This document shows, in pieces, positions 1 through 64,000 of a stretch of 64,000 bases of DNA; positions within the stretch are counted from its first letter, which is position 1, and each line of letters begins with the position of its first letter. A program made the translations under genes and the position numbers. Origin of the DNA: Isurus oxyrinchus. Its lineage: Eukaryota. The notes below the pieces were generated by a model. It saw nothing but the letters and a program-made list of their open reading frames with translations, did not search any database and was not told the DNA's origin. The stretch covers positions 87,358,001 through 87,422,000 of the forward strand of contig JANJGN010000016.1 in assembly GCA_026770705.1 (NCBI GenBank), given 5' to 3'.

Positions 1-3000
1 TCTGTGTACTCAGGTACATAACATTTCAACATCCAGTTTCTGTACTTAGGTACATCACATTTCACAATCCAGTCTGTGTACTCAGGTACATCACCCTTCA
101 CAATCCAGTCTGTGTACTCAGGTACATCACATTTCACAATCCAGTCTGTGTACTCTGGTACATCACACTGCACAATCCTGTCTGTGTACTCAGGTATATC
201 ACACTGCACAATCCAGTCTGTGTACTCAGGTACATCACACTTCACAATCCAGTCTGTGTACTCACGTATATCACACTTCACAATCCAGTCTGTGTTCTAA
301 GGTACATCACACATCACAATCCATTCTGTGTACTCAGGTACATCACACTTCACAATTCAGTCTGTGTACTCAGGTACATCACACTTCACAATCCAGTCTG
401 TGTACTCAGGTACATTACACTTCACAATCCAGTCTGTGTACTCAGGTACATCACACTTCACAATCCATTCTGTGTACTCAGGTACATCACACATCACAAT
501 CCAGTCTGTGTACTCAGGTACATCACACTTCACAATCCAGTCTGTGTACTCATGTACATCACATTTCATAATCCAGTCTCTGTACTCAGGTACATCACCC
601 TTCACAATCCAGTCTGTGTACTCAGGTACATCACAGTTCACAATCCAGTCTGTGTACTCAGGTATATCAAACTGCACAATCCTGTCGGTGGACTCAGGTA
701 TATCACACTGCACAATCCAGTCTGTGTACTCAGGTACATCACACTTCACAATCCAGTCTGTGTACTCACGTACATCACAATTCACATTCCAGTCTGTGTA
801 CTCAGGTACATCACTCTTCACAATCCAGTCTGTGTACTCACGTACATCACACTTCACAATCCAGTCTGTGTACTCAGGTACATCACACTTCACAATCCAG
901 TCTGTGTTCTCAGGTACACCACACAGCACAATCCAGTCTGTGTACTCAGGCACGTCACACTTCACAATCCAGTCTCTGTATTCAGGCACGTCACATTTCA
1001 CAATCCAGTCTGTGTACTCAGGTACATCACACTTCACAATCCAGTCTGTGTACTCAGGTATATCACACTGCACAATCCAGTCTGTGTACTCAGGTATATC
1101 ACACTTCACAATCCAGTCTGTGTACTCAGGTACATCACATTTCACAATTCAGTCTGTGTACTCAGGTATATCACACTTCACAATCCAGTCAGTATACTCA
1201 GGTACATCACACTTCACAATCCAGTCTGTGTTCTCAGGAACATCATACTTCACAATCCAGTATGTGTACTCAGGCACGTCACACTTCACAATCCAGTATG
1301 TGTACTCACGTACATCACACTTCACAATCCAGTCTGTGTTCTAAGGTACATCACACATCACAATCCATTCTGTGTACTCAGGTACATCACACTTCACAAT
1401 TCAGTCTGTGTACTCAGGTATATCACACTGCACAATCCAGTCTGTGTACTCAGGTACATCACATTTCACAATCCAATCTGTGTCCTCAGGTATATCACAC
1501 TTCACAATCCAGTCTGTGTACTCAGGTGCATCACACTTCACAATCATGTCTGTGTACTCAGGTACATCACATTTCATAATCCAGTCTCTGTACTCAGGTA
1601 CATCACATTTCACAATCCAGTCTGTGTACTCAGGTACATCACCCTTCACAATCCAGTCTGTGTACTCAGGTACACCACACTTCACAATCCAGTCTGTGTA
1701 CTCAGGTACATCATACTTCACAATCCAGTCTGTGTACTCAGGCACGTCACACTTCACAATCCAGTCTGTAAACCCAGTTACGTCACACTTCACAATCCAG
1801 TCTGTGTACTCAGGTACGTCACACTTCACAATCCAGTCTAAGTACTCAGGTACATCACACTTCACAATCCAGTCTGTGTACTCAGGTATATCACACTGCA
1901 CAATCCAGTCTGTGTTCTCAGGTATATCACACTACACAATCCAGTCTGTGTACTCAGGTACATCACATTTCACAATCCAGTCTGTGTACTCAGGTTCATC
2001 ACACTTCACAATCCAATCTGTGTACTCAGGTACATCAAACTTCACAATCCAGTCTGTGTACTCAGGTACATCACACTACACAATCCAGTCTGTGTACTCA
2101 GGTACGTCACATTTCATAATCCAGTCTCTGTACTCAGGCACGTCACATTTCACAATCCAGTCTGTGTACTCAGGTACATCACACTTCACAATCCAGTATG
2201 TGTACTCAGGTATATCACACTGCACAATCCAGTCTGTTTACACAGGTACATCACACTTCACAATCCAGTCTGTGTACTCAGGAACATCATGCTTCACAAT
2301 CCAGTCTGTGTACTCAGGTACATCATACTTCATAATCCAGTCTGTGTACTCAGGCACGTCACACTTCACAATCCAGTCTGTGTACTCAGGCACGTCACAC
2401 TTCACAATCCAGTCTGTAAACTCAGGTACGTCACACTTCACAATCCAGTCTGTGTACTCAGGTATATCACACTGCACAATCCATCTGTGTACTCAGGTAT
2501 ATCACACTGCACAATCCAGTATGTGTACTCAGGCACGTCACACTTCACAATCCAGTATGTGTACTCAGTCACGTCACACTTCACAATCCTGTCTGTGTAC
2601 TCACGTACGTCACACTTCAGAATCCAGTCTGTGTACTCAGGTCCATCACACTTCACAATCCAGTCTGTGTACTCAGGTACATCACACTTCACAATCCAGT
2701 CTGTGTACTCAGGTACATCACATTTCACAATCCAGTCTGTGTACTCAGGTACATCACATTTCATAATCCAGTCTGTGTACTCAGGTACATCACACTTCAC
2801 AATCCAGTCTGTGTACTCAGGTACATTACACTTCACAATCCAGTCTGTGTACTCACGTACATCAGACTTCACAATCCTGTCTGTGTACTCAGCTACATCA
2901 CACTGCACAATCCAGTCTGTGTACTCAGGTACATCACACTTCACAATACAGTCTGTGCACTCAGGTACATCACACTTCACAATCCAGTCTCTGTATTCAG

Positions 3001-5020
3001 GCACGTCACATTTCACAATCCAGTCTGTGTACTCAGGTACATCACACTTCACAATCCAGTCTGTGTACTCAGGTATATCACACTGCACAATCCAGTCTGT
3101 GTACTCAGGTATATCACACTTCACAATCCAGTCTGTGTACTCAGGTACATCACATTTCACAATCCAATCTGTGTCCTCAGGTATATCACACTTCACAATC
3201 CAGTCTGTGTACTCAGGTGCATCACACTTCACAATCATGTCTGTGTACTCAGGTACATCACATTTCACAATCCAGTCTGTGTACTCAGGTGCATCACACT
3301 TCACAATCATGTCTGTGTACTCAGGTACATCACATTTCACAATCCAGTCTGTGTACTCACGTACATCACACTTCACAATCCAGTCTGTGTACTCAGGTAC
3401 ATCACACTTCACAATCCAGTCTGTGTTCTCAGGTACACCACACAGCACAATCCAGTCTGTGTACTCAGGCACGTCACACTTCACAATCCAGTCTCTGTAT
3501 TCAGGCACGTCACATTTCACAATCCAGTCTGTGTACTCAGGTACATCACACTTCACAATCCAGTCTGTGTACTCAGGTATATCACACTGCACAATCCAGT
3601 CTGTGTACTCAGGTATATCACACTTCACAATCCAGTCTGTGTACTCAGGTACATCACATTTCACAATCCAGTCTGTGTACTCAGGTATATCACACTTCAC
3701 AATCCAGTCTGTGTACTCAGGTACATCACACTTCACAATCCAGTCTGTGTTCTCAGGTACATCATACTTCACAATCCATTATGTGAACTCAGGCACGTCA
3801 CACTTCACAATCCAGTATGTGTACTCACGTACATCACACTTCACAATCCAGTCTGTGTTCTAAGGTACATCACACATCACAATCCATTCTGTGTACTCAG
3901 GTAAATCACACTTCACAATTCAGTCTGTGTACTCAGGTACATCACACTTCACAATCCATTCTGTGTACTCATGTACATCACACTTCACAATCCAGTCTGT
4001 GTTCTAAGGTACATCACACATCACAATCCATTCTGTGTACTCAGGTACATCACACTTCACAATTCAGTCTGTGTACTCAGGTACATCACACTTCACAATC
4101 CAGTCTGTGTACTCAGGTACATTACACTTCACAATCCAGGCTGTGTACTCAGGTACATCACACTTCACAACCCAGTCTGTGTACTCAGGTACATCACACA
4201 TCACAATCCAGTCTGTGTACTCAGGTACATCACACTTCACAATCCAGTCTGTGTACTCAGGTACATCACATTTCATTATCCAGTCTGTGTACTCAGGTAC
4301 ATCACATTTCATAATCCAGTCTCTGTACTCAGGTACATCACATTTCACAATCCAGTCTGTGTACTCAGGTACATCACCCTTCACAATCCAGTCTGTGTAC
4401 TCAGGTACATCACATTTCACAATCCAGTCTGTGTACTCAGGTACATCACACTGCACAATCCTGTCTGTGTACTCAGGTATATCACACTGCACAATCCAGT
4501 CTGTGTACTCAGGTACATCACACTTCACAATCCAGTCTGTGTACTCACGTACATCACACTTCACAATCCAGTCTGTGTTCTAAGGTACATCACACATCAC
4601 AATCCAGTATGTGTACTCATGTACATCACATTTCATAATCCAGTCTCTGTACTCAGGTACATCACATTTCACAATCCAGTCTGTGTACTCAGGTACATCA
4701 CCCTTCACAATCCAGTCTGTGTACTCAGGTACATCACATTTCACAATCCAGTCTGTGTACTCCGGTATATCACACTTCACAATCCTGTCTGTGTACTCAG
4801 GTATATCACACTGCACAATCCAGTCTGTGTACTCAGGTACATCACACTTCACAATCCTGTCTGTGTACTCACGTACATCACACTTCACAATCCAGTCTGA
4901 GTACTCAGGTACATCACACTTCAGAATCCAGTCTGTGTACTCAGGTACATCACACTTCACAATCCAGTCTGTGTACTCAGGTACATCATACTTCACAATC
5001 CAGTCTGTGTACTCAGGTAC
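1..5020 (+). repeat. 36-bp tandem satellite (TCTGTGTACTCAGGTACATCACACTTCACAATCCAG)n, ~140 copies, runs off the left edge
   Basis: Directly visible 36-bp period; produces the 12-aa repeat ORFs in several frames. Confidence 0.98.
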
Positions 5021-6476
5021 ACCACCGCTGTCCTCACACTGATCTGAAGCTCCAGTTCCGGTTCCTCGAGGGACCAGTGTTTTGTGAGCACCTCATTCGT
5101 GAGTCACACCCCCAAATACTCTGCTCCTGCCTTAGGTGTTGGTGAAAATTGCTACTGGAAGTTTCTGTGTAGACACGGCCTCCTGCTGAGTTCCCGTCTC
5201 ACCCTGCTCGGTGCAATGGACTGGGAACATGTGGTGTACCCTGAGAACTTGCAGCAAATAACAATGTCTTCCCCACATGCAGCATCTCTTCCTGTATCTT
5301 CACCAACTTGAAACAACTCCTCCAAACACCCAGTCCTTCCACAAACTCAATCAGAACCAGGAGAAAGTCAGCAGGAACTCAACTGCAGGTTGTTGATGGT
5401 CCCTTTAAATCTCACTGGTCTCTGGATCCCTCACACTGCTGAACCTGTACCAAATCTGCTTTACAATCTGACTGAGCTCACCATCTGCTGACTCTGTATC
5501 CTTCCGGAACACGCCTGTAACACGTGTGTTAATGCCCCTTCACCACGATGGGGTCCACTGTGGCCCAGACTGGAAGTGGGAAGAAACCTGCAGCCGCCAT
5601 TTTGTTTCCATCGGGTTCCTGTCGTGTCGAAATTCCCGGGGTTATGGAGGCAAAATTTGTGGTCATCGTATTCACTGAACGTATAATCTTGTTTTATAGA
5701 TTTTAAAGTCATTACTTGGTCGGGTTTAGCTGATAGGAGGATTCACTGAACTGTTTCTGGGTAAACTTACCCCTGCCGCTTCTCCTTGTGCGGTGATCGT
5801 CTCTTTGTGATTTTTTTCTCCTGTTCCAGTCGCCTCTCTCAGCAGCTGCTCTGTCACGTTTCAGTTTAAACCCTGAGGGTGTCTCCCATACTCTCCTCTC
5901 TCTCTCTCTCTCTCTCTCGAATATCCGAACCTGTTTATATCCCTTTGCAGTCTCTTTGTATCCTCCTCACAGCTTACTTTCCCAACCAGCTTTTTATTGA
6001 CAGTAGCCCTGACTGTGGGTGGAATTTTCTGTGCCGTGAGTGAACAATATGGCGAGAAGGCCAGAAATAGGCTTCACCACACCTTGAAACCAATTTGCGA
6101 TCGTCCGCTCAGCTGGTCAGTGGCGGGCTGCGTCTCCCACCATCGGACGTTGGGAGCCTCATTGTAACACATCTGCTATCAGAATAAGGCCAGCCCACCG
6201 GAATCATCCCCCCCGCACCCTCCCCTGGGCTGGATCGTCCACCCCCCTTGGCGTGATTGTGAGCTGCCGTCTTTCACAACAGCTTGTGCTTGGCGGGCTG
6301 CTCTCTGAGGGGGACGGGGAGGGGAGTTCCCAGTAACATTGTGCAGCACTCGCCAGGGGGGCCTGTTGGGCTTCAAGGGTGAGGCAGGTTGATGGGGGGT
6401 CAAGGGCGGCCCTGAAGCTGAGGCGACTTTGCAGGAGACAAAGGTTTGCCTCGTGACTGCGGCAGTTTGTGTGGCC

Positions 6477-7010
6477 AGGGGGCGGGGCCGTGGGGCGGGG
6501 CCGTGGGGCGGGGCTGGGGCCAGAGGGGGCGGGGCTCTGGGGCGGGGCTGGGGCCAGAGGGGGCGGGGCCGTGGGGCGGGGCTGTGGGGCGGGGCTGGGG
6601 CCAGTGGGTTCGGGGCTGTGGTCAGAGGGGGCGGGGCCAGGGGCCAGAGGGGCGGGCCCAGAGGGGAAGGGACCAGAGGGGCGGGGCTTGGATGCAGAGG
6701 GGAGGGGCCAGAGCCTGGGGCAGGAAGGGTGGTGCTTGGATGGGCAGCGCAGGGCCTGGGGGTGAAGGACCGGAGTTTTGGGTGGGTCTTGGAGGGGGCT
6801 AGGCCTCGGGGCCCGAGGGGAGGGGCCAGAGGTGGGCCGGGCTTGCGGTGGGCCTGCTGATGGAGGTGCGGCCTGGAATGGGGGCGTGGCCTGTGTCAAG
6901 GCAAGAGGTGGGGGCGGGGAGGCAGGGGGGAGTGGAGGGGCAAAAGGGTGCGGGGCCTGTGGACGGGGGGGCAGTACCTGGAGTGGGGTGGGGGTGGGGC
7001 CTGGGGGCGG
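6477..7010 (+). repeat. G-rich low-complexity tract of GGGGCGGGGC motifs inside the Harbinger element
   Basis: Repeated ggggcggggc(c/t)gtg and gggccagaggg motifs. Confidence 0.9.
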
Positions 7011-7899
7011 CGCCAGTTGTGAGGGGCAGCCTCTTTCAATGTTTGGGCCAGTCTCTCCCATGGTCCAAGCTAACAGAGCAGCCTTGCCGTGCGGGTTAGG
7101 TGAATGTCTGTGTCTGAGCTGAGAGCACAGCCTGCAGTCCAATGGGCAAAGCTGCCGCCAATCGGTCAGGTGCGGTGGGGCGGAGGAGGGTGGGGTTTCG
7201 GGCAGCCAATCAGGACACTAATCTCTGGCCACCCAAGTGGTGGACAGCACTCACCGGGATGTGTTAAGGGGCCTTCAGACTTAACCAGGACAGGTTCTTA
7301 GTGCACCCATGTTAACCACGTCTCTCTCTCTCTCATCCTGCAGGAGGAGTACATCAGGAGCATGGATCATATACATATAGCTTATATGTCTGGTTAAATA
7401 TAGACATGCAGATTGCAGCAGCTTATACATTTTTATACCCAAACTAGGATCTAAACGCACACCCACTAGGTTTCTCTGCCACTCCCTGAGTGGTCACAGA
7501 ATATAAAAGCTAATCCCCGAAAAGGAGAGCTGACGCTGGCCAGGCTTTCCGTTCTCTCTCTCTTTCACTGTCATCTCTACGTTGCTGACGTAGGTTCTTC
7601 CATTTCCGCGATGGTTGGTCTCCGGAGTCTTTGCTGGCTCCAGGCTCCAGATTCTCCATTCTTATTCTGCATCTTATCCCTCCAAGCTGTGCTGTCTCTC
7701 TCTCCCGTTGCTTTAGGCTTGCTCGCCTAGTCTGTGCTTCTCCTTATTGGCTCTATCCCAAGGACTTAGGTAGCATTACCTCATTACCCCTTTTCTAAAT
7801 AAGGACTTGTGTCTTATCACATTTCCCTTGTTTTTCACAAAACTCAGCTAATTCAAACCAGTTCCAGCCAGCTCAGGCCTGCGACTGAACTCAGGTTAC

Positions 7900-8260
7900 T
7901 TCAGTTCAAAAGGTTTTTGCCTGTGTCAGCAGTTCGGCTACAGCCCCTGGCCAACACTTGGTTTCTGTCGACGTTGACAAAATTCTGGCCTTTGCAAAAA
8001 TGGCGTCTGTGATTCCTGGATACATTTGTGGGCGGACTCTTGGGAGGTGCCACTGGGATCCCCAGTGGAGCCCTGGAAGGAACCACTGCCTTAGAAGTTT
8101 TACTTTCACAGCCACTGGCAATGGATGCCTTTCCAGTCCCCGTGGCACCAAGTCCTGCAGAACGGGGCAAATGTCAGTCACCAGATGCCAGGACATGTGG
8201 AGGCGTCTGTGACACAGGGTCTCACTCATCTGCAGATAACACATGTGATGTCTATACGCC
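7900..8260 (-). pseudogene. HARBI1-like Harbinger transposase fragment, frameshifted
   Basis: Minus strand LQMSETLCHRRLHMS..HPLPVAVKV, then in another frame GSFQGSTGD..SQESAHKCIQ, typical of the N-terminal region of Harbinger transposases. Confidence 0.7.
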
Positions 8261-8680
8261 CTGGGTCCAGCAAGATGCCTGCAAACTACTGCTCCCTGAG
8301 GATCATCCTCTAAACTAAGGGAACAATCATTGCCACTTTGAGGGGTCAGTGTTGCTTAAATGGGCATCATTGCTTCACTTTCCTGACTCTCCACATGACA
8401 ACTGAACAGCTGCTAACCTGTCTCTGCTGTGACTCTCTCCTCAGTTTGGAACCATCAATTCAGTTGGCTGGCCCTTTAGTGCCCTCCCTACCCCCACCCC
8501 CTCAGTCATGTGTCTCAGTGCAGCCTTCCCCAGTCATTGTCCCCAATGGAGCCTTTACCCTGCAGCCCCTTCCCTTCCCTCAGTCCTGTCTGGCGCCTCC
8601 CCCAATGGATCCCTTGTCCTGCAGCACAGTAACAGTGCCCCCCTCCCTCCCCCCTTAACCCTGCTGTCGTACCTGCTTTG

Positions 8681-9742
8681 AGACAGAGAAACATAGAAAA
8701 TAGGAGCAGGAGCAGGTCATTCAGTCCTTCCACTCTGCTCCACCATTCAATATGACCATAACTGACCCTTTATCTCAACACCATTCTCCTGCTCTCTCTC
8801 CATACCCCCTGATACCTTTAGAGTCCAGAAATCTATCTATTTCCTTCTTAAATATATTCAGTGACTTGGCCCCCACAGCCTCTGTGGTGGAGAATTCCAC
8901 AGGTTCACCAGCCTCTGAGTGAAGCAGTTTCTCCTCATCTCAGTCCTAAATGGTCTACCCTGTATCCTGAGATTGTGACCCCTTGTTCTAGACTCCCCTC
9001 CCCAGAGAGAGGAAACATCATCCCTGCGCCCAGTCTGTCCAGCCCTGTCAGAATTTTATACGTTTCAATGAAATCTCCTCTCATTCTTCTAATCTCCAGT
9101 GAATACAGGCCTAGTCGGCCCAATCTCTCCTCATACAACAATCCTGCCATCCCAGGAATCAGTCTGGTGAACCTTTGCTGCACTCCCTTTGTGGCAAGTA
9201 TATCCTTTCTTAGTTAAGGAAACCAGAACTGCACATGATACTCCAGGTGTGGTCTCACCAAGGCCCTGTACAGCTGCAGTAAGACATCCTTGCTCATGTA
9301 CTCTTGTCCTCTCACAAGGAAGGCCAACACACTATTTGCCTTTTCACCTGCTTGCTACACCTGCATGCTTGCTTTCAGTGATTGGTGTACAAGGACACCC
9401 AGGTCCCTTTGTACATCAACATTTCCCAATCTATCACCATTTAAATAATACTCTGCCATTCTGTTTGTCCTGCTGAAGTGGATAACTTCACACTTACCCA
9501 CGTTACACTGCACCTGCCATGTATTTGTCCACTCACTCAACCCGTCCAAATCACCTTGAAGCCTCTTAACACCCTCCTCATCGCTCACAATCCCACCAAG
9601 TTTCATGTTGTCAGCAAACTTGGGAATATTACATTTGGGTTCCCTCATCCAAAGCATTGATATATATAGTGAATAGCTGGGGCCCAAGCACTGATCCCTG
9701 CCAAACCCCACTAGTCACCGCCTGCCACTCCGAAAAAGACCC
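8681..9742 (-). mobile_element. 5'-truncated CR1 LINE (3' part of ORF2 and 3' UTR) nested in the Harbinger element
   Basis: KFADNMKLGG..LQGDLDGLSEW..KCEVIHF..RDLGVLV; QRFTRLIPGM..YEERLGRLGLYSLE.RRMRGD. Confidence 0.9.
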
Positions 9743-10499
9743 AGAAGAGACCCTCCTGAAGCTGATGTGGTGCAGCCTGTGAAGTCTGGCACTGACCCTG
9801 GTGAGCTCACCTCGGGGTCAGGAATGAAGTGCAGCTTTCCAGCTCCACCTGGTTTCAATCCTGTTGTGAAACACGTGGTTCTAACCGCACGCTGACGTGG
9901 GCTCTCATCCAGGGTGGAGGGATGATTCCGGCGAGCAGGAGTCATAATGAGATGCTGATTTATGCTAATGACATTCACAATCCTCAGCGGTGGGAAACGT
10001 GTCCCACCATTGAGGGCTGAAGCGAACAATCACTTCCTCGTTTTACATGGTGGTAAAGGCGGTTTTGGGCCTTCTGGTCAGATTGAGTCCTCGCTCCCAC
10101 CATGACACCCGCCACCACTGGGAGCAGGAAATCCCGGCCAAAGACTTTGGAGAGGAAAGGGAGGTTAGTGATGGGGTGGGAGTTTACAAGGACTGATTGG
10201 TTGAGTGTGGGTTTGTTGAGGAGATGGTGATGATGGTGATTTTGAGAGCGAAGGGGTCAGTACGTGTGGAGGGGCTGACCCTCTGGTACCTGAACTCTCC
10301 CAGTGAAGCTTTCCCTCTGTTACTTTATCTCTCTTGTCATGGCACCCAGTTGGAATCTGAATAATTCCAATGGATTTCCCTGTTTTCCCTTGTTTTACAG
10401 ATTATTCCAAACAGATTACCCTCTGAGTAAATAATATTTACCTGATCAATGTTGTAATTTTACTCTCACTGCTTTCCATTAACGTCATCAGCTTTTCCC

Positions 10500-11495
10500 A
10501 CATAATCAGAGAATCACACAGCACTGAAGGAGGCCATTCAGCCCCTCGGGTCTGTTCTAGCTCTTTGAAAGAGTGATCCAATTAGATCCACTGCCCTTCT
10601 CTTTCCCCATTGGCCTGTAATTTCTCCCTTTGAGTTTTTCTCCAATTGCCTTTTGCAAGTTATTCTTGAATCAGCTTCCAACGCCCTTCCAGACAGTGAG
10701 TTCCAGATCAGGACAATGTTAATGACATTCAATCTGTGACCTCTCCTGTCACTGGAAACAGTTTCTCCCGATTTACTTTATTAAAATTCCTCATAATTTA
10801 GACAATTTGTATCCTGGGATGGGAAATGAGGTACAGTAAAGTGAGGGAGTCTGGGAGACAAACACAGGAAGACATTAATAAACTTGCAGAATGGGCACTG
10901 AATTGGGGAATAACTTTCAACATTGAGAAGACAGAAGCTTTACATTTGGCTCGGAAGATTAGGGAGGAGACCAACTCCTTGAAAATAAGTCTCTAAATGT
11001 GGTCGAGAAACAGAGGGATCTGAGAGTGCAGACACATAAATCCCTAAGAGCAGTGAGACAGGTTAGTAAAGTCACAAAAGAATCATATCAAGCACTCGGG
11101 TCTATTTCTAAAGGGATCGAATTGAAACACAGAGGGTTTATGTGAAACTGGTATAGAATCTTGGTTAGACCACACTTGACGTACTGTTTCTGGTCTCCAT
11201 ATTAAGAAAAGGATACAAAGACACTGGAGAAGGTAGAAAAGTGAGTGACACAATGAGGATAGAGTCATCAGTCTGGGGTCCTCTTCTCTGGGAATGAAAT
11301 GACTGAGAGGGGAGCTGACAGATGTCTTTAAGGTGATGAAGGGATTTGATAGGGTGATGTAGAGAAGATGCTTCCAATTGTGGGTGGGACCTAAACTACC
11401 AGGCGTGAATAAAAGATAAACACCAAAAATCTAATTGGGAATTCAGGAGAAATATTGTCACTTAGAGAGTGGTTAGAATGTGGAACTCACTGTCA
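10500..11495. mobile_element. Two old CR1 LINE fragments (minus-strand 3' end ~10500-10800; plus-strand ORF2 remnant ~10820-11495)
   Basis: Degenerate ORF2 C-terminal motifs (WNSLSGR on minus; RVVRMWNSL on plus) and a CR1-type tail gaaggaggccattcagccc. Confidence 0.7.
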
Positions 11496-11517
11496 CTGAT
11501 AAACAAGAGATAGTATG

Positions 11518-12606
11518 TGTTATAGAGTTGATCATCAGGCAACTTTTCTTGGTGGAAACATTTGACTTTATTTACAAGAGGACAGCAGCAACTATACATC
11601 TGCATCAAGCTCCATTACTACAGAAGTACTCTCTCTCTCTCTTTCTGTGTGGAGGTTGCCTGCGCTAATCACACATTGGTTTACACACTTCATGTGATCT
11701 TACAGTACACGGTTATTCTTAAAGATGCAGTCCAACATTTCCCAAAACTATAACCACGACATTCCTCCCCCTCTAACTTTTCTGTACATTTTGTATTTAC
11801 AAGGACATTTATCTCATGACATTACAATATTTACACAGGTCATGAAATTACAAGTTCAGCCTTTCAGGTGGTTTCCTGATCCGTGTGGAACATCACAGCT
11901 CCACGCCTTCAGATTCTTTTGCAGGAACCACGTCCTCTGGAACCGCATTAATATCAGGTACCTCATTAGACACATGCAGTTCAGTGTCTCCCACTCCGAC
12001 AGAGACATCGGCCATGTCTGCCCTAGGTTGAACAAATTCAACAGGAACCAGTGGTTCGGTAATGACTATCGGTGGAACAATGTCCTATTGTTTTATTTCT
12101 CCTATTACAGTGGTAAATTGCAGGTTTTTTCTCCTACAAGTACTCAGGAGGATCACTCTCCTCTTCTCTTCCTCTGTGATTTTGTTTGCTTGAAAGAAGA
12201 ACTCAAGACATTATATATATTGTGACCAATCATCAGTGGCTGGCTCAAAGGGATCGATTCTGAAAAACTGGCATTTTGAATGCATATACCTGCTGTTATT
12301 TCAAACAAACATAGAGATTCACAATCGCTGGGTGAGGTACAGAACCAATTCTGATTTATCCTCATCGCCAGTTTGTTATAGAGTTGATCTTCAGGCAACT
12401 TTCCTTCGTGGAAACATTTGACTTTGTTTACAGGACAGAGCAGCAGCAAATACCTGTGAGCATCCAACAACACGACGACAGAAGTACTCTCTCTGTACAC
12501 GTTCCCATGCTGCTAGCACACTGGTTTAGAGAGATCATGTGATCTTATAGCATGGGATTATTCTTATAGCTGCAGTCCAACAATCACCAAATTTATCATC
12601 ACCAAA
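11518..12606 (-). mobile_element. Internally deleted Gypsy-type LTR retrotransposon (LTRs ~11518-11761 and ~12374-12606)
   Basis: Two diverged ~240-bp direct repeats; the 3' LTR has TGT..ACA ends; minus-strand PBS-like TGGCGATGAGGA after the 5' LTR; PPT AAAAGTTAGAGGGGGAGGAA before the 3' LTR; pol C-terminus STRIRKPPERLNL*; flanks GTATG/GCATG resemble a 5-bp TSD. Confidence 0.8.
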
Positions 12607-12889
12607 GCATGAGTGTAAATTCACAGCTTTTATTACTGTTTATTTGGATGGAAAAAAATGCAAAACAAAGTTAATTATTGTTTAGTCAATCCTGTCTGTT
12701 TTTAATTGTACAATATTTAAGAACAACTCACTCCCTGGAGAGCTCATGTAAATACTGAGCCCCTCCTGGAGCCCAATGTTATGAGAGGGAAACAAAGGAA
12801 ATTCAGAACGAACGGTTCAAGAGAGAAACTCGGCAGCTTTAATTCAGAGGGGCATGATCTCACAATGTTGTTAGGTACTGAACACAAAA

Positions 12890-15800
12890 ATACTGCTCCC
12901 TGCTCCCTCCAACACTGCCAGATCGCTACTCTCTCTAACACTGCCAGATTGCTACTCTCTCCAACTCTACCAACTCCCTACACTCTCCAATAATCCCAAC
13001 TCCCTGTTCCCTCGAAAACTACCAACCCAATGCAGTCTCCAATAAAGACAGCTCCATCTCTCCCCAATACCGCCAGCTTCCTGCTCCCTCCATTACTGCC
13101 TGCTTGTTGCTCCCTCTAATACTGCTGACTCCCTAGCCCCTCTAGTAATGTCAGCTTCCTGTTCCTTTTAATACAGCCACTTCCCTGCTCCCTCCAATAT
13201 TGCCAGCTACCTGCTCCCTCAAACACTGCCAGCTCCCTGCTCCCTCCAATACTGCCAGCTCACTGCTCCCTCCAATACTGCCAGATACCTGCTGTCTCCA
13301 ATAATGCCAGCACCTTGCTCCATCCACAATTGCCAGCTCCCTGCTCGCTCCAATATTGCCAGTTGACTTCTCCCTCCTTAACTGCCAGCTCCCTGCTCCC
13401 TCCAATGCTGCCACCAACAAGCTCCCTCCAATACTGCAAGCTCCCTGCTCCCTCCAATACTGCCAGCTTCCCTTCCCTCCAATACTGCCAACTCTCTGCT
13501 CCCTCCAATACTGCCAGCTTCCCTTCCCTCCAATACTGCAAGCTCCCTGCTCCCTCCAATACTGCCAGCTTCCCTTCCCTCCAATACTGCCAACTCTCTG
13601 CTCTCTCCAATACTGCCAGCTTCCCTTCCCTCCAATACTGCCAACTCTCTGCTCCCTCTAATACTGCCAAATCTGACAATTCCAGCTCCCTGCGCACTCC
13701 AATAATGCCAGATTGCTGCTCTCTCCAATTCTGCCAGCTCCCTGCTCCTTCCAATAGTCAATCCCATCTGTTTTTAATTGTACAATATTCAAGAACAACT
13801 CACTCCCTGGAGAGCTCATGTAAATACTGAGCCCCTCCTGGAGCCCAATGTTATGGGAGGGAAACAAAGGAAATTCAGAACGAGTGGTTCGAGAGAGAAA
13901 CTCGGCAGCTTTAATTCAGAGGGGCGTGATCTCACAACATTGTTAGGTGCTGAACACAAAAATACTGCTCCCTGCTCCCTCCAATACTGCCAGATCGCTA
14001 CTCTCTCCAACACTGCCAGATCGCTACTGTCTCCAACTCTACCAGCTCCCTGCACCCTCCAATAATGCCAAATCCCTGTTCCCTCGAAAACTACCAACCC
14101 AATGCAGTCTCCAATAATGACAGCTCCCTGTTCCCTCCAAAAGTACCAGGTCCCTGCACCCTCCAATAATGCCAACTCCCTGTTCCCTCCAAAAGTACCA
14201 GGTCCCTGCACCCTCCAATAATGCCAACTCCCTGTTCCAAAACTACCAGGTTCCTGCACCCTCCAATAATGCCAACTCCCTTTTCCCTCCAACACTACCA
14301 ACCCAATGCAGTCTCCAATAATGACAGCTCCCTGCTCTCCCCAATACCGTCAGCTCCCTGCTCCCTCCACAACTGCCTCCTTACTGCTCCCTCTAATACT
14401 GCCGACGCTCTAGCCACTCCAATACTGACACTTCCCTGCTTACTCCAATACTGCCAGCTCACTGCCCCTCCAATAATGCCAGTTCTGTGCCCCTCCACTA
14501 ATGCCAGCTTCCTACTCCCTCCAATACTGCCAGCTCCCTGACCCTGCAATAATGCCAGTTCCGTGCTCCCTGCAATAATGCCAGTTCCCCACTACCTCCA
14601 ATAGGGCCACCTCCCAGATCTCTCCAATACTGCCAGCTCCTATCTCAATATAATCCTGCCAGCTCCCTGCTCCCTCCAATAATGCCAGCTCCCTGCTCCC
14701 TCCAATATTGCTAGCTCACTGCTCCCTCCAATACTGCCAGCTCCCTCCTCCCTCCAATACTGCCAGCTCCCTGCTCCCTCCAATACTGCCAGCTCGCTGC
14801 TCCCTCCAATATTGCTAGCTCACTGCTCCCTCCAATACTGCCAGCTCCCTGCTCCCTCCAATACTGCCAGCTCGCTGCTCCCTCCAATTCTGCCAACTAC
14901 CTAGTCCCTCCAATACTGCCAGTTCCTTGGATACAACAATAAAGCAAGTTCCTGCTCCCTCCAATGCTGTCAGCTCCCTGCTATCTCCAATAATGCCAGG
15001 ACACAGATCTCTCCAATACTGCCATCGCCCTGCTGTCACCAATACTGCCATCTCCCTGCTCTCACCAAAACTGCTATCTCCCTGCTCTCATCAATACTGG
15101 CATCTCCCTGCTGTCACCAATACTGCCAGCTCCCTGCTCTCTCTAATACTGCCAGCTCCCTGCTCTCAATAATACTGCCAGCTCCCTGCTCTCACCAATA
15201 CTGCCAGCTCCCTGCTCTCTCTAACACTGCCAGCTTCCTGCTCCCTCATACCCTGCCAGCTCCCTGCTCCCTCCAATACTGCCAGCTCCCTGCTCTCTCT
15301 AATATTGCCAGCTCCCTGCTCCCTCATACCCTGCCAGCTCCCTGCTCCCTCCAATATTGCCAGCTCCCTGCTCCCTCATACCCTGCCAGCTCCCTGCTCC
15401 CTCCAATACTGCCATCTCCCTGCTCTCACCAATACTGTCAGCTCCCTGCTCTCTCTAATATTGCCAGCTCCCTGCTCCCTCATACACTGCCAGCTCCATG
15501 CACCCATCAATACGACTGTCTCCCTGTTCCCTCCAATGCTGTCAGCTCCCTGCTACCTCCAATAGTGCCAGGACCAGATCCCTCCAATACTGCCACCACC
15601 CTTCTCTCTCCAATACTGCCAGCTCCCTGCTCTCTCTAATATTGCCAGCTCCCTGCTCCCTCATACCCTGCCAGCTCCCTGCTCCCTCCAATATTGCCAG
15701 CTCCCTGCTCCCTCATACCCTGCCAGCTCCCTGCTCCCTCCAATACTGCCAGCTCCCTGCTGTCACCAATACTGCCAGCTCCCTGCTCTCTCTAATATTG

Positions 15801-18220
15801 CCAGCTCCCTGCTCCCTCATACCCTGCCAGCTCCCTGCTCCCTCCAATATTGCCAGCTCCCTGCTCTCTCTAATATTGCCAGCTCCATGCTCCCTCATAC
15901 CCTGCCAGCTCCCTGCTCCCTCCAATATTGCCAGCTCCCTGCTCCCTCATACCCTGCCAGCTCCCTGCTCCCTCCAATACTGCCATCTCCCTGCTCTCAC
16001 CAATACTGCCAGCTCCCTGCTCCCTCATACACTGCCAGCTCCATGCACCCATCAATACGCCTGTCTCCCTGTTCCCTCCAATACTGTCAGCTCCCTGCGC
16101 ACTCCAATAGTGCCAGGACACAGATCCCTCCAATACTGCCACCACCCTTCTCTCTCCAATACTGCCAGCTCCCTGCTCTCTCTAATATTGCCAGCTCCCT
16201 GCTCCCTCATACCCTGCCAGCTCCCTGCTCCCTCCAATATTGCCAGCTCCCTGCTCCCTCATACCCTGCCAGCTCCCTGCTCCCTCCAATATTGCCAGCT
16301 CCCTGCTCCCTCATACCCTGCCAGCTCCCTGCTCCCTCCAATATTGCCAGCTCCCTGCTCCCTCATACCCTGCCAGCTCCCTGCTCCCTCCAATACTGCC
16401 AGCTCGCTGCTCTCACCAATACTGCCATCTCCCTGCTCCCTCATACCCTGCCAGCTCCCTGGTCCCTCCAATGCTGTCAGCTCCCTGCTATCTCCAATAA
16501 TGCCAGGACACAGATCTCTCCAATACTGCCATCTCCCTGCTGTCACCAATACTGCCATCTCCCTGCTCTCACCAATACTGCCAGCTCCCTGCTCTCTCTA
16601 ATATTGCCAGCTCCCTGCTCCCTCATACACTGCCAGCTCCATGCACCAATCAATACGTCTGTCTCCCTGTTCCCTCCAATGCTGTCAGCTCCCTGCTACC
16701 TCCAATAGTGCCCGGACACAGATCCCTCCAATACTGCCAGCTCCCTGCTGTCTCCAATAATGCCATCTCCCAGCACCCTCCAATACAGCCAGCTGCCTTC
16801 TATCTCCATAACTTCCATCCTCCATCTATGTTCGATGATGCCAGATCCCTGTTCCCTCTGTTACTGCCTGCTCCCTGCTCCCTGCTACCCCCATGGCTGG
16901 CAGCACCCTGCTCCCTGCTTTACTGCCAGATCGCTGCTCTCTCCAATTCTGCCAGCTCCCTGCTCTCTCCAACAAGACCAGCTCCCTGCTCTCTCCAATT
17001 CTGCCAGCTCCCTGCTCTCTCCAACAAGACCAGCTCCCTGCTCTCTCCAATTCTGCCAGCTCCCTGCTCTCTCCAACAAGACCAGCTCCCTGCTCCATCT
17101 ACCACTGCCAGCTCCCTGCTCCCTGCTTTACTGCCAGCTCCCTGCTCCCTGCTTTACTGCCAGCTCCCTGCTTCCTCCAATACTGCCAGCTCCCTGCTTC
17201 CTCCAATACTGCCAGCTCCCTGCTCCCTCCAATACTGCCAGCTCCCTGCTTCCTCCAATACTGCCAGCTCCCTACTCTCTCCAATAATGTCAGCTCCCTG
17301 CTCACTCCAATAATGCCAGCTCCCTGCTCCCTCCAATAATGCCAGCTCCCTGCTCCCTCCAATACTGCCAACTGCCCGCTCCCTCTAATACTGCCACATC
17401 GCTACTCTCTCTGACAATTCTAGCTCCCTTCGCACTCCAATACTGCCAGATCGCTACTCTCTCCAAGAATGCCAGCACCCCGCTCCTTCCAATACTGCCA
17501 TCTCCCTGCTGTTTCCAATACTGCCAGGTCCCTGCTCTCTCCAATAATGCCAGCTCCCTGTTCCCTCAAACACTACCAGCTCCCTGTGGCCTCCAATAAT
17601 GCATGCTCCCCGCTCTTTCCAATACTGTCAGCATCCAGTACCCTCCAATACTGCCATCTCCCTGCTCTCTCGAATACTGTCAGCTCCCAGCTCCCACCAA
17701 TACTGCCAGCTACCTGCTCCCTCTAAACTACCACCTCCCTGCTCCCTCCAGCATCGCCACCTCCCAGCTCCCTCCAACACTGCCATCTCCCTGCTACCTC
17801 CAATAATGCCAGATCGCTACTCTCTCCAATACTGCCAGCTGCTTGCTCTCTCCAATACTGCCAGCACCCTCTAACACTGTCACCTCGCTGCACTGTCCAG
17901 TACTCCCAGATCCTTACTCCCTCTAATACTGCCACCTCGCTGCACTGTCCAAAACTCCCAGATCCTTACTCCCTCTAATACTGTCACCTCCCTGCTCCCT
18001 CTAATACTGCCACCTCCCTGCTTCCCCTAATACTGCCAGCTCCCTGCTCTCTCCAATACGCCCAGATCCTTACTCCCTCAGATCCTGCCAGCTCCCTGCT
18101 CTCTCCAATACTGCCAGCACCCTGCACTCTCCAATACGCCCAGATCCTTACTCCCTCAGATCCTGCCAGCTCCCTTCTGTCTCCAATACTGCCAGCTCCC
18201 TCCTCCCTCCGAAACTGCCC
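12890..18220 (+). repeat. C-rich ~26-bp satellite (CTCCCTCCAATACTGCCAGCTCCCTG)n
   Basis: Directly visible degenerate 26-bp period over ~5 kb. Confidence 0.95.
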
Positions 18221-18779
18221 ATTTCCTGTGGTCAGAGGTTGTCCTCAATGCCAATTATGCCCCCATGTATGTGAATTGGTTCAGCCTCAAGCAGTTCCCT
18301 GCTTTGACTAAACACTGTTTTCCATTGCTGGAACCTCGATTTAATCGGAATTATTTTTCTATTGATAGTTCCTGGGAGTGAACAATGTCTCTGGAAGGTG
18401 GAGGGAGGGAAGTTGAATCATCGCCACACTAACTGGCACTGGGAAAATGTCACTGGCTTCACGGGGCAGAACTGGTGGCTCGTGACCCCCAGGGGGTTAT
18501 TTTAGGGACAGGGTGAAAACAGACAGTCGGGGGGGCTGCGTTAGTCAGAAACTCCTGTTTGAAAGTCTGGATTTCACACCCAATTGTGGAACTTACTGAG
18601 GATTCCCATGATGTAAACCTGCCTCCGGCTGCTAAAAGGGACACCTGCACCTTTAACACTCAAACACTGATTGGAAGCGATGTTTCTGGAGATGGATATG
18701 TAACCGGCACTAACCCACTTCCACTGAAGGTGTGGAGTGTGCTGACTGGGAGGGAAGTGAGAGTTACAGGATGTCTCAG

Positions 18780-18920
18780 TGACCCAGCGAGAGGGTCCAC
18801 AGCTTCTCAGATGTGACTCTGGAGCCCTGGTGTGGGAGGTCCAGAGGAGAAGGGATGTCCCTCACCCACAGGGAGTGGGGAAGGAGGTTACAGAGGCAGC
18901 TCATGCAGTCAATATGGAGG
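18780..18920 (+). pseudogene. Possible remnant of a Harbinger-associated Myb/SANT-like ORF
   Basis: Frameshifted FSDVTLE..LVWEVQRRRDV resembles the FSD..LE.LV.EV..RRD start of such proteins. Confidence 0.4.
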
Positions 18921-18959
18921 GAGATCACTCAGGAGGTGACAGCCCAGAGCACTGTCCCC

Positions 18960-20963
18960 AGGACATGGATATAGAGGATTGGATAAGGAAAAAAAGGAGG
19001 CTTATGACAGATACAGAGGGCTGAAAACAGCAGAAGCCCTCGAGGAGTATAGAAAGTGGAGGGGGGTACTTAAAAAAATAATTAGGAAAGCAAAGAGGGG
19101 CATGAGAAAACACTGGCAGGCAAGGTAAAGGAAAATCCTGAGGCATTTTATAAATATATTAAGGGCAAGAGGATAACCAGGGAAAGAGTAGGGCCTATTT
19201 GGAACCAAAGTGGCAATCTGTGTGTGGAGCTGGAGGACGTGGGTGAGGTTTTAAATGATTACTTTTCATCTGTGTTCACTATGGAGAAGGACAATGTAGC
19301 TGTAGAAATCAGGGAGGGGGACTGTGATACACTTGAACAAATGAGCATTGAAAGGGAGGAATATTAGTGCTTTTAGCTGGCTTAAAAATGGATAAATCCC
19401 CAGTCTGAGATGAGATGTACTCCAGGCTGCTGTGTGAGGCAAAGAGAGGAGATAGTAGGGGCTCTGACACTAATTTTCAAATCCTCTCTGGCCACAGGAG
19501 AGGTGCCAGGGGACTGGAGGACAGTGAATGTGGCACCGTTATTCAAGAAGGGTAGTAGGGATAAACCAGGTAAACACAGGCCAGTGAGTCTAACATCAGT
19601 GGGAGGGAAATTATTGGGAAAAGTTCTGAGGGACAGGATTAATCTCCACTTGGAGAGGCAGGGATTAATCTGGGATAACCAGCATGGCTTTGTCAGGGGG
19701 ACATCATGTCTAACACATCTGATTGAATTTTTTGAGGAGTTAACTAGTTGTGTAGATGAGGGTGCTGCAGCTGATGTAGTTTACATGGACTTCAGTAAGG
19801 CTTTTGACAAGGTCCCACATGGGAGAATGGTCAAGAAGGTCAGAGCTCAAGGGATCCAGGGCAATTTGGCAAATTGGATCCAAAATTGGCTGAGTGGCAG
19901 GAGGCAAAGGGTCATGTTCGAAGGTTGTTTTTGTGACTGGAAGCCTATGGCGAGTGGTGTACTGCAGGGATCGGTGCTGGGACCCTTGCTGTTTGTAGTG
20001 TACATTAATGATTTAGATGTGAATATAGGAGGTATGATAGGAAGCTCGACGGTGACACCAAAATTGGTGGTGTAAATAGTGAGGAGGAAGGCCTTAGATT
20101 ACAGGATGATATAGATGGACTGGTCAGATGGGCAGGGCAGTGACAAATGGAATTTAATCCTGGGAAGTGTGAGATGATACATTTTTGGAGGACTAACATG
20201 ACAAGGGAACACACGATGAATGGTAGGACCCCAGGAAGTACAGAGGATCAGAGGGACCTCGGTGTACATGTCCATAGATCCCTGAAGGCAGCAGCACAGG
20301 TAGATAAGGTGGTTAAGAAGGCATATGGGATACTTGCCTTTATTAGCCGAGGCATAGAATATAAGAGCAGGGAGGTTATGTTTGGAGCTGTATAAAATGC
20401 TAGTTAGGCCACAGCTGGAGCACTGTGTGCAGTTCTGGTCATCACATTATAGGAAGGATGTGCCTGCACTGAAGAGGGTGCAGAGGAGATTCACCAGGAT
20501 GTAGCCTGGGCTGGAGTGTTTCAGCTATGAAGAGAGGCTGGAGACGTTAGGGTTGTTTTCCTTAGAGCAGAGAAGGTTGAGGGGGGAGCTGACAGAGGTG
20601 TACAAATTATGAGAGTTGGAGATAGGGTAGGTAGGAAGAAACATTTCCACTTAGCAGAGGTGTGAATAACCAGGGGACATAGATTTAAGGTGAGGGGCAG
20701 GAGGTTTAGAGGGGATGTGAGGAAAGATGTTTTCACCCAGAGGGTAGCTGGAATCTGGAACTCACTGCCTGACGGAGTGGTAGAGGCAGCAACCCTCACA
20801 ACACTTAAGAAGTATTTAGATGAGCACTTGAAATGCCAGAACATACAGCGCTAAGGGCCAAATGCTGGAAAATGGGATTGGAATAGACAGGTGTTTGATG
20901 GCTGGCATGCACACGATGGGCCGAAGGGCCTGTTTCTGTGCTGTATAATTCTATGTCTCTATG
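18960..20963 (+). mobile_element. 5'-truncated CR1 LINE with disrupted ORF2 reverse transcriptase
   Basis: VPGDWRTVNVAPLFKKG, NQHGF, VVYMDFSKAFDKVPH, GVLQGSVLGPLLF; tail GGCCGAAGGGCCTGTTTCTGTGCTGTA..CTATG. Confidence 0.95.
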
Positions 20964-21234
20964 ACCCAATGGCTCCAGTGTCAATAAACTACAACAACCA
21001 GAATATCTTGTGTTTATATAGTGAGTGTAACTGAATATAATGTCTGAATGCACTTTACAGGAATGTTATCAACTAAAAACTGATGCTGTATTAACAAAGG
21101 AGATATTAAGACAGACGAGCAACAGCTTCGAAAGAGGCAGGTTTGAGGAATGTGTTAAAGGGGACAAAGAGGGGTTGGGAATTGGAGAGGTTTAGGGAAG
21201 GAATTCCGGAGTTTAGAGATTTGGGAGTTAAATT

Positions 21235-21503
21235 TTCTGTGGAGTGGTGAAGTTCCTCACAGAAGTTGCAGTCGTCTTGTACAGCAGAAGGGGCTCCGCT
21301 CCGGTGTGTGGTCCAGCCAGTTTGCACAACCTGCTGCAGTTTCTCAGGACGACATCCTTCTTGGTCACTTCCCTGATCTCAGTCAGTTTGGTTCCAGCCA
21401 CAGGAAAGTTCTTTGTCAGCGTGTGAACCTGTGCTGCCCTTTCTTTATTCTCTTGCTCCGTGATGGGTGGGTATGCACGTGACAGAGAGTCTGCGATGTA
21501 CAT
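21235..21503 (-). mobile_element. Gypsy pol fragment, downstream part (after RNase H)
   Basis: MYIADSLSRA..LTEIREVTKKD continues the fragment at 23698-24690. Confidence 0.8.
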
Positions 21504-23697
21504 ACCAGGACTGTCACTGACCTCATCTCCTCTGGGGATCTCCCTCCCACAGCTTCCAACCTGATAGTCACCCAACCTCGGACGGCCCGCTTCTATCTCC
21601 TACCCAAAATCCACAAACAGAACTGCCCTGGTAGACCAATCGTCTCAGCTTGCTCCTGCCCCACAGAACTCATTTCTCGTTATCTTGACTCCCTTCTCTC
21701 TCCCCTTGTCCAGTCCCTCCCCACCTACATCCGTGATTTCTCTGACACCTTACGTCACATCAACAATTTCCAGTTCCCTGGCCCCAACCGCTTCCTCTTC
21801 ACCATGGACGTCCAATCCCTCTACACCTCCATCCCCCACCAGGATGGTCTGAGGGCCCTTAGCTTCTTCCTCGAACAGAGGCCCGAACAATCCCCATCCA
21901 CCACTACTCTCCTCCGTCTGGCTGAACTTGTTCTCACGTTGAACAATTTCTCCTTCAACTCCTCTCACTTTCTCCAAATAAAAGGTGTGGCTATGGGTAC
22001 CCGCATGGGCCCCAGCTATGCCTGTCTCTTTATGGGATATGTGGAACATTCCTTGTTCCAGTCCTACTCCGGCCCCCTTCCACAACTTTTTCTCCGGTAC
22101 ATCGATGATTACTTCGGTGCCGCTTCATGCTCTCGTCGGGACTTGGAAAAATTTATTAATTTTGCTTCCAATCTCCACCCCTCCATCATTTTCACGTGGT
22201 CCATCTCTGACACTTCCCTTCCCTTCCTTGACCTCTCTGTCTCAATTACTCTGGTGATAGACTGTCCACCAATATCCATTACAAACCCACCGACTCCCAC
22301 AGCTACCTCGACTACAGCTCCTCACACCCCGCTTCCTGTAAGGACTCCATCCCATTCTCCCAGTTCCTTCGCCTTCGTCGCATCTGTTCCGATGATGCTA
22401 CCTTCAAAAACGGGTCCTCTGACATGTCCTCCTTCTTCCTTAACCGAGGTTTTCCACCCACGGTCGTTGACAGGGCCCTCAACCGTTGCCGGCCCATCTC
22501 CCGCGCATCCGCCCTCATGCCTTCTCCTCCCTCCCAGAAACATGATAGGGTCCCCCTTGTCCTCACTTATCACGCCACCAGCCTCCGCATTCAAAGGATC
22601 ATCCTCCACCATTTCCGCCAACTCCAGCATGATGCCACCACCAAACACATCTTCCCTTCACCCCCCTTATCGGCATTCCATAGGATCGCTCCCTCTGGGA
22701 CACCCTGGTCCACTCCTCCATCACCCCCTACTCCTCAACCCCCTCCTATGGCACCTTCCCATGCCCACGCAAAAGATGTAACACCTGCCCCTTCACTTCC
22801 TCTCTCCTCACCGTCCAAGGGCCCAAACACTCCTTTCAAGTGAAGCAGCATTTCACTTGCATTTCCCCCAACTTAGTCTACTGCATTCGTTGCTCCCAAT
22901 GTGGTCTCCTCTACATTGGAGAGACCAAACGTAAACTGGGCGACCGCTTTGCAGAACACCTGCGGTCTGTCCGCAAGAATGATCCAAACCTCCCTGTCGC
23001 TTGCCATTTTAACACTCCACCCTGCTCTCTTGCCCACATGTCTGTCCTTGGCTTGCTGCATTGTTCCAGTGAAGCCCAACGCAAACTGGAGGAACAACAC
23101 CTCATCTTCCGACTAGGCACCTTACAGCCTTCCGGTCTGAATATTGAATTCAACAACTTTAGGTCGTGAGCTCCCTCCCCCATCCCCACCCCCTTTCTGT
23201 TTCCCCCTTTTTTTTCCCAATAAATTATATAGATTTTTCTTTTCCCACCTATTTCCATTATTTTTAAATATTTTAAAATCTTTTATGCTCCCTCCACCCC
23301 TACTAGAGCTGTACCTTGAGTGCCCTACCATCCATTCTTAATTAGCACATTCGTTTAGATAATATCACCAACTTTAACTTTAACACCTATGTGTTCTTTT
23401 GTACCATTGTCGCTGACATCTTTTGATGATCTGCTTCTATCACTGCTTGTTTGTCCACACAACCACCTCTGTCTCTCTCTCTCTCTCTATCTCTCCGCCC
23501 CCCACACACACACCTTAAACCAGCTTATATTTCAACTCTTTCCTGGACTCGAAATCAAGTTCTGTCGAAGGGTCATGAGGACTCGAAACGTCAACTCTTT
23601 TCTTCTCCGCCGATGCTGCCAGACTTGCTGAGCTTTTCTAGGTAATTCTGTTTTTGTTTTGGATTTCCAGCATCCGCAGTTTTTTTTGTTTTTATAT
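21504..23697 (+). mobile_element. Penelope-like retroelement (RT + GIY-YIG endonuclease), 5'-truncated, few frameshifts
   Basis: MDVQSLYTSIP, KGVAMGTRMGPSYACLFM, FLRYIDDYF; GIY-YIG NLVYCIRCSQCGLLYIGETKRKLGDRFAEH; stop at 23169; flanked by ATGTACAT direct repeats. Confidence 0.93.
23558..23596 (+). ncRNA. Minimal type I hammerhead ribozyme-like motif in the Penelope 3' region (variant core)
   Basis: Stem I AGTT/AACT; core CTGTCGA; stem II GGGTC-ATGAG-GACTC; GAAA; palindromic ACGT; predicted cut after GTC (23592). Confidence 0.7.
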
Positions 23698-24690
23698 ATG
23701 TACATTTCCATGTCTGGTTTCTATTTAACTCTGGCCTGGTACTTCTGCAGACACATTAATAATCTTTGGATTCTTGGTGGTGCACAGTTTAAGGGTTTTT
23801 AAGTGCAGCTTCCAAAGGCTTATGATCAGACTCTACCTCCATGTCTTTGCCAAACTGATGGAAACGTTCTAGGTCAAACACAATTGCTAACATTTCTTTC
23901 TCTATTTGGACACCCCGCTGCTGTGTTTCAGTCGTTGCCTTTGAAGCCGATGCCACTGGAGCCTCATTTTGCAAGAGGACATTTCCCAGACCAGTCTTTG
24001 AAGCGTCCACTGAGATCTTGACCGGGTGACTGACATCGTAACACTTTAACCCTGGTGCTTGGGTCAGTGTTCTGTCCAGACAGGTCAAAGCTTCCTGGTG
24101 ACTTTGTTCCCAGTGCAATTCCACATCATTTTGTGGAAGTTCTCTGAGAGGTGCTGTCAGGTCTGATATGTTTGAAATGAATTTCCCAGGATAGCTCACC
24201 ATTCCCTAATACCTCTCCAAGTCTTTCTTACATCCTGGGAGTGGCATGTTCACAACTGCTTCGATTTTACTCGGGTCCGGTTTCAGTCCCTCACTTGTTG
24301 GCACATGTCCCAAGTACTTGATTTCATGAAGACCTATATTGTACTTTTCCTTCCTCAACTTGAGGCTCCTTTCTCCAGCTCTGGCCAGTACCTGCCTCAG
24401 TCTGTGGTCATACTCTTCTCGTGAGTCTCCCCAGACCAGCACATCGTCAATATAGGTTTCACTGCCCTCTAACCCTTCAAACAGCCCCTTCACTGCTCTG
24501 TGGAAAACCTCCGGAGCTGAATTAATACCAAAAGGTCAGCATAGAAACCTGTATAACCCGTATGGTGTGTTCAAGGTACAGAGACAGGAGCAGCGTTCAT
24601 CCAGCTTGACCTGCCAGAAGCACAAACTCACATCTGAGACTGAATAGTATTTAGCATCAGCAACTATACACGTGATCTCTTCTACACGTG
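23698..24690 (-). mobile_element. Gypsy pol fragment (RT and RNase H), disrupted
   Basis: FGINSAPEVF..TYIDDVLVWG; VDASKTGLG..IEKEMLAIVF..ESDHKPLE. Confidence 0.93.
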
Positions 24691-25305
24691 ATCTCTGAAT
24701 AGTATTTAGCATCAGCAACTATACACGTGATCTCTTCTACACGTGATCTCTGAATAGTATTTAGCATCAGCAACTATACACGTGATCTCTTCTACACGTG
24801 ATCTCTGAATAGTATTTAGCATCAGCAACTATACACATGATCTCTTCTACACGTGATCTCTGAATTGTATTTAGCATCAGCAACTATACACGTGATCTCT
24901 TCTACACGTGATCTCTGAATAGTATTCAGCATCAGCAACTATACACGTGATCTCTTCTACACGTGATCTCTGAATTGTATTTAGCATCAGCAACTATACA
25001 CATGATCTCTTCTACATGTGATCTCTGAATATTATTTAGCATCAGCAACTATACACGTGATCTCTTCGGCACGTGATCTCTGAATAGTATTCAGCATCAG
25101 CAACTATACACGTGATCTCTTCTACATGTCATTTCTGAATATTATTTAGCATCAGCTTATTTACACGTGATCTTTTCTACACATGATCTCTGAATAGTAT
25201 TCAGCATCAACTACTTTACATGTGATCTCTTCTACACGTGATCTCTGAATAGAATTTAGCATCAGCTAGTTTTCACGTTATCTCTTCTACACGTGATCTC
25301 TGAAT
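24641..25305 (+). repeat. 55-bp minisatellite, ~12 copies
   Basis: Unit TGAATAGTATTTAGCATCAGCAACTATACACGTGATCTCTTCTACACGTGATCTC. Confidence 0.95.
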
Positions 25306-25705
25306 GATATACCTGAGTACACAGACTGGATTGTGAAGTGTGATGTACCTGAGTACACAGACTGGATTGTGAAATGTGATGTACCTGAGTACACAGACTG
25401 GATTGTGAAGTGTGATGTACCTGAGTACACAGACTGGATTGTGAAATGTGATGTACCTGAGTACACAGACTGGATTGTGAAGTGTGATGTACCTGAGTAC
25501 ACAGACTGGATTGTGAAGTGTGATGTACCTGAGTACACAGACTGGATTGTGAAGTGTGATGTACCTGAGTACACAGACTGGATTGTCAAGTATGATGTAT
25601 CTGAGTACACAGACTGGATTGTGAAGTGTGATGTACTTGAGTACACAGACTGGATTGTGAAGTGTGTTGTACCTGAGTACACAGACTGGACTGTGAAATG
25701 TAACT
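25305..25705 (-). repeat. Inverted copy of the 36-bp satellite, ~11 units
   Basis: Reverse complement of the unit at 1-5020. Confidence 0.97.
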
Positions 25706-26194
25706 TCACCAATAAGTAGCCATTGTTAAACTATAATAATGACATTTTGCTGAGCAACTTATTAATAAAATTTTATTGCAGCTTTTTGCAGATCTTTATA
25801 TATTGGCACAATAATCTGGTCTGCATATATTACTGTATATAGATGACATATATTTGTAATACATATTTTAATTCATATAATTTGATACTTATAAGTTATC
25901 ACTCAGGTTTCTCTATATATTACTCAGCAGGATATATCGTCATTAACATTTTAACTATGTAGTGACACAGCTCTAATAACCATATTAATAAAGTTTTAAT
26001 TGTATCTTTCATTCTCTCTGTGTTTACTGACACAATTCTCTGGTTTGTGGGTTACCCTATGTACAAACCATCTGTGATGTCCTTGGAGTAATGGCTCAAA
26101 CTGACTTCATCAAACTGACATTCCAAATAGGCCGACACTGTTCATAACGGGATTAACTGTAATTGAGTCAGATCTGAGCATCAGCAGCGTAAAT

Positions 26195-28205
26195 AGAGAG
26201 AGGGATAGAGGATAGATAGAGAGAGGGATGGAGGTCAATTAGAGGGTTGGAGGTCAGATAGAGAGAGGAATGGAGGTCAGATAGAGACAGGAATGAAGAT
26301 CTGAAACTCAGAGTGATGGAGGTCAGATGGAGCGAGGGATGCGGTCAGGTGGAGAGATGGCTGGAGCTCAGGTAAAGAGAGGGGTGGAGGTCAGATAGGG
26401 TGAGGAGTTGCGGACAGGTAGAGAGAGAGATGGAGGTCAGATAGAGAGAAGGATGGAGGGCAGATAGAGAGAGGGATGGAGTCAGATAGAGAGATTGATG
26501 AAGGGCAGATAGAGAGAGGGATAGAGGTCAGATAGAGAGAGGAATGAAAGTCTGAAACACAGAGTGATGGAGGTCAGATGTAGCAAGGGATGGAGGTCAG
26601 GTGGAGAGATAGCTGGAGGTCAGATAGAGAGAGGGATGAATGTCTGAAATGCAGAGTGAGGGAGGTCAGATGGAGCGAGGGATGGAAGCCAGAAAGGGAG
26701 AGGGATAGAGGTCAGATAGAGAGAGGGATGGAGGTCAGATAGAGAGAGAGATGGAGTCAGATAGAGAGAGGGATGGAGGTCAGATAGAGAGAGAGATGGA
26801 GGTCAGATAGAGAGAGGGATGGAGGTCAGATAGAGAGAGGGATGGAGTCAGACAGAGAGAGAGATGGAGGTCTGAAACGCAGAGTGATGGAGGTCAGATG
26901 GAGCGAGGGATGGCGGTCAGGTGGAGAGATGGCTGGAGCTCAGGTAGAGAGAGGGGTGGATGTCAGATAGGGAGAGGGGTGGAGGACAGGTAGAGAGAGA
27001 GATGGAGGTCAGCTAGAGGGATGGCTGGAGTCCAGATAGAAAGTAGGCTGGAGATCAGATAGAGAGAAGAGTAGAGATCAGATCGAGAGAGGGATGGAGG
27101 TTGGAGAGAAAGACGGATGGAGGTTGGAGAGAAAGACGGATGGAGGTTGGAGAGAAAGACGGATGGAGGTTGGAGAGAAAGACGGATGGAGGTCAGATAG
27201 AGAGAGGGATGGAGGTCAGACAGAGAGAGGGATGGAGGTCAAACAGAGAGAGGGGTGGTGGCCTGATAGAGAGAGGGGTGGAGGCCAGATAGAGAGAGGG
27301 ATGAAGATCAGATAGAGAGAGGGATGAAGGTCAGGTAGAGAGAGGGATATAGGTCAGAGCGAGAGAGGGATGGAGGTTGGATAGAGAGTGGGATAGAGGT
27401 CAGATAACTACAGGGATGGAGGTCAGAGAGAGAGAGATGGAGGTCAGGAAGAGAGAAGGTGGAGGTCAGAGAGAGAGGGATGGAGGTCAGATAGAGAGAG
27501 GGATGGAGAGCTGTTCAGGAGAGGGATGGAGCTCGGATACACTGAGAGGTGAAGCTCAGTGAGGTGTGTATCTGAGAGGAAGTTCGGTCACTCAGGGAGA
27601 GGGATGGAGATCAGGGAGGTGTGTATCTGAGAGGAAGGTCAGACACTCAGAGGGAGGGATGGAGATCAGGGAGGTGTGTAACTTTGAGGAAGGTCGGACA
27701 CTCAGATGGAGGGATGGAGATCAGGGAGGTGTGTGTCTGAGAGGAAGGTCAGACACTCAGAGGGAGGGATGGAGATCAGGGAGGTGTGTATCTGAGAGGA
27801 AGGTCAGACACTCAGAGGGAGGGATGGAGATCAGGGAGGTGTGTATCTGAGAGGAAGGTCGGACACTCAGAGGGAGGGATGGAGATCAGGGAGGTGTGTA
27901 ACTTTGAGAAAGGTCGGACACTCAGAGGGAGGGATGGAGATCAGGGAGGTGTGTATCTGAGAGGAATGTTGTACACTCAGAGGGAGGGATGGAGATCAGG
28001 GAGGTGTGTATCTGAGAGGAAGGTCGGACACTCAGAGGGAGGATGGAGATCAGGGAGGTGTGTAACTTTGAGGAAGGTCGGACACTCAGAGGGGGGATGG
28101 AGATCAGGGAGGTGTGTAACTTTGAGGAAGGTCGGACACTCAGAGGGAGGGATGGAGATCAGGGAGGTGTGTATCTGAGGGGAAGGTCGGACACTCAGAG
28201 GGAGG
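26195..28205 (+). repeat. GA-rich repeats: ~23-bp GGATGGAGGTCAGATAGAGAGAG (to ~27520), then a 55-bp minisatellite (~27560-28205)
   Basis: Visible periodicity. Confidence 0.9.
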
Positions 28206-28549
28206 GATAGAGTTCAGGTGGAACGAGGTTAGTGTCCATTCTCTCCACCTGTGCTGCAGTTTGGTGCAGACTAACCTGTTGCTCTGTGGATCCCGGTTAA
28301 TGCAATCCCCTTGCTCCCTGCCTTGCAGCCTCTCTCAATCCACACTACCACTTCTTCCCTGTAGGGAATGGGATTGAGCCAGTAACCCAGAGGGAATGAG
28401 TTCAAATCCCAGGATGGGAGTTAGTGAAATGGAATTGGATAAATCTGATCATTTGTTTTCTGGCTGCAGAAATTGTCCATAAATCCTGCTGGATTGCTGT
28501 AAAACACAAGGGACTCAGTGAGGGAAGCTGCCAGTCTCACCCTGTCACT

Positions 28550-28810
28550 CTCTACCCTGTCAATCACTTTAAGAATTTTATATGTTTCAATGGAATCACC
28601 TCTCATTCTTCTAAACTCCAGGGAATAATGTCCCAGTCTACTCAATCTCTCCTCATCGGACAATCCCCTCATCCCAGGAATCACTCTGGGGAATCTCTGC
28701 TGCACTCCTTCCAAGGCTGGTATATCCTTCCTTAGGTAAGGAGACCGAATCTGTACACAGTAATCCATGTGTGGTCTCACCGAGGTCCGATAGAATTATA
28801 ATAAGAATTC
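28550..28810 (-). mobile_element. CR1 LINE ORF2 fragment
   Basis: RPHMDYCVQ..YLRKDI.ALEGVQQRF..ERLSRLG.YSLEFRRMRGD. Confidence 0.85.
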
Positions 28811-28844
28811 TTCACTCAGACAGGTACAGGAGCTGACACAGAGT

Positions 28845-29460
28845 CTCTCTCTCTCACACTAACCCATCCCTCTCCCTCTCACTCTCTCTATCTCTCTCTC
28901 TCTCTCAATCTCTGTCGCTCTCTCCATCTCCCTCTCTCTCACTCACACTAACTCATTCATCTCATCCCTCTCTCTCTCTCTCTCTCTCTCACACTAACCC
29001 ATCCCTGTCTCTCACTCTCTCTCTCCCACTCTCTCTCTCACTCTCTCTCTATTTCACTCTCTATCTCTCTCTCTCTCTGTCAATCTCTGCCGCTCTCTCC
29101 ATCTCCCTCTCTCTCACTCACAATAACCCATCCCTCTCTCCCGCTCTCTCGCTCTCTCTCTCTCTCTCTCTGACAGACTATATGTCGCTCTCCCTCTATA
29201 CCTAACTCTCCATCTCACCCTCCCTCTCTCTCTCTGCCTCTCTCTGCCTCTCTCTCCATCTCCCTGTCTCTCTCTCACTCTCTCTCTCTCTCAAACTCTC
29301 TATGTCGCTCTCCCTCTATACCTAACTCTCCATCTCACCCTCTCTCTCTCTATCTCTCTGCCTCTCTCTCCATCTCCCTGTCTCTCTCTCACTCTCTCTC
29401 TCTCTCTCTCCCCCTCTCTCTCTCTCACTCTCTCTCAATCTCTATCCTGCCTTGTCCCTC
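28845..29460 (+). repeat. CT-rich microsatellite/low-complexity tract
   Basis: (CT)n-rich sequence. Confidence 0.95.
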
Positions 29461-30059
29461 TGTAGATGTTCTCTGGGTGTGAGTGTGTAATATAAGGGGG
29501 TGTTTGTCAGTATATTTTCGATGCTCTATGGTTTCTGAGCATGGTGGGAGGGGATCAGGGCTCTGTTCTTTGACGTGACGCAGTGATATCTGTCCCAGTC
29601 TCTCAGACTGTGATGCTGTTGTTTTCTGTGACTGACGCTATGATATTGATTGTAATCTCACTCAGTGTGACACGAGGTTACATGTCTTGATCAGTGGTGA
29701 GGGAGGAGCAGACTGAACAAGGAGCTGCAATCATCAGTCACTGCCGAAATCCTTCACACAGCCCGCACACTCCGCAAACTTCTTCACTAAATATTCTTTC
29801 AGCTCCTTAATGAGAGGCCTGGAGCTGAAAAGGGAAAAAGAGAAAGACATCTTTTCGAGAGGCTCATGGACACAATGTACACTGTACATTACCCACTAAT
29901 GACACTCTGTCTACATTTAACTCATTGTTTAAGCTCCAGCCCACCTCCTGTTCCCATCCATATGTTTCAGTCAAGGAGCCTGATAAGCCTCTAGCACAGG
30001 AGGAGGCCATTCAGCCCCTTGTGTCTGTGCTAGCTGTGCACTCGGATCATTCAGAACTA

Positions 30060-31130
30060 ACCTCTCAGTTTAATGTCTGTAATGGGGAAGTGACTGGAAC
30101 CTGTTATTAGAGACAGAATGAGTGATAAATATGAACTGATCAGAGAGAGTCAGCATGGATTTAAAAAGGGTCAGACATCTTTAACTAACCTGGTTACATT
30201 TTTTAAGGAGGTCACTAATGTGGTAGATCAGGGAGTCTTTTCTATTGATATAGATTTCCAGAAGGCATTTGAGAAAATTCAACATGAGAGACTGTGAATA
30301 AAAATGGAAGCAGATGGAATTTGAGGAAACCTGTTGCCATGGATGAGGAACTGGTTAGGAGGCAGGAGACAGAGAGTAGGGATAATGTGTATGTGCTCCA
30401 ATGAGCAAGATGTGAATAGTGATGTCCCCAGGGATCTGTGCTGGAGCCTCAGCTTTTCACAATATTTATCAATGATTTGGATGAAGAAATAGAGAGCCAT
30501 ATATCCAAGATTGCTGACGACACTAAGTTAGGCGGCTTGGAGGAGGTTACAGAGATGGGGAGTGTCGAGGACTGAGAGGGATTTGAGAACAAGGATGAGA
30601 ATTTTAAATTCGAGACATTGCTGGGCTGGGAGGTCAGTGAGCACAGGGGGTGATGGGTGAACAGGACTTGGTGTGAGTTCAGATCCGGGCAGCAGAGTTT
30701 GGGATGAGCTCATGTTTACGGAGTGTGGAAGGTGTGACTCCGGCCAGGGCAGCATTGGAATCGTCACGTTTCAGGGAACAAAGACATGGAGGAGATTCTC
30801 AGCAGCAGATGGTCTGAGGCAGGCCGGACTCGGGCGATGTTACTGAGGTGGAAATAGGCTCTCTTAATGATGGAGCGGATGATGTGGTCAGAAGCTCATC
30901 TCAGGGTCAAACTGGACACCATGGCTGTGAACTGTGTGGTTCAGTGTCAGACAGACCCAGGGAGAGGGATGGAATCGGTGATGAGGGAACAGAGTTTGTG
31001 ATGGGGACTGAAGACAATGGCAGATGGAGCTCAACGTGGGGAGTGTGAAATCATCCACTTTGGACCGAAGAAAGATGGATCAGAGTAATTTGTAAATGGT
31101 GAGATGCTGGCAGCTGTGGAGGAGCAGAAA
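30060..31130 (+). mobile_element. Old CR1 RT remnant interrupted by an L2-like fragment (~30535-31015, minus)
   Basis: Degenerate SQHGF, DFQKAF, PQGSVL, ADDTKL; CR1 resumes near 31015 (CEIIHFG); insert reads EFKILILVLKSL on minus. Confidence 0.65.
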
Positions 31131-31399
31131 GATGAGGCCAAGGTTGTAAGGAGTCTGGTTCAGCAGCAGACAGTGCTCAGGGAGAGGGATGGAGTTTGTA
31201 TCGGGAGCTGAAGACGATGGCTTTGATCTTCCCAATGTGTTTCCCAGTGAGCCTGCCTCCTCAGTCCTGACTGCTCTTAGCTGCTGTTCTTTTCACTGAT
31301 CGGACAGTTATTATTACAGATTCAGACCACAGCAGAAACCCCCAGTGTAAAAAATAACTGCAAAGATTGTCCGATCGCAAGACTGAAACGTAACCAAGA

Positions 31400-31431
31400 G
31401 AGGAAGTGAAAGAAGGAGCTCAGAGCAGCTG
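31400..31431 (+). promoter_or_regulatory. Candidate upstream enhancer: Ets-IRF composite element GGAAGTGAAA plus E-box CAGCTG
   Basis: GAGGAAGTGAAAG (31400-31412) is identical to the promoter 13-mer; CAGCTG at 31426-31431. Confidence 0.45.
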
Positions 31432-31804
31432 GATGTTTGTTACTGACACGGGAGAAAACTGTGAACCGTGTCCACTACCTAGATCTTACAGCACAGAAGG
31501 AGGCCATTCAGCCCATCCTGCCTGTGAGTTACCCAGTGAGTCCCACTCCCCCTCTCTATCCCCATAACCCAGCAAATCTTTCCTTTTCAGGGAGATTTCC
31601 AATTCCCTCTTGTAGACCTGGGCCCACAGCTCGAGACTGTCCCGAACCTGGGCTCGAAATTGGCATCTCATTCATTCATTGGAAGACAAAATGCCCGGGG
31701 TGGGAAATGGAGCTCAGATCTCCAAACATTCCCTCTCCCCTCCTGAGGGACACTTCATGCTGGGATACATTTCGATGGAACCCGGGAACACAACACGGGG
31801 GAGG

Positions 31805-32650
31805 CTGTGGGGTAGCGGCAATGTTACTGGACCAGTAATCCAGAGGCCCAGGGTAACGCTCTGGGGTCACACTTTCAAATCCCACCCCGGCAGCTGGTGG
31901 AATTTAAATTCAATTAATACATCCAGAATTATAATTTAGTCTCAGTCACGGTGACCGTGAAACCATTGTCGATTGATGTAAAAACCCATCTGGTTCACTC
32001 ATGTCCTTTAGGGAAGGAAATCTGCTGTCCTTACCTGGTCTGGCCTACATGTGACTCCAGACCCACAGCAATGTGGTTGACTCTTCACTGCATCTGAAAT
32101 GTCCTCCCTTTTGTACCAAACCGCAATGAAGTCTAAAAGAATGAAAGCAGACAGTCCACCCATCATTGATCTAGACATTGGAAATGACAACAGCAAACTC
32201 AGCCCTGTCCACCCTGCAAAGTCCTCCTGACTGACATCTAGGGACTAGTGCCAAAATTGGGAGAGCTGTCTCACAGACTAGTCAAGCAACAGCCTGACAG
32301 AGTCATCCTCACGGAATCATACCTTACAGATAATGTCCCAGACACCACCATCACCATCCCACCAGCAGGACAGGCCCAGCACAGGTGGTGAAACAGTGGT
32401 ATACAGTCAGGAGGGAGTTGCCCTGGGAGTTACCAACATCGATTCCCAACCCCATGAAGTCACATGGCATCAGGTCAAACATGGGCAAGGAAACCTCCTG
32501 CTGATTACCACGTACTGCCCTCCCTCAGCTGGTGAAGCAGTGCCCCTCCATGTTGAACATCACTTGGAGGGAGCACTGAGAGTGGCAAAGGCACAGAATG
32601 TACTCAATGTGGAGGACTTCAATGTGCATCACTAAGAGCTGCTCGGTGTG
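31805..32650 (+). mobile_element. 5' portion of a LINE (tRNA-like head and APE endonuclease remnant)
   Basis: B-box-like TTCAAATCCCACC; LVKQQPD.VILTESYL, LLITTYCPPS, EDFNVHH. Confidence 0.65.
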
Positions 32651-33264
32651 TTGAAGCCTTGACCTGATAGCAAGATATTTGACTGCAGGAGCCATCACCA
32701 CTGAGTATAATTCTCTCAGCGACCCAAAACGTCGATCAAAGGATGGAGTTTGATGGAGGAGAGAGAGGCCTGGAGAGGGGGAGGGATTAAGGCAGGAATT
32801 CAGGGAGCTGGGCCGAGGCGTCTGAAGGCTCTGCTGTCAATGTTGGGATGAAGGAAGCAGCGATGGGCAGGAGAGCAGAGTCAGAAGGTGGAAGGGTGAG
32901 GGAGGGAATGTGAGTCTGCAGCAGAACACAGAGGTAGGGAGGAGCGAGACCATGGAGGGAATTGGAGGGCAGTGAGTTCAGGGGTTACAGGTCAGTGAGG
33001 TCAGGGATAATCTATGAGCAACACTTCATGTGGCCCAGGGTATGGAACGCTGCATTTCGGACAGTTGGGATTTATGGAGCGTGGATGAAGGAAGCTGGGA
33101 GAGGACATTGGAATAATGGAGTCCGGAGACGAGACAAACAGGGATAAGGGTTTCTGTGGTCAAGAGGCTGATGTAGTGTAGAGACGGACAATGTTGTGGA
33201 GATGGAAATGAGAGGCTTACGGGTTGGAGAGATGTGGAGTTTGAAGCTCAGATACTGGAGGCCC

Positions 33265-33710
33265 AATGGGAAGGAGGCCCATGTTTACTGGTCCCTATTG
33301 GAGGCTCCAGTGGGAAGGAGGCCCATGTTTACTGGTCCCTATTGGAGGCTCCAGTGGGAAGGAGGCCCATGTTTACTGGTCCCTATTGGAGGGTCCAGTG
33401 GGAAGGAGGCCCATGTTTACTGGTCCCTATTGGAGGCTCCAGTGGGAAGGAGGCCCATGTTTACTGGTCCCTATTGGAGGGTCCAGTGGGAAGGAGGCCC
33501 ATGTTTACTGGTCCCTATTGGAGGGTCCAGTGGGAAGGAGGCCCATGTTTACTGGTCTCTATTGGAGGCTCCAGTGGGAAGGAGGCCCATGTTTACTGGT
33601 CCCTATTGGTGGGTCCAGTGGGAAGGAGGCCCATGTTTACTGGTCCCTATTGGAGGCTCCAGTGGGAAGGAGGCCCATGTTTACTGGTCTCTATTGGAGG
33701 GTCCAGTGGG
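33265..33710 (+). repeat. 44-bp minisatellite, ~10 copies
   Basis: Unit TGGGAAGGAGGCCCATGTTTACTGGTCCCTATTGGAGGCTCCAG. Confidence 0.95.
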
Positions 33711-33774
33711 ACATGGACACCATGGTTGATGTGTGGGACAGTTCCTTGTTGTCAATGTGTGATTGTCCACCTTT

Positions 33775-34770
33775 GAGTAAGTCACAAGCAAGGTGGATAA
33801 AGGGGAAACTGTAGATGTGGTGTACACGGAATTTTTAAATGCATTTGAAAAGCTGACACATCAAACATTGCTGCATAAGATGAGAGCTCATGGGCCAGGA
33901 TTTTGCTCTCGTCGGGTGAACTCGGTGGGGGTGAGAGTGGGCGTTCAGGAAGCCGACCACTGCCTGTGATTGGAGCCTGAGCGGGATTTCACACTGGCGA
34001 GCCAATTAAAGCCCTCCCAGCGTGAACCACGTGCTACAGCGCTCAGCGCTGCCTGTGTCGGGGGTGGGAGGGAGGGGGGTAAGCGGAGAGCTTTGTGCAT
34101 GAGTGCGAGTGTGCACAGGAAAAGCTCCCTGAGGCACGGAGCGGCCTGTAAGGTAGCTAAATGTGTCGATCTCATCAAGATGGGTAGGAATATAATTTGT
34201 TAAGAGGAGGTAGGGAGTCTGCAAAGGGATATGGACAGGTTAAGTGAGAGGACAACAATTTGTCAGATGGAGCGTAATGTGTGAAAATGTGAACCTGGCA
34301 GGAAGAATACAAAAGCAGGATATTATTTAAATGGAGAGAGATCCTGCAGAACTCTGAGATCCAGAGGGATCTGGGTGTCCTGGTGCATGAATCACAAAAA
34401 GTTGGTTTGCAGATGCAGCAAGTGATTCGGAAGGCACATGGAGTGTTGGAGTTTGTTGCAAGGGGAATGGAATATAAACATAAGGAAGTTTTACTGCAGC
34501 TGTACAGGGACATTGGTGAGACCACATCTGGAGCAGTGTGTACAGTTTTGGTCTCCTTATTTGAAAAAGGATATAATTGCGTTCGAAGCAGTTGAGAGAA
34601 GGTTCATTCGGCTCACTCCTGGGATGAGGGGTTTATTTCATGAAGGCAGGTTGGACAGGTTGGACCTCCAGTCAGTGCAATGGAGAAGAATGAGAGGGGA
34701 TCTTATTAAAACATATAAAATCCTGAAGGGATTTGATAGATTGGATTCCAGGAGGTTGACCCCACTTCTC
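33775..34770 (+). mobile_element. CR1 RT remnant with an inserted Harbinger-type terminal fragment (~33892-34170)
   Basis: VDVVY..AFEK..LLHKMRAHG, then GGGCCAGGATTTT TIR-like start; CR1 resumes RDLGVLVHESQK..VRPHLEQCVQFWSPYLKKD. Confidence 0.7.
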
Positions 34771-34789
34771 AGGAGAGAGAAAAATGAGT

Positions 34790-35112
34790 AGGTGGAGGGA
34801 CAAAGAAAGAGAGACAGAAAGTTAGGGAGAAAGAGAGACAAAGAGTGAGAGGGAGAGAGAGAGAAAGAGCGTGAGGGAGAGAGAGAGAGAGCAAGCAAGG
34901 AGAGTGAGACAAGAAGAACAAGACAAGGAGACAGGCAGAGAGAGAGGGAGAGAGAGACAGGGAGTGACGGACAGAGAGAGGGAGGGAGAGACAGAGAGTG
35001 ACGGACAATTACTGAGAGAGGTAGAGAGAGACAGAGAATGATGGACAGATACTGAGAGAGGGAGAGAGAGACAGAGAGTGATGGACAAATACTGAGAGAG
35101 GGAGGGAGAGAG
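34790..35112 (+). repeat. GA-rich tract abutting the V promoter
   Basis: (GA)n/GACA-rich sequence. Confidence 0.9.
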
Positions 35113-35117
35113 TTGAA

Positions 35118-35214
35118 GAGGAAGTGAAAGGTGCTGACGTGGTTCTCTCTGGGTGATACCATTTACATACTGAGGAACAGCCAGTGAGACTCTGACAGGC
35201 TGCAGCTGTATAAA
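35118..35214 (+). promoter_or_regulatory. Ig V promoter: EICE (35120-35129), TGACGTGG (35135-35142), octamer variant ATTTACAT (35161-35168), E-box CAGCTG (35203-35208), TATAAA (35209-35214)
   Basis: Motifs read directly; octamer-like element upstream of TATA and leader ATG as in Ig light-chain promoters. Confidence 0.8.
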
Positions 35215-35274
35215 GCTGAGCCCAGTGAAGGGAGAGTTTATCAGTGACCAGGCACAGGGACAGGAGCAGACACC

Positions 35275-35323
35275 ATGATTTCAGCCATCCAGCTGATCTG
35301 GCCTCTGGCATTCTGCATCGCAG
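35275..35323 (+). CDS. Ig light-chain leader exon MISAIQLIWPLAFCIA(G)
   Basis: Kozak CACCATG, hydrophobic signal peptide, phase-1 donor G|GTACAA, 186-bp intron to acceptor CCCCTCAG. Confidence 0.93.
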
Positions 35324-35509
35324 GTACAAATCTCTCTCCTTCCACCGTGAATATTTTCCTGCTCTCCATTTCCAGCCAATTCGACTGACTTGTGATTGAA
35401 GGGAAAATGCTGAAAGCAGAGGAACGGTCACTGTCTCTAACAATATCTCATTTTACAGGCTCTTTGTGTGACAGTTCTTACTTCACTCTGTTTCTCTATT
35501 ACCCCTCAG

Positions 35510-35804
35510 GTATCAGTGGGGACATCACCATGAAACAGCCTCCCCTGGTGTCAGTGAGCCTGGGCCAGACCGCCACCATCACCTGTACGGCCAGTCAGTC
35601 TGTTAGCAGCTATGTTGCTTGGTACCAGCAGCAAGAAGGACAGAAACCCACTCTCCTGATCTATTCGGCAACAACTCGATTCACAGGAACATCCGAGCGA
35701 TTCACCGGCAGTGGATCTGGCACTCAATTCACCCTGACAATCAGCAATGTACAGAATGAGGATGTCGCTGATTATTACTGTCAGCAGTATAGCAGCTGGC
35801 CCTC
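35510..35804 (+). CDS. IGKV: Ig kappa-type (shark NS4-like) V segment, intact
   Basis: [68 protein letters not shown]; both Cys and the Trp present; followed by 12-RSS. Confidence 0.96.
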
Positions 35805-35832
35805 CACAGTGATACAGAGCCTGACAAAAACC
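35805..35832 (+). other. V recombination signal sequence, 12-bp spacer
   Basis: CACAGTG-ATACAGAGCCTG-ACAAAAACC, consensus heptamer and nonamer. Confidence 0.98.
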
Positions 35833-35834
35833 TC

Positions 35835-37420
35835 AATACACACAGCACCACCTCCTGTACTGACACATCCCACAGTTATATAGAATATATAATAACGGAC
35901 ACACAGTCCCACCTCCTGTACTGACACATCCCACAGTTATATAGAATATATAATAATGGACACACAGTCCCACCTCCTGTACTGATACATCCCACAGTTA
36001 AATAGAATATATAATAATGGATGCAAAGTCCCACCTCCTCTACTGACACATCCCACAGTTAAATAGAATATATAATAATGGACAAACAGTCCCAACTCCT
36101 GTACTGACACATCACACAGTTATATAGAATATATAATAGTGGACACACAGCACCACCTCTTGTACTGACACATCCCACAGTTATAAAGAATATATAATGA
36201 TGGACACATAGTCCCACCTCCTATACTGACATATCCCACAGTTATATATAATATATAATAATGGACATACAGTCCCATCTCCTGTACTGACACATCCCAC
36301 TGTTATATACAATATATAATAATGGACACACAGTCCCAACTTCTGTATTGACACATCCCACAGTTATATAGAATATATAATAATGGACACACAGCACCAC
36401 CTCCTGTACTGACACATCCCACAGTTATATAGAATATATAATAATGGACACACTCCCACCTCCTGTACTGACACATCCCACAGTTAAATAGAATATATAA
36501 TAATGGACACGCAGTACCAACTCCTGTACTGACACACCCCACAGTTATATAGAATATAAAATAATGGACACACAGTCCTACCTCCTGAACTGACACATCC
36601 CACAGTTATATAGAATATATAATAATGGACACACAGTCCCAACTCCTGTACTGACACATCCCACAGTTATATAGAATATATAATAATGGACATACAGTCC
36701 CACCTCCTGTACTGACACAACTCACAGTTATATAGAATATATAATAATGGACGCACAGTCCCACCACCTGTACTGACACATCCCACAGTTAAATAGAATA
36801 TATAATAATGGACGCAAAGTCCCACCTCCTGTACTGACACATCCCACAGTTAAATAGAATATATAATAATGGACACACAGTCCCAACTCCTGTACTGACA
36901 CATCCCACAGTTATATATAATATATAATAGTGGACACACAGCACCACCTCTTGTACTGACACATCCCACAGTTATAAAGAATATATAATAATGGACACAT
37001 AGTCCCACCTCCTATACTGACATATCCCACAGTTATATATAATATATAATAGTGGACATACAGTCCCATCTCCTGTACTGACATATCCCACTGTTATATA
37101 GAATATATAATAATGGACACACAGTCCCAACTCCTGTATTGACACATCCCACAGTTATATAGAATATATAATAATGGACACACAGCACCACCTCCTGTAC
37201 TGACACATCCCACAGTTATATAGAATATATAATAATGGACACACTCCCACCTCCTGTACTGACACATCCAACAGTTAAATAGAATATATAATAATGGACA
37301 CGCAGTACCAACTCCTGTACTGACACACCCCACAGTTATATAGAATATAAAATAATGGACACACAGTCCCACCTCCTGTACTGACACATTACACAGTTAT
37401 ATAGAATATATAATAATGGT
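35835..37420 (+). repeat. 61-bp minisatellite, ~26 copies, in the V-J interval
   Basis: Unit ACACACAGTCCCACCTCCTGTACTGACACATCCCACAGTTATATAGAATATATAATAATGG; 791-bp (13-unit) higher-order duplication. Confidence 0.97.
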
Positions 37421-37539
37421 CACTTTACCTCTTACCCTCCATGTCCACATATGAAGAGCAGCTGAAAGATTTATCATATAAAATTGGGATTCTCAGTTCT
37501 CCCAACAAAAAAAAGACATTGAGAGGAAGAGAGAGGGAA

Positions 37540-37990
37540 AGAGAGAGTGTTAAAGGTGAGTGTGAGTGAGAGACAGAGAGAGGGTGAGAGTGAGTTAAAG
37601 GTGAGTGTGAGTGAGAGACAAAGAGAGGGTGAGAGTGAGTTAAAGGTGAGTGTGAGTGAGAGACAGAGGGTGAGAGTGAGTTAAAGGTGAGTGTGAGTGA
37701 GAGACAGAGAGAGGGTGAGAGTGAGTTAAACGTGAGTGTGAGTGACAGACAGAGAGAGGGTGAGAGTGAGTTAAAGGTGAGTGTGAGTGAGAGACAGAGA
37801 GAGGGTGAGAGTGAGTTAAAGGTGAGTGTGAGTGAGAGACAGAGAGAGGGTGAGAGTGAGTTAAAGGTGAGTGTGAGTGAGAGACAGAGAGAGGGTGAGA
37901 GTGAGTTAAAGGTGAGTGTGAGTGAGAGACAGAGGGTGAGAGTGAGTTAAAGGTGAGTGTGAGTGAGAGACAGAGAGAGGGTGAGAGTGA
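37540..37990 (+). repeat. 45-bp minisatellite, ~10 copies, just 5' of the J RSS
   Basis: Unit GAGTGAGTTAAAGGTGAGTGTGAGTGAGAGACAGAGAGAGGGTGA. Confidence 0.95.
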
Positions 37991-38011
37991 CTGAATGAAG
38001 CAGAGAGCTGA

Positions 38012-38050
38012 GGTTTTTGTACAGCCCCTGCACTGGAAGCTCTCAGTGTG
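38012..38050 (+). other. J recombination signal sequence, 23-bp spacer
   Basis: GGTTTTTGT + 23 nt + CAGTGTG (one mismatch to CACTGTG; the essential terminal GTG is kept). Confidence 0.96.
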
Positions 38051-38085
38051 GGTTACGTTCGGTAAAGGAACCAAACTCAGACTGA
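38051..38085 (+). CDS. IGKJ: Ig light-chain J segment VTFGKGTKLRL(S)
   Basis: FGXG motif after the 23-RSS; phase-1 donor A|GTAAGT. Confidence 0.96.
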
Positions 38086-38794
38086 GTAAGTAAACCCCAA
38101 TCCTCCCTTATTAACCCTTTCAATACTAAAACTTTCTCAAACACTAATGCTGAATAGTTGAAGGTGTTAGTGAGGAGCTGCAGTGAATGAAATGGTTCAG
38201 TGAACAACACTGTGTATAACAGGGTGCCCAGCTGTATTTCATTCATTACATTCCCCCCTTTAAGCAGCAAGATAGAAATAACCAACTTTTACCCACCGTC
38301 TAGAGGAGATCTGGACGTTTGCAGACTGTGCTGACATTGCTGCACCATGGACTGAAATCACTCACTAGACTCCTGTCAGTCTCAGTGTGACAGACACGGG
38401 CAGAGTTTGATATGAGCTCCGGCTCCCTCTCACAGTCTCTGATATAACTGATCACAGCACCAGCACAGTGAGACACCGAGGTCCCACCTCCCCCAGCTTG
38501 ATCTCTGCTCTCTCCACTCCCTGGTTATCTCTTGGCAAATTTCTGATGACAAACAGGTAGAGCAGGGCCCACAATCCAGTGGCTTCAGTGTTCCAGGGTA
38601 TTGGGGAGACTCTCCGTTTCCCCCGAATGTTTAAATGTCACCCTCTAGACTCCAGACCTCCCGGAATCTGCTCTCCATCTCTCTCCTGAAGACACTGTCT
38701 CTGACTGGGGAACAGCTCCACTCTCCCCAAGTGGGCTCATTCCTCCAAGTGTGAGGCGGGAGGGTGAACATGACAGGCTGTTGGACCGTGAGGT

Positions 38795-39175
38795 GTGGGC
38801 CGTGCCTCAATGGGTAGCACTCTCCCCTCAGAGTCACAATGTTGTGGGTTCAAATCCCACTCCAGAGACTTGAGCACATAATCCAGGCTGAGACTCCAGT
38901 GCAGTATTGAGGGAGGGCAGCACTGTAAGAGGAGCAGTCTTTCAGATGAGACAAACTGAGGTCTGCCCTCTCAGGGGGATGTAAAAGTTCCCATGGCGCT
39001 GTGAGAAGAATAGCAGGGGTGTTCTTGCGCGTTTTCTGGTTAGTATTTATCACTCAAAGAACATCACAAAAAAACCTGACTTTCTGGCCATCATCACTGT
39101 ACTGATTTGGATCTTACTGTGTACAGTTAGCTGTAAAAATCCTGAGATGATGACTGGTGCTATAGAAATGCAAGT
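38795..39175 (+). mobile_element. tRNA-derived SINE resembling shark DeuSINE (SacSINE1-like) in the J-C intron
   Basis: A-box-like start, B box GGTTCAAATCCC, Deu-like core GTCTTTCAGATGAGAC..GGATGTAAAAG.TCCCATGGC. Confidence 0.7.
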
Positions 39176-39619
39176 ATTGAGACTGAAGGTTCCTAATCCT
39201 GACCCTCGCACTCTCACTTTCCATGGTTCATGGGGTCATTCGGAGTCGTGACCTTGTCTGACCCCCAGACTCTGAGACTAATTGTAACCTCACCCTTGAC
39301 CTCTCTCCAGTGCTGGGCGGCAAGGTTTGAAATGAAATCTAGAATCTTCTATACCGAGACCCAATCTGAATCCTTTCTGAAGTGGGTTGATCCAAGTCTG
39401 CTCCAACATTCTGGGATAAAGTTCTCTCGATGTGTGATCTGAGGATTGTTAATGTGAACCTGTTTCCCCCGGACAGGCTGATCAATAGTCAGAGCTTCCT
39501 GACAGCTTAACAGTGTCTTAGAGGGACACTGAGTCTTTAAACACTCTTACTATTAACCATTTCAGTGCTGAATTTGTGGTAACCCTCTTTACAAATGTCT
39601 AAGTAACAGCCCAGTATGA

Positions 39620-40960
39620 TTTAACCAGCTTAACATCAAACCTTTACCTCCTGCCACTCAACCAATTTGAAACACAACTTGCTCCTTTCCCTGGGATCCA
39701 ATGAGTTTTAACTTTCTGACCAGTCTGTCCATGTCAGAAGTCTTGCTAAAATCCACATCGATTACATCAAACTCGCTATCGTTGTCAACCCTTCTTGTTA
39801 CCTCCTCATGATGATGAGAATTTCTCTTAGAAAGATTTCTGACATTTGCCCACCACTGAGGTTAGAGTAACTGGTCTGTAATTTCTCAGTCTATCCCTTC
39901 CTCCCTTTTTAAACAACATTATCAGTCCTCCAGCCCTCTGACACCACACCCCTATCCAGAGAGGATTGGGAAATAATGGTCAGAGCCTCTGCTATTTCTT
40001 CCCTTGTTTCCCTTCTTGCCTGGGATACAATTCATCCGGGTCTGGGGATTTATCCACTTTCCAAGATGCTGAACACATTAATATCTCCTCTCTCACCATG
40101 TTTATCCCATCCAATATTTCACAATTCTGCTCCTCCTCAACTAGAATGTCCGCGTTGTCCCTCTCTTGTGTGAAAACAGATGTAAATTATTCATTCAGAA
40201 CCATCTATGTGCTTCCAGCCCCACCCCCTCCCCCCAATACAGAGAGTGAGTGAGACGGAGGGAGGGAGAGAGAGGGAGAGTGAGAGGGAGAGAGAGAGAG
40301 GGAGAGAGAGAAGGAAAGAGAGAGAGAGTCAGAGAGTAAGGAGGAGAGAGAAGGAGGGAAAGAGGGGGAGAGGGAGGGAGAGAGAGGGAGAGGGTGACAG
40401 AGATACAGAGAGAGAGAGTGGGTGAGAAAGAGATACAGGGGGAGTCAGGAAGAGTCACAGAGAGTGAGTGACAGAGATCTATTTTTTGTCTCCAATTGGC
40501 CTTACTCAATCTTTAGTTATCCTCTTGCAATGTCCCACGCTATTTCTTTGTGTGAAGATATTTGTTCTGAGCCCATTTTATATCTTTCCTGAATGTTTCC
40601 CATTGCTCTGACACTGATTTATCTTCAGGTTTCTGTTTCCTGTCCATTTTGGCAAATTGGCCTTTCCCTAATGTACAAATTTTACACTTGGTCTATCTTT
40701 ATCCTTTTCCATAACTGCTCTAAATCTAACTGAATTATGATCACTATTAGCCAAATACTCTCCCACTGAAACACCTTCCACCTGGCCAGATTCATTCCCT
40801 GAAATTGTCTAAAACTGTCCCTTCTCTTGCTGAGTTTGTTATGTTCTGCCGAAAAAAAATCACCTGGATGGATTATAAGAATTTTGCATCATCTAAACAT
40901 TTACACAGATTTGATCCCAGTTAATATTCGGGAAGTTGAAATTCATTATAATGACACTGA
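39620..40960 (-). mobile_element. Decayed CR1 fragments (RT and endonuclease) around a GA microsatellite (~40245-40470)
   Basis: Minus strand DVIDVDFSK and NFNFPNINW remnants. Confidence 0.6.
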
Positions 40961-40986
40961 TTAAACTTCCTTCTCTTCCCTTTCAG

Positions 40987-41315
40987 GCAGAGAGAAGTCA
41001 CCACCCACAGTGACCCTGCTGCCCCCCTCCCCAGAGGAGGTCAAGACCAAGGGCACTGCCACCCTGGTGTGCCTTGCCAATCACTTCTATCCCGATGAGG
41101 TGAAGGTGGAGTGGAAGAAGGACGGTGCAGCCATTTCGGACGGGGTTCAGACCAGCAACTACCTGCGAGCTTCAGACAGCACCTACAGCGTCAGCAGCCT
41201 GCTGACCCTCTCTGGCTCCGGCTGGGAGTCCAACGCCAGCTTCTCCTGTGTCGTCACCCACGAGAGTCTTTCCTCTCCCCTCAGCAAGAGCATCAGGAGA
41301 TCAGAATGTGCGTAG
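40987..41315 (+). CDS. IGKC: Ig kappa-type light-chain constant exon, intact
   Basis: Acceptor TTTCAG; (S)REKSPPTVTLLPPS..ATLVCLANHFYP..WKKDG..YSVSSLLTL..FSCVVTH..RSECA*; in frame with the J donor; penultimate Cys for the H-L disulfide. Confidence 0.96.
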
Positions 41316-41494
41316 AGTGTTAGAGACAGTCCACAGAGGAGATACAACTTTAAATAGAACAGGGGTGAGCTGGGAGGGCAAAGGTCATTGTCAACACCAA
41401 ATTACAACTCTCTTCCTTCTCAGGACTGGCTCTGAGACACTTCTGAGGGTCAGGGGTTAACGCACGTTATTGGTGCAGCGTACAGTGAGGTTCA

Positions 41495-41890
41495 TTCTGT
41501 ATCTAACACTGTGCTGTACCTGTCCTGGGAGTTTTTGATGGGACAGTGTAGAGGGATCTTTACTCTGTATCTAACACTGTGCTGTACCTGTCCTGGGAGT
41601 GTTTGATGGGGACAGTGTAGAGGGAGTTTTACTCTGTATCTAACCCCGTGCTGTACCTTTCCTGGGAGTGTTTGTTGGGGACAGTGTAGAGGGAGCTTTA
41701 CTCTGTATCTAACCCCGTGCTGTACCTGTCCTGGGAGTGTTTGTTGGGGACAGTGTAGAGGGAGCTTTACTCTGTATCTAACCCCGTGTTGTACCTGTCC
41801 TGGGAGTGTTTGTTGGGGACAGTGTAGAGGGACCTTTACTCTGTATCTAGCCCCCTGCAGCACCTGTCCTGGGAGTGTTTGATGGGTCAG
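41495..41890 (+). repeat. 69-bp tandem repeat, ~6 copies, in the predicted 3' UTR
   Basis: ACTCTGTATCTAACCCCGTGCTGTACCTGTCCTGGGAGTGTTTG..GGGACAGTGTAGAGGGAGCTTT. Confidence 0.95.
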
Positions 41891-42089
41891 TTTAATCTCG
41901 TGATGCTAAGTTAAACCTCTCTAAGATGCTGAAGACTGTCAGCTGTACAAAAATAATGTGACCCTCCGAAGTGTCTGCTTCAGTAAACCAGACCCCTTCC
42001 TGCTCACCCTGCAGTTACAATTTAAGGTTCAGTCACTGTTTAAAGGGACAGGATTCTCATGTTCTGGAGAAAATCTCCACAAGCGTTTT

Positions 42090-42225
42090 AATAAACCTCC
42101 ATTCTCCCTGTGAATTTCTCCAGCTCCCTCTGGCTGGGCTGTTTATTCAAGTCTTTTTTCTGTAAATGTCAATGTGTAAAAGGTAATAAACATTAAGAAT
42201 ATTCAGTCTCTGTCTGGTGAGTGCT
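42090..42225 (+). terminator. Polyadenylation signals AATAAA (42090-42095, 42185-42190) with a GT-rich downstream element
   Basis: First AATAAA hexamers after the C stop; the second is followed by TCTCTGTCTGGTGAGTG. Confidence 0.65.
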
Positions 42226-42524
42226 TTGGAAATGTCCCACCTCCCCATCAGCTGATTGGCTGCATTTCAACAAGTGATTGTCCTGATTGGCTGGTTGGCC
42301 TGTCAATCAATAACACATCAGGAGAAGATTTGATTCAAAGCCAATTATCAATCATTTTAAAATGATCAGTTTTATCCTGAATCTCTTGAATTTACAAGAT
42401 TAAAAACAGAAAAGAAACTGGAAGTTGCTGGGATTAAATCATCACAACCACAATTAAGTCAGGAGTGCAAACTGTAGCCAGTCCAGGAGATGTGCTCTCA
42501 GGCCCTGTGCTACTTTTACACTCG

Positions 42525-43310
42525 ATCCTGTTGCAATAACCACCAACATTCCATCTACCTTCCGAATCACTTGCTGCATCTGCAAACCGACTTTTTGTGA
42601 TTCATGCACCAGGACACCCAGATCCCTCTGGATCGCAGAGTTCTGCAGCCTCGTTCCATTCAAATAATTTACTGCTTTTCTATTCTTCCTACCAAGCGGA
42701 CAATACACATTCTCCCACATTATTCCCCACCTGGCAAATATTTCCCCACTCGCTTAACCGATCTAAATCCCTTTATTGGCCCATTCTGTCCTCTTGACAA
42801 CTTACTTCCCAAGCAATATTTCTGTCATCAACAAGTCTATTTATTTTTTATTCATTTATGGCTTGTGGGTGTCGCTGACTAGGTCAGCATCTATTGCCCA
42901 TCCCTAATTGCCCTTGAGAATGTGGTGGTGAGCTGCCTTCTTGAATCATGCTGTCCACGTGGTGTAGGTACACCCACAGTGCTGTTAGGGAGGGAGTTCT
43001 AGGATTTTGACCCAGAGACAGTGAAGGAACAACGATATATTTCCAAATCAGGATGGTGAGTGTCTTGTAGGGGAACTTCCATGTCATGGTTTTCCCACCT
43101 ACCTGCTGCCCTTGTCCTTCTAGATATCGGTAGTCGTGGGTTTGGAAGGTGCTGTCTAAGGAGACTTGGCGTGTTTCTGCATTGCATCGTGTAGATGGTA
43201 CACACTGCTGCCACTGTGTGTCGGTAGTGGAGGGAGTGAATGTTTGTGGATGTGGTGCCAATCAAGTGGGCTGTTTTGTCCTGGATTGTGTCAAGCTTCT
43301 TGAGTGTTGT
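42525..43310 (-). mobile_element. CR1 fragment (~42525-42835) and 3' end of a second LINE (~42840-43310)
   Basis: RDLGVLVHESQK; HSLHYRHTVAAVCTIY.MQC..LLRQHLPNPR. Confidence 0.75.
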
Positions 43311-46300
43311 GGGGGGTGGAGGGGTGGGGGTGGGTGATGCCGTGGGTGGAGGTGGAGGGTGATGCCGGGGGTGGGGGCGTGGGTGATGCTGGGGGTCGGG
43401 GGGGGGGGCTGGGGGGGGAGGTGTGGGTGATGCCGGGGGTGGGGGTGGGAGTGGGGGACGGGGTGTGGGTGATGCCGGGGGTGCGGGAGTGAGTGATGCT
43501 GGGGATGCGGGAGGTGGGTGATGCCGGGGGTGGGGGACAGGGTGATGCCGGGGGTGGGGGGTGGGAGTGGGGGACGGGGTGTGGCTGATGCCGGAGGTGG
43601 GGGAGAGGGTGATGCCGGGGGTGGGGGGAGAGGGTGATGCCGGGGGTGGGGGTGGGAGTGGGGGACGGGATGTGGGTGATGCCGGGGGTGGGGGACAGGG
43701 TGATGCCGGGGGTGGGGGTGGGAGTGGGGGACGGGGTGTGTGTGATGCCGGGTGTGGGGGAGAGGGTGATGCCGGGGGTGGGGGTGGGAGTGGGGGACGG
43801 GGTGTGGGTGATGCCGGGGGTGGGGGACAGGGTGATGCCGGGGGTGGGGGTGGGAGTGGGGGTCAGGGTGTGGGTGATGCCGGGGGTGCGGGAGTGAGTG
43901 ATGCCGTGGGTGGGGGAGTGGGTGATGCTGGGGGTGGGGGTGGGAGTGGGGGACGGGGTGTGGGTGATGCCGGGGGTGGGGGAGAGGGTGATGCCGGGGG
44001 TGGGGGAGAGGGTGATGCCGGGGGTGGGGGTGGGAGTGGGGGACGGGGTGTGGGTGATGCCGGGGGTGGGGGAGAGGGTGATGCCGGGGGTGGGGGTGGG
44101 AGTGGGGGACGGGGTGTGGGTGATGCCGGGGGTGGGGGAGAGGGTGATGCTGGGGGTGGGGGTGGGAGTGGGGGACGGGGTGTGGGTGATGCCGGGGGTG
44201 GGGGAGAGGGTGATGCCGGGGGTGGGGGGTGGGAGTGGGGGACGGGGTGTGGGTGATGCCGGGGGTGCGGGAGTGAGTGATGCTGGGGGTGCGGGAGGTG
44301 GGTGATGCTGGGGGTGGGGGGTGGTTGATGTCGGCGATAGGGGGGGTGGGTGGTTGATGTTGGGGGTGACGTGATGGGTGATGCCGAGGTAGAGGGGGTG
44401 TGTTATGCCGAGGGTGGGGGAGTGGATGATGCCGGGGATGGGGGGATGGGTGATGTCGGGGGGTGGGGGTGTGGGTGATGCCTGGGGTAGGGGGTATGTG
44501 ATGCCGGGGGGTGGGGGTGTGGGTGATGCCGGTGGTCAGGGTTGGGTGATGCCGGGGGTGGGGGCGCGTATGATGCCATGGGTGGGGGGTTGGGTGATGC
44601 CGTGGGTGGGGGGGCTGCGTGATGCCGAGGGTGGAGGCTGAGGGACCCATGGCTGGGGGTGTTGGGTGATGCAGGGGGTGAGGGTAATGCCGGAGGTGGG
44701 GGGCTGGGTGATGCCAGGAGTGGTGGGTGGAGGTTGTGGGTGATGTTGGGGGTGGTGGGGTAGGTGATGCCAGTGTTGGGGGTGTGGATGCTGCTGGAGG
44801 ATGGGCTGGTGGGTAGTGCCGGGGCGGGGGTTGGGGGTTGTCGGGGGTGGGAGGGGTGGGCGATGCCATGGGTGGGGAGGGTGGGTGATGCCGGTGTTGA
44901 GGGGGTGGGTGATGTCGGGGGTGGAAGGGGTGGGTGATGCTGGTGGTGTGCATGAGGATGATGCAGAGGATGGGAGGGTGGGTGATGCCATGGTTGGGGC
45001 GTGGGGTGATGCTTGGGATGGGGGGGTTGGGGAATAGGTGACATCGAGTGAGGAGGGTGTGGGTGATGCCTGGGTTGTGGGCGTGGGTAATGCGTGGGGT
45101 AGGGGGGGTGGTTGATGTCTTTGTTGGGGGCCTGGGTGATGCCTGGGGTGGGGGAGTGGGTAATGCCAGAGGTGGGGGTGTGGGTGATGCCGGTGGTGGG
45201 GGTTGGGTATGCCGGGGGTGGGGACACGGATGATGCCGTGTGTCGGGGGCCAGGTGATGGCGAGGTGGGGGGTGGGTGATGCCGGGGGTGTGGGGGGGTG
45301 GGTGATGCTGCAGGTGAGGGGTGAGGGACCTATGAGTGGGTGTTTGGGTGATGCTGGAAGTGGGGGTGGAGGTTGTGGGTGATGCCGGGTGTTGTGGGGT
45401 GGGTGATGCCGGCAATAGGGGGTGTGGGTGATGTCAGCGTTGCGGGTGTGGGTGTTGTTGGGATTGGGGGTGGTGGATGATGCCATGGGTGGGGGGGGGG
45501 GGGGTGGGTAATGCCGGGGATGCGGCGGTAGGTAATGCCGGGTGTAGCATAATGGGTGATGCCAGGGGAGGGGGCACGGTTGATGCCAGGTGATGCTGAG
45601 GGTGGGAGAATGAGAAATGCCAGAGCTGGGGGTTGGGTGATGCCAGGGCTGGAGGGTGAGGGATCCATGGGTGGGGGATTGGGTGATGCTGGGTTGAGGG
45701 AGTGGGTAATGCCGGATGATGGGGGGCTGGGAGAAGCCGGGGATGGAGGAGTGTGTGATGCCGGGCGTGACAGGGTGGTGATGCCAAGGTAGGGGGTGAG
45801 GGTGATGCCGGAGTGTGGGTGGGGGTTGTGGGTGATGCTGGGGGTGGTGGTGTGCGTGATGCCGGGTGTGTGTGATGCCAGTGTTGGCGGTGTGGGTGTT
45901 GCTGTGGGTGGGGGTGGTGGGTGATGCCGGGAGTGGTGGGTGAGGGTAATGCTCGTGTTGGGTGTGTGGGTCTTGCTGGGGGTGAGGGGGCAGGTGATAC
46001 CGGGGGTGGGGGAATAGGGGATGCCGGGGGGTGGGGGGCTTGGGTGATGCCGGGCGTGGGGGCGCGGATGATGCCAGAGGTGGGGGTGGGGTTTGTGGGT
46101 GATATCAGGGGTGTTGGGGTGGGTGATGCCAGTGTTGGGGGTGTGGATGCAGCTGGGGGATGGGCTGGTGGGTGATGCCAGGGATAGAGGGGGGAGGGGA
46201 ATGATGGGGATGGGGGTTGGGGGTTGTCGGCGGTGGGAGGGGTGAGCGATGCCATGGGTGGGTGGTGGGTGATGCCGGGGTTGAGGGGGTGGGTGATGCC

Positions 46301-49300
46301 TGGGGTGGCGTGGTAGTCTTTGCCGGCTATGGGAGGGGTGGGTGATGCCATGGATGAGGTTTGGGTGATGCCGGGGTGGAGGGGGTGGGTGATGCCGGAG
46401 GTGGGGGCGTGGGTGATGCCGGGGTGGAGGGGGTGGGTGATGCCGGTGGTGGGCGTGTGGATGATGCAGAGGATGGGGGGGTGGGTCATGCCACGGTTGG
46501 GGGGGTAGGTGCTGCTTGGGATGGGGGGGTGGGGGAATAGGTGATGTCGAGTGTGGAGGGGGTGGGTGGTGCCGGGGGTGAGGGGGTGGGTGATGCCGGG
46601 GGTGGGATGGTGGGTAATGCCGGGGCTGGGGGAATAGGTGATGCCAGTGGGTGGTGGGGTGGTTGATGTCGTTGGTGCAGGTGTGTGTGATACCGGGGTT
46701 GTGGGCATGGGTGACGCCTGGGGTAGGGTGTGGGTGATGTCGGGGGTGGGGGCATGGTTGATGCCTGGGATGGGGGCCTGGGTGATGCCGGGGGTGGGGG
46801 AGTGGGTAATGCCAGAGGTGGGAGTGTGGGTGATGCTGGTGGTGGGGGTTGGGTGTTGCCTGGGGTGGGGGTTGTTTGATGCCGGGAGTGGGATGGTGGG
46901 TGATGCCATGGGTGGGGGTTGGCTGATGTTGGGGGTGGGGGTGAGGGACTCATGGGAGGGGTTTTGGGTGATGCTGGGGTTGAGGGAGTGGGTAATGCCA
47001 GAGTGGGGGGCTTGATAATGCCAGGTGTGGGGGAATGGGTGATGTCGGGCGTAAGGTGGTGATGATGCCCGGGTAGGGGGTGTGGGTGATGCCGGGAGTG
47101 GATGTGGGGTTTGTGGGTGATGCTCAGGGTGGTGGGGTGGGTGACGCCGGGAGTGACTGATACCAGTGTTGGCTGTGTGTGTGTGGCTGGGTGTGGGGGT
47201 GGTGGGTGATGCCATGGGTGGGGGAGTGGTTGATGCAGGGGCTGCAGTGGTGGGTGACGCCCAGTGTAGTGTGTTGGGTGATGCCAGAGGTGGGGTTGGT
47301 GGTTGATGCCGGAGGTGGGGGTGCAGATGATGCCGTGGGTGGGGTGCCAGGTGATGCCGAAGGTGGGGGTGGGTAATGCCTGTGGTGGGTGATGCCAGGG
47401 TTGGGGGTTGCGTGGTGCTGGGTGTGGGGTGGTGGTTGATTCCGGGAATGGGGTGGGTGGATGGTGGTGCGGGTGGGGGGGTGTGGATGATGCCAGGGAT
47501 GGGAGGGGTGGGTGATGCCATAGATGGGGGGGTGGGGGATGCCGTGAGTTGGGGGGTGGGTGATGCTGGGGTTGGGGGCTGGTTGATGCTGGGGGTGGGG
47601 GGCTGGGTGATGCCGGTGGTGGGGGTGTGGGTGATGCAGGGGATGGGGGAATAGGTGACGTTAGGGGTGTTGAGATGGGTGATGCCGGGCGTGAGGGAAT
47701 GTGTGATGCCGGGGTTGTGGGTGTGAGTGACGCCTGGGGTAGGGTTGGGCGATGCTGAGGGTGGGGGTTGGTTGATGCCTAGGATGGGGGCCTAGGTGAT
47801 GCCGGGGGTGGGGGAACGCAAAATGCCAGAGGTGGGGGTGTGGGTGATGCCGGTGGTGGGGGTTGGGTGATGCCGAGGTAGAGGGTGAGGGTGATGCCGG
47901 AGTGTGGGTGGGGGTTTGGGTGATGCCGGGGCTGGTGGTATGGGTGATGCCGGGACTGTGTGATGCCAGTGTTGGCGGTGTGGGTGTTGCTGGGGATGGG
48001 GGTGGTGGGTGATGCCGGGGTTGGTGGGGTCGATGATGCCGGGAGTGGTGGGTGAGGGTAATGCCCATGCTGGGGGTGTGGGTGCTGCGGGGGGTGAGGG
48101 GGCATGTGATACCGGGGGTGGGGGCTGAGGGAGCCATGGGTGGGGGATTGGGTGATGCTGGGTTGAGGGAGTGGGTAATGCCGGAGGGTGGGGGGCTGGG
48201 TGATGCCGGGGTACGGGGTGTGGGTGATGCTGGGAGTGTGGGGTGTGGTTAATGCCCGTGTTGGGCGTTGGGTGTTGCTGGGGATGAGGGGGCAGGTGAT
48301 ACCGTGGGTGGGAGTGCTGGGTGATGCTGAGACTGCTGGAGTGGGTGATGCCGGGGGTGGGGGTGGGTGATGCCGGGGGTGACGTGATGGGTGATGCCGG
48401 GGTTGAGGAGGTTGGTGATGCCGAGGTGAAGAGCGTGGGTGATGCCTGGGGTAGGGTGGTGGGTGATGCCGGGTGTGGGATGGTGGGTGATGCCGGGGGT
48501 GGGGGAATAGTTGATGCCGTCAGTGGGGGGGTGGGTGATGCCCGGCGTGAGGGGGTGTGTGATACCGGGGTTGTGGGCGTGGTTGATGCCTGGAATGGGG
48601 GCCTGGGTGATACCGGGTGTGGGGTGTGGGTGATGCCGTGGGTGGGGGGGCCAGTTGATGCCGGGGTGGGGGCGTGGGTGATGCCGGGGGTGGGGGGTGA
48701 GTGACCTTTGAGTGGGGCTTTGGGTGATGCTGGGGTTGAGGGAGTGGGTAATGCCGGAAGTGGGAGGGCTGGGTGATGCCTGGGTCGATGAGTGGGTGAT
48801 GCTGGGCATGAGGGTGTGGTGATGCCGTGTTAGGGGGTGAGGGTGATGCAGGGAATGGGGGTGAGGTGTTGTGGGTGATGCTGGGGGTGAGGTGTTGTGG
48901 GTGATGCTGGGGGTGTGGGGCTGAGTGATGCCGGGAGTGGAGGGAGGGGTTGGTCATACCGTGGGTGACGTGATGGGTGATGCCGGGGTTGAGGGGGTAG
49001 GTGATGCCGGGGGTGGAGGAATAGGTGATGTCGGGGCTGGTGGGGTGGGTGATGCTGGGCGTGAGGGGGTGGCTGATGCCGAGGGTAGGGGGTTGGTTGA
49101 TGCCTAGGATGGGGGCCTAGGTGATGCCGGGGCAGGGGGAATGCAAAATGCCAGAGGTGGGGTGTGGGTAATACCAGTGGTGGGGGTTGGGTGATGCCGG
49201 GGGTGGAGGGTGAGGGAACCATGGGTGGGGGGTTGGGTGATGCTGAGTTGAGGGAATGGGTAATGCCGGAGGGTGGGGTGCTGGGTGATGCCGGGTGTGA

Positions 49301-52300
49301 CGGGGTGGTGATGCCGGGGTATGGGGTGAGGGTGATGCCGGAGTGCGGGTGGGCGTTGTGGGTGATGCCAGGGGTGGTGGTGTGGGTAATGCCGGGAGTG
49401 GTGGGTGAGTTTAATGCCCCTGTTGGGGGTGTGGGTATTGCTGGGGGTGAGGGGGCAGATGATATCGGGGGTCGGCGTGCTGGGTGATGCCAGGGTTGGG
49501 ATGGTGGGTGATGCCGTGGGTGGGAGAATAGGGGATGCCGGGTGTGGGTGATGCCGAGGGTGAGGGGGTGTGTGATGCCGGCGTTGTGGGCATGGGTGAC
49601 ACCTGGGTTAGCGGGTGGGTGATGCTGGAGGAGGAAGGGTGGTTGATGCCTGGGATGGGGGCCTTGGTGATGCTGGGGGTGAGGGAGTGCGTAATACCAG
49701 AGGTAGGAGTGTGGGTGATGCCGGCAGTGGGGGTTGGGTGATGCCGTGGGTGGGGGTTGGCTGATGCTGGGAGTGGGGTGGTGGGTGATGCCGCGGGTGG
49801 GGGTTGGCTGATGCTGGGGCTGGAGGTGAGGGAAACATGGGTGGGGGGTTGGTTGATGCTGGGGTTGAGGGACTGGGTAATGACGGAGGTGGGGGGGTGG
49901 GTGATGCCGGGGATGGGGGAGTGGGTGGTGCCGGGAGTGAAGGGGTCGTGATACCGGGGTAGGGAGTGTGGGTGTCGTGGGTGTTGCCATGGGTGGGGGA
50001 GTGGTTGCTGCCGCGGTTACGGCGGTGGTGATGCCGGGTGTAGCATGATGGGTGATGCCGCGGGTGGTTGTGGTGGGTGATGCTGGGGGTGGGGGCACGG
50101 ATGTTGCCGTGGGTGGGGTGCCAGGTGATGTCGAGAGTGGGTAATGCCAGGGTTGGGGGCTGCGTGATGCTGGGTGTGGGGGGGTGATTGATTCCGCCGA
50201 TGGGGGAATGGATGGTGGGGTGGGTGAGGGGTGGATGATGCCGGGGGTATGGGGGTGGGATTTGCCCGGGGTGGGGTGGTAGTCGTTGCCGGGGTGGGAG
50301 GGGTGGGTGATGCCATGTGTGGGGGGGGTGGGTGATGCTAGTGTTGAGGTGGTAGGTGATGCCGGTGGTGGAGGGAGTGGTTGATGCCGGGGGTGGAGTG
50401 GTGGGTGATGCCGTGGATGAGGGTTGGGTGATGCTGAGGTTGAGGGAATGGGTAATGCCGGACGTGCGGGGTTGGTGATGCCGGGGTAGGGGGTGTGGGT
50501 GATGCCGGAAGTGGATGTCGGGGTTGTGGGTGATGCTGAGGGTGGTGAGGTGGGTGATGCCAGGAGTGGGTGATACCAGCGTTGGCGGTGTGGGTGTGGC
50601 TGGATGTGGGGGTGGTGGGTGATGCCATGGGTGGGGGAGTGGTTGATGCCAGGGATGCAGTGGTGGTTGATGCCGAATGTAGCGTGATGGGTGATGCAGG
50701 CGGTGGGGTTGGTGGGTGATGCCTGGGGTGGGGGCACGGATGATGCCGTGGGTTGGTGACAGGTGATGCCGAGGGTGGGGGGGTGGGTAATGACTGGGGT
50801 GGGTGTTGCCAGGGTTGGGGAATGCGTGGTGCTGGGTGTGGGTGGGGGGGGTTGATTCCGGAGATGGGGGTGTGGATGGTGGTGCGGGTTGCGGGGGGAT
50901 GTGGATGATGCCGGGGGTATGGAGGTGGGTGATGCCGGGGATGGAAAGGTTGGGTGATGACATGGGTGGCTGATGCCTTGGATGCGGCGGTGGGGGATGC
51001 CGTGGGTGAGGGTGTGGGTGATGCCGGGGGTGAGGGTGTGGTTGATGGAGGGGGGGGTTTGTGAATGATGCCATGGGTGGGGGGGGGTGGTTGATGCCGG
51101 TGGTGGGGGTCTGTGTGATGCAGGGGATGGTGTGGTGGGTGATGCCATGGGTGGGGTGTGGGCGTTGCAGGGGGTAGGGGCGACTGGGTGATGCCATGGG
51201 TGGGGGGGGGGTGATGCCAGGGGTGGAGGAGGTTGTTGATGCCAGGGGAGGGGCAATAGGTGATGTCAGGGGTGGTGTAGAGGGTGATGCCGGGTGTGAG
51301 GGGGGGTGTGATGCCAGGATTGTGGGCATGAGTGATGCCTGGGGTAGGGGTTGGGCGATGCCGGGGGTGTGGGAGTGCGAAATGCCAGAGCTGGGGGTGT
51401 GGGTGATGCCAGGGCTGGGGGCCTGTGTTATGCCAGGGGTGCGGAAGTGGGTAATACCAGAGCTGGGGGTGTGGGTGATGCTGGTGCTAGGGGTTTGGCT
51501 GATGCCGGGGGTGGGGGTGAGGGACCTATGGGTGGGGGGTTGGGTGACGCTAGGGGTGAGGGAGTGGGTAATGCCGGAGGTGAGGGGCTGGGAGATACCG
51601 GGGGTGGGGGAGTGGGTGATGCCGGGCGTGTGGGGATGGTGATGCCGGGGTAGGGTTTGTGGGTGATGCCGGGAGTTGGGTTGGGGTTTGTGGGTGATGC
51701 CGGGGGTGGTGGTGTGGGTGATGTCGGCAGTGGGTAGTGCCATTGTTGGCGGTTTGGGTGTTGCTGGGAGTGGGGTTGGTGGGTGATGGCGGGTTAGTGG
51801 GATGGGTGATGCCTGGAGTGGGGGGTGTGGGTGATGCCACTGTTGGCAGCGTAGGTGTTGCTGGGGGTGAGGTGGGAGGTGATACCGGGGGTCGGGGCGC
51901 TGGGTGATGCCGGGGTTGGGCGAGTGGGTGATGCTGGGGGTGGGGGAATAGGTGAAGTTGGGTGTGGGGGTGGGTGGCTGGTGCCGGTGGTGAGGGGGTG
52001 GGTGATGCTGGGGGTTAGAGGGAGTGTGATGTCTGGGGTAGGGGGAGGGTAATGCTGGGGCTGTGTGGTGGCAGGGTTGGTGGAGTGGGTGTTGCTGGCA
52101 GTAAGGGGGTGGGTGATGCTTGGGGTGGGGGTGGGTAGTGGTGGGTGATGCCAGGGGTGGGTGTTGGCACGGTTGGAGGGGTGGGTGATGACGGGTGTGG
52201 GGAGGCATGTGATGCCGGGGAGGTGGGTTGTTGCATGAAGCTGGGGTTGGGGGTAGTTCGTGTTGCCGGGGTGGTGGGTGTGTGTGATGCAGGGGATGGG

Positions 52301-55300
52301 GGGGTGGGTGATGCCGGAGGTGGTGGGGTGGCTGATGCCTGGAGTGGGGGCTGTGGGTGATGCCAGTGTTGGGGTTGGGATGGTGAGTAATGCCATTGGT
52401 GGGGGCGTGGGTGATGCCGGGGGTGAGTGGATGTGTGATGCCGGGGTTGTGGGCGTGGGTGATGCCTGGGGTAGTGGGTGGGTGATGCAGCGGGTGGGGA
52501 TTGGCTGATGCCGGGGGTGGGGGTTAGAGACCCATGGGTGTGGGTTTGAGTGATGCTGGGGGTCAGGTGTTGGGTGATGCCGGGGTTAGGGGGTGGGTGA
52601 TGTCAACGGTGGAGGGCGTTGGTGATGCTGGGGTTGGGAGAGTGTGTGATGCCAGGTGTGGGAAGGTGGGTGATGCCCGGAGTGGGGGCTGTGGGTGATG
52701 CCGGGGCTGTGTGATGGCAGGGTTGGTGGAGTGGGTGTTGCTGGGGTGAGGGCGCAGGTGATACCAGGGGTGGGGGTTGGAAGATGCTGGGTGTGGGGGG
52801 CTGGTTGATGCCGGGGATGGGGTGTGGATGATGTCGGGGGTGAGGGGGCAGGGGTGTGGGTGATGCATGTGTGCGGGTTGAGTGATGGTGGGTGTGGGGG
52901 GGTGGGTGATGCCGGGAGTGAGGGGGTGGTTGATGCCAGGTGTGAGGCGGGTGGGTGATACCGGTGGTCGGGGTATGGGAGATGCAGGGGTTGGGGGGGT
53001 GGGTGATGCCGGGGTTTTGTGGGGTGGTTGATGCCGGGAGTGAGGATGTGGGTGATGCCGGGGTTAGGGGTGAGGTGATGCCATGTGTTGGGGGGTGGGT
53101 GTTGCAGGGGCTGGGGGGGTGGGTGATTGTGGGGATGGGGGCGTGGCTGATGCCGGTGGTAGGGTGATGATTGATGCCGGGGTTGAGGGGGTGGGTGATG
53201 CCGGGGGGTGGAGGGCGTTGATGATGCCAGTAGTGGGGGACTGGGTGATGCCGGGGGTGGTGGGGTGTGTGATGCCAGGGCTGACGTGATGGGTGTTGCT
53301 GGGATTGAGGGGATGGGTGATGCCAGGGGTGGAGGTGTTGAGTGATGTAGGGGTGAGGTATAGCTGATGTCAGGGGTTGGGGGGTGTTGGTGGTGCCGGG
53401 GTTGAGGGAGTAGGTTATGCTGGGGTGATGGGCATGGCTGATGCCTGGGGTAGGGGAGTGGGTGATGCCGGGTTTGGGATAGTGGTGATGCCGGGTATGG
53501 GGGAATAGATGATGCCAGGGGTGAGAGCGTGGGTGATGCGGGGGGTGAGGGGATGTGTGATGCCGGGGTTGTGGGCATGGGTGACGCCTGGGGCAGGGGG
53601 TGGGTGATGCCGGGGTTCGGGGTTGGTTGGTGCCTGGGATGGGGGCCTGGGTGATGTTGGTGGTGGGGGAGTGGGTAATGCCAGAGGTGGGATTGTGGGT
53701 GATGCCGGTGGTGGGTGTTGGGTGATGCCGCAGGTGGGGATTGGCTGATGCCGGGGGTGGGGGTGAGGGACCCATGGGTGGGGGTTTGAGTGATGCTGGG
53801 GGTCAGGGATTGGGTGATGCCGGGGGTAGGGGGGTGGGTGATGCCATGGGTGGGAGGGTGGCTGATGCCGGGGTTGAGGGGTTGGGTGATGACGAGGGTG
53901 GACGGCGTTGGTGATGCCGGGGATGGGGGAGTGGCTGATGCCAGGGGTGATGTGATTGGTGATGCTGGGGTTGAAGCGGTGGGTGATGCAGGGGGTGGAG
54001 GGGTTGGGTGATGCCGGGGCTGGGGGAATAGGTGATGTCGGGGGTGGGGGGGGTTGGTGATACCAGGGGTGAGGGGCTGTGTGATGCCGGGGTTGCGGGA
54101 GTGGGTGACGCCTGGGGTATGGGGTGGGTGATGCCAGGGGTGGGGGGGCGGTTGATGTCTGGGATGGGGGCCTGAGTGATGCCGGGTGTTGGGGGAGTGG
54201 GTAATGCCTGAGGTGGGATTGGGTAATGCCAAGGGTGGGGGTTGGTGATGCCGGGGGTAGGGGTGAGGGACACATGGTTGTGGGGTTGGATGATGCTGGA
54301 TGTGTGGGAGAGGGTAATGCCGGAGGTGGGGGGCTGGGTGATGCCAGGGTTGGAGATGTGTGGTGATGCCGGGGGGCTGGGGATGTAGGTGATGCCAGGG
54401 TTGGGGGGTTGGGTGATGCTGGGGTTGGGGTGGGGGTTGTGGGTGATGCTGGGAGTTGTGGGGTTGGTTAGCCGGGAGTGGGGCGAGGATTGTTGCCAAT
54501 GTTGGGGGTGTGGGTGTTGCTGGAGGTGAGGGGGTGTGTGATTCCGGGTTTGGGAGTGATAGGTGATGCCAGGTGTGGGGGGGGGGTTGGGTGATGCCAG
54601 GGCTGGTGACGCCACGGTTGATGGTTGTGTGATGCTGGGGATGGTGGGGGGTGTGGATGATGCCGGTTGGATTGGGTGTTTGGTGAAGCCAGGGCTGAGG
54701 AGGTGTGTGATATTGGGGGTGGGCCTGGAGTGGGAGGGTGGGTGATGCTGGGGGTGGGTGATGCCGGGGGTGGGGAGAGTGGTGATGCTGGTTATGGGGT
54801 GGTGGGTAGTACCGGGATGATGGGTGTGGGTGACGCCTGGGGTAGGGGGTGGGTGATGCTGGGGGCCGGGGGGTGGTTTATGCCTGGGATGGGGGCCTGT
54901 GTGATGCCGGGGGTCGGGGAGTGGGTAATGCCAGAGTTGGGGGTGTGGTTGATGCCGGTGCTGGAGGTTGGGTGATCCCGGGGGTGGGGTTTGGCTGATG
55001 CCTGGGATCGGGTGCTGGGTGATGCCGCGGGTGGGGGTTGGCTGATGCCGGGGTTGGGGGATGAGGGACCCATGGGTGGGGGGATGGGTGATGTTGGCGG
55101 TGAGGGAGTGGGTAATGCCGGAGGTGGGGGGGCTGTGTGATGCTGGGGATCGGGGAGTGAGTAATGCCAAAGGTGGGGGTGTTGATGATGCCGGGGGTGG
55201 GGGTAGGGTGATGCTGGGGGTGGGGGAGTGGGTAATGTCAAAGGTGGGGGTGTTGGTGATGCTGGTGCTGGGTGTTGGGTAATGCCATGGGTGGGGTTGG

Positions 55301-58300
55301 CAGATGCCAGGGGTCGGGTGGTGGGTGATACCACACGTGGCAGTTGGCTGATGCTGGGGGTGGGGGATGAGGGCCCATGGGTGAGGGGTTGGGTGATGCC
55401 GGGGTAGGGGGTTGTGGGTGATGCCATGAGTGGGGGTGGGTGTTGTGGGTGATGCCGGGGGTGGTTGATGCCAGTGTTGGCGGTGTAGGCGTTGCTGGGG
55501 GTGAGGGGGCAGGTGATACTGGGTGTGGGGGTGGGGGTGAAGCCGGTGGTTCATGGGGGTGGGTGAAGCCGGTGGTTCGTGGGGGTGGGTGATGCCATTG
55601 TTGGGGGTTGGTTGATGCCGAGGATGGGGTGTGGGTGATGCCGGGGGTGTGGGTGAGTGTGAGGCCTGGGGTAGGGGGGTGGGTGATGCCAGGGTTGTGG
55701 GTTGGGTGATTCCATGTGTGGGAAGGTGGGTGATGCCGTGGGTGGGGGTGTGGGTGATGCTGGGGGTGGAGGAATAGGTGATATCGGGGCGGGGGGTTTG
55801 GTGGTGCCGGGGTTGAGGGGGTGGATGATGACTGGGGTAGGGGAGTGTTTGATGCCGGGGTTGGGATGGTGGGTGATGCCGGGGTGGGGGAATAGGTGAT
55901 GCTGGGGGTTGGGGGGTGGGTGATGCCAGTGGTGAGGGGGTGTGTGATGCCGGGGTTGTGGGCGTGGGTGACGCCTGGGGTAGTGGATGGGTGATGCCGG
56001 GGGTGGGGGGTGGTTGATGCCTGGGATGGGGGCCTGGTTGATGCTGGGGGTGCGGAGGTGGGTACTGCCAGAGGTGGGAGTGTGGATGATGCCGGTGGTG
56101 GGGATTGGGTGATGCCACGGGTGAGTATTGGCTGATACTGGGGGAGGGGGTGAGGGACCCATGGTTGGGGTTGGGTGATGCTGGGGGTGAAGGAGTGGGT
56201 AATGCCGGAGGTGGGGGTTTGGGTGATGTCGGTGGTGGCGGAATGGGTGATGCCGGGCGTGAAGTGGTGGTGATGCCGGTGTAGGGGGTGTGTGTGATGC
56301 TGGGAGTGGTGGTGGCGGTTTTGTGTGATGCCGGGCGTGGTGGGGTGGGTGATGCTGGGAGTGGATGATGCCAGTGTTGGCGGTGTGGGTTTTGCTGGGG
56401 GTGGGGTTGGTGGGTGTTGCCATGGATTAGGGGTGTGTAATGCCGGGGATGGGTGATGCCAGGGGTGGTGGCTGCATGATGCCGGGTGTGGGGTTGGTTG
56501 ATGCCGGAGATGGGCGGGTGGATGATGGCGGTGGTGGGGTGGGGTGTGATGGATTATTTCGGGGGGGCGGTAGAGGGTGGGTAATGCCGGGGCAGGGTGA
56601 TAGCAGGGTTGGTGGTGTCGGTGTTGCTGGCGGTGAGGGGGTGGGTGATGCTGCGTGTGGGGGTGGTGGGTGATGCTGGGGGTGGGTGTTGGCAGGATTG
56701 GAGGGATGGGTGATGATGGGTGTGGATGGGTGTGGGTGGATGACCCTGTGAGTGGGGGGTGTGTGATACTTGTGAGGTGGGGTGTTGGGTGAAGCCAGGG
56801 GTTGGGAGTTGTGTGATGCCGGAAGTGGCTGATGCTTGGGGGTGGGGCGATGGGTAATGACGAGGGTGGAGGGGTGGGTGATGCTGGCGGTGGGGGATGT
56901 GGGTGATGCTGGGGGTAGGGGGGGGGGTGGTGGTGATGCCAGGGGTGAGGGGGGTGATGATATCGGGGGTGGTTGGGTGGGTGATGCCGAGGGTGGTTGG
57001 GGTTGATGCTGGGGGTGAGTGTGTGGGTGATGCCGGGGTTGGTGGTGGGAGTTGTGGGTGATGCCGGGGATGGTGGGGAGGGTGATGTCGGGGGTGGGGG
57101 TGGGGGTTGTGGGTGATGCCGGGGGTGGTGGGGTGGGTGATGCCGGGAGTGGGGGGTTGGGTGATTCCAATGTTGGGGGTGTGGGTGTTGCTGGGGGTGA
57201 GGGGGTGTGTGATGACAGGGGTGGGGGTGATAGTTGATGCCGGGGGTAGGGGGGTTGTGTGTTGCCGGGGGTGGGTGATGCCGCGGTTGAGGGTTGGGTG
57301 ATGCTGGGAATGGGGGGGGGAGTGGGTGATTGTGGAGTCGGGGAGTGGTTGATGCCGGTGGCGTGTTTGGTGAAACCAGGTGTGAGAAGGTGCGTGATAT
57401 TAGGGTGGAGGTGAAGGGTGTTGCCTGGGGTGGAGGGGGTGGGTGATGCTGGGGGTGGGGGATGCCGGGGGTTGGGGGAGGTTGGTGATGCCAGAGTTGG
57501 GTGGGTGGGTGATGCCGGGGGTGGGGGGAGTGGTGAATCTGGGTATGGTGGAGTGGATAATGCCGGTGGTGAGGGGATGGATGATGCCCGGGTTTGGGGG
57601 GGTCAGTGATTCCGGGGCTGGGGCAATGGTTCATGCCATGGTTGGGGGTTGGGTGGTTCCGGCGGTGGGGGGGGGGGGGGGGTTGCGGGTGATGCTGGGG
57701 TTGGGGGGGGGTGGTGATGTCGATGGGGATGGGTTGGGTGATGCCAGGTAAGTGGGGGTGGGTAATGTCGGGGGTGGGTGATGGCAGGGTTGGGGGGGAT
57801 GTGTGATGCTAGAGGTGGGGGTGGGGTGGTTGACTCCGGGAGTGGGGGGTTGGGTGATGCCGGGGGTTGGGATGTTGGGTGAAGCCAGGGGTGACGGGGT
57901 GTGTGATGCCAGGGGTGGTGGTAGTTGCTGTTGCCGGGGGTGGGGGTGTGGGCGATGCCGGGAGGAGGTGATGCCGGGGATTGGGGAGGTTGGTGATGTC
58001 GGGGGTGTGGCGATGAGTCATGACTGTGCGTGGGGGTTGGGTGATGCCGGCGGTGAGGGGTTGGGTGATGCCAGCGGTGGGGTGTGGGGGTTATAGTGTC
58101 AGGGGTGAGAGGTTGGGTGATGCCGCGGGTGGGGGTTGGGTGATGCCTGGGGTGAGGAGGTGAGTGATGCCAGGGATGGTAGGATGGGTGATTCCGGGAG
58201 TGAGAGGGTGGGTGATGCCGGGCTGGAGGTTTGAGTGATGCCGGGGTTGTGGTGCTAGGGGTGGGGATGTGGTGATGGCGGGGTTGGGGGTGGGTGTTGT

Positions 58301-61300
58301 GGGTGATGCCGGGGGTGGTGGGGTCGCGATCCCGGGGTTGGGGGGTGTGGGTGATGCCGGGGTTGGGGGGTGGTGGTTGTTGCCATGGGTTAGGGGGTAT
58401 GTAATGCCGGGGGTGGTTGATTCCAGGGTTGGGAGCTGGGTGATGCCGGGTGTAGGTGGGTGGTTGATGCCGGGAATTGGGGGGGGTGCATGGGTGGCAC
58501 TTTGGTTTGGGGGAATGGTGCCGGGGATGCGGCGGTGGGGGATGCCGGGTGTAGCATGATGGGTGATGCCGGAGGTAGGGGGTGGGGTGTGATGCAGGAG
58601 GTAGGGGGTGGGTAATGCCGGGGGTGGGTGATCCCAGGGTGGGGGGCTGCGTGATGCCGGGTGTGGGGTTGGTTGATGCAGGAGATGGTGGCGGATGTGG
58701 GGTGGGCTGGATGATTCTGGGGTCGGTAGGGGGTGGGTAATGCTGGGGCAGGGTGCTTGCAGATTTGGTGGTGTCGGTGTTGCAGGAGGTGAGGGGGTGG
58801 TTGATGCTAGGTGTGGGGGTGGTGGGTGATGCCGGGAGTGGGTGTTGGCAGGGTTGGAGGGGTGGGTGATGATGGGTTTGGGTGGGGGGGTGGATGACAC
58901 GGGGAGTGGGGGTGCATGTGATGCCGGGGAGGTGGGGTGTTGTGTGAAGCCAGGGGTTGGGGGGGTGTGTGATGCCGGGGGTGGGTGATGCCGGTGACTG
59001 GAGGGTTTGGTGATGCCGGGGGTTGGTGATGCCGGGGTGGGGCGATGGGTAATGGCGAGGGTGGAGAGGTGGGTGATGCTGACGGTGGGGGAGGGTTTGG
59101 TGATGCCGGGGGTGGTGGGGTGTGATGCCGAGGTTGCAGCTGTGGGTGATGCCGGGGAAGGGGGGGGATGGTGATGCCAGGGTTGGTGGTGTGGGTGATG
59201 CCGTGGGTGGGGAGTTTGGTGATGCCAGGGTTGGGGGTGGGGGTTGTGGGTGATGCCCGAGGTGGTGGGGTGGATGGGTGATGCCGGAGTTGGGGGCTGG
59301 TTGGGTGATGCCGGGGTTGGTGGTGTGGATGATGCCGAGGGTGTGGGTGTTGGTGATGCTGGGGTTGAGGGTGGGGTTCTGGATGATGCCGAGGGTGTTG
59401 GGGTGGGTGATGCCGGGAGTGGGGGGTTATGTGATTCCAATGTTGGGGCTGTGGGTGTTGCTGGAGGTGACTGGGTGCGTGATGCCGGGGGTAGGGAGGT
59501 TGTGTAAGGCCGGGGGTGTGTGATGCCACGATTGAGTGGTGGGTGATGCGGGAGTAGGGGAGGGAGTGATGCCGGTGGTGTGTTTGGTGAAGCCAGGGGT
59601 GAGGAGGTGTGTGCTATTTGGGGTGGGGGTGGTGGGTGTTGCCTGGGGTGGGGTCTGGGTGATGCTGGGGGTGGCTGATGCCAGGGGTTGGGGGTGTTGG
59701 TGATGCCAGAGTTGGTGGGGTGGGTGATGCAGGGGTGGGGGGAGTGGGTATGGGGGGGTGGATAATGCCGGTGGTGAGGGGATGGATGAAGCCGGGGTTT
59801 GGGGCGGTTAGTGATTCCGGGGGTGGGGCGATGGTTCATGCCATGGGTGGTGGAGTGGGTGATTCCGTTGGTGGTGGGGGCAGGTGATGCCGGGGTTGGG
59901 GGGGGCGGTGATGTCGTGGGCGCGATGGTGGGTGATGCCGTAGGTGGGGGGGTTGATGCCTGGGGTTGGAGTGGGGCGCTGATGCCGAGGATGATTGGGT
60001 GGGTGATGCCCGGTATGGGGTGTGGGTAATGTCGGGGGTGGGTGATGGCAGGACTGGGGGGGCTGGGTGATGCTGGGGGTGGGGGTGGGGTGGATGACGC
60101 CGGGAGTGGGAGGGTGGGTGATGCGGGGGGTTAGGATGTTGGGTGAAGCCAGGGGTGAGGGGATGTGTGATGCTGGGGGTGGTGGTAGTTGCTGTTGCCT
60201 GGGGTGGTGGTGTGGGCGATGCCGGGGGTTGGTGATGCCGGGGGTGGGGCGATGGGTCATGCCTGAGCGTGGGGGGGTTGGGTGATGCCAGCGGTGGTGG
60301 GGGGGGGGCGGATCGTGGTGTCGGGGAAGAGAAGTTGGATGATGCCTGGGTTGAGGAGGTGGGTGATGCCAGGGGTGGTAGGATGGGTGATTCCGGGAGT
60401 GAGAGGGTGGGTGACGCCGGGCTGGAGGTTTGAGTGATGCCGGGGTTGAGGGTGTTGGTGATGCCGGGGGTGGGGTTGGCAGATGCCAGGGGTCGGGTGG
60501 TGGGTGATACCGCGCATGGCGGTTGGCTGATGCTGGGGGTGGGGGATGAGGGCCCATGGATGGGGGGTTGGTGGATGCTGGCTGTGAGGGAATGGGTAAT
60601 GCCGGAGGTGGTGGTTCTGGCTGATGCCGGGGTTGGGGGAGTGGGTGATGCTGGGGTAGGGGGTTTTGGGTGATGCTGGGGGTGGTTGATGCCACTGTTT
60701 GCGGTGTAGGTGTTGCTGGGGGTGAGGGGGCAGGTGATACCGGGGGTGGGGGTGGGGGTGTGGGTGATGCCGGTGGTTCGTGGGGGTGGGTGATGCCATT
60801 GTTGGGGGAGTGGAAGATTCCGGGTGTGGGGGTTGGTTGATGCCGGGGATGGGGTGTGGGTGATGCCATGGGTGTGGGTTGGGTGATTCCAGCTGTGGGT
60901 AGGTTGATGATGCCGTAGGTGGGGGGGTAGGTGATGCTGGGGGTGGAGGGAAAGGTGATGTCGGGGCGGGGGTTAGGTGGTCCCGGGGGTGAGGTGGTGG
61001 ATAATGCCTGGGCTAGGGGAGTGTTTGATGCTGGGGTTGGAATGGTGGGTGATGCCAGGGTGGGGGAATAGGTGATGCTGGGGGTGGGGGGGTGGTGCGT
61101 AATGCAGGTGGTGAGGGGATGTGTGATGCTGGAATTGTGGGCGTGGGTGACGCCTGGGGTAGTGGGTGGGTGATGCTGGGGGTAGGGGGGTTGTTGATGC
61201 CTGGGCTGGGGGCCTGGTTGATGCCAGGGGTGCGGATGTGGGTACTGCCAGAGGTGGGAGTGTGGATGATGCCGGTGGTGGGTGTTGGGTAAGGGACGCA

Positions 61301-64000
61301 TGGTTGGGGTTGGGTGATGCTGGGGGTGAAGGAGTGGGTAATGCCGGAGGTGGGGGTTTGGGTGATGTCGGTGTTGGTGGAGTGGGTGATGCCGGGCGTG
61401 AAGGAGTGGTGATGCCGGTGTAGGGGGTGTGTGTGATGCTGGGAGTGGTGGCGGTTTTGGGTGATGTCGGGCGTGGTGGGGTGGGTGATGCTGGGAGTGG
61501 ATGATGCCAGTGTTGGCGGTGTGGGTTTTGCTGGGGGTGGGGTTGGTGGGTGTTGCCATGGATTAGGGGGTGTGTACCATGGATTAGGGGGTGTATAATG
61601 CCGGGGATGGGTGATGCCAGGGGTGGTGGCTGCATGATGCTGGGTGTGGGGTTGGTTGATGCCGGAGATGGGCGGGTGGATGATAGCAGGGGTGGGGAGG
61701 GGTGGATTATTTCAGGGGGCAGTAGAGGGTGGGTAATGCCGGGACAGAGTGATAGCAGGGTTGGTGGTGTCGGTGTTGCTGGCGGTGAGGGGGTGGGTGA
61801 CGCTGGGTGTGGAGGTGGTGGGTGATGCTGGGGGTGGGTGTTGGCAGGGTTGGAGGGGTGGGTGATGATGGGTGTGGGTGGGGGGAGGTGGATGACCCTG
61901 TGAGTGGGGGGGTATGTGATGCCGGGGAGGTGGGGTGTTGGGTGAAGCCAGGGGTTGGGAGTTGTGTGATGCCAGGTGTGGGTGATGCTTGGGGGTGGGG
62001 CGATGGGTAATGGCGAGGGTGGAGGGGTGGGTGATGCCGGTGGTGGGGGATGTGGGTGATGCTGGGGGTGGGGGGGGTGGTGGTGATGCCAGGGGTGAGT
62101 GGGTGGTGATATCGGGGGTGAGAGGGTGGGTGATGCCGAGGGTGGGTGGGGTTGATGCTGGGGGTGAGGGTGTGGGTGATGCCGGGGTTGGTGGTGGGAG
62201 TTGTGGGTGATGCCGGGGATGGTGGAGAGGGTGATGCCGGGGGTGGGGGTGTTGGTGATGCAGGGGTTGGTGGAGTGGGTGATGCCGGGGGTGGGGGGTT
62301 TCATGATGCCGGGGTTGCGGGGGGGAGGTTGTGGGTGATACCGGGGGTGGTGAGGTGGGAGATGCCATGGATGGGGGTGGGGGTTGTGGGTGATGCCGGG
62401 GGTGGTTAGGTGGGTGATGCCGTGGGTGGTGGTTTGGATGATGCCGGGAGTGGGGGGTTGGGTGATTCCAATGTTGGGGGTGTGGGTGTTGCTGGGGGTG
62501 AGGGGGTGTGTGATGACAGGGGTGGGGGTGATAGTTGATGCCGGGGGTAGGGGGTTTGTGTGTTGCCGGGGGTGGGTGATGCTGCGGTTGAGGGTTGGGT
62601 GATGCTGGGGATGGGGGTTGGTGGGTGATGCGGGAATGGGGGAGTGGGTGATGCCGGTGGGGTGTTTGGTGAAACCAGGTGTGAGAGGGTGCGTGATATT
62701 GGGGTGGAGGTGAAGGGTGTTGCCTGGGGTGGAGGGGTGGGTGATGCTGGGGGTGGGGGATGCCGGGGGTTGGGGGGGGTTGGTGATGCCAGAGTTGGGG
62801 GTGTGGGTGATGCCGGGGGTGGGGGGAGAGGTGAATTTGGGTATGGGGGGGTGGATAATGCCGGTCGTGAGGGGATGGATGATGCGGGGGTTTGGGGGAG
62901 TTAGTGATTCCGGGGCTGGGGCGATGGTTCATGCCATGGGTGGGGGTTGGGTGCTTCTGGCGGTGGGGGGTGGGTGCGGGTGATGCTGGGGTTGGGGGGG
63001 AGTGGTGATGTCGATGGTGATGGGATGTGTGATGCCAGGTAAGGGGGGGTGGGTAATGTCGGGGGTGGGTGATGGCAGGATTGGGGGGGATGTGTGATGC
63101 TAGGGGTGGGGGTGGGGGTGGGGTGGATGACGCCGGGAGTGGGGGGGTGGGTGATGCCGGGGGTTGGGATGTTGGGTGAAGCCAGGGGTGATGGGGTGTG
63201 TGATGCCAGGGATGGTGGTAGTTGCTGTTGCCGGGGTTGGGGGTGTGGGCGATGCCGGGGGGAGGTGATGCCGGGGATTGGGGAGGTTGGTGATGCCAGG
63301 AGCGGGGCGATGGGTCATGACTGCGCGTGGGGGGGTTGGTGATGCCGGCGGTGGGGGTGTTGGGTAATGCCAGCGGTGGGGTGGGGGGTGTCGTAGTGTC
63401 GGGGGTGAGAGGTTGGGTGATGCTGCGGGTGGGGGTTGGGTGATACCTGGGGTGAGGAGGTGGGTGATGCCAGGGGTGGTAGGGTGGGTGATTCCGGGAG
63501 TGAGAAGGTGGGTGATGCCGGGCTGGAGGTTTGAGTGATGCCGGGGTTGAGGGTGTGGGTGATGCCGGGGTTGGGTTTGTGGGTGGTGCTGGGGGTGGGG
63601 ATGTAGTGATGCTGGGGTTGGGGGTGGGTGTTGTGAGTGGTGCCGGGGGTTTGTGTGCCTGATGCCGGGGTTGGGAGGGTGGGTGATGCCTGGGTTGGGG
63701 GTGGGGTTCGTGGGTGATGCCAGGTGTGGGGGGGTGGGTGATGCTAATGTTGGGGGTGTAGTTGTTGCTGGGACTGAGATGTTGGGTGATGCCAGGGGTG
63801 GGGGGTGGTGGCTGATGCTGGTGGTCGGCAATGCCATGGTTGATGGGTTGGGTGATGCCGGGAGTGGGGAAGTTGGTGATGCCGGTGGGGCGGGGGGTTT
63901 GGAGAAGCCAGGGGAGAGGAGGTGTGTGATGTTGGGGGTGGGTTTGGTGGGTGTTGCCTGGGGTGGGGGTTGGGTGGTGCCGGGGTTGGATGGGTGGTTG
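43310..64000 (+). repeat. Very G-rich degenerate satellite built on GGGTGATGCCGGGG(GT), >20 kb, runs off the right edge
   Basis: TGATGC(C/T) core about every 15-25 bp between G-runs; strong strand asymmetry; kb-scale internal duplications. Confidence 0.97.

Follow-up and report, generated by a model that had tools for sequence, protein, structure and literature searches.

A 61-bp minisatellite between V and J of shark kappa-type light-chain clusters and its possible origin from a recombination signal sequence

The window, a stretch of 64,000 nucleotides of Isurus oxyrinchus DNA, contains an intact light-chain cluster with leader, V, 12-RSS, 23-RSS, J and C, and a tandem array lies between the two signals. 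The features are as follows.

35161 to 35168, plus strand: octamer-like word ATTTACAT, candidate promoter element
35275 to 35323, plus strand: leader exon, from the sequence and from public contigs aligned to the paralogue L052, in which the intron is spliced
35510 to 35804, plus strand: kappa-type V exon, frame open
35805 to 35832, plus strand: V 12-RSS, heptamer and nonamer both consensus
35833 to 35837, plus strand: 5-nt link from nonamer to array, identical in 24 of 25 clusters
35838 to 37423, plus strand: 61-bp minisatellite of 26 units
35871 to 35897, plus strand: RSS-like half of the first unit (CACAGTT, 11-nt spacer, 6/9 nonamer), the best 12-type site of the array
37420 to 37519, plus strand: unique tail in its short (deleted) form, common to 21 of 25 clusters
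37520 to 37990, plus strand: second, unrelated array of 45-bp GA/GT-rich units, 2 to 35 copies across clusters
38012 to 38050, minus strand: J 23-RSS with heptamer CACACTG and consensus nonamer
38051 to 38085, plus strand: J segment (FGKGTKL), spliced to C in public contigs
40987 to 41315, plus strand: constant exon, frame open

The octamer-like word differs from the immunoglobulin octamer by a single mismatch. In the spliced contigs aligned to L052 the leader intron measures 186 nt and has GT..AG ends. A perfect 12-RSS occurs once in the window, at 35805-35832, with none expected from 100 shuffles. The layout of a kappa-type (NS4/type III) cluster was found, namely V with a 12-RSS, J with a 23-RSS, a single C and repetition of the cluster, and the best solved-structure matches are mammalian light chains, several of them named kappa. 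Based on the cluster layout and the 186-bp leader intron, as in NS4, we infer that the locus is of the shark kappa type. Nurse shark NS4 and horned shark type III are described as split kappa-type V-J-C light-chain clusters, and they resemble the clusters analysed here in their V-J-C organisation, in their split, RSS-flanked V and J and in the length of the leader intron (PMC2193156, excerpt). The J heptamer CACACTG is non-consensus (window 38044-38050; 24 of 25 clusters), yet the clusters rearrange. Large satellites with units of 36, 26 and about 24 bp surround the cluster (window 1-5025, 12895-18219 and 43320-64000), and the 36-bp unit is found again, inverted, at 25305-25701.

The array at 35838-37423 consists of 26.1 head-to-tail copies of 61 bp with 90% matches, as befits a minisatellite or VNTR, and it begins 5 nt after the V nonamer, confirming the observation of the first-pass annotation that it starts directly behind the signal. 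The same annotation had placed the RSS roughly in register as the first monomer; the heptamers at 35805 and 35871 and the steps of about 61 bp were described correctly (from 35871 onwards the heptamer-like words are spaced by 61 bp in 23 of 25 intervals and by 59 in two), but the RSS lies 66 nt, not 61, ahead of 35871. Its estimate of two CACAGT words per unit, or about 50 sites, was an overcount, as 35833-37423 contains 32 CACAGT (23 CACAGTT and 9 CACAGTC) and 37 CACAG, and CACAGTG does not occur in this interval. The 23 CACAGTT words, each matching 6/7 positions, do give the array near-consensus heptamers of the 12-RSS type. The proposed alignment of RSS and monomer (6/7, 7/11 with one gap, 6/9) holds for the first unit, but the usual unit reaches only 5/9 when the spacer is 11 nt and 2-4/9 when it is 12. 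The occurrence of ACACACAG after both the RSS and the first monomer, also offered as evidence, is not an independent match, since the array simply starts with ACACACAG. A 791-bp block has recently been duplicated inside the array (identity of 96.7% at offset 791 vs 86.3% at 61), which we take as a mark of unequal exchange. The V frame remains open through the RSS up to the first unit heptamer, over exactly 66 nt or 22 codons (window 35805-35870, 25 clusters), an arrangement that counts as one observation because the 25 clusters are nearly identical; a joint at this heptamer could yield a light chain with a CDR3 longer by 22 residues.

Close copies of V number 25 in DNA and protein searches, and each of them lies on contig C16, at 85.79-88.47 Mb. 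In all 25 fetched clusters the array is found at the same place with 1-68 units (median 13, 414 in total), a variation in copy number measured among 25 paralogues of one assembly. The V frame is open in 25/25, the V heptamer is consensus in 24/25 and J carries FGxG in 24/25, V, RSS and J being intact whatever the size of the array. The two VNTRs bring the kappa V-J intervals to as much as 6003 bp, with an RSS-to-RSS range of 486-6003 bp across clusters, in contrast to about 500 bp (502-524) in most NS4 clones, and in the excerpted account of NS4 the word 'repeat' is absent (PMC2193156). Given this uniform interval of about 500 bp in most nurse shark NS4 clones, the expansion of the array is probably lineage-specific. 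Public contigs from a related species have the same RSS-to-unit junction, the same tandem joints and the same short tail as found here. A genome-wide search for the monomer, proposed earlier as a check, was performed with a 27-nt unit word and gave 213 exact matches, 213/213 falling in 27 places on one contig, which are the 25 clusters, an orphan array beside the locus and a 1.5-unit insert. As every exact match lies in a kappa cluster or in one of these two captured fragments, the unit is locus-specific and a dispersed satellite is ruled out, with the proviso that strongly diverged copies would escape such a search. The idea that the one-unit cluster L052 represents the ancestral state found no support, since its tail is of the short, young kind and multi-unit clusters surround it. 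Phylogenetic trees of the 25 clusters have few well-supported branches (2 and 3 of 22) and place a 2-unit cluster, with weak support, as sister of a 13-unit cluster.

We then compared the unit with the RSS itself. Shuffled controls, which the first-pass annotation had named as the measure of its alignment, gave a marginal result for the bulk unit (P = 0.033, 5000 dinucleotide shuffles) and a stronger one for the old terminal units (P 0.003-0.04). For the bulk unit, P was 0.12-0.30 with the shared hexamer set aside, 70 of 4480 random genomic windows equalled the RSS-unit score, and 14 of 145 CACAGT-seeded background sites matched the likeness of the bulk unit after the seed. The terminal units stem from three clusters with a long tail (L032, L042 and L057, two of which are the outermost of the locus), the short tail lacking about 85 bp that these three have. 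The long tails are only 76-78% identical to one another, as compared to 86-98% among six short-tail clusters, indicating that the long-tail clusters are older. Over the 32 positions of the RSS and the four bases that follow it, their last half-units agree at 23, 22 and 22, with shuffle P values of 0.003, 0.037 and 0.030 and with 1, 38 and 4 of 6040 genomic windows as good; no CACAGT-seeded background site was as good (0/145). These tests are post hoc, and the three tails share ancestry and so do not represent three independent tests. A better match to the RSS in old terminal units is what descent from an RSS would predict. Other natural 12-RSSs of this genome equal or surpass the kappa RSS in their fit to the terminal units (34 vs 28 for L042, 37 vs 31 for L057), and the TCR-type unit described below fits about equally, so that some of the match is accounted for by a high A content and by the general conservation of RSSs. 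Carrying the homology on into the 3' end of V gave 13/27 (P 0.01-0.08; whole-unit P 0.009-0.83), and a duplication spanning the V 3' end was set aside as weak. No likeness to the second half of the unit was detected after the last copy in the long tails. A particular variant occupies 24 of 25 first units and 53 of 389 inner units.

A precedent for RSS amplification was found elsewhere in this genome. A natural RSS was present at 21 of the 40 V loci collected, and two TCR-delta-type V segments were followed by arrays of 60-62 bp in which the unit is an intact 23-RSS. A two-unit query produced 118 candidates, of which 40 were scored and 20 fetched for their high score, a choice biased towards arrays; all 20 of these TCR-delta-type loci contain 2-10 detected RSS copies in steps of 50-64 bp, mostly 62. 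The array loci are L134:68-503, L136 and L139-L158, located on C26 at 23-39 Mb, on C140 and on other small contigs. Among the 71 extra copies, 42 combine a 7/7 heptamer with a nonamer of at least 8/9, and 23 are perfect. The last 95 V codons are free of stops in 10 of the 20 loci, no V end precedes the first detected copy in 4, and 9 have further RSSs at a distance of 3.3-4.9 kb upstream. Of the 16 loci with a V end, 15 show a stop as soon as the V frame runs into the RSS, so that joining at a later copy would not be productive and would retain the first RSS. The open V frames feature a CDR1 cysteine in the motif CEYSG(F/I/L)CQY, and such a cysteine has been described for the V-delta that supports NAR-TCR (PMC1845163, excerpt). 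Signal columns of the intact copies vary by 5.2% vs 9.8%, in a comparison with ungapped columns for which 25 of 71 rows had been removed or merged; we do not read this as selection, as the copies had been chosen by their heptamer and nonamer match.

Similar to the kappa array, the TCR-delta-type arrays start at or just behind the V RSS, run on the same strand, have a period of about 61 bp and vary in copy number; they differ in that their copies keep heptamer, 23-nt spacer and nonamer, which the kappa units do not. Such runs of intact 23-RSSs show simple tandem duplication to be a route by which RSSs can increase in number, and they render the question of which copy RAG uses directly testable, and we consider these undecayed arrays the more striking object of the two. 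Our literature search found no description of RSS-seeded arrays; the main papers on the shark NAR-TCR/TCR-delta locus lay outside its coverage and may describe the TCR-side arrays. Because tandem amplification of RSSs at this period occurs here, an RSS origin of the kappa array rises in our estimate to a likely one, whichever RSS was the donor. The TCR-type unit is a second possible donor, its fit to the kappa ends being similar to that of the kappa RSS. The long-tail ends match the 60-bp TCR-type unit on both sides of the heptamer (P 0.001-0.049), that unit having been picked by eye after the match was seen, and they match the commoner 62-bp unit less well (P 0.02-0.19). The claim that the array came from the V RSS gains moderate support as to an RSS source from the confinement to the locus, the RSS-like old ends and the TCR-side example, but not as to the cluster's own V 12-RSS, which would be favoured as donor by its position without being fixed as such, a 23-RSS being the other candidate.

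To explore whether the units could act as signals, we applied RSS filters to all 25 arrays. None of the 414 units passes a 12-RSS filter (at most 4 mismatches, 12- or 13-nt spacer), with 19 doing so at 11 nt, and none of the 2005 CAC sites has a nonamer of at least 7/9 at 12±1 nt, so that the units would be poor partners for the J 23-RSS. A loose 23-RSS filter (CAC and at most 4 mismatches, 23 nt) passes 229 of 414 units and 10 of 26 in the window, the limit of 4 mismatches being that of the cryptic-RSS filter in PMC11153149 (excerpt). At most 3 mismatches at exactly 23 nt are found in 29 of 414 units, with a background of 0.013 per kb. All 108 CAC sites score below the weakest of 20 natural RSSs (at most 7.8 bits, against 17.1), and the best 23-type unit scores 7.0 against the same 17.1 bits, the natural set having been pre-selected for at least 12/16 or being kappa's own. 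Were RAG to recognise the array, the motifs suggest that it would encounter 23-type sites oriented like V, which would pair with the V RSS and not with J. Ordinary V-J junctions account for every loose end listed in public contigs, four 5' ends at J (from 3 samples) and four at the V end, and no J-to-array joint is among the listed contig ends, these contigs being majority paths from which rare joints are dropped. Matched by eye, the junction contigs correspond to V types with 15, 68, 21 or 44, 20 or 12, and 12 units, the contigs coming from other individuals and the unit numbers from this assembly; that they represent RNA is a guess, though they are spliced. Being majority paths of other individuals without rare joints, they argue against strong suppression only.

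In order to rationalise these observations, we favour, with slightly more belief than doubt, a 61-bp VNTR that goes back to an old, short tandem duplication with an RSS inside it, has since decayed and is now probably a neutral passenger deleted by V-J joining. A duplication of about 60 bp, comprising RSS and flank, would have seeded the unit, an event whose undecayed counterpart is found behind TCR-delta-type V segments; the array would then have spread and changed in size through unequal exchange and gene conversion, selection holding the true RSS while the copies drifted. V-J joining would remove the array, and any cutting by RAG at its convergent CAC sites would be cryptic and of very low frequency. 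The neutrality of the array, taken by itself, appears probable to us, even against the retention of at least one unit in 25/25 clusters, the identical junction in a related species and the 229 units that pass the 23-RSS filter. An ordinary minisatellite, equally neutral, could have grown from 61 bp of flank behind the RSS, with the RSS likeness a chance product of A/C-rich sequence and the common word CACAG. Such an origin would account for unit boundaries that leave out the true RSS, for the existence of a one-unit cluster, for the marginal bulk P of 0.03 with its 14 equal background sites, for the equal fit of unrelated RSSs and for the setting, as the window is full of unrelated minisatellites, one of them in the same V-J interval. 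We nevertheless find it rather unlikely, since the older terminal units are nearer to the RSS with a match that runs past the nonamer, the array lies on the same strand within 66 nt of the RSS, and this genome contains arrays seeded by an RSS whose period is almost identical.

Improbable in our view is a decayed 23-RSS repeat related to the TCR-delta-type arrays and brought in by ectopic repair between RSSs. The first 16 bases shared by kappa and TCR-type RSSs, the periods of 61 vs 60-62 bp, the units that fit at 23 nt (229 and 29 of 414 at the two thresholds) with none at 12 and the match of the long-tail ends to the 60-bp TCR-type unit are consistent with it, but that unit was a post hoc choice and the commoner one fits worse, the donor lies on another chromosome, nonamer positions 6-7 are lost and the bit scores are far below those of natural RSSs. 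Units of this type, if active, would take the V 12-RSS as their partner, flip the segment next to V and act as rivals of J, the opposite of the geometry of a decoy. The decoy itself, a field of 12-RSSs that would occupy the J 23-RSS and so set how much each cluster yields, was proposed in the first-pass annotation and seems to us very improbable. On the J-convergent strand of the array CAC reaches 68 vs 16.8 per kb in the background and CACAG 23 vs 1.3 per kb, the CACAGTT sites rank in the top 2.5-5% of background CAC sites, mouse RAG joins convergent CAC sites at a very low level (PMC11153149, excerpt) and repeats can be cut (PMC2193808, excerpt). All of this would suit a decoy, but the nonamer at 12 spacing is absent in 414 units, a perfect V RSS lies 0.5-6 kb away, the heptamer shows no extra conservation (3.1% variation vs 2.8% in the next 21 columns), the neighbouring 45-bp array varies just as freely, clusters are intact at anything from 1 to 68 units, and J joins V types with long arrays. 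There is also the more far-reaching proposal that in this shark lineage RSSs are minisatellite seeds, with TCR-side copies usable by RAG and the kappa array a 23-type cryptic field whose length is a heritable dial of usage, to which we give little credence. Joints made at TCR-side copies would then contain a stop and keep the V's own RSS available for another try, and a kappa array of 1-68 units would compete with J for the V signal.

Two known systems bear on the favoured passenger array. The gamma-satellite of mouse is likewise a tandem repeat with heptamer-like words best read as cryptic RSSs of the 23 type; it makes up about 6% of the genome, its cleavage has been shown, and it was proposed as a possible harmless sink for RAG breaks (PMC2193808, excerpt). 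The shark array differs in being confined to one receptor locus, in abutting a true RSS and possibly descending from one, and in being known from its sequence alone. Off-targets of RAG scanning, too, are CAC words convergent with a J RSS inside the V-J interval, the very low-level joins in question occurring in megabase mouse loci whereas the present sites lie in shark miniclusters (PMC11153149, excerpt). Low-level RAG cutting of the array is likely.

Sharks possess many near-identical receptor clusters, which raises the question of how one of them is chosen. To our knowledge, convergent CAC off-targets have not been found to be amplified or to regulate usage. The 25 clusters have a near-identical V promoter, RSS and J, and span a 68-fold range in cryptic sites and a 12-fold range in V-J distance, forming a natural series for the effect of distance or cryptic signals on the choice made by RAG. 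A neutral array would mean that kilobases of convergent CAC sites are no obstacle to V-J joining.

The 45-bp array ends about 20 bp ahead of the J nonamer, and its copy number is uncorrelated with that of the 61-bp array (rho 0.22, P 0.30). Its derivation from the J RSS is ruled out (P 0.89, 0 sites passing the filter). The orphan array (C16:85.714-85.717 Mb, L031) starts in mid-unit and comprises about 16 units with no V, J or tail; it forms a pair of arrays 75 kb outside the locus, split by an element of about 1.1 kb with inverted ends. The 1.5-unit insert lies in a dispersed repeat (C16:52.63 Mb, L051:4870-4985) and begins at a heptamer-like word. Judged against 9 empty sites (19 fetched, 10 of them with no probe match), it displays 4 nt of microhomology, AT-rich filler and a small deletion but lacks a target duplication; templated repair is likelier than a RAG signal-end insertion, the 5' end not separating the two. 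All 25 clusters are split and none is germline-joined. In the outermost cluster, L032, J reads FTKG instead of FGKG and has the heptamer CACAATG, making this J possibly non-functional. Among the 25 V exons the frameworks are nearly identical and the CDR3 codons form a patchwork of a few shared triplets, a pattern that suggests gene conversion.
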